31,693 bases of DNA. Source: Promethearchaeota archaeon (GTDB lineage: Archaea; Asgardarchaeota; Hermodarchaeia; Hermodarchaeales; Hermodarchaeaceae). The stretch is taken from the NCBI GenBank assembly GCA_048939245.1, contig JBHLPR010000026.1, positions 1 through 31,693 on the forward strand. The letters run 5' to 3'. Below are positions 1 through 31,693 of the stretch, piece after piece; positions within the stretch are counted from its first letter, which is position 1, and the number at the start of each line of letters is the position of its first letter. Both the position numbers and the translations under genes were made by a program. The notes below the pieces were generated by a model. That model was not told the DNA's origin, did not search any database, and saw only the letters and a program-made list of their open reading frames with translations.

Positions 1-31
1 GGTCACGGGGTTTTTGGGAGGGTTTGGGCAT
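1..31 (-). CDS. possible 5' end of a gene running off the left edge (MPKPSQKPRD...)
   Basis: ATG at 31 on the minus strand with GTGAGG about 10 nt upstream; frame open to the window edge; only 10 codons visible. Confidence 0.25.
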   Translation of the reverse strand, partial: MPKPSQKPRD

Positions 32-279
32 GGTGGGATGCGCCTCACTGATGTCTGTGGAGATTGGTTTTTGAACTCCACAGGTGGTGGGGCGCGGGTT
101 TTGGTTCGTTTTTATGGGTTGTGGTGGGTGGAGCCTCATGTGTGTGGAAATGGGGATTGGTCTGTTCCCCGATAGTCTCTTCAAGCCAAGTTGGTCAATT
201 ATCGCCTACTTGCTGGCAAGGTGACGGTGGATGGCCATTATTTGCATAACTTTTTATGATTCGGTTGGGCTAGGGGCGG

Positions 280-1407
280 GTGTGGCTTGGTGATTGGGTG
301 AGGACGCTTTCGGTGAAAGAATGGATTGGGTTAATCCTTTTTGGGTTACTGGGGTTTCTTCTGTACTTTTTCGGAGTTGGAATCATCCATAAATCGTGGC
401 TGTATCTTGTGGCGTTTTTTGATACGGGGGTGTTCCCCCCCGATTTCTATCAGATCCCTTTTGTTCAAGGGAATCCCCTTGGGTTGGCGGCCTTGCATGA
501 TATCGGTATTTTCTTAGCGTCTGTGGGGGTTATTGTGCTCTATATCGTCTATTTTGTGTGGCTCCTCCCATTGGGAACGCTGGAACGGAGTCGATGGGGA
601 TTCCAATACATTCTGGGGTTCTTGCTCGTATTCACTGCGTGGATGGGAATCTGGATTTGTATGCACCGTGCGTTCATCTTTCTTTTGGAAGTCATTCGAA
701 TTGGGCTTGTGATTCAAGATCCATTCATGTTACATCTGCTGGGATTGCTTCTCGTCGGTCTCTTTCTCTTCGGAACTCTAGGTGTTCTCGTCTACAAAGC
801 CTACCACCTCACAATCGCCTCTTTCACGGGTTCAGCTGATCCAATTCAGCAACCTCTTACAACACCTAGGGTATCCAATGTTTCGGAGGGACGCAGCTGG
901 CCAATTCCATTTATACAAATCAAGAAAGATTGGAAATTTTACTTCCTGGCCTTTCTGCCTTACTTTTCAGCTGCTTTTGCGGTCTGGATCCTGTTATTCG
1001 AAGGCTTTATCGCATATCAATTCGGAATCCCCATTATCTGGGCGTTACTACCGGGGATTCCATGGACTCCCGACGCTTACATGCTATTCGGCGGGGTATT
1101 ACTAATCGCCAGTATGTTGGGGCTATGGATCATTATTGTATTCGTCCGACGTGCCCCCCTGACAGGTACTTTAGGGAGTAGTTGGTGGTGGCAAGGCGCT
1201 CGTCGCTATCTCTTCGTGCTATTATCCATCATAGTACTCATCGCTTTCATCAGCGGACTATTTGTTATCGTTATCACTTATCTCCAAATTGGATCCCTCA
1301 TAGTTTCCACGGCCTTGACTTGGCAGCAAATCGGCGAAGCCTTAGTTCTCCTTGGGCTAGTCACGGCCTTCGTTATTATCGTCGGAGAACGCGCCTCTGA
1401 AGCGTAA
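280..1407 (+). CDS. hypothetical polytopic membrane protein (about 8 TM segments, possibly two related halves)
   Basis: 375-aa ORF with two hydrophobic blocks separated by a hydrophilic Pro/Ser/Thr linker (SADPIQQPLTTPRVSNVSEG). Confidence 0.75.
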   Translation: MWLGDWVRTLSVKEWIGLILFGLLGFLLYFFGVGIIHKSWLYLVAFFDTGVFPPDFYQIPFVQGNPLGLAALHDIGIFLASVGVIVLYIVYFVWLLPLGTLERSRWGFQYILGFLLVFTAWMGIWICMHRAFIFLLEVIRIGLVIQDPFMLHLLGLLLVGLFLFGTLGVLVYKAYHLTIASFTGSADPIQQPLTTPRVSNVSEGRSWPIPFIQIKKDWKFYFLAFLPYFSAAFAVWILLFEGFIAYQFGIPIIWALLPGIPWTPDAYMLFGGVLLIASMLGLWIIIVFVRRAPLTGTLGSSWWWQGARRYLFVLLSIIVLIAFISGLFVIVITYLQIGSLIVSTALTWQQIGEALVLLGLVTAFVIIVGERASEA

Positions 1408-1765
1408 TCGCTGGTCTAAGCATCTAGGCGAGTCAGGCAAATAAAAGGCGTTTATCAACTGGATAGAATTTGTGTGTCTTTATTGGGTTTATGAAGTTTA
1501 ATGGTAGTTGAGGTGAATGCGGTGGATGATTAAGAGGTGCGTGAACGGATGTGTGGGTGGGGGTCGATAATGGTCCGGAGATTATCAATCGGCTTGGGCT
1601 TTCCTTGTACGGATGAGTTGTCTCACTGAACTAGGATCAAGAGATATGCGATAGTTATTAAATTTGAGTTCAGCGCTATTGGGGTGTTGGTGTAGTAATA
1701 TTTATGGTGTCTACGGGCTAATTAGTGGCGAACCGTGTGGTTCATCCAAATGGAGGTAATCTGAT

Positions 1766-2566
1766 TTGAATGGCAAAGGACTTGCTGCCATTACTTTGAT
1801 TATCGGAATAGTGGTTGGGTTCAGTGTTGGCTGGTTTGCACCGGCCTTGCTTCCACCAGCTCCGACCCCGAGTTTGGTGGAGCAGATTCAAGCACGGGGT
1901 ACTCTCATTGTTGGAACGAGTTCTGATTGGCCACCCTTTGAGATATTCAATACGACGACAGATCAGTATGAAGGCTTTGATATTGATCTTTGTGATATGA
2001 TAGCTGATTATCTGGGTGTTACAGTCACGTGGAGTGACATGGATTTTGACGCTTTGGTTGGTGCTTGTGTTGCCGGTAATATCGATATGATTGCGGCGGC
2101 AATGTTTGTCACACCCGAACGCGCAGAACAGCTCGCTCATTCAGTTCCCTATATTCGAACCAATCAGGTGGTCGTTGTTAAGGGGAACTCAACGCTTACG
2201 ATTTCTGACTTGGAGGATCTAGAAGGCTACGATGTAGGAGTTCAATCTGGAACAGTTGAAGACTTTGATCTAACAGATCTGGTCGATTCAGGTGTTGGCA
2301 TAAACCTAATTCGGTATGCTCGAGCTGATATCATGATGGCTGACCTAGATGCTGGGGGCATCGATGCAACTTATGTCGACGAACCAGTCTTCACGGTCTA
2401 TTCATCGATTTACAGTGTCAAAACGATTTTCACCGTTCCCGCGCCACCTACAGCCCTATTCTGCCGTTGGGAGAATCCGGATCTAATGCAGGCAATTAAT
2501 ACAGTTATCTTGGATGCATTTGCGGATGGAACGATGGACGCCCTCATCGCACAGTGGTTTGGGTGA
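1766..2566 (+). CDS. polar amino-acid ABC transporter substrate-binding protein (SBP family 3), N-terminally membrane-anchored
   Basis: Motifs GTSSDWPPFE, GFDIDL, IDMIAAAMFVTPERAE and VGVQSGT; N-terminal TM plus PPAPTP linker; GGAGG RBS before the TTG. Confidence 0.93.
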   Translation: MNGKGLAAITLIIGIVVGFSVGWFAPALLPPAPTPSLVEQIQARGTLIVGTSSDWPPFEIFNTTTDQYEGFDIDLCDMIADYLGVTVTWSDMDFDALVGACVAGNIDMIAAAMFVTPERAEQLAHSVPYIRTNQVVVVKGNSTLTISDLEDLEGYDVGVQSGTVEDFDLTDLVDSGVGINLIRYARADIMMADLDAGGIDATYVDEPVFTVYSSIYSVKTIFTVPAPPTALFCRWENPDLMQAINTVILDAFADGTMDALIAQWFG

Positions 2567-2572
2567 TACACG

Positions 2573-3253
2573 TTGCAGGCTCCGGATCTCCCCTCCATCT
2601 TTTTTTACATTCTCATCAACGGGTTACCTACAACCCTAATTCTTACCGCGCATGGTCTGCTTTGGGGGTTTTTGATTGGACTGGGATTAGCATTAATGCG
2701 AGTGTATGGTGGGCGAGAAATCGAATGGGTAGCCATAGCATACGAGAAGGTGTTTCGCGGGATTCCTTTGTTAGTGCTAATTTTTATTTTTGCATTTGGT
2801 TTTCCTAATCTCTTTTGGTTTATCCCCTTTGTTTACAGGACCTTGGCTGCAGTGATTCTTTCCTTGGCCCTTCGAAGTGCTGCATACCAATCACAAATTC
2901 TTCGAGGAGCTATTCTTTCTGTAACTCCGGGCCAGCTGTTAGCCGCAAGGGCATTGGGGATGAACCGATTACAGGCGTTTCGGCATGTGGTCCTTCCGCA
3001 AGCCCTGCGAATGGCGCTGCCAAGTTGGTCAAATGAGTATGCTGTTGTTATCAAAGATACAACCTTCGCTTCAGCTCTTGGAATTATTGATATGTTACGA
3101 GTTACATTTCGGGTTGTAGCAAATAATCCAGAGATGTTGTTTCCTCCGCTTGTGATTCTTGCCGTCTTATACTTCATTTTTACTTATCCCGTTACACGAT
3201 TTTTTGGAGAGCGACAAACGCAGAAGCTCAAAGACTTAGGATTAGGGGGTTAG
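2573..3253 (+). CDS. polar amino-acid ABC transporter permease (HisM/GlnP type)
   Basis: FRGIPLLV, SAAYQSQILRGAILSV and an EAA-loop-like GQLLAARALGM...VVLPQA. Confidence 0.93.
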   Translation: MQAPDLPSIFFYILINGLPTTLILTAHGLLWGFLIGLGLALMRVYGGREIEWVAIAYEKVFRGIPLLVLIFIFAFGFPNLFWFIPFVYRTLAAVILSLALRSAAYQSQILRGAILSVTPGQLLAARALGMNRLQAFRHVVLPQALRMALPSWSNEYAVVIKDTTFASALGIIDMLRVTFRVVANNPEMLFPPLVILAVLYFIFTYPVTRFFGERQTQKLKDLGLGG

Positions 3254-3258
3254 CCGAA

Positions 3259-4053
3259 GTGGAAACACCGTTACTTCAAGTAAAGAACATCTGGAAAGCA
3301 TATGATGAATTACAGGTTCTCAAGGGCATCTCTTTTGATATGAACGAAGGTGAGGTTAAGGTAATTTTTGGTCCCAGTGGGTCAGGTAAAAGCACTCTTC
3401 TTCGCTGTATCAATATGCTGAGCCCCCCAGATAAAGGCACAATCGTACTTCAAGATACAAATCTCATGGATACGGATACTAATCTGAACATGATGCGATC
3501 CAAGATTGGAATGGTGTTCCAACATTTCAATCTATTTTTGCATCTTAAAGCAATAGAGAATGTTAGTCTTGGTCCCCGTCGTGTACTTGGATTATCAAAG
3601 GAAGAAGCGAACGAAAAGGCGTTAGACGCATTAGAACAAGTGAAGATGGAAAAATGGGCAGACCATTATCCTGCCCAATTATCCGGTGGGCAACAGCAAC
3701 GGGTAGGGATCGCTCGAGCGCTAGTTATGAATCCCGTGTTGATTTTGTTCGATGAACCCACATCGGCGTTAGATCCTGAATTAATTGGTGAAGTGCTACA
3801 AGTGATGCTTGACATCGCGAAAACAGGCACAACAATGCTTGTAGTAACTCACGAAATGGGCTTCGCTCGAGCGGTTGCGAATGAGATGATTTTCATGGAT
3901 GAAGGGGTTGTTGTCGAACGGGGATCTCCAAAGCACTTTTCGGTTTCCCCAAAAACGGAGAGAGCAAAGCAATTTCTACATCGGCTTGCAGTTCTTTATG
4001 GGCACCATGAGGATCTACTGCAACTGAAAGATGAGGAGGAAGGTTCTAAGTGA
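3259..4053 (+). CDS. glnQ: polar amino-acid ABC transporter ATP-binding protein (GlnQ/HisP type)
   Basis: Walker A GPSGSGKST, Q-loop MVFQHFNLF, signature LSGGQQQRV, Walker B LFDEPTSALDPEL, H-switch VTHEMGFA. Confidence 0.93.
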   Translation: METPLLQVKNIWKAYDELQVLKGISFDMNEGEVKVIFGPSGSGKSTLLRCINMLSPPDKGTIVLQDTNLMDTDTNLNMMRSKIGMVFQHFNLFLHLKAIENVSLGPRRVLGLSKEEANEKALDALEQVKMEKWADHYPAQLSGGQQQRVGIARALVMNPVLILFDEPTSALDPELIGEVLQVMLDIAKTGTTMLVVTHEMGFARAVANEMIFMDEGVVVERGSPKHFSVSPKTERAKQFLHRLAVLYGHHEDLLQLKDEEEGSK

Positions 4054-4814
4054 TTCAAGTCCTTCCCAAATGGCTTGAAGACCTTCTCACTGTATTGGCA
4101 TATGGTAATGAAATCATCGTAGGTTTGAGAACAACACTTTCGTTGTATTTTACTGCATTAGTAATGGGATTCTTTCTCGGCTTGCTGTTCGCTATTGGAC
4201 GACAATATGGCGGCATGATTCTTTCAAGAATTTCCACTGCATACATTGAAATAATTCGTGGAACTCCTCTACTGGTCCAACTGTTTATCTTCTACTTCTT
4301 TCCTTTTAGCCTAAGTGCTACACTTGAGCTTCTCGGGTACCCTCCCCTACCTTTGGATTGGAGTATTCAGATAATTGGTCCAGGAGGCCAATTGATCACT
4401 CTTCTTAATCATCGGATTTTTACTTGTTATTTGATGTTGGGGCTGAATAGTACCGCATATCAGGCTGAGTATCTTCGCGGTGCTATCACTTCAGTGAGTG
4501 CTGGGCAGTTTTTAGCGGCACAATCAATTGGATTAACAAGACTGGGTGGTATCCGTTCGATTGTGTTACCACAAGCACTTCGCCGTGTCATCCCTTCTTG
4601 GTCCAATGAGGCTGCGTATCTGCCAAAATACACTGTTGTGGCTTACTTTATTGGAGTAGAAGATCTCTTTGCGATGGCGCACTTCATTGTTTCCCGGACT
4701 TTTCTGACGCTCACTTCTTATCTGCTGGTTGCTCTAATTTATCTCGTATTGGTGTCGATAATTTCCCGAATACTAGACTACGTATATGATCGAACTAAGA
4801 TTCCGGGACTTTAG
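4050..4814 (+). CDS. second polar amino-acid ABC transporter permease
   Basis: YIEIIRGTPLLVQLF, AYQAEYLRGAI and IVLPQALRR; GTGA start/stop overlap with the ATPase gene. Confidence 0.93.
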   Translation: MIQVLPKWLEDLLTVLAYGNEIIVGLRTTLSLYFTALVMGFFLGLLFAIGRQYGGMILSRISTAYIEIIRGTPLLVQLFIFYFFPFSLSATLELLGYPPLPLDWSIQIIGPGGQLITLLNHRIFTCYLMLGLNSTAYQAEYLRGAITSVSAGQFLAAQSIGLTRLGGIRSIVLPQALRRVIPSWSNEAAYLPKYTVVAYFIGVEDLFAMAHFIVSRTFLTLTSYLLVALIYLVLVSIISRILDYVYDRTKIPGL

Positions 4815-5079
4815 TAATTTACTTGATTACTGATCCGATTTCGTATGGGCTTTGACAAATTTCTCTTATCAAAGAATCTGCCATCTCTTCCCAAAATAGT
4901 GATAGCGATTTCTCTATAAGCACAACTTGGTAATCTGAGTTGAGCCATTTCGTTAAATAGAAACTAATCTACACTCACACGTTATCCCTTGAAGGTGTTA
5001 ACCATCTTTTTAAAACTCTTAAGACCCTTAAACAAGCGTACGAACACCTAGAACGTTGAAAAAAGGTATAGTGACAATT

Positions 5080-6516
5080 ATGAAGGTCCTCTTCGTTGAA
5101 CCTCCTAAGGACTACTGGTTTATTATGGGGGAGTATCGTCCACCACCCTTCGGCATCCTTTGCCTGGCGGCGTATCTTGAAGCCCATCTCGACGATGTGG
5201 AGATCCAGGTGGTGGATTGTCAGGCAGAACAACTTCATTGGGAGGGACTGGAAGACCGGATTAACAGGTTCAAGCCGGATATGGTCTGTCCAGGCGTGCT
5301 TTCGACGGTGAATGCCTTTCTGGTAGCTCGAACCGTTCAGCTAGCGAAGAAAGTGGATCCTGAGATTACGACGGTGGTTGGAGGGTTGCATTTCTCCGTT
5401 CTTGCCCAGGAAAGCCTTGACGCATACCCGGAAATCGATTTCGTGGTTCGTGGGGAAGGCGAACGCACCCTCTTAGACCTTGTCAAGACATTGGAATCTG
5501 GAGGCCCTCTCAAACAGGTGAAAGGAATCTCCTATCGGCACAAGGGAAAAATTGTCCAGACACCCAATCGCGCTTATATTACGGATCTTGATACCTTGCC
5601 CTATCCGGGGTATCATTTTGTTCGCGATCACATGAAGCACTATCATTTTACCATGATGGCTGGAAAGAACACCCCCTATGCATTAATCGAAGCTTCTCGG
5701 GGGTGCGACCATCAATGCTCTTTCTGCACTCAATGGCGATACTGGGGACGGTGTCGACGTAAATCCCCCACACGTGTAGCCGATGAATTCGAATATGTTT
5801 ACCATGAATTTGGCAGCCGATTCCTTTGGCTCACCGACGACAATCTGGGGTTAGGGAAGTGGATGGACCACTTCTGTGACGAATTACTCAGCCGAGGGAT
5901 TACCGATGACCTGCTCTGGTTCATGCAAATTCGCGCTGATGATATCATTACCCACCAAGCCCTGCTCCCGAAAATGCACCAGACCGGGCTACACTGGGCC
6001 ATGGCCGGCGTGGAAACCCATGAGGCGTCACGGTTAGAGAAATACCGAAAGGAGTTGAATCCGTCAATGGCTAAACAGGCCATGGATCTATTGAAAGCCA
6101 ATAATATCATGTCACAAACAACCGCTATCATTGGCGATCGCAACGACACGCATGAATCTATTGAAGCCTTCCGGAACTGGCTCGATGATGTCGATCCGGA
6201 CATTGCCATCTTTATGATTTTGACACCCTATCCGGGCACCGAATTATATGAGACCGCGAAACGCGAAGGCTGGATTGAGGAGGAGAATTGGTTCCACTAC
6301 GATATGGTGCACGCGGTGATGCCCACCGAACACCTATCGCGCCGCGAAGTCCAAGAAGAACTCTACCAGTGTTACCGGCAGTTCTTTGGGTCGTGGGGGC
6401 GTCGTATCGGCGGGTTGTTCTCATCCAATAAAATCAAACGCCGCTGTTACCGCTACATGATGAAACAAGGCGTGGTTCTTATGCTCAGAGATCTCTTTTT
6501 AGCACTCCGACCCTAA
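5080..6516 (+). CDS. cobalamin-dependent radical SAM protein (BchE-like architecture), paralog 1
   Basis: N-terminal B12-binding domain (PPFGILCLAAYL, VVGGLHFS, VVRGEGE); SRGCDHQCSFC (CxxxCxxC); DDN, GVET and TPYPGT. ATG 5080 preferred over TTG 5056 because it aligns with the paralog start. Confidence 0.92.
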   Translation: MKVLFVEPPKDYWFIMGEYRPPPFGILCLAAYLEAHLDDVEIQVVDCQAEQLHWEGLEDRINRFKPDMVCPGVLSTVNAFLVARTVQLAKKVDPEITTVVGGLHFSVLAQESLDAYPEIDFVVRGEGERTLLDLVKTLESGGPLKQVKGISYRHKGKIVQTPNRAYITDLDTLPYPGYHFVRDHMKHYHFTMMAGKNTPYALIEASRGCDHQCSFCTQWRYWGRCRRKSPTRVADEFEYVYHEFGSRFLWLTDDNLGLGKWMDHFCDELLSRGITDDLLWFMQIRADDIITHQALLPKMHQTGLHWAMAGVETHEASRLEKYRKELNPSMAKQAMDLLKANNIMSQTTAIIGDRNDTHESIEAFRNWLDDVDPDIAIFMILTPYPGTELYETAKREGWIEEENWFHYDMVHAVMPTEHLSRREVQEELYQCYRQFFGSWGRRIGGLFSSNKIKRRCYRYMMKQGVVLMLRDLFLALRP

Positions 6517-6580
6517 CTTTCCTACATCCACTTTTTCCTGTCGGTACTCTTTAGTGAACTCTTCAGATCATTCGGTGCTT

Positions 6581-6601
6581 GTTCATCTTTTTCTGATGAA
6601 C
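6581..6601. terminator. hairpin between convergent genes (possible terminator)
   Basis: gttcatc-tttttct-gatgaac, a perfect 7-bp stem in the convergent intergenic region. Confidence 0.3.
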
Positions 6602-6725
6602 TGAATTCTTATGATAACCACCATTATAACTAGGGCTGTGTAACTAACTGTATTCAAGGAATATGGTAGTCTGACTAATGACAACAGGGATGGTGTTTTT
6701 GAGGAAATTCGGGTTCTACGTGGTG

Positions 6726-8180
6726 TCAGGATTGGAGGACTCTTCGCCGGCGATATTGCCACACGAGGACGATGACGACTCCAATGATAATGATCATGAC
6801 GGCCACGAGGATTGGAATGAGTGATTGGCTGACTCGGATTTGGTTTGTGCGGATGTCTGAGATTCGTAACATCCAGACATCACCCCAACACGTGTCACTA
6901 TATGCAATGAGGAGAAAGCTTGTGTCCTCAAGTTGTAAGGCGGTACCTACCGCATCGCCTAGCTCCTCGTAGCCATGAATCCATTGCCATAAGACATTAC
7001 CTGCATTGTCAAGGCGGACAAATGAGAGATCATAATGTATCCACCATTCTGTAATTGTATGGCTTCCGGCTAAAGCAAAGCCTCCATCCGAACATCCGAT
7101 TGCAATGTGACCGCTAGACCGCAATATCTTTTCCCATAATATGTTTCCTACGGCATCAATGCGAACAAGCCAAGGATAGGCATACATGGCTGCTTTTGTA
7201 GGCTGTAATTCTGCTGAATAGCCTGTGATCAGATATCCGTTATTTGGTTGTGGGATAATACAATAGAATCCATCATCAGACCAAGCTCCATAGGTGCGGT
7301 TCCATAACAGATTTCCCTCCTCGTCCGTGCAAACGAGGTATCCGTCTGGATTTGTTGTATTAAATACCGTTGTATACGATGAGAAACTTTCTGATGATCC
7401 TGCAATCAGAAATCCTGATTCAGTTCTCACTATGTCCCAAGCATGGTCAAAATCTTCTCCCCCATAGGTCTGATTCCAGAGATAGTTGCCGTTGGCATCA
7501 AATCGTATTAATAGGATATCAAACATGCCTGCGGCCCAATTTACGGTGGAGCCAACTATTGCTAGTCCTCCATCACTGCACTCGACTATTCGTTCAGTCC
7601 AGTCAGGCTTCGGGCCCCCGAAAGTAGTATTCCATAATAAAGTACCTTCCGCATCTGTTCGCACAAGGAGGACATCACCATCGTAATAATAATGGTCCAT
7701 TGAGTCGTTTTTCCAACTATGGATTGATGCCGCAATTGCAAATCCTCCGTCTGAACATTCTATGATTGAAACGCCCGCCTCATCGCAGGTAGTGCCGAGT
7801 GTCCGATTCCAGAGTAGATTCCCGTTTTGGTCAATTTGTCCCAGCCAAATATCTGTCTCCGAGATGTTGCCGCCGAGGCCCCAACTCGAAGTTGAGCCCA
7901 CAAAAATAAGTTCACCAGCTTTTGTTGTTATGACCTCGGCAATGGAATCTTCTCCATCGCCACCGATTGTTGTACTCGATAAAATGATGTCACTTTGGAC
8001 TGGGATGTATAATGCCCACCAATTTGTAATGGTAACTGCGCTTAGAAGCGTTAAGGTTGTCAACCCAATGGCGATTATTTGTGTCTGAGTCCATTTTGGA
8101 GATCGTGTCGCCGAAGGTTTGTTGGGGCTTCCTGTAGGTGGTTTAGGAATTTTTGGACAAGCCTCAGTTGTGGAGGTCAC
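6726..8180 (-). CDS. membrane-anchored extracellular beta-propeller-like repeat protein
   Basis: About 6-7 repeats of ~50 aa (GNLLWNRTLG, GTLLWNTTFGG, GNYLWNQTYGG, GNLLWNRTYGA; IIECSDGGFAIA, IVECSDGGLAIVG); N-terminal TM and C-terminal TM followed by RRRR. Likely start GTG 8180, overlapping the upstream TGA and preceded by GGGAGG (track start 8210). Confidence 0.85.
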   Translation of the reverse strand: MTSTTEACPKIPKPPTGSPNKPSATRSPKWTQTQIIAIGLTTLTLLSAVTITNWWALYIPVQSDIILSSTTIGGDGEDSIAEVITTKAGELIFVGSTSSWGLGGNISETDIWLGQIDQNGNLLWNRTLGTTCDEAGVSIIECSDGGFAIAASIHSWKNDSMDHYYYDGDVLLVRTDAEGTLLWNTTFGGPKPDWTERIVECSDGGLAIVGSTVNWAAGMFDILLIRFDANGNYLWNQTYGGEDFDHAWDIVRTESGFLIAGSSESFSSYTTVFNTTNPDGYLVCTDEEGNLLWNRTYGAWSDDGFYCIIPQPNNGYLITGYSAELQPTKAAMYAYPWLVRIDAVGNILWEKILRSSGHIAIGCSDGGFALAGSHTITEWWIHYDLSFVRLDNAGNVLWQWIHGYEELGDAVGTALQLEDTSFLLIAYSDTCWGDVWMLRISDIRTNQIRVSQSLIPILVAVMIIIIGVVIVLVWQYRRRRVLQS

Positions 8181-8665
8181 TTCCCTCCCCGGTTCTTTAC
8201 GTCGTGCCATTTTAATCGCCTCATAATTGTTTCAAATAACAGAATTGCTAAATCAGTGGGGGCCAAGTCTGATGGAATGGGGATGTCCCATTCTTTAGCT
8301 AATGTCGTGAGCGTGGCTTCGCACTTGGGATAGTCGCCGCATCCGTCGCAGTCGCCTTTGTGGGCATACCAGGTTTGGAGTCCGATGCTGGGTGAATAGA
8401 GGATGTAGGTGTCGGTTTGGGAGGCGGCGCAATAGCCGGTGGCAATGCCGTATCGTGTGCTCATTTTGTTTATGCGAATACGATTGGTTGAAGCGGCGTG
8501 CTGGATTAGTTTCTTGATGCGGGCTTCGGCGATGCGTTGTTCTTTGCTGATGAAGGGGCGTGAAACGTTGAGTTCTTCGGCGATTTCGGAGGGTTTAATG
8601 TTGCGTCGCCGTTGGGACCAAATCCAGTTTTGTTTGGGTGAAGGGTATCGTAACGAGGTAAACAT
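8177..8665 (-). CDS. HTH DNA-binding protein with C-terminal Cys cluster (putative metal-binding transcription regulator)
   Basis: HTH IKPSEIAEELNVSRPFISK; HKGDCDGCGDYPKC; ATG 8665 preferred (track start 8695). Confidence 0.8.
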   Translation of the reverse strand: MFTSLRYPSPKQNWIWSQRRRNIKPSEIAEELNVSRPFISKEQRIAEARIKKLIQHAASTNRIRINKMSTRYGIATGYCAASQTDTYILYSPSIGLQTWYAHKGDCDGCGDYPKCEATLTTLAKEWDIPIPSDLAPTDLAILLFETIMRRLKWHDVKNRGGK

Positions 8666-8728
8666 AGCAGTCACGCTTTCCTCTGAGTTTAGCAATTCCT
8701 CAAGTACTCTGCAATATGTGGTATCTGC

Positions 8729-8760
8729 TATTTAAAATTAACCTGTTAATGGTTAACTTT
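8729..8760 (-). promoter_or_regulatory. TATA box with adjacent inverted-repeat operator upstream of the HTH gene
   Basis: Minus-strand TTTAAATA at 8729-8736; aaaattaacc-N7-ggttaacttt (9/10 dyad) at 8734-8760. Confidence 0.5.
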
Positions 8761-8840
8761 TTTTTCGATTATTTGTTAGGGTTTTCTCCTGAAAAAAAGA
8801 AGAAATTCAGTAAGCCATGAACAATCTATTGGTTAGAGAT

Positions 8841-8873
8841 AAAAAAGGGAGTTGCCGGGTGATTGTACCCGGC
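8841..8873 (-). terminator. GC-rich hairpin plus T-tract terminator downstream of the 588-aa secreted protein gene
   Basis: gccgggt-gattgt-acccggc stem (8854-8873) followed on the minus strand by ...ctccctttttt. Confidence 0.55.
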
Positions 8874-8923
8874 GTGTTTTCGACATTTATCCAGGAGTAG
8901 TGGTTAATGGTTGGCTGTTGGGG

Positions 8924-10690
8924 TTAGGGAAGGTACCAGTCTTCGTATAGGGGATCTTCAGTGCGATAGTAATCATCGAAATCTGGATATGGTCCGTTGA
9001 TGGTGTTGCCTTCGCTTGGTGCTGGCCAGTCAGTATAGGGAACTACGAGAATATAGGGGACATCGATCCCTGGCGCAGGGTCTCCAAATATGGTGGTTGA
9101 TTGCCAATCGTTAATGTGCCAGTCATTGGGGCCATAGGATTTATCATACATCCAGGGGTCATAATAAGCAAAGACGGGGTCGAGGTCCCATCGGGGTGGT
9201 GTTGGGGCTGAACTATATGGTTCAGTGTTGGTTGTGAGTGTAATATCGATGGTGACTGTTTTTCCGACGACATATTGGTCACTAGTATCGAAGAGTATGA
9301 TATCGAAAGAGCCCGAACCTGTTTTGTCAATACATGGCTCAGTTTCAGTGCCATAGGCGGCGTGGTCTCGTGCTATAGTATAGGTATATGCAGTGAGGGC
9401 ATCGAAGGTTCTGGTTATGTGAATGTCATGGTTGTCACCGGCTAAGTGTACCACTGACGTGAATTCTAGATGTATTGAATCAAGAAAGCCATTGGTATAG
9501 GTTTCGAGGACGTACATGTTCATGCCGAAGTCGTTGTAATCGAAGTCACCGCTGGTGCGGTCTTCATAGCCGATGTAAGCGTTGCCTTCTTCAGGAAATG
9601 TAACGATGTTCTGCCATTCATAGGTGATGTAGGTGGCCCAGTTCTTGCCAGGAAAGTCCTCGCCCTCACCCCATGCGGTCTCGGCCTGGTAGATGGGAGT
9701 GCATTCAAGTCCGACATCAATGAAGGTGACTTGGGCAACAATGGTCTGTTGGCCATCTATAGGCGCTAAGATGACCGCAATGGAATCGCCACATCCTGGT
9801 TCAAAGCCTTCGCCATTGGCATAAGCGGCTGCCAAGATTTCGTCGACTCTGCATTGACTCCAAGAATTAAGACCGGCTTCTGATTGTGCGTCCTCGATTA
9901 GTGTCCAAATAGCTCGTTGCACATCTCCATAGGTGTATGTTCCAGGGCATCCGAAAGATGGTTGACCCACGTAGGCTTGGTTTATAATCCAATTAACGAG
10001 ATCCAAGTTTTCAGGGTGCTCAATCAAACCTTCTGGTGGGAAATAACTGGAATAGACATATGCGGTATATTCGGTGTTCTGATTGATGGTATTGTCAGTA
10101 TCGGCACACCAGCCTTCGTAGGTTCCGCTCAGGGGTTCACCTGTAACAGTCGTCACGGGGAAGTAGGCTGGTCCACCGGCATAGGGATATTGGACACTCA
10201 TCGCCATCGTATCTGGTAGTGCATTACTGAGGTCCTCCATTGTCGGGGGTTCGTAGCCGATGATGCGCTGAACCACTGCATGTGCAGCAATTACGAGTTC
10301 AGCATCAGGGAGCCAGCTGAGAGGAATCATGTAGGTATACCCGGTGATACAGGGATCCCATTCATCTTTGTAGGTGAAATGTCCAGGGATGGGGTTACCG
10401 TTCTTCTGCGGGATAAGACTAGAATCGGTGGCAACCTCGAGGTGGGTTTCAGTGATGCACCATGGTTCATCGGTCTGATAATGAACATAAAGGAACTCCA
10501 AATCATTCCATATACTAACGTCACCGACATCGATTGCGGATTTGATATTGCCACCTCCCGCAATCAAGTTCACGATGAGGGGGTCATCTTCCATGTGGGC
10601 GGTCGTTAGTGGAATGAGTCCAGCGAATAGAAGAACAATAGCTACTCCTAGAAACACGGTTTTTCGTTTCAGCGTTAACTCCTCCCTCAA
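8924..10690 (-). CDS. secreted multidomain protein: signal peptide, split beta-rich domain, thioester-domain (TED)-like insert, LruC/DUF4842-like C-terminal domain
   Basis: Signal peptide KRKTVFLGVAIVLLFAGLIPLTTA; host-domain motifs LIAG..GNPIPGHF..AAHAVV and ETAW..GKNWATY; insert GWCAD, VQRAIW and GQQTIV; YEDRTSGDFDYND...PYILVVP..WPAPSE...PYPDF...DWY. The true start may be CTG 10672. Confidence 0.8.
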   Translation of the reverse strand: MREELTLKRKTVFLGVAIVLLFAGLIPLTTAHMEDDPLIVNLIAGGGNIKSAIDVGDVSIWNDLEFLYVHYQTDEPWCITETHLEVATDSSLIPQKNGNPIPGHFTYKDEWDPCITGYTYMIPLSWLPDAELVIAAHAVVQRIIGYEPPTMEDLSNALPDTMAMSVQYPYAGGPAYFPVTTVTGEPLSGTYEGWCADTDNTINQNTEYTAYVYSSYFPPEGLIEHPENLDLVNWIINQAYVGQPSFGCPGTYTYGDVQRAIWTLIEDAQSEAGLNSWSQCRVDEILAAAYANGEGFEPGCGDSIAVILAPIDGQQTIVAQVTFIDVGLECTPIYQAETAWGEGEDFPGKNWATYITYEWQNIVTFPEEGNAYIGYEDRTSGDFDYNDFGMNMYVLETYTNGFLDSIHLEFTSVVHLAGDNHDIHITRTFDALTAYTYTIARDHAAYGTETEPCIDKTGSGSFDIILFDTSDQYVVGKTVTIDITLTTNTEPYSSAPTPPRWDLDPVFAYYDPWMYDKSYGPNDWHINDWQSTTIFGDPAPGIDVPYILVVPYTDWPAPSEGNTINGPYPDFDDYYRTEDPLYEDWYLP

Positions 10691-10751
10691 ATTGAGGTGG
10701 TATTAATTGATAGACGTGGGATAAATAGTTTTCAATGGACTGGGAACAGGT

Positions 10752-10790
10752 TTGTTTGCATTCAAGGGGGTAGCCAATGAGTACAAACAA
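10752..10790. promoter_or_regulatory. inverted repeat in the divergent promoter region of the two secreted-protein genes
   Basis: ttgtttgcattca-N13-tgagtacaaacaa, 11/13 dyad. Confidence 0.4.
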
Positions 10791-10898
10791 GGAAGTGTTG
10801 GGTGGAATTTGCGTTGAAGGGGTTTTGGGCGTTTGAAAATGGAAGACTTTTCTAGGGGGAAGGATAAGAGGGGTAGCAAGGTTTCTTTGAGGGATATT

Positions 10899-13616
10899 AT
10901 GCAAATCTCTTCGAAAATTCGAATTGGAGTTGTATTGTGTTTCTTAGCGATTCTCTCGGTGAGCGTCTTTTTTTCCGTGGCTGCTCCTCCGGTTTCAGGG
11001 TCGGGGATTCCCACGCCTGGGAGCGGAGTTTATGCTGAGGATTTCGCTTCGACAACGCACTTGTTAACAGCCGATGCCTATGGTTGGGGTCTTGGGACCG
11101 TAACGGGTGATCGGGTAATTACGAACGGCCTCCTTGACACCTATGGTTCGGTGGGTCCGGTGATGGGCGTGGATACTCAGGGGCGCAAAGTCTATTTTGT
11201 CTCCTTTGGTAGCACTGCGGCAAGCAACAATATTCTCAATGTTACAGATCCGGCGAATCTTCAGCTCATGAGCTCGCGGAATTCGTTAAATGATCTTAGG
11301 TGTGCCCATATTGATGGTGACATCTTCTATGCAGGGCGGAACGTGGGTCTCGCCATGTATAATGTGAGTAACCCTTACAACTATGGTGGTACAGGAGTCT
11401 ATCTGGGATACGTCACTCTCGATGGGGTGGTTACCGATATTGATACCCAGGGACATGTTGTCTACTGTACAGCACGTGGGTCTGCAGGCTTTCGGTCCTT
11501 TAAAATGATTGATGTCGAAGATCCATATAATCCTCAGGTTATACCGAATTTCTGGGGGTCTGATTGGACGCTGGGCCTCGATATTGAGGGGCAACTGGCC
11601 TATTTGGCTGAAGATTATTGGGGACTCTATATCCTCAACATTTCCAACCCCTATCTAATCCAAGCATATGACTATGTCAATACACCCGGAAATGCCACCG
11701 ATGTACTCGTTGAGGGACCACTTGCCTATGTGGCTGATGGACCCAGTGGCATCCACGTCGTTGATGTCAGCGATCCCAATGACATCAGCATCTTAGGATC
11801 CTGCAATACACCAGGTAATGCCCGGCGATTAGCCCTCCAAGGGAAGACCCTCTTCGTCGCGGACGAGGATGGCGGGGTTCGGGTGATTGATGTCTCGGAT
11901 CCCACCCATCCAACAAACGTGACATCCATGAGTGCACCTATCGCCTATGATGTAGCCTTGTACGGGGGCATCTTAGTCGTTGGGACAAATCTCGGAGTTC
12001 AAACCTTCGAAATTGGAAACTATGTTACTACACTCGCGCCTCAAGGCAGCTTTTCAGGTGGCTATGAATTCTGGGACGTCAAAGTTCAAGGCGATGTTGC
12101 ATACATCGCTGCTGGCGAAGATGGACTAATCGCCTTGGATGTTAGCGATCCGGCAGCCCCGGTCTTTCTTGACTCTCATGTAACGACAAGTAACCGGTTT
12201 TACCGTAAACTCGATGTGCAAGGACATCTAGCCGTGGTCGCTGATTTCGGCCCAGGTGGCGGTGCACGAATCTACGACATCTCAGATCCAACCAACCTTC
12301 GTTACGTCGGAACTTGGTTACTCACTTATCCCACAGATATTGTAATCTATGGCGAGGTCATATTCGTTGCTGATGCTGTGGCAGGAGTTTATCTAGCTAA
12401 TATTTCCACCCCAAGTACACCTGTTATGATTGACGCATTTGATCTAGGGACAAGTAATGTGACTGGCTTAGCGGTTCAAGGGCATTTCCTCTACGCTGTT
12501 TCAACGACAACGAGTGCTGATGATACCTTTACCGTCTTTGATATTACCGATCTGAGTAATATCCAACCCCTTGATACAATGCTTGGTAGCTATTCACACT
12601 ATGATGTCTTCATCGATGGTGATTATGCTCTTGCCACAGAACTTGGAAACGCTCCCATTTGGAACGTCACGGATCCGAACGATATCACGACCACAGATGT
12701 GATAAATGGCGTCGTTGGTGAATGTCTGGGGTGCTGGGGTTTTGGACCTTACGCCCTCTTCGCTAATGGGAGCGCAGGGCTAATGCTCGTCGATGCCACG
12801 AATTTACAGAACATGCAAGTGGCTGACATTTATCTTCCTGCCTCCGGTGCTATTCAAGTGACAGTTCACGGCGATTACATCTATCTTGCTAATAAAACAT
12901 CACTGGTCATCTTTCGCCTCTTTGAAAGTACTGGTACAACTTATGTTACTGGCGCGTCCATGGCACAATCTGATGCCCTGTATGCATCCGTCAACTTCGT
13001 GTACGAAGCTACGCTGGATGTCACCACTTACGTTCCAACCGATACAAGCATCGCGTTTGAATTGACAGCCGATGGAGGTAATCACTGGGAGGCGGTTACA
13101 CCTGGGGTCTCACATAACTTCGCTCACCTAGGACACGATTTGCACTGGCGGGCGATCTTTACCACTAGTCGCAACGATCACAGTGCCCATCTCTATAACT
13201 TAACGCTCTCCTATACTTGGACTGTTCCCCCGTCAACACCAATCCTAGATGATCCTGGTGATTCTTCACTGGTAGGCGATATTACGGTTTCATGGGCTGC
13301 GAGCACTGATTCTGATGGCAGTATTGACCACTACGAGCTCCAAATGAGCGATAGTGCTAGTTTTACAACAATCCTTGACACCTTTACGCCATCTATGACA
13401 ACTTACGACATCACCGGTCTCGCTGCCGGTACCTATTTCTTCCGAGTCCGTGCTTTCGATAATAACGGTGCGTGGAGTAGTTGGAGTAGTGAAGAAGACA
13501 TTGCCATTGTTACACCACCCCCACCTGTTATTCCAGGATTTCCAATTGTTGCCGTCATCACGGGACTGATAGTTGCCATTGGCTTTGGTGTTCTCTTACG
13601 TCGTAGGAAGCGGTAA
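10899..13616 (+). CDS. LVIVD-repeat surface protein with FN3 domain and PGF-CTERM-type sorting signal
   Basis: Signal peptide; many repeats of the type AYVADGPSGIHVVDVSDP / LFVADEDGGVRVIDVSDP; FN3 motifs VSWAASTDSDGSIDHYELQ...YFFRVRAFDNNGAWSSWS; C-terminal PPPPVIPGFP-TM-RRRKR. ATG 10899 with GAGGGA RBS (track start 10833). Confidence 0.9.
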   Translation: MQISSKIRIGVVLCFLAILSVSVFFSVAAPPVSGSGIPTPGSGVYAEDFASTTHLLTADAYGWGLGTVTGDRVITNGLLDTYGSVGPVMGVDTQGRKVYFVSFGSTAASNNILNVTDPANLQLMSSRNSLNDLRCAHIDGDIFYAGRNVGLAMYNVSNPYNYGGTGVYLGYVTLDGVVTDIDTQGHVVYCTARGSAGFRSFKMIDVEDPYNPQVIPNFWGSDWTLGLDIEGQLAYLAEDYWGLYILNISNPYLIQAYDYVNTPGNATDVLVEGPLAYVADGPSGIHVVDVSDPNDISILGSCNTPGNARRLALQGKTLFVADEDGGVRVIDVSDPTHPTNVTSMSAPIAYDVALYGGILVVGTNLGVQTFEIGNYVTTLAPQGSFSGGYEFWDVKVQGDVAYIAAGEDGLIALDVSDPAAPVFLDSHVTTSNRFYRKLDVQGHLAVVADFGPGGGARIYDISDPTNLRYVGTWLLTYPTDIVIYGEVIFVADAVAGVYLANISTPSTPVMIDAFDLGTSNVTGLAVQGHFLYAVSTTTSADDTFTVFDITDLSNIQPLDTMLGSYSHYDVFIDGDYALATELGNAPIWNVTDPNDITTTDVINGVVGECLGCWGFGPYALFANGSAGLMLVDATNLQNMQVADIYLPASGAIQVTVHGDYIYLANKTSLVIFRLFESTGTTYVTGASMAQSDALYASVNFVYEATLDVTTYVPTDTSIAFELTADGGNHWEAVTPGVSHNFAHLGHDLHWRAIFTTSRNDHSAHLYNLTLSYTWTVPPSTPILDDPGDSSLVGDITVSWAASTDSDGSIDHYELQMSDSASFTTILDTFTPSMTTYDITGLAAGTYFFRVRAFDNNGAWSSWSSEEDIAIVTPPPPVIPGFPIVAVITGLIVAIGFGVLLRRRKR

Positions 13617-13647
13617 CCCTCTGCTTCCTCCTTCTATTTTTTTTATT
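13617..13647 (+). terminator. archaeal pyrimidine/oligo-T terminator
   Basis: ccctctgcttcctccttctattttttttatt directly after the stop codon. Confidence 0.55.
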
Positions 13648-13667
13648 CACATGGGCATTCAGAATAA

Positions 13668-13684
13668 GGGCAAATATTTTGCCC
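13668..13684. promoter_or_regulatory. palindrome upstream of the membrane protein/SDR operon
   Basis: gggcaaa-tat-tttgccc, perfect 7-bp dyad about 50 nt before ATG 13735. Confidence 0.35.
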
Positions 13685-13734
13685 GCTGCGATTAGGTTTG
13701 GGGTTTTTATTCTATGTTCTGGTAAAGTGCAAGC

Positions 13735-14130
13735 ATGAGTTTTCTTATTGACCCGTTTCTGTTAGTGGTGTGTGGGGCTATTATTGTGTGGTTACGGAAT
13801 CGATGGTTGTTTCGGTTGACACCGCATGTTACGAAGATTTTGGGAGGGCTGACAGTGGTGTTGTTCTGGGTGGTGGCGGGGTCATTGTATTTGAACTTGA
13901 GCTGGTTTGATGGGTTGTGGATTTGGACGGGGCGGGCGGTGACAGGGCGTGATTTCATGATTAATAGTGGTATCTTGGGGTTTGAATTTACTTACACGGC
14001 AGGTCTCATTGATGCGCTCGCACTGGTCTTGTTTGCCCTTTATCCGCTGTGGTTGTATTGTGGTGTTTTCATTGGCTACTTGTTGTTTGGTCGCCATGAG
14101 GGGCAAACGGGAATTGTGGGGTTATTGTGA
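13735..14130 (+). CDS. small hypothetical membrane protein (3 TM)
   Basis: 131 aa, hydrophobic, with a GRDFMINSG loop; GTGA overlap with the downstream SDR gene. Confidence 0.8.
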   Translation: MSFLIDPFLLVVCGAIIVWLRNRWLFRLTPHVTKILGGLTVVLFWVVAGSLYLNLSWFDGLWIWTGRAVTGRDFMINSGILGFEFTYTAGLIDALALVLFALYPLWLYCGVFIGYLLFGRHEGQTGIVGLL

Positions 14131-15155
14131 CTCTTGGAGACGGTAAATTGACGGAGTTGGCGTTGGTCACGGGGGCATGTGGGTTTGTGGGGAGCCACTT
14201 CATTGATGAGTTGCTCAGGGACCCGAATTATGCCGTTCGGGGTATGGATCTACCTAACGCGGATAGTTCATTTCTGAATCGTGACGCCGAATTCATGACG
14301 GGAGATTTACGTGAGCGGCAGACGCTTTCGCGTGTTGTCAAAGGAGTAGATGTTATTTTTCACGTGGCATCCTTATTTCGCTATTCGGCATCATGGGCGG
14401 ACTTGTACGCTGTCAATGTTGAAGGGACAAGAAATCTTTGTCAGGTTGCGATTGCTGCAGGTGTCTCGAAATTCGTCCTTATCAGTAGTGCTGGCGTGTA
14501 TGGTAAGCCTACCTCTCTACCAGTTAGTGAAACGGATCCGACGTATCCCTCAAATGACTATGAACGCTCGAAAGTTGAACAAGAACAGGCAGCCTTACAG
14601 GTATGTTCAGACAGTGATTTAGATCTGCTTATTCTTCGGCCGGCACCCATTTACGGTCCACGTAATCGCTATGGTATTGGGACTATTCTGCGAATGGTGG
14701 CGCTAGGTCAGCTTCCTATTCTCACTAAAAGCCTGAATACGTTGGTTCCGCTGGTTCATGTCAAAGATGTGGTTGGAGCCGCTTTGCACCTCCTATCAAT
14801 TCCTAATGCAGTGGGGCAAATCTATAATGTGGTGGATGATTCGACTTATCGCAAGTATGAGCTTTTTTCTCATCTTGCCCCGTTGCTGAAAGCGAAGATT
14901 TACTATACACGGCTTCCACTCCTTCCCCGCTGGCTTTTAAGCAGCTTAGCATCTTGGGCGGAGTGGAAAGCACGTAACCTCACGCATCAAGAACCCAAAA
15001 TCGAGTGTGCGACCATCGATTTGCTATTTCATGATTATCAGTATAGTAACTCTAAACTCAAAGCCACTGGTTACCAATTTTTTTATCCTGATCCTCTTTC
15101 TGGTCTTGAAGAGACAATTGAATGGTATAAGAAATATGGCTGGTTTCAACACTAG
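14127..15155 (+). CDS. extended SDR, NAD-dependent epimerase/dehydratase (3beta-HSD-like)
   Basis: ALVTGACGFVG, VIFHVAS, VNVEGTRN, ISSAGVYG, catalytic YERSK and LRPAPIYGP. Confidence 0.92.
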   Translation: MTLGDGKLTELALVTGACGFVGSHFIDELLRDPNYAVRGMDLPNADSSFLNRDAEFMTGDLRERQTLSRVVKGVDVIFHVASLFRYSASWADLYAVNVEGTRNLCQVAIAAGVSKFVLISSAGVYGKPTSLPVSETDPTYPSNDYERSKVEQEQAALQVCSDSDLDLLILRPAPIYGPRNRYGIGTILRMVALGQLPILTKSLNTLVPLVHVKDVVGAALHLLSIPNAVGQIYNVVDDSTYRKYELFSHLAPLLKAKIYYTRLPLLPRWLLSSLASWAEWKARNLTHQEPKIECATIDLLFHDYQYSNSKLKATGYQFFYPDPLSGLEETIEWYKKYGWFQH

Positions 15156-15327
15156 TTATTTACTTGGATTTGGTTGGGCACTTAAACTGAATTTGCTAGG
15201 TTTTTCATCGAAAATTATCCCAGAAGCCGATTTCCAGTCGTTTTCATCGGTTATTTAACTAGTAGATAAGACCAATATAAGAGATTTTACACTATTTTGT
15301 GTTATCTTGTGTTAGGAGGAACCAGTA

Positions 15328-15918
15328 TTGGCAACACCAAGTCAGACAGGTCGAAAATCTGAGGTGCTATGGGCCCTGCCTTATATTGTTGAGCTGGCTC
15401 AAGATGTCCTTACTGCAAAGGAGTATATCGAAGCCGAAACTACTGCGGTGTATTTGGTTCGTAGTAAAAAACTGAAGGAGGCAGCAATGCAACGGCTTCA
15501 AGCATTGGTAAAGCCTCCGCCAAAAAATCCCTTATCTGCAGCTCAAGAAGCCTTGAAGGGGTTACCCCGGTTTACTCGTGACGCTATCCAATATTTGGCT
15601 GAATATCTCGAGCTCCTCGTGCGTGCCTGGACCTTTGAAGTTACAGGTGAGGCTGCTACGAAAACACGATCATTGGGGAGTAATGTGCGAAAGTTGCAGC
15701 CCAAAAAATTAGGGCTTCCTCAGGATCTGGTGGATTATCTGAAGCGGTATAATTCCTTTGTCTTTACCCCCGCAAAACATGATTTCACCATCTTTAAGGG
15801 GCAACGACATCGCTTCTCTTCACGTGAAGCCGTTTTGTTGGCCTATGTCACCATGAAACTAGCAGAACATATCATGAAACTCTCTTCTGCCGCTCGATTA
15901 CAAGCCATCGCCTTTTAG
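15328..15918 (+). CDS. hypothetical helical protein, HEPN/DUF4145-like
   Basis: AGGAG RBS before TTG; pattern YLELLVR...RSLG...YNSFVFTPAKH...FSSREA. Confidence 0.6.
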   Translation: MATPSQTGRKSEVLWALPYIVELAQDVLTAKEYIEAETTAVYLVRSKKLKEAAMQRLQALVKPPPKNPLSAAQEALKGLPRFTRDAIQYLAEYLELLVRAWTFEVTGEAATKTRSLGSNVRKLQPKKLGLPQDLVDYLKRYNSFVFTPAKHDFTIFKGQRHRFSSREAVLLAYVTMKLAEHIMKLSSAARLQAIAF

Positions 15919-15928
15919 CATAATAGAG

Positions 15929-16585
15929 GTGGCCAACTTCGCAAATTATGATGACGAATTTCAAGAATCTCGGTTAGCTTGGGATCGGCAATACAAAAGA
16001 GGATATTTTCTGAACCAGCCAATTCAACATGAATTACCTGTGATTATTGACCAATTTAAAGCGCAGGGAATAAAGTATGTCCTTGATCATGGGTGCGGAA
16101 GTGGGCGGCATGTGCTCTATCTAGCTGAACACGGTTTTCGGGTCTTTGCCCTTGATATTGCTCCAAGCGGGTTTCGTTCAATTATCAACAAGCTCACCAC
16201 AAAGAAATTATCGAGCCAGAATGTCCTCGCAGATATCCTCTACCTTCCCTATGAAAATGAGTGCTTTGATGCAATTATCAGCGTACGTGTTCTTCACCAT
16301 AATCGAATCAATATAATAAGGAAGACCGTGGCCGAGATGTGGCGGGTCTTAAAGTCGGGAGGACTGGTATGGGTAACAGTACCGCTACCCAAGGATCACG
16401 GATCTAAGAATGGACAGGAAATTGAACCAGGTACATGGGTTCCCCATAAAGGAATTGAGAAAGGGCTTCCTCATCACTTGTTCACAGAAGATGAATTACG
16501 CGAACTTTTCCATCGGTTTTCAATTCTTCAACTGCGTATTGTTTCCTCAAGCCACTATTCCCTTCTTACACAAAAAATGCTGTGA
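15929..16585 (+). CDS. class I SAM-dependent methyltransferase
   Basis: Motif I VLDHGCGSGRH; LPYENECFDAIIS; RVLKSGG. Confidence 0.92.
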   Translation: MANFANYDDEFQESRLAWDRQYKRGYFLNQPIQHELPVIIDQFKAQGIKYVLDHGCGSGRHVLYLAEHGFRVFALDIAPSGFRSIINKLTTKKLSSQNVLADILYLPYENECFDAIISVRVLHHNRINIIRKTVAEMWRVLKSGGLVWVTVPLPKDHGSKNGQEIEPGTWVPHKGIEKGLPHHLFTEDELRELFHRFSILQLRIVSSSHYSLLTQKML

Positions 16586-16602
16586 GTAATAATCGCACTG
16601 AA

Positions 16603-17052
16603 TTATTCTAGAGGCTTAGAAGTATATCGTGGCGTGTTATTGCGAAACCAGGCTGGAACCCTGGCGCTATCAACTTTGTCAGAAAATGGCATGTACGGTT
16701 TAATATCGATTACTGGGGATTCATCGTAGGCATCAATTTGGTCAATAAAGATTCGATGAGCTTTTTGGTCGATTTTCTGTATCGCTACGATGGATAGCCC
16801 GATGGGAGTGGGACGCGCAGGAGAACGAGTGGCAAATACACCTGACCTTTCCGCATTCTCTTTCGGAGGATACCCTGCAAGGTTTGCTCGACTCGTTGGA
16901 TTATCACGTCCAGTAATCCACCATATGACGATGATATGAGAAAATTGATTCAATTGAAGCGTGGCGTCCCAGTATTCTGGTTTGATTTCAATGTATATGG
17001 AACCCTTCTCTGGTTTCCGGACATAGCCAACAGTGCTAGCGCAAAATTTCAT
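16603..17052 (-). CDS. tsaA: TsaA/TrmO (YaeB-like) SAM-binding protein, putative tRNA t6A37 N6-methyltransferase, single-domain form
   Basis: FSHIIVIWW, GVFATRSPARPTPIGLS and IDAYDESPVIDIKPY. Confidence 0.88.
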   Translation of the reverse strand: MKFCASTVGYVRKPEKGSIYIEIKPEYWDATLQLNQFSHIIVIWWITGRDNPTSRANLAGYPPKENAERSGVFATRSPARPTPIGLSIVAIQKIDQKAHRIFIDQIDAYDESPVIDIKPYMPFSDKVDSARVPAWFRNNTPRYTSKPLE

Positions 17053-17309
17053 GGGGCTAATAATCGCAGGTGTTCATAACAACCTTTCCACTGGACATAA
17101 GTTGAATTTCTTTTTTTTAATGAAGGGATCCATTTCTTACCAAACAATTTTGGAAGCCACCTAAGTTTCGCCTAGCTCTGGCTAGTCAGAGCCATGGAGT
17201 CGATTGTCCGTGTTATCGCATAACTATCGATAGAATTTTTATTATGCATAATTTTATCTGCATGGATTTGGAAACAGTTCATAAGAACTCCTCTGGAGGA
17301 CTCTTCATT

Positions 17310-17837
17310 ATGGCTGACGAAGGAACATCTTCAACCCTTGTCTTGATTGCCGCTGTGCTCCAGCTCATTTTCTTCTTTGTGCTAGCAGCAATAACCGCCT
17401 TAGTTACTTTTGTACTAACGGTGCTTCCTACTATTCCCCCTTCCTACCTACCACCAGACTTTCCCCCTTTAACTGAAGCAATGAATGTCATGTGGGGCGT
17501 AGCAGTCCAATTTATTGTCATGACGGTTTTTGCTCTTATCTTCAGCATTCTATGGTTCAGGTGGCGAAACGTTCCAAGCCAAAATAAAACCGGCTTGATC
17601 ATCACCGGTATTATTGCACTAATTATTACCGGCGTCATTCCTGGAATTTTAGCCCTTGTAGGCGGTGCCATCGCTTCAAAAGAACCAACCGCTATTCCCA
17701 CTTCACCTCCTGCTCCCCCATCAAAAACTCTGAAACCAGAAGCCCAAGTGGACGTGAAATATTGCTCATCCTGCGGAAATCCAATCAGTGATCCCAAAGC
17801 CCAATTTTGTGGCGTTTGTGGTGCAAGCGTAGACTAA
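17310..17837 (+). CDS. membrane protein with C-terminal zinc ribbon
   Basis: 3-4 TM segments, Pro-rich linker, KYCSSCG...AQFCGVCGA; ATG 17310 with GGAGGA RBS (track start 17244). Confidence 0.85.
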   Translation: MADEGTSSTLVLIAAVLQLIFFFVLAAITALVTFVLTVLPTIPPSYLPPDFPPLTEAMNVMWGVAVQFIVMTVFALIFSILWFRWRNVPSQNKTGLIITGIIALIITGVIPGILALVGGAIASKEPTAIPTSPPAPPSKTLKPEAQVDVKYCSSCGNPISDPKAQFCGVCGASVD

Positions 17838-18102
17838 GGATTCACTATTCGATTGACAACAACCAAACGTCAACCCAATTACGTACGATGGACTGAAAGA
17901 TTGTCCATATTCAAGGTGGGCTCGATTTTCGATGCCGTATTGAAACTTCAATAACCACAGAATTGGTTACTAGGATTGCTGCCAAAAAAGTTAATAAAAT
18001 CTATAAATCGAATTGGATTAGCTAGATTCTTTGAAGAATGAAGGAGTAAGTCTGAAAAGGCATCAACGCAATAATACTAGTACTTTGGAGCTGAAAAATC
18101 GT

Positions 18103-18489
18103 ATGATTCAATCTGATACCATTCGGCAAGCCATTCGAACCAAACTAACCGCAGGAACAACCCTCAAGACTGTTGGAGGCGCAGAATTTGTCGTTGACTC
18201 AGTTACCCCTGTTGAGATGGTTCTCCGAGTCGGAAAACAGAAGGCGCGAGTAGCCATTCATTTGAACGCTATTGACGATCTTGTTAAAGAATTCAAGTTC
18301 CTTCCACCTAATGGTTGGATGAAAATTGGAGCCACTACGGGTCAGCCTTCCCCTGGAACACTTGGAGCCGTCGTAAAAGCGCACACACAAGGATCCAGTT
18401 CTGCCAGCCAATTTGCCGCAGTTCTTGCTCATATCAATGTTGCTGAAATCAATCCTCGTCGCCCTTCACGAATCCGCTTACTAGTCTAA
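18103..18489 (+). CDS. hypothetical small basic soluble protein
   Basis: 128 aa from ATG 18103 with GGAG upstream (track start 18031); followed by a T-rich tract. Confidence 0.7.
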   Translation: MIQSDTIRQAIRTKLTAGTTLKTVGGAEFVVDSVTPVEMVLRVGKQKARVAIHLNAIDDLVKEFKFLPPNGWMKIGATTGQPSPGTLGAVVKAHTQGSSSASQFAAVLAHINVAEINPRRPSRIRLLV

Positions 18490-18577
18490 CTCTTCATTTT
18501 TTGAAGGAGAATAGGACAATAATAGAAAAGAACGCATATTCAATTCGAATAGGAAGGTTCTTATTTCCTTTACTTCG

Positions 18578-19129
18578 ATGAAGCCGTGCGAATACAAAAT
18601 GGAATGGATAGGCGTGTCAAAATCTACGAAACCCACACAGGAAACAAATGAATTGAAACAAAAGGTCTATGATTGGCTAGCGGAAGAAGGAATGTTCCGC
18701 AAAGAAGTTGATGATCCCAAGGCGGCTTTCCATTTTGGTATTAACTATCCTGTCGGGTCTCCATATCATATCGAGATAGTAAAACCTCGTGATATGAAAG
18801 ATGGTGTCCTCATCGTTTCGATTTTACGTGTTGCCCCTTCTCATCAAACTGCTTTAGCAAAGTTGTCTCCTGAGAAACGTAAACCCCTGATTCATGAGCT
18901 TAAACTTCGTCTTTTATCACGGCGTCCTGGATTTTCTGTTAAAGACCAAGAAGGTGTGTGGGACGCAGTGCAATTTCAGATTCGCTTACTTAAGGACTCG
19001 CTTTCAAAAACAACGCTTCTTGAAGCTATAGATGATATATTCCGGAGCATGTTATTTGTCATTTGGACTTTTGGGCACAATTTTGGAATCCCCCGAGGTC
19101 AACAGCAACAACCAGGCTTTTACACTTGA
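18578..19129 (+). CDS. DUF2299-like archaeal protein
   Basis: VYDWLAEEG...AAFHFGINYP...HIEIVKP pattern recognised from archaeal DUF2299 proteins; start may be GTG 18614. Confidence 0.7.
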   Translation: MKPCEYKMEWIGVSKSTKPTQETNELKQKVYDWLAEEGMFRKEVDDPKAAFHFGINYPVGSPYHIEIVKPRDMKDGVLIVSILRVAPSHQTALAKLSPEKRKPLIHELKLRLLSRRPGFSVKDQEGVWDAVQFQIRLLKDSLSKTTLLEAIDDIFRSMLFVIWTFGHNFGIPRGQQQQPGFYT

Positions 19130-19212
19130 AAGATACAGATTATAGGTCTTCTCCAGCAAACCTGAAAACTTTAATTGTCCAAAATCTGATGATAGAGGCA
19201 AGGAGGTTTTTC

Positions 19213-19539
19213 ATGAAAACCTGTGACGCTTGTGGTTATGAAAACGACGATGATGCAGACTTTTGCGCCCGTTGTGGCGCCCACCTTGCCGACAAAACCG
19301 TAAAACCTCAAAGGCGTAAAGAAGACGAGGCCTGTTATGGGTCTGAGGAAGAAGAATGCTTTGGACTCCCCTATGGAGGAGCGATTTGTGGGCTCATCTT
19401 CGGGGTCTTTATCATTCTCTGGGCGATCGGTGCTATTCTTGGATGGAGTATCTGGGACTATTTCTGGCCCATAATACTGGTTACCTTTGGAGTGTTGCTT
19501 GTCGCTGGCGCCATCTATACAATGCGCCAAAGGCGCTAG
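19213..19539 (+). CDS. zinc-ribbon membrane protein (ECFG-type, 2 TM)
   Basis: AGGAGG RBS; MKTCDACG...DFCARCGA; EEECFGLPYGGAI; WDYFWPIILV. Confidence 0.85.
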   Translation: MKTCDACGYENDDDADFCARCGAHLADKTVKPQRRKEDEACYGSEEEECFGLPYGGAICGLIFGVFIILWAIGAILGWSIWDYFWPIILVTFGVLLVAGAIYTMRQRR

Positions 19540-19549
19540 CCTTCATTTA

Positions 19550-20293
19550 TCAAACTTCGGAAAGGGGGCAATTAGTTGCCCCACATTGGGCACAAATGCG
19601 TATGTGCGATCGACGAGACATTAGAATTCGTGTGAAAATCCAATAAAGAATGAGGACGAGTAAGTACGTTCCAAGAATCACACTATCAGTGAACTGCATT
19701 AGAGTAGCTAACAGGAGAAACGGTCCCACAACGAAAAGTACGTTCGCCAGAAACCGAACCACACCGTGTTCAATATGAAGCGCACGATAGATGTAATGCT
19801 GTCCTAAGCCAACGGCGGTAAAAAACCATCCAAGCCAAAAGATGAACAACGGGTTGATAAATTGGGCGTTACCAAAGAAAAATAGCACTGTGCCAATTAG
19901 CGTAATACCTGCTCCTGAAACAAGACCTGTACAACCTGCGCAAAAGATTCGCGTGTGAATCCGGAGCACATGGCCACTATAATGGTCACAGGTGGGATGG
20001 TGTCCACGCTTTTGAATCTGACTTGTATTCGTTGATGGAAAATTCCTTGGAGATTCTTCTGTTGAAGCTTTTGTCTTCTTTTTACCAGATCGTGAACAAT
20101 GTGTAGGGAATATGCCAGCGAGAATTCCCAAAATACAAATGACTGCAAAGGCAGTTCCAATTAGCTGAAGTTTGAATGGGATTATGAGGTTTGGGAGTGG
20201 ATTTAGTAACAGGAATGGAAGCAGTCCAAGTCCTAAAAGCGATAAAAGAAGGGAAACCAATGTAAAATCTGAACCGTGTCTCTGCCCGATCAT
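19550..20293 (-). CDS. Cys/His-rich membrane protein (DUF2085-like)
   Basis: About 6 TM; GHHPTCDHYSGH...FCAGCTGL and HIRICAQCGATNC; ATG 20293 lies 2 nt after the radical SAM stop (track start 20404 overlaps that gene). Confidence 0.75.
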   Translation of the reverse strand: MIGQRHGSDFTLVSLLLSLLGLGLLPFLLLNPLPNLIIPFKLQLIGTAFAVICILGILAGIFPTHCSRSGKKKTKASTEESPRNFPSTNTSQIQKRGHHPTCDHYSGHVLRIHTRIFCAGCTGLVSGAGITLIGTVLFFFGNAQFINPLFIFWLGWFFTAVGLGQHYIYRALHIEHGVVRFLANVLFVVGPFLLLATLMQFTDSVILGTYLLVLILYWIFTRILMSRRSHIRICAQCGATNCPLSEV

Positions 20294-20295
20294 AG

Positions 20296-21708
20296 TCAAA
20301 CAAGTCCTTTGATTGCGCCAAGAAATCCTTTCCACATCATATGCCGATAATATGCTCGCTTCACCTCGTTGATTGCAAGAGCCCCACTGATCCGGCGTCG
20401 CCATCTGTAAAAGGCACGGTAGGTCGCGAACAGCTCCTTTTGCACTTCATCTCGACTCAAATACTCAGTGGGTATTATGGCATGGATCATGTCAAACTGG
20501 TTCCACTTAGGCTCCGCCATCAAGCCATGTTCTAGTGCTTCTTCATACATTGGTGTTCCAGGGTATGGTGTCATGGTCATAAACACTGCAATATCGGGAT
20601 CGACCTCGTTAATCCATTTTCGAAACGTATCAATAGATTGGTGTGAATCTTGACGATGACCAATTATAGCGGTTGTTTGTGCTAGGATATCATTGTCCTT
20701 CAATAACTTGATCGCTTCTTTTCCGGTGGAGACATCAATACCCTTATGGTATTTTTTCAGCATTTGCTCATCATGGCTTTCTAGTCCCGTCATTACCCAT
20801 TGAAGCCCGGTCTCTCGCAGCTTCGGGAGCAGATCCTTTCCAGTCACAATTTCATCCGCACGGGCTTGGAAGAACCACATTAAATCCTCTGTAATTCCCC
20901 GTTCCAAAAGTTCATCACATAAAATTTCCATCCAGTCATTCAATTGAATGTAATCGTCGATTAGCCAAAGAAAACGGCTACCAAATTCATGATACAGATA
21001 TTCAAATTCATCTGCTACACGTTGCGGCGATTTACGACGAACACTTCCCCAATAACGCCATTGGCTACAAAACGAACACTTATGAGCACAGCCACGTCCC
21101 CCCTCAACCAAAGCATACGGCAATTCACGTCCAGCTGGAAAACGATATTTCCCCATATGCTCACGCACAAAATGATATCCAGGAAATGGCAACTGATTCA
21201 TATCCGAAATCATCGGACGATCTGGATTATGAATCACAGCTCCTCGATCACGAAAGGAAAGCCCCTTTACCTTCTTCAACGAACGATTCGTTTCCAGCGC
21301 CTTTAAAAGCTCCACGAATGTGACTTCTCCTTCACCCCGAATAATCAAATCCAATTGTGTATACGCTTCCAAAGTCTCCTGAGCAAGTACGGAGAAATGT
21401 TGACTTCCCACAACGGTTACTATCTCTTCATCAACCTGTTTCGCTAAACTAACCGCTTGAAGTGTAATATTGGCATTACATGTCGAAACCGTACTCGGTG
21501 CCACAATATCCGGAGCAAAGTTTGCAATACGTTTTTCCACATCGTTCCAATCGGCTTGTTCAGCTTGACAATCCATGACTTGAATCTCAGCATCAGGATC
21601 GTTAGCCTCCACATACGCGGCGATACATAGAAGCCCTAAGGGTGGCGGTAAATAATCCCCCATAACAAACCACGGCTCCTTTGGAGGCTCAACAAATAGA
21701 ATTTTCAC
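20296..21708 (-). CDS. cobalamin-dependent radical SAM protein, paralog 2
   Basis: PPLGLLCIAAY, IIRGEGE, GRGCAHKCSFC, GLES and TPYPGT; collinear with 5080-6516. Confidence 0.92.
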   Translation of the reverse strand: MKILFVEPPKEPWFVMGDYLPPPLGLLCIAAYVEANDPDAEIQVMDCQAEQADWNDVEKRIANFAPDIVAPSTVSTCNANITLQAVSLAKQVDEEIVTVVGSQHFSVLAQETLEAYTQLDLIIRGEGEVTFVELLKALETNRSLKKVKGLSFRDRGAVIHNPDRPMISDMNQLPFPGYHFVREHMGKYRFPAGRELPYALVEGGRGCAHKCSFCSQWRYWGSVRRKSPQRVADEFEYLYHEFGSRFLWLIDDYIQLNDWMEILCDELLERGITEDLMWFFQARADEIVTGKDLLPKLRETGLQWVMTGLESHDEQMLKKYHKGIDVSTGKEAIKLLKDNDILAQTTAIIGHRQDSHQSIDTFRKWINEVDPDIAVFMTMTPYPGTPMYEEALEHGLMAEPKWNQFDMIHAIIPTEYLSRDEVQKELFATYRAFYRWRRRISGALAINEVKRAYYRHMMWKGFLGAIKGLV

Positions 21709-21793
21709 AGGAACTCAATCCAAAGACTGTGGATTCGCAATCTCGATTCAGAAATTTAACACTTTGGTCTCAGCATTCTTTAAAGGAAAATGG

Positions 21794-21905
21794 GAGAACC
21801 GGAGTTATAGCTATCCAGACCCCACAAAAAGGACACAATTGGAGGGGAGAGGGAATGGTTTCTAGGGGAGTAAGTGGTGTCTGGATAATCGCGACTCCGG
21901 TTCAC
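21794..21905. repeat. 32-bp imperfect inverted repeat flanking a 48-nt purine-rich spacer
   Basis: Left arm 21794-21825 gagaaccggagt-tatagc-tatccagac-cccac; reverse complement of the right arm 21874-21905 gtgaaccggagt-cgcgat-tatccagac-accac; 24/32 identical. Confidence 0.8.
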
Positions 21906-22054
21906 AATTTGATTCCGGTTCCCCTACACCTAGTTTCCTACCGGTTGCCTTAATAAAAACTTCTCTTTCACGACTTTTCGTCATTTAGGTATTTTGCGAG
22001 TTCCCCAAAGTCTTAAGAAGAAGAAACTCGCTACAGGTGGGTGAGGTGTTCCTC

Positions 22055-22384
22055 ATGGTCTATTGCCAGAAATGCGGTGTTGATAATCCCGATGAGGCAG
22101 ATTTTTGCAAAAAATGCGGTGCTCCGTTGGCTCCCATTAAACGAACCTGGCGACAAAAATACGGTGGAAGAGCTGAAGAAGAGTGCTTCGGGTTCACCGG
22201 AGGCGGCGCTATCTTTGGCATTATCGCAGGGTTGGTCATTGTTATCCTTGGATTTTCTCTGGTCTTTCAAATTAACTTCTGGTTCCTCATTGGACCCCTC
22301 ATAGGACTCATTGTTGGATTTCTAATTCTCATCTGTGCATTTAACTCAATTCGACAAAAACGTCGGATTAGGGAGGAGGCCTAG
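22055..22384 (+). CDS. zinc-ribbon membrane protein (ECFG-type), paralog of 19213-19539
   Basis: GAGGTG RBS; MVYCQKCG...DFCKKCGA; EEECFGFTGGGAI; 2 TM. Confidence 0.85.
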   Translation: MVYCQKCGVDNPDEADFCKKCGAPLAPIKRTWRQKYGGRAEEECFGFTGGGAIFGIIAGLVIVILGFSLVFQINFWFLIGPLIGLIVGFLILICAFNSIRQKRRIREEA

Positions 22385-22399
22385 CCCAAGGCATCGATA

Positions 22400-22897
22400 T
22401 TGGAGGTTATGATATTGAGTAGAAAAACGCGTGAAGATTCAGACATCTTAGGCGCAGTCACTGCAGGTTTAATCATCATCTTAATAGCGGTGCTCCTAGT
22501 TGCCATACCGACCTTACTCCCGTCCATCATTAATTTCATCCTTGACCTAACATGGACTGAAATTACTCTCGGGTTATGGTGGTGGACTCCGACAACCCCT
22601 GGAGCACATTTGCTAGTCTATAATGGGATCTACATCTTCTTCCTCGGCACTATAGTCGTTAACATCATTGTACTGATTCTTCGAGTCCTCCTTCAGGACT
22701 CTTATCGACGTCAAATCGATTCAATTGGCAGTATCGTTATGAGCGCTGGTGTAACCTGGGCAGCTTATATGTATACCCAGAATTACGCGCTTACCAACGC
22801 TTTTGCAATGTTCTGTGGCTGGTTCATCGTCTTCATCGGAGTTAGCATCATCATATCGAGTCTAGGGAACTGGGTTGTCCTCTATTTCAGACAATAA
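22400..22897 (+). CDS. hypothetical membrane protein (4 TM)
   Basis: Hydrophobic 165-aa ORF 15 nt after the zinc-ribbon gene; start may be ATG 22409 or TTG 22415. Confidence 0.8.
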   Translation: MEVMILSRKTREDSDILGAVTAGLIIILIAVLLVAIPTLLPSIINFILDLTWTEITLGLWWWTPTTPGAHLLVYNGIYIFFLGTIVVNIIVLILRVLLQDSYRRQIDSIGSIVMSAGVTWAAYMYTQNYALTNAFAMFCGWFIVFIGVSIIISSLGNWVVLYFRQ

Positions 22898-22999
22898 GCT
22901 TCGTGATTCTGAAATCGGTTCTAGCCCTAATCAGAAACGAGCTTCCTACCTAGTAAATGGTGAAATCGCCACTTAATAATCAGTCTATTAAAGGTAGGT

Positions 23000-24910
23000 T
23001 TACCGGCGTTTCAACTGCTTCTTCATTACTGGCTCTGGAGCGGTTTTTGGTTGAACGATGTCCTTTGCTAGTTCTTCCTGAGCACTCTTGAGTGTCTCTT
23101 CTGTGATCTCTTCTACCGATTGATGGGCATAGTAGGTGTCATATAGGGATTTGTAATGTCCACCCAACGCGAGTAGTTCATCATGTGTCCCTTGCTCAAT
23201 GAGTTTGCCGTGTTCGAAGACAAATAAACGAGACGCATTCGCGATTGTTGTTAGTCGATGGGCAATGACAACAGTCGTTCGTTTTGAAAACAACTGCTCT
23301 TGGGCTGCTTGCACCAACGATTCTGAGTAGGCATCCAAGCGGCTTGTTGCCTCATCAAGGATGAGGATCTTGGGATCTGCTAACATAGTGCGCGCAATTG
23401 AAATCATTTGCACCTGACCCGCACTCAAGTTCTTGCCTCCTTCTGTGAGCATAGTGCCATAGCCTTGAGGGAGAACTTCGATGAAATCATGGGCCCCAAT
23501 TAATTTTGAAAGCTTTAGGATTTCCTCGTCCGTGGCATCGGGGCGTCCATATCGGATATTTTCCATGACCGTATCATCAAATAGATAGGGTTCTTGAGCA
23601 ATTAAGGCGATGTTGTCGTGAAGTGATTCAAGGGTTACTGTACGGAGGTCTTGATCACCAATCTGTATCTTTCCAGTTTGGGGGTCATAAAACCGGTTAA
23701 TGAGTGCTGCAAGAGTAGTTTTTCCTGCTCCTGTATGACCCACAATTGCTACCAATTCACCAGGATGCACGACGAAACTGACATCTTCTAAGACTTCTGC
23801 CCCATCTACATAACTGAAAGTCACATCTTCAAAGACTATACCATCACTTTGTTTTTTCAGTGGGACCGCAGTATCGGAATCCTGAATAGATGGCTCGGTT
23901 TGAAGAATATCCAAGAGCCGGTCCATCGATGCAAGGGATGCTTGGAATTGGCTAGCCATCATACTCAAAATGAGAAGCGGCCATAAGAAGCGTTGCACAA
24001 GAATTACTCCAAGAAATACTTCTCCAATCGTAAGCAATGGAGCAGTTCCGATTGCGAGACTCCCTGCTACAAAAAGGACGGCTGCCACAGCTGCGATTCC
24101 AGTAGCCCTAACCATTGGTTGTAAGGCTGTCATCAGCATCATGAATCGAAATCCATATCGATAGGCTTCCTGGTTTAGTCTAGATAGCAGGGTTGCGGTT
24201 TCGTCTTCGCGGTTGAATGCCTTTGCGATATGAATGCCACTAAGGTTCTCGGCAATTTGCCCAGAGACATAACCCGTAGCACGTTGGGAAGCGAGCATGA
24301 TGCGTTGTCCGACAGTTCCAAAAAGAACCACAATTAGTATGACGACGGGAACAACGACTAGTGACGTTAGGGCAACCCAGGGGGAAACCAGCCACATAAT
24401 CACAAAGGTCGAAATCACTGTAAGTAATTGGCTGGAGAAGTCAATGACGATTTGAATTCCGACCGCAAGATTATCTGTATCAGTTGTTACTCGCGAAGTG
24501 ATGTCTCCACTCTGCTTGGTTCGAAAGTAGGATAAATCTGCACGAATAAGGTTTCCGTATACATCCTGTTGTAGGGAACGGATATATCCTGCCTGAGCTC
24601 CCGCTAAAATCCACGTATACAATGAGCTCAGAAACCAACTGGCTGCTCGTAATATCACATATACAATCCCTAGATATAAGATGGTGCTTAACGGGGAGCC
24701 AGGAATCAGAACCAGGTTTATACCATTTGCTAGAATTATTGGATCTATTGCTCGGAATATTGTAGCAATAATGGTAAAGATTGCTGCAATTGCTATGGAC
24801 TTCTTGAATCTACCAAGATATCCGAACTGAGCTCCAAGGAGAGTACGGAGTGAGCGGCTGCGTTTATACCGTTCGCCGGCTAGTGCTGCGGGGCCTCGAC
24901 GAACAGCCAT
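23000..24910 (-). CDS. ABC exporter half-transporter (TMD-NBD), subunit with consensus catalytic residues
   Basis: GHTGAGKTT, deviant signature LSAGQ, Walker B ILILDEAT and H-switch IAHRL. Confidence 0.93.
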   Translation of the reverse strand: MAVRRGPAALAGERYKRSRSLRTLLGAQFGYLGRFKKSIAIAAIFTIIATIFRAIDPIILANGINLVLIPGSPLSTILYLGIVYVILRAASWFLSSLYTWILAGAQAGYIRSLQQDVYGNLIRADLSYFRTKQSGDITSRVTTDTDNLAVGIQIVIDFSSQLLTVISTFVIMWLVSPWVALTSLVVVPVVILIVVLFGTVGQRIMLASQRATGYVSGQIAENLSGIHIAKAFNREDETATLLSRLNQEAYRYGFRFMMLMTALQPMVRATGIAAVAAVLFVAGSLAIGTAPLLTIGEVFLGVILVQRFLWPLLILSMMASQFQASLASMDRLLDILQTEPSIQDSDTAVPLKKQSDGIVFEDVTFSYVDGAEVLEDVSFVVHPGELVAIVGHTGAGKTTLAALINRFYDPQTGKIQIGDQDLRTVTLESLHDNIALIAQEPYLFDDTVMENIRYGRPDATDEEILKLSKLIGAHDFIEVLPQGYGTMLTEGGKNLSAGQVQMISIARTMLADPKILILDEATSRLDAYSESLVQAAQEQLFSKRTTVVIAHRLTTIANASRLFVFEHGKLIEQGTHDELLALGGHYKSLYDTYYAHQSVEEITEETLKSAQEELAKDIVQPKTAPEPVMKKQLKRR

Positions 24911-26715
24911 TAATTACTCTCCTCCTGTGTTGTTTTCTGTACAAAAGAAAAGGCACCAGGCAATCGTTCGAAAATACGTTGATAATGTTCAGATGATTGT
25001 ATCAATTTGTCGTGCGTGCCTGTTGCGACTATTTCGCCTTTATCGACGATGATGATTAAGTCAGATTCGAGAAGGGTTCGGAGTCGCTGAGTTACCGTGA
25101 TGCTGGTGCGATTTTTCATTACCTCATTCAGGGCTTTTCGTAACGAATACTCGGTTTGAGCATCAATGGCACTCACAGAATCGTCTAATAGGAGAATCTT
25201 CGGGTCTTGAACCAAGGTACGAGCAATTGCCAGACGCTGGCGCTGACCTCCACTTAGAGTCATCCCCCGTTCGCCAATAACAGTATCATACCCTTCTGGT
25301 AGTTTCGTGATGAACTCGTGTGCTTGAGCTTTCTTTGCGGCTTCAATGATGTCTTCTTCACTGGCATCAACACACCCGAACCCAATGTTATCGTGAACAC
25401 TCATACGGAACAAGAAGATATCTTGTTCGACTAGCCCCACGGCTGCACGGACATCACGAGTCAGAACATTACGGAGATCAATGCCTCCAATAAGAACACG
25501 GCCCTTTGTGGGATCATAGAGTCGTAAAAGGAGCTTCAAAATTGTGCTTTTTCCTCCTCCTGGACCTCCGATGAGGGCGACTCGAGAATCACTGGGAATC
25601 GTGAGATTGATGTTCTTAAGGGCGTAGGAATTATTGTGTTCGTTATTACTGGTATACTGAAAGCTCACATTATCAAATACAATGTCTCCAGTCCAATCAA
25701 TCTCAGAAATTCCTGGATCGGGTTCTTGAAGTGGGTCCTTCCAATTTAGAACGTTAATTATCCGTTGAGCATTCACATAACCTCCTCGAATGACAAGGAG
25801 GTGGCGTGGGAGCATGAAGCTGAATCCTTCGATTGCTGCAAAAAGGCCAAGTGCGGTAACTAGCTGGCCAACGGTCCACGTTCCACCCAAAACGAGGTTT
25901 GCTCCGTAGATAAAAGCCAGTGTAGTGATGGCTATGAGGATCAGAGTGGGTATATAGAATGAGCCAAGCTTTCCTTCACGTGCCGTGAGTTGTTCATAAT
26001 CTCCGGCGGCCTCACTGAATTTTTCTTGTTCCTGTTCTTCTGATCCAAAGGCCCGAACTACTTCGATGCCACGAAAGACTTCTTGACTAATCGCGGTAAT
26101 TGTTTCATTTTGTTCTGATCTGGATCGACGTATAGGTTCGACTTTCACTGCATACCTGTATGCGAAGAGGAGATAGAGGGGAGCACCGATTACAACTATG
26201 ATTCCCAACCAGATGTCCATGAGAGCAAGAAAAATGCAAGCGATGATAAGGGTGCCAATTGCAGAAATGATGTTACGAAGAGCTGGATTTAGTGAGAAGC
26301 GAACCCAGCGGACATCTTGCATGGCGACGGCAAGCAATTGCTTGCTATCAACCTGGTCATGAAAAGTCATGCTATTTTCCTGAACTAATTCAAAGAATTC
26401 TTGCCGTGCATCGCGTTCCCAACGCAGCGTTATTATGGCGAAGACGTAACCGGTCACGAGTATGGTAATAAACAAGGTGATAGCAATTCCGAGGATGAAC
26501 CATACATGGAAGATGAAAGGCTGAGTGAATCCTTCGCTTTCAAGAATGTTGATGGCATTTCCTATTAAAATTGAAGGAAGGGTTAGGAGATAAGAAGCAA
26601 AGAGGGCTAGTGCTATGGCTACGACGGTGACGCCGGGATAGTGGCGTAAAGCAGCTAATTGATACCGGGTTGCACTCTTGTATTTGACATCAGCCACGAG
26701 ACTAAAACCTCTCAT
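24910..26715 (-). CDS. ABC exporter half-transporter (TMD-NBD), subunit with degenerate catalytic residues
   Basis: GGPGGGKST, LSGGQRQR, Walker B LLLDD (E to D) and switch TQRL (H to Q); TAATG overlap with the partner gene. Confidence 0.93.
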   Translation of the reverse strand: MRGFSLVADVKYKSATRYQLAALRHYPGVTVVAIALALFASYLLTLPSILIGNAINILESEGFTQPFIFHVWFILGIAITLFITILVTGYVFAIITLRWERDARQEFFELVQENSMTFHDQVDSKQLLAVAMQDVRWVRFSLNPALRNIISAIGTLIIACIFLALMDIWLGIIVVIGAPLYLLFAYRYAVKVEPIRRSRSEQNETITAISQEVFRGIEVVRAFGSEEQEQEKFSEAAGDYEQLTAREGKLGSFYIPTLILIAITTLAFIYGANLVLGGTWTVGQLVTALGLFAAIEGFSFMLPRHLLVIRGGYVNAQRIINVLNWKDPLQEPDPGISEIDWTGDIVFDNVSFQYTSNNEHNNSYALKNINLTIPSDSRVALIGGPGGGKSTILKLLLRLYDPTKGRVLIGGIDLRNVLTRDVRAAVGLVEQDIFLFRMSVHDNIGFGCVDASEEDIIEAAKKAQAHEFITKLPEGYDTVIGERGMTLSGGQRQRLAIARTLVQDPKILLLDDSVSAIDAQTEYSLRKALNEVMKNRTSITVTQRLRTLLESDLIIIVDKGEIVATGTHDKLIQSSEHYQRIFERLPGAFSFVQKTTQEESN

Positions 26716-26766
26716 TGCATAATTCTATCATTCTGGGATACCTCGTTCAACAGATGAAACTTACTT

Positions 26767-27834
26767 TTAGAACCATCGCTTTTTCCGAAAATAAATTATT
26801 AGCACGAAACTAATGATACACATCACAAGTAAGAGAATGGGGTAACTATACGGAAAGCTGTATTCAGGCATGTTGGGAAAATTCATTCCGTAAATGCCCG
26901 CAATTAGTGTTAAGGGGATGAAGATGGTTGCGATAATGGTTAGCACTTTCATAACCTCGTTAGTACGGTTACTCAAACTCGACAGGTATATGTCCAGCAT
27001 CCCAGAAAGTATTTCTCGGTTGATTTCGATAGTTTCTAGAACCCGAATTGCATGGTCATAGATGTCTCGTAAAAATCGTCCAGTCTGTTCACGGATAGCA
27101 GGTGTTTCTGTTCGTTCCATTCGGCTCACAACTTCTTGTAAAGGCCAAATGGCTTTTCGCGACATTATCATAGTCCGTTTTAGCTCATAGATTGTTTGAA
27201 GTGTATTCTGGGTTGGCTCAGTAACTAGTTCTGTTTCCAAATCTTCAATCTCTTCACCAAATGCTTCAAGAAAAACGAAGTATTGGTCTATGATTGAATC
27301 AAGAAGGGAATAAAGGAGATAATGAGCTCCTCTGGTTCTGATACTGCCACGATTGTGGTTGATCCATTCGTGAACAGAATGAAAACTAAGGCTCTGTCGT
27401 TCCTGTATGGAGATGACGTAGTTTGAACCTAGGATCAAGCTGACTTGCTCTTCGTCAGGTATCCTTTGAGGTGCTTTCCTAAGAATCGCTCGTGCAACGA
27501 TATAATCGTAAGTTTCATAGCTCTCTTGTTTTGGACGTTGATCAGTGGCGAGAACATCTTCCAATACCAGGGGATGTAATTGAAACCTTTTGCCTATTTG
27601 TCGAATCAATTCAATATTGGCTAATCCTGTAACCTGAACCCATAACACTGAACCTTCTGAATTAAGTTTCGGAATATTTTCGATTGTCGTGATTATTTTT
27701 TCTTCCACAGTTTTTTCATCAAATAAAGTGTAGGAAATAACAGTAGTCTCGACGGGTTTGTCTCCTACATATACAAGGGTTCCTGGTGGCTGTCCAATTT
27801 TACTAGTACGACTTTTTTCTGGCTCCTGCATCAC
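26767..27834 (-). CDS. corA: magnesium/cobalt transporter CorA
   Basis: KIGQPPGTLVYVG, LHPLVLED, NEVMKVLT and the signature YGMNFPNMPE with two C-terminal TM. Confidence 0.95.
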   Translation of the reverse strand: MMQEPEKSRTSKIGQPPGTLVYVGDKPVETTVISYTLFDEKTVEEKIITTIENIPKLNSEGSVLWVQVTGLANIELIRQIGKRFQLHPLVLEDVLATDQRPKQESYETYDYIVARAILRKAPQRIPDEEQVSLILGSNYVISIQERQSLSFHSVHEWINHNRGSIRTRGAHYLLYSLLDSIIDQYFVFLEAFGEEIEDLETELVTEPTQNTLQTIYELKRTMIMSRKAIWPLQEVVSRMERTETPAIREQTGRFLRDIYDHAIRVLETIEINREILSGMLDIYLSSLSNRTNEVMKVLTIIATIFIPLTLIAGIYGMNFPNMPEYSFPYSYPILLLVMCIISFVLIIYFRKKRWF

Positions 27835-28001
27835 TCAAACTGTCCTTATGATAATGAGTAGCGTTAAGTTCTCAACTTCAAAAACCTTAGGGCTACCTAT
27901 GCTATTCTTTCTGCCTTTCTTCTTTGAAAAATACTTTGAGCCAAAAGCTGAAATAAATTCAAATAACAATTCTTACTATTGCCTCCCCAGGAATTGAGTA
28001 T

Positions 28002-29033
28002 ATGCTGGAATTAATGCAATGGTTACTGGCTGCATCTGGAATATCTGGATACGAAGCACCGATTCGCGATGCAATCCGAGAAAGTGTCGGGGACGCCCTA
28101 AACCTCGAAACCGATTCCTTAGGTAATCTCTATGGAACGCTCGGAGACGGTTCGCCACACATTCTTTTCATAGCTCATATGGACGAACTTGGCTTAGTTG
28201 TCACACATATCGAAGATAACGGGTGCCTGCGATTTCGAAAAATTGGCGGTATTGATGATCGACTTCTGCCCAGTCGTCCAGTTATTGTTCATACGCGATC
28301 AGGCCCGGTTCGCGGGGTTATTGGAATGGTTCCTCCTCATTTAATGATCGATAGGTCTCAAATGAAACAAGTGGTTCCGTGGCAGGACCTCCAAATCGAC
28401 TTATGCACCCGAAGCATCGACGAAACCAAATCCCTCGGTGTACGACTATTAGATCCTATCACTCTCCAAAAAGACGCCTTTGTCCTTCAAGGCAAGTATC
28501 TGTGTGGACGGGCAATTGATGATCGCTTTGGTTGTGCCGTTCTGATTAAATTAGTGGAAAAACTTGCTGAGAAGAAACTTAATCGAAAAATCACTTTCGT
28601 GTGGAGTGTCCAAGAGGAAATTGGATTACATGGTGCAACAGTGATTGGAAACCGTTTTTCACCGGACATAGTGGTTGCTGTGGATTCCTTTGCAACTGGA
28701 GATGCCCCTGACGTTCCTTTTCGATTGGCACCAGTTAGGCTGGGTGAAGGACCCGTTCTTCGTCTACTTGATAACCGAGCAATTGCTTCTACAAAACTTC
28801 GAGATCAATTTGAAAAACTTGCCGGGAAATATTCCCTCCCTCTACAAGTTGGAGCTACTGGTGGAGGGACTGATGGCGCTGCTATTCAACGAGCTAGTAC
28901 TGGTTCACACATGATGGCAATTTCCGTTGCTGTTCGGTACTTGCATTCGACTGTAGAAATCTGTCATTTAGATGACTTAGACAACCTAGTCGCTTTGCTT
29001 GAAATTGGCGCTGAGAAACTAAAAGGTTCTTAA
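28002..29033 (+). CDS. M42 family metallo-aminopeptidase (TET/FrvX-like)
   Basis: GISGYE, AHMDELG, AIDDRFG, VQEEIG, GGGTDG and RYLHS. Confidence 0.93.
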   Translation: MLELMQWLLAASGISGYEAPIRDAIRESVGDALNLETDSLGNLYGTLGDGSPHILFIAHMDELGLVVTHIEDNGCLRFRKIGGIDDRLLPSRPVIVHTRSGPVRGVIGMVPPHLMIDRSQMKQVVPWQDLQIDLCTRSIDETKSLGVRLLDPITLQKDAFVLQGKYLCGRAIDDRFGCAVLIKLVEKLAEKKLNRKITFVWSVQEEIGLHGATVIGNRFSPDIVVAVDSFATGDAPDVPFRLAPVRLGEGPVLRLLDNRAIASTKLRDQFEKLAGKYSLPLQVGATGGGTDGAAIQRASTGSHMMAISVAVRYLHSTVEICHLDDLDNLVALLEIGAEKLKGS

Positions 29034-29208
29034 CTGTTCTACCTTTGACAAATCTAGAAACCACACTACCGCTCTCAATGAATATTACTGCCTATTATTC
29101 TAGTTCTTTTTCGTGATTAGTATATTAAAAACATCAGAAGGGAAAAATCGTTATTAGGCGGATGACCAATATTGCATAGTGGACAACAATACTGGTGAAC
29201 CACGAAAT

Positions 29209-29955
29209 ATGCCCAATCGAGAGAATGTTATATCCATTGGTGTTTCTGAGATTGATGTGGTGCTGGGTGGGGGAATACGAAGAGGAACAACCTGCTTGCT
29301 TGAAGAATTGCATGGTGAATCTAGTGGACTCACTGGTGTCATCGGGACAGATTTCCTCTCCTCAGGCATCGACCGTGGAGAAGGTGGCATTTTTCTTCTC
29401 TCAGAACACACGGTGGAAGAGTTTCAAATCTTACCAGGTGTTCATCATATTTTGTCAAAGGCGAAACCTGACCAGTTTGTCTTTATGGATGCTCTCTCCT
29501 CAATGACCTATGGAGAACCCACTCACGTGGCTAGCAGTGATGAGGAGGGTATTGTCCGCTGTTCCAATGTTCGATATACCGCAAAATTCTATGAGGAATG
29601 GAGACAAACGGTCCGCAGGTTTCAGTATCCTCTTATGTTCATTGACTCGTTAAGTGTGCTTTTGCACGCTATGGAATCCGATAAAGTGGCCTGGCGATTT
29701 TGGCTTAGTCTTCTTCCTCTCATTCGCTATCGTCAGCTCACAATTGTAGCTTCATTTTATCCTGAAATGCATTCTCTGGCCTTTGTAGAAAGCATTGAAC
29801 GCATATGTGATACGATCATCCAATTCACTGGTGCAACAACGGCTGATGGTCAACCCCAACAACTGATGCAGGTCATTAAGAATCGTGGATTTGCCTTTGA
29901 TGATCGTAAACATCCATACAAGATAACGAACTACAAATTTGGTTTGATAAAATAA
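29209..29955 (+). CDS. KaiC/RAD55-like RecA-fold protein with degenerate Walker A
   Basis: SIGVSEIDVVLGGGIRRG, Walker B FIDSLS, ICDTIIQF and VIKNRG; no GK[ST]. ATG 29209 (track start 29179). Confidence 0.8.
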   Translation: MPNRENVISIGVSEIDVVLGGGIRRGTTCLLEELHGESSGLTGVIGTDFLSSGIDRGEGGIFLLSEHTVEEFQILPGVHHILSKAKPDQFVFMDALSSMTYGEPTHVASSDEEGIVRCSNVRYTAKFYEEWRQTVRRFQYPLMFIDSLSVLLHAMESDKVAWRFWLSLLPLIRYRQLTIVASFYPEMHSLAFVESIERICDTIIQFTGATTADGQPQQLMQVIKNRGFAFDDRKHPYKITNYKFGLIK

Positions 29956-30120
29956 CAGTGCACTCATGCCTTTTCGGTTCTTTTGGTTTTTCAGTAAAAC
30001 CGGTACTTTGGCAACTCAAATCTTTTCACAAAGCTTTATCGCAAACCCTTTAGGGAGAAACCTGACATACACAAGGAAACTCACTAATCTAAATTCTCCC
30101 TCTCGCACGGAGGCCTCCTC

Positions 30121-31371
30121 ATGGAGATTAAACCGTTTACGCGAACTGAGAAAATTATTGTCTTCTTTGCCTGCGCCCTCGGATGGGCACATGATGCTAT
30201 CGGACTGACACTCATAACAGCGTTAGCAGAACCTATTCAACTGACGTTCGGAGTTCCAATATCTGCATTGGGCTTCGTTATGTCAGCGCAGTTCATTGCC
30301 ACCGTTCCCGGGGCAATTATCTTCGGTCGTTTAGCCGATAAAATGGGAAGAAAAAACATTCTTCTATTAACCATCGCTTGGGATGCCATTCTAACTGGGT
30401 TGTCAGCGTATTCACCTAATTATATAATCTTCGCACTACTCCGTATCCTGTCAGGACTTGGCGTTTCATGGGGGATTGCCTTTGCCCTTCTAGGCGAAGT
30501 CTATTCGCCCAATCGACGAGCAACATGGGGCGGATTTGTTCATGCCATGTTCATCATCGGATTTGTTGGCGTCCTTCTGGTCACCTTGATTCTAGAACCT
30601 GTCTTGGCACCGGTTTATGCAATCAATTGGTGGCGTCCAGTGTTCTTGATCGCCCTAATACCTCTCCCCTTCATACTGATACTATATTTCATCCTACCAG
30701 AATCTCAACTGTGGCTCAAATATCATGAGTTGGAATCTGCTGAATCCATTCCAATGCTGGAACAAATCAAGAATCTAGTTCGGTCTGGATATTTTCGGCT
30801 TCTCATCATTTGTATCCTCCTGTTCTGGGCTGCTGAATTTGCCTATCACGCATATGTAGACTTGGGCGTGTTATTTATCAACGTAGACCTTGGATTCGGA
30901 CAAACCATGGCCTTGCTAATCTTTCTAGTGATTGCAACAATACTCTTCTTTGTCTTTCCAATAGTCGGATTCATCGGTGACAAAATCGGTCGACGGAAGG
31001 GATTCATGGTACCCACCTTCTTCGGACTTATCGGTACAGTAGTTTTTGCCATCGCGATGTTCGTACTGTTAAGCCCAATTGTAGCTGTGGCAGGATTGTT
31101 CATCTTAGCACTTGGTTTCAGTTCTCATGGGCTCTTTGGGGTCTGGACCAGTGAGATCTTTCCCACTAGCTCACGGGCTGCTGCTGCATCATTTATATTC
31201 AGTTCAGCACGGGCATTTGCACTTGGTGCAACCATCGTAGGAATCTTGGTAGACTTCTTTGGATGGCCAATGGCTCAAGCCATGTTGCTTGGAAGCTTTG
31301 GATTTATCCTAATGTTGATTCTGCCGTGGCTTCTTCCCGAAACCAAGGGCAAAGAATTAGAACCCATATAG
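30121..31371 (+). CDS. MFS transporter (aromatic acid/sugar-porter-like)
   Basis: Motif A GRLADKMGRK and GFIGDKIGRR; LPES, SEIFPTSSR and LPETKGKEL; about 12 TM. Confidence 0.92.
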   Translation: MEIKPFTRTEKIIVFFACALGWAHDAIGLTLITALAEPIQLTFGVPISALGFVMSAQFIATVPGAIIFGRLADKMGRKNILLLTIAWDAILTGLSAYSPNYIIFALLRILSGLGVSWGIAFALLGEVYSPNRRATWGGFVHAMFIIGFVGVLLVTLILEPVLAPVYAINWWRPVFLIALIPLPFILILYFILPESQLWLKYHELESAESIPMLEQIKNLVRSGYFRLLIICILLFWAAEFAYHAYVDLGVLFINVDLGFGQTMALLIFLVIATILFFVFPIVGFIGDKIGRRKGFMVPTFFGLIGTVVFAIAMFVLLSPIVAVAGLFILALGFSSHGLFGVWTSEIFPTSSRAAAASFIFSSARAFALGATIVGILVDFFGWPMAQAMLLGSFGFILMLILPWLLPETKGKELEPI

Positions 31372-31403
31372 TATGCCTATATGTTGCATAGGTGAGGTTT
31401 TCG

Positions 31404-31693
31404 ATGCCTCAGAAAGATAGTAGTAAAGCAGTAGTGGAAGTCCTGAAAGCAGAAGGCATTAGCCATGTCTTCTCACTCCCAGGAGGTGAAATCCTTCCAA
31501 TTTATGATGCCCTCGTTGCCGAGGACATTGAAATCATCACTACACGTCACGAACAAGCGGCAGGAAATGCAGCTGATGGCTGGGCTCGGGTTACACGTAC
31601 ACCCGGTGTTTGTCTTCTTCCAATGGGACCAGGAATCGTAAATGCTGTTCCTGCCCTTGCACAAGCCTATCAGATGGGTAGCCCCGTGGTAGC
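31404..31693 (+). CDS. thiamine-diphosphate-dependent enzyme (acetolactate synthase / 2-hydroxyacyl-CoA lyase family), truncated by the window end
   Basis: Not in the ORF track. Manual translation: MPQKDSSKAVVEVLKAEGISHVFSLPGGEILPIYDAL...TRHEQAAGNAADGWARVT...GPGIVN; GGTGAGG RBS. Confidence 0.9.
   Translation, partial: MPQKDSSKAVVEVLKAEGISHVFSLPGGEILPIYDALVAEDIEIITTRHEQAAGNAADGWARVTRTPGVCLLPMGPGIVNAVPALAQAYQMGSPVV

Follow-up and report, generated by a model that had tools for sequence, protein, structure and literature searches.

An Asgard archaeon codes for a protein of 588 amino acids, probably exported, in which a divergent thioester domain (TED) is nested in a beta-sandwich and followed by a LruC-like domain. 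The TED is likely to build a thioester between Cys195 and Gln320 that would react with amines and give the protein an adhesive role. The window, which is the whole 31,693-nucleotide stretch of DNA analysed, carries the gene and its modules as follows.

8924..10690, minus strand: whole gene, 588 amino acids in three modules, TTG start (open reading frame list and sequence)
10595..10690, minus strand: probable Sec signal peptide or N-terminal signal anchor, residues 1-32 (sequence reading)
10250..10585, minus strand: first portion of the host beta-sandwich (Ig/FN3/CBM-like), residues 36-147 (model residues 7-118)
9704..10210, minus strand: TED, residues 161-329, compact and class-I-like (structure matches, family matches to PF08341)
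9605..9700, minus strand: C-terminal strands completing the host sandwich, residues 331-362, ETAWG... (model residues 302-333)
8927..9613, minus strand: LruC/DUF4842-like beta-sandwich, residues 360-588, with the acidic motif DFDYNDF (sub-threshold profile matches, fold)

Export of the 588-residue protein is probable from its amino terminus, where KRK is followed by a 20-residue hydrophobic stretch and then TTAH. Homologues have N-termini resembling these first 32 residues, and that of the Haloferax marinum homologue carries a Tat signal. A database copy of the protein starts 11 codons downstream, at GTG 10657. Sequence inspection and profile searches revealed no LPXTG motif, other anchor, sorting signal or transmembrane segment in the carboxyl terminus, and no stalk repeats in the protein. 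An Asgard host, which the sequence-only reading had raised as a possibility, is borne out by the nearest relatives, found in Promethearchaeota and Hodarchaeota metagenome-assembled genomes (MAGs). Among these, tblastn of the window's neighbours detected partial synteny with the closest MAG (L002) only. No conserved gene neighbours emerged from this search or from ORF clustering across 79 loci. The all-against-all clustering at these loci returned a single recurrent set of ORFs, located on the opposite strand and overlapping the TED gene, which is read as shadow ORFs. The remainder of the source genome (88% complete) showed no second TED and no PF08341 match.

The sequence-only reading had proposed a TED-like module at 9701-10243, a stretch that codes for residues 150-330, and had called for a structure prediction and its comparison with known TEDs. 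The AlphaFold2 model of residues 30-365 (pLDDT 96.5, pTM 0.85) displays the beta-barrel and three-helix bundle of the TED fold. Its top Foldseek matches in the PDB are exclusively TEDs, led by 5a0g (4.3e-4) and followed by 2xi9, 5a0l and 4c0z. Foldseek-guided superposition with VIA-align gave a Z of 10.2 and an rmsd of 3.7 over 149/176 residues for CpTIE-TED, and Z of 7.6-9.6 for the remaining solved TEDs (model residues 132-300). In an exhaustive search of 48,161 PDB representative chains, independent of Foldseek, TED entries occupied ranks 1-6, 8 and 9 (Z 7.1-9.9) and no fold other than that of Gram-positive TEDs matched residues 161-329. TEDs being the best matches, a non-TED fold was not seen. 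The alignments to TEDs span 130-160 residues with an overall Z of 7.1-10.2. At 9-13% identity, an rmsd of 3.5-4.5 A and Z about 8-10, the structural likeness to solved TEDs counts as moderate.

Homology is detectable at the level of the family. The 588-residue protein had no match to the Pfam TED (PF08341) or NCBIfam TQXA (TIGR03934) families at E<=10, and the TEDs in the PDB were not found by sequence searches with the protein or when alignments A2 and A3 served as profiles. PDB sequence matches to Cas2, the ryanodine receptor and RGS6 were dismissed as chance. Three homologues (P0024, P0120 and P0108) score above the Pfam TED cut-off of 22 bits (29.2, 25.6 and 24.2 bits, respectively), and 49 of the 121 aligned family members match PF08341 at E<=0.01 while matching no other family. 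The predicted structure, both structural searches, the family Pfam matches and the Cys and QxxΦW motifs agree with the proposed module. That residues 161-329 form a genuine, albeit divergent, member of the bacterial TED superfamily is well supported by the model and these matches.

The model shows the TED as a cassette set into an Ig/CBM-like sandwich, and the LruC/DUF4842-like domain follows. The sandwich matches CBM56 (5t7a, Z 7.7-7.9), DUF3244 and FN3 domains, and these matches always join model residues 7-118 with 302-333. The two parts of the host sandwich are contiguous in homologue P0040, which has no TED and by comparison sets the boundaries of the insert at residues 143-334. In the segment that completes the sandwich E337, T338, A339 and W340 are invariant among homologues. 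The C-terminal residues 360-588 (model pLDDT 86) score below the curated cut-offs of TIGR04456 (32.8 bits vs 36), PF16130 (12.5 vs 22) and PF13448, and are by score not a member of the LruC/DUF4842 group. Their sole Foldseek match at E<=0.001 is 3oqq (E 2.4e-4); this match of a modelled fold supports relatedness to LruC/DUF4842, and that alone.

The motifs YEGWCAD, DVQRAIWTLI and GQQTIV occur in the order and at the positions reported by the sequence-only reading, as verified on the codons in the DNA. The residues that matter for a thioester, and the cysteines around them, are these.

10106-10108 (tgt), minus strand: Cys195 in W-C-A-D, predicted thioester cysteine (conservation, covariation, TED alignments)
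9905..9922, minus strand: helix motif V257-Q258-R-A-I-W262, equivalent of TQxxΦW (conservation, model helix 254-265), with the Gln258 codon caa at 9917-9919
9701..9949, minus strand: four further TED cysteines in two inferred disulfides (co-occurrence in homologues)
9947-9949 and 9851-9853, minus strand: C248 and C280, inferred disulfide (covariation)
9791-9793 and 9701-9703, minus strand: C300 and C330, inferred disulfide (covariation)
9746-9751 (caa cag), minus strand: Gln314-Gln315, the glutamines first proposed (loop in the model, less conserved)
9731-9733 (caa), minus strand: Gln320 in A-Q-V-T-F, most likely thioester glutamine (structural offsets, conservation)

Conservation was counted on 254 aligned domain copies of homologues. 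Cys195, Asp197, Gln258 and Trp262 are conserved at 96-99%, the three without Asp197 at 98-99%, which makes the motifs no mere coincidence: Cys195 is kept in 245/250 copies and Asp197 in 241, while among 252 copies Trp262 is present in 250 and Gln258 in 246. Cys195 terminates the model strand 189-195 and lies at most five residues from where alignment with each of four solved TEDs would put the Cys. It is preceded by W in 199 copies, by Y in 37 and by F in 10, so that the [YFL]CΦζ pattern is recognisable with Trp as a conservative departure from the published Tyr, Phe or Leu. The helix likewise presents the TQxxΦW motif defined for TEDs (PMC4450167, PMC6194298), its Thr replaced by Val or Ile in the family (Val257 here).

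The other TED cysteines vary in pairs. C248 and C280 are both present in 107 copies and both missing in 113, with 13 mismatched (p 5e-50), and C300 and C330 occur jointly in 197 copies (p 8e-7). Since these cysteines pair mutually, Cys195 is left unpaired, and it is retained even in proteins devoid of the two pairs. A disulfide of Cys195 with C248, C280 or C300, named by the sequence-only reading as a finding that would speak against a thioester, is thus ruled out by covariation, and the conservation of Cys195 that it called for is found.

The partner of Cys195 is probably Gln320 and not Gln314 or Gln315, as had been put forward. C-terminal alignment offsets were taken from four solved TEDs whose Gln position is known (5a0g/5a0d, 2xi9/2xid, 5a0l and 5a0n), an assignment that uses the first and last aligned residues only and not a residue-level superposition. 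The offsets point to model residue 291, which is Gln320, in 7/8 cases, to 290 in 1/8 and to 286, as Gln315 would demand, in none. Gln320 is kept in 210/227 copies (about 92%; at least 90% in alignment A3), a constant Gln 10 residues upstream of Cys330, and supplies the conserved Gln of the last strand (weak motif ΦQζΦΦ). Gln315 is kept in 160/231 copies, being absent in about 30%, and 44 sequence variants carry the Gln320 equivalent alone. Copies lacking the Cys tend to lose Gln320 (3/5 vs 14/218) and also Trp262, while Cys loss shows no association with Gln315 (p 0.17). GQQTIV had been placed on a terminal strand, but DSSP assigns Gln314-Gln315 to a loop of the model. In favour of Gln315 or Gln314 as partner, QQTIV is closer than AQVTF to the weak ΦQζΦΦ motif and in about 13 copies position 320 is Glu or Trp while position 315 is Gln; weighed against the offsets, the conservation and the co-loss with Cys, a thioester to either of these residues appears very unlikely.

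The same co-loss bears on the idea that the domain has the TED fold but no thioester, acting as a non-covalent binder with Cys195 as a free thiol, redox switch or metal ligand. The protein lies under the Pfam TED threshold, and in some members position 195 is Ser, Tyr or Phe, or position 320 is Glu or Trp, so that the scaffold can evidently do without the original residues. However, the near-invariant Cys, terminal Gln and Gln and Trp helix residues reproduce the pattern of active TEDs, Cys195 is the sole conserved cysteine without a pair, and its loss accompanies that of Gln320 and Trp262, which makes a domain with no thioester unlikely. A chance likeness of motifs in a domain unrelated to TEDs could be suspected from the lack of direct Pfam, NCBIfam or PDB sequence matches to the 588-residue protein, but is extremely improbable in view of the family-level Pfam matches, the conserved motifs and the TED-exclusive results of two independent structural searches. 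The thioester might also serve for self-anchoring, with the TED bound to an amine of the cell's own envelope (S-layer protein or glycan) and the other domains facing outward. In favour of this, the C-terminus lacks an anchor or sorting signal, a stalk is missing, most relatives are proteins of ~350 amino acids consisting of just signal peptide, sandwich and TED, and the host sandwich and LruC-like domain occur without TED in P0040, which gives the TED the look of an addition to a functional unit that was already there. Self-anchoring would nevertheless be unprecedented, as the targets of known TEDs are foreign; the hydrophobic segment at the N-terminus might already act as an anchor, and giant relatives place the TED amid stalk repeats in the manner of an adhesin head. 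This use of the thioester is considered quite unlikely.

The favoured reading, an adhesive TED with a Cys195-Gln320 thioester, would operate in few steps. As a divergent copy of a thioester domain, the protein may bond covalently to a target. During folding the Cys195 thiol would attack the side-chain amide of Gln320 with release of ammonia, leaving a buried Cys-Gln thioester with the central-helix residues Gln258 and Trp262 at its flanks. The thioester would then be attacked by a primary amine of the target, from a Lys side chain or another source. The outcome would be an isopeptide link at Gln320 and a freed Cys195 thiol, so that protein and ligand would be joined covalently. Non-covalent recognition, possibly of a glycan, or retention at the cell is the probable contribution of the sandwich and the LruC-like domain. 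The missing C-terminal anchor and stalk and the lack of a conserved neighbouring gene weigh against this reading, since it is hard to see how a bond to a target would then tether the cell.

The TED family is large, with no fewer than 1,212 clusters at 50% identity, and forms an unannotated clade, mostly missed by Pfam and entirely by NCBIfam. Its archaeal carriers include Asgard, halophilic and methanogenic lineages besides others, and it is found in many diderm bacteria, with Planctomycetota, Bacteroidota, Verrucomicrobiota, Cyanobacteriota and Myxococcota among its phyla. Most relatives have ~350 amino acids, with only the signal peptide, sandwich and TED, while the giant ones combine as many as 5 copies of the TED with stalk repeats of the DUF11/DUF7507 and SdrD_B/SpaA kinds. 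Related Atlas clusters bear PEP-CTERM or VPDSG-CTERM sorting signals. Together with the Tat signal of the Haloferax marinum homologue, these features place relatives at the cell surface and speak for the adhesive reading. The gene is patchy and accessory, occurring in 7/201 sampled genomes of the phylum; as an accessory gene common to many bacteria it does not mark Asgard archaea in particular. Transfer between domains is probable, and the gene consequently tells little about Asgard ancestry.

All characterised TEDs are Gram-positive, while the gene described here belongs to a large archaeal and diderm clade. A tentative extension is that thioester harpoon chemistry is a widespread, horizontally mobile module of archaea, including Asgard, and of diderms; an Asgard cell, guided by the CBM-like sandwich, might use it to bind a secreted protein covalently to an amine of a syntrophic partner, of the matrix or of its own envelope. 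If the thioester forms, covalent attachment would be a general prokaryotic strategy and the protein a testable attachment factor for Asgard archaea, whose biology depends on partner contact. The compact, disulfide-stabilised TED would also be usable as a protein-ligation tool. Haloferax marinum MBLA0078 is a cultured carrier that opens the question to direct test.

The sequence-only reading knew of no characterised archaeal TED and the literature searched describes none, TEDs being called Gram-positive up to October 2026. The Asgard TED shares with class I TEDs (CpTIE-TED 5A0G/5A0D, SfbI-TED 5A0L, PnTIE-TED 5A0N, FNE 5DCQ) the beta-barrel and three-helix bundle (145-160 residues aligned), the aromatic-C-Φ-acidic motif with its Cys at a strand end, QxxΦW on the central helix and a conserved Gln in a structurally equivalent place where the last strand begins. 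It differs by its low identity to them (9-13%) and sub-threshold Pfam score, by Trp instead of Tyr, Phe or Leu before Cys, by Val in place of Thr in TQxxΦW, by the lack of a predicted helix between strand D and the first helix (alpha0 position), by two additional covarying disulfides and by its archaeal host. Its upper lobe superposes on class II TEDs (BaTIE 6FWV, SaTIE 6FX6, EfmTIE86 6FWY and the pLS20 conjugation adhesin) with Z of 7.6-8.8. Class II is defined by a beta-sandwich insert of ~75 residues ahead of the Gln strand and a slipknot (PMC6194298). The model has a helix at 279-292 and strands at 303-311 and 322-327, these penultimate and last strands being separated by a 10-residue loop, and assignment to class II was rejected because the sandwich insert is missing, as is the slipknot.

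Beyond the TED itself, the C-terminal 230 residues give sub-threshold matches to LruC/DUF4842 proteins (TIGR04456, PF16130), with 3OQQ, a putative lipoprotein of Bacteroides ovatus, as the closest structure. TIE adhesins have an N-terminal TED, a stalk of isopeptide or ester domains and an LPXTG anchor, an architecture that the Asgard protein does not follow. In Cpa (Spy0125) of Streptococcus pyogenes (2XI9/2XID) the host is an isopeptide domain of the CnaB type in a pilus assembled by sortase, whereas the Asgard host domain resembles CBM56, FN3 and DUF3244 (Z about 7) and the protein gives no evidence for an isopeptide bond, pilus or sortase. Cpa nonetheless has its TED nested in a beta-sandwich, like the Asgard protein. 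Cpa residues 382-585 align to model residues 125-301 with Z of 9.4-9.6, and its Cys426 and Gln575 correspond to Cys195 and Gln320.

The putative thioester domain (TED) protein is the product of a single long ORF. This gene, its relevant codons (read from the DNA) and the other genes noted in the window are:

8924-10690, minus strand: TED gene, single long ORF, 588 aa from a TTG start
10106-10108, minus strand: codon tgt of Cys195
9917-9919, minus strand: codon of Gln258
9746-9751, minus strand: codons of Gln314/315
9731-9733, minus strand: codon of Gln320
10833-13616, plus strand: 927-aa protein, divergently transcribed, 142 bp upstream of the TED gene
8177-8695, minus strand: ORF of 172 aa, same strand, downstream of the TED gene
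6726-8210, minus strand: ORF of 494 aa, same strand, downstream of the TED gene
5056-6516, plus strand: B12-binding radical SAM enzyme

Judged by its LVIVD repeats, PKD/FN3-like domain and carboxyl-terminal transmembrane anchor (last residues RRRKR), the 927-aa protein is a typical surface-anchored protein; just a fragment of it is syntenic in the closest MAG. Pfam recognises nothing in the ORFs of 494 and 172 aa, and the 79 related loci contain no counterpart of either.

ORF and codons were checked in the DNA, and YEGWCAD, DVQRAIWTLI and GQQTIV follow each other as claimed in the sequence-only reading, whose span 9701-10243 corresponds to residues 150-330. The amino terminus, with KRK followed by 20 hydrophobic residues and TTAH, is a putative Sec signal peptide or signal anchor. 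The database version of the protein starts 11 codons downstream, at GTG 10657. The start codon is ambiguous between TTG 10690 and GTG 10657 (window 10657-10727, minus strand): a TATTTAT box precedes TTG 10690 by ~31-37 nt and a GGAGG lies just inside the ORF, while a GTG 10657 start would cost the signal peptide its positively charged n-region. The 588-aa protein has no LPXTG motif, carboxyl-terminal transmembrane segment or stalk.

The 588-aa protein matches no thioester model in Pfam (DUF4114 and DUF4842 only) or NCBIfam (a LruC domain at the carboxyl terminus only), all these hits being sub-threshold, and PDB sequences gave chance matches only. A word-indexed search yielded 661 homologues. 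With residues 135-345 as query, an exhaustive search gave 1,212 cluster representatives at E<=0.001, and for 250 the match reached E<=1e-30. Three homologues exceed the 22-bit cut-off of the Pfam TED model PF08341 (29.2, 25.6 and 24.2 bits), the matched part corresponding to query residues 170-275. A scan of the whole 121-member domain alignment gave TED matches at E<=0.01 for 49 members and no match to another family. Some family members already have a database label through Pfam TED, which recognises a minority of them; the family goes unrecognised by NCBIfam. Chance resemblance of the domain to TEDs is excluded.

Residues 30-365 were modelled with AlphaFold2 using 122 homologues (mean pLDDT 96.5, pTM 0.85). 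For residues 161-329 the structural comparison with TEDs proposed earlier returned TEDs alone, both with Foldseek and in an exhaustive PDB search. The top Foldseek PDB matches are exclusively Gram-positive TEDs: CpTIE-TED (5a0g, 4.3e-4), Cpa (2xi9), SfbI-TED (5a0l) and Cpa-N (4c0z). VIA-align places all solved TEDs on model residues 132-300 (protein residues 161-329), CpTIE-TED with Z 10.2 (rmsd 3.7 Å, 149/176 residues) and every other solved TED, class I or II, with Z 7.6-9.6. In the Foldseek-independent search of 48,161 PDB representatives, TED entries take ranks 1-6, 8 and 9, and no non-TED fold matched residues 161-329. The Z values are moderate; the unusual point is that residues 161-329 are matched over the whole domain by all solved TEDs and by nothing else.

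TEDs have their Cys in a [YFL]CΦζ motif, a helical TQxxΦW motif that adjoins the thioester bond without forming it, and the bond-forming Gln in a weak ΦQζΦΦ strand motif (PMC4450167, PMC6194298), as the sequence-only reading had correctly described. Among 254 aligned domain copies Cys195 is kept in 245/250, Asp197 in 241, Gln258 in 246, Trp262 in 250/252, Gln320 in 210/227 and Gln315 in 160/231. C248 and C280 occur together in 107 copies, are jointly missing from 113 and mismatched in 13 (p 5e-50); 197 copies contain both C300 and C330, and Cys195 is retained irrespective of C248/C280. These counts indicate that C248, C280, C300 and C330 pair among themselves, contradicting a disulfide from Cys195 to C248, C280 or C300, and that Cys195 is the single conserved cysteine without a partner.

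Known thioesters join Cys138-Gln267 in CpTIE, Cys109-Gln261 in SfbI and Cys94-Gln247 in PnTIE (PMC4450167), and Cys426-Gln575 in Cpa. The Gln position was derived by counting back from the last aligned residue of each structural alignment. Seven residues in 5a0l_A, 8 in 5a0g_A and 5a0n (both searches), 9 in 5a0d_B / 5a0g_C and 2xi9_A, and 10 in 2xid_B all lead to model residue 291, which is Gln320; the 5a0l_B alignment deviates, with the Gln at model residue 290. The same counting puts the Cys <=5 residues from Cys195. Conservation of Gln320 reaches at least 90% in a wide alignment of homologous domain sequences, and what stays constant across the family is a Gln exactly 10 residues ahead of Cys330. 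The Gln320 equivalent stands alone in 44 sequence variants, the Gln315 equivalent in only a handful. The sequences are related and p values indicative only, but Gln320 is missing in 3/5 Cys-less copies versus 14/218 Cys-keeping ones (p 0.003) and Trp262 in two of the five versus 0/244, while Gln315 shows no link to Cys loss (p 0.17). Structural offsets, conservation and co-loss with the Cys favour Gln320 over the Gln314/315 first put forward: Gln320 is the likely partner of Cys195 and Gln315 an improbable one.

Beyond the fold, homology and residues demonstrated here, the best reading is that a Cys195-Gln320 thioester would self-form in the 588-aa protein and react with a target amine, leaving Gln320 in an isopeptide bond, a reaction known from SfbI with fibrinogen (PMC4450167); the protein may be adhesive. 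A TED fold devoid of the thioester bond is unlikely. A less likely reading than target attachment, made plausible by the lack of any anchor, is that the same chemistry attaches the protein to the envelope of the archaeon itself. For the proposed thioester chemistry, Haloferax marinum MBLA0078, a cultured haloarchaeon, offers a tractable test system. Its 365-aa sandwich-plus-TED orthologue (L018:3509-4606) has a twin-arginine (Tat) signal, TRRSLL, and the motifs FCVD, VQRAIW and GQVVV. In giant relatives, DUF11/DUF7507 or SdrD_B/SpaA stalk repeats surround as many as five TED copies, and related Atlas clusters bear PEP-CTERM or VPDSG-CTERM sorting signals; stalk repeats, sorting signals and Tat export are consistent with a cell-surface location. 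The giants (proteins P0122, 3310 aa, and P0123, 3283 aa; loci L026 and L027) hold 2-5 tandem TED copies between repeats, one also with MopE-type metal-binding motifs. The literature searched yielded no description of such multi-warhead proteins, of a TED outside Gram-positive bacteria or, in line with the earlier remark, of a characterised archaeal TED.

Archaeal carriers include MAGs of Promethearchaeota, Hodarchaeota and Thorarchaeota, as well as Thermoplasmatota, H. marinum, Methanosuratincola, Methanosarcinaceae and Bathyarchaeia; among bacterial ones are Planctomycetota, Bacteroidota, Verrucomicrobiota, Cyanobacteriota, Myxococcota, Acidobacteriota and others. The closest relative belongs to a Promethearchaeota MAG, is 82% identical along its full length and has an epimerase and a small ORF nearby; it bears out the suspected Asgard host. 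The gene is single-copy in the 88%-complete source genome and present in 7/201 sampled genomes of the phylum and 3/15 of the genus; related loci share no conserved neighbouring gene. A quick ML tree groups the Asgard sequences in one cluster that adjoins Planctomycetota and includes a single nested Phycisphaerales sequence; on this weakly supported tree six changes of the archaeal label are needed, starred branches forcing only one. Patchy presence and 64-67% identity to bacterial copies together suggest movement between domains, without a direction assigned.

Model residues 7-118 and 302-333 form one Ig/FN3/CBM-like sandwich whose best matches, all generic, are CBM56 (5t7a, Z 7.7-7.9), DUF3244, the beta-glucan-recognition N-domain and FN3 domains. 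In the host sandwich (window 10250-10585 and 9605-9700, minus strand) W61, N62, D63, Y71, H83, K96, H137, E337, T338 and W340 are nearly invariant, and they are retained in homologues without TED. They could form a metal site, cross-link the protein intramolecularly or serve as a glycan-binding platform; with the last of these go the best fold matches, CBM56 and the beta-glucan-recognition domain (Z about 7-8). The carboxyl-terminal 230 residues (pLDDT 86) have one clear fold match, the Bacteroides ovatus putative lipoprotein 3oqq, and this model-based match agrees with their sub-threshold LruC/DUF4842 matches.

In homologue P0040 (384 aa) the alignment runs from query residues 7-142 straight on to 335-588; residues 143-334 are therefore a cassette set into a two-domain protein that already existed. 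Homologues P0033 and P0080 have a different insert at this site, that of P0080 with a weak F5/8 type C match. P0032, P0085 and P0110 are sandwich-plus-LruC proteins without insert, judged from length and position of the carboxyl-terminal domain. With scaffolds lacking the insert or carrying another, the site behaves as a cassette slot. The domain itself is modelled as four strands, three helices and two strands. The sandwich of class II TEDs is absent, and at the position of the class I helix alpha0 the model shows no helix; the model is therefore that of a compact, class-I-like TED. The TED of Cpa is likewise nested, inside an isopeptide domain (PMC6194298).
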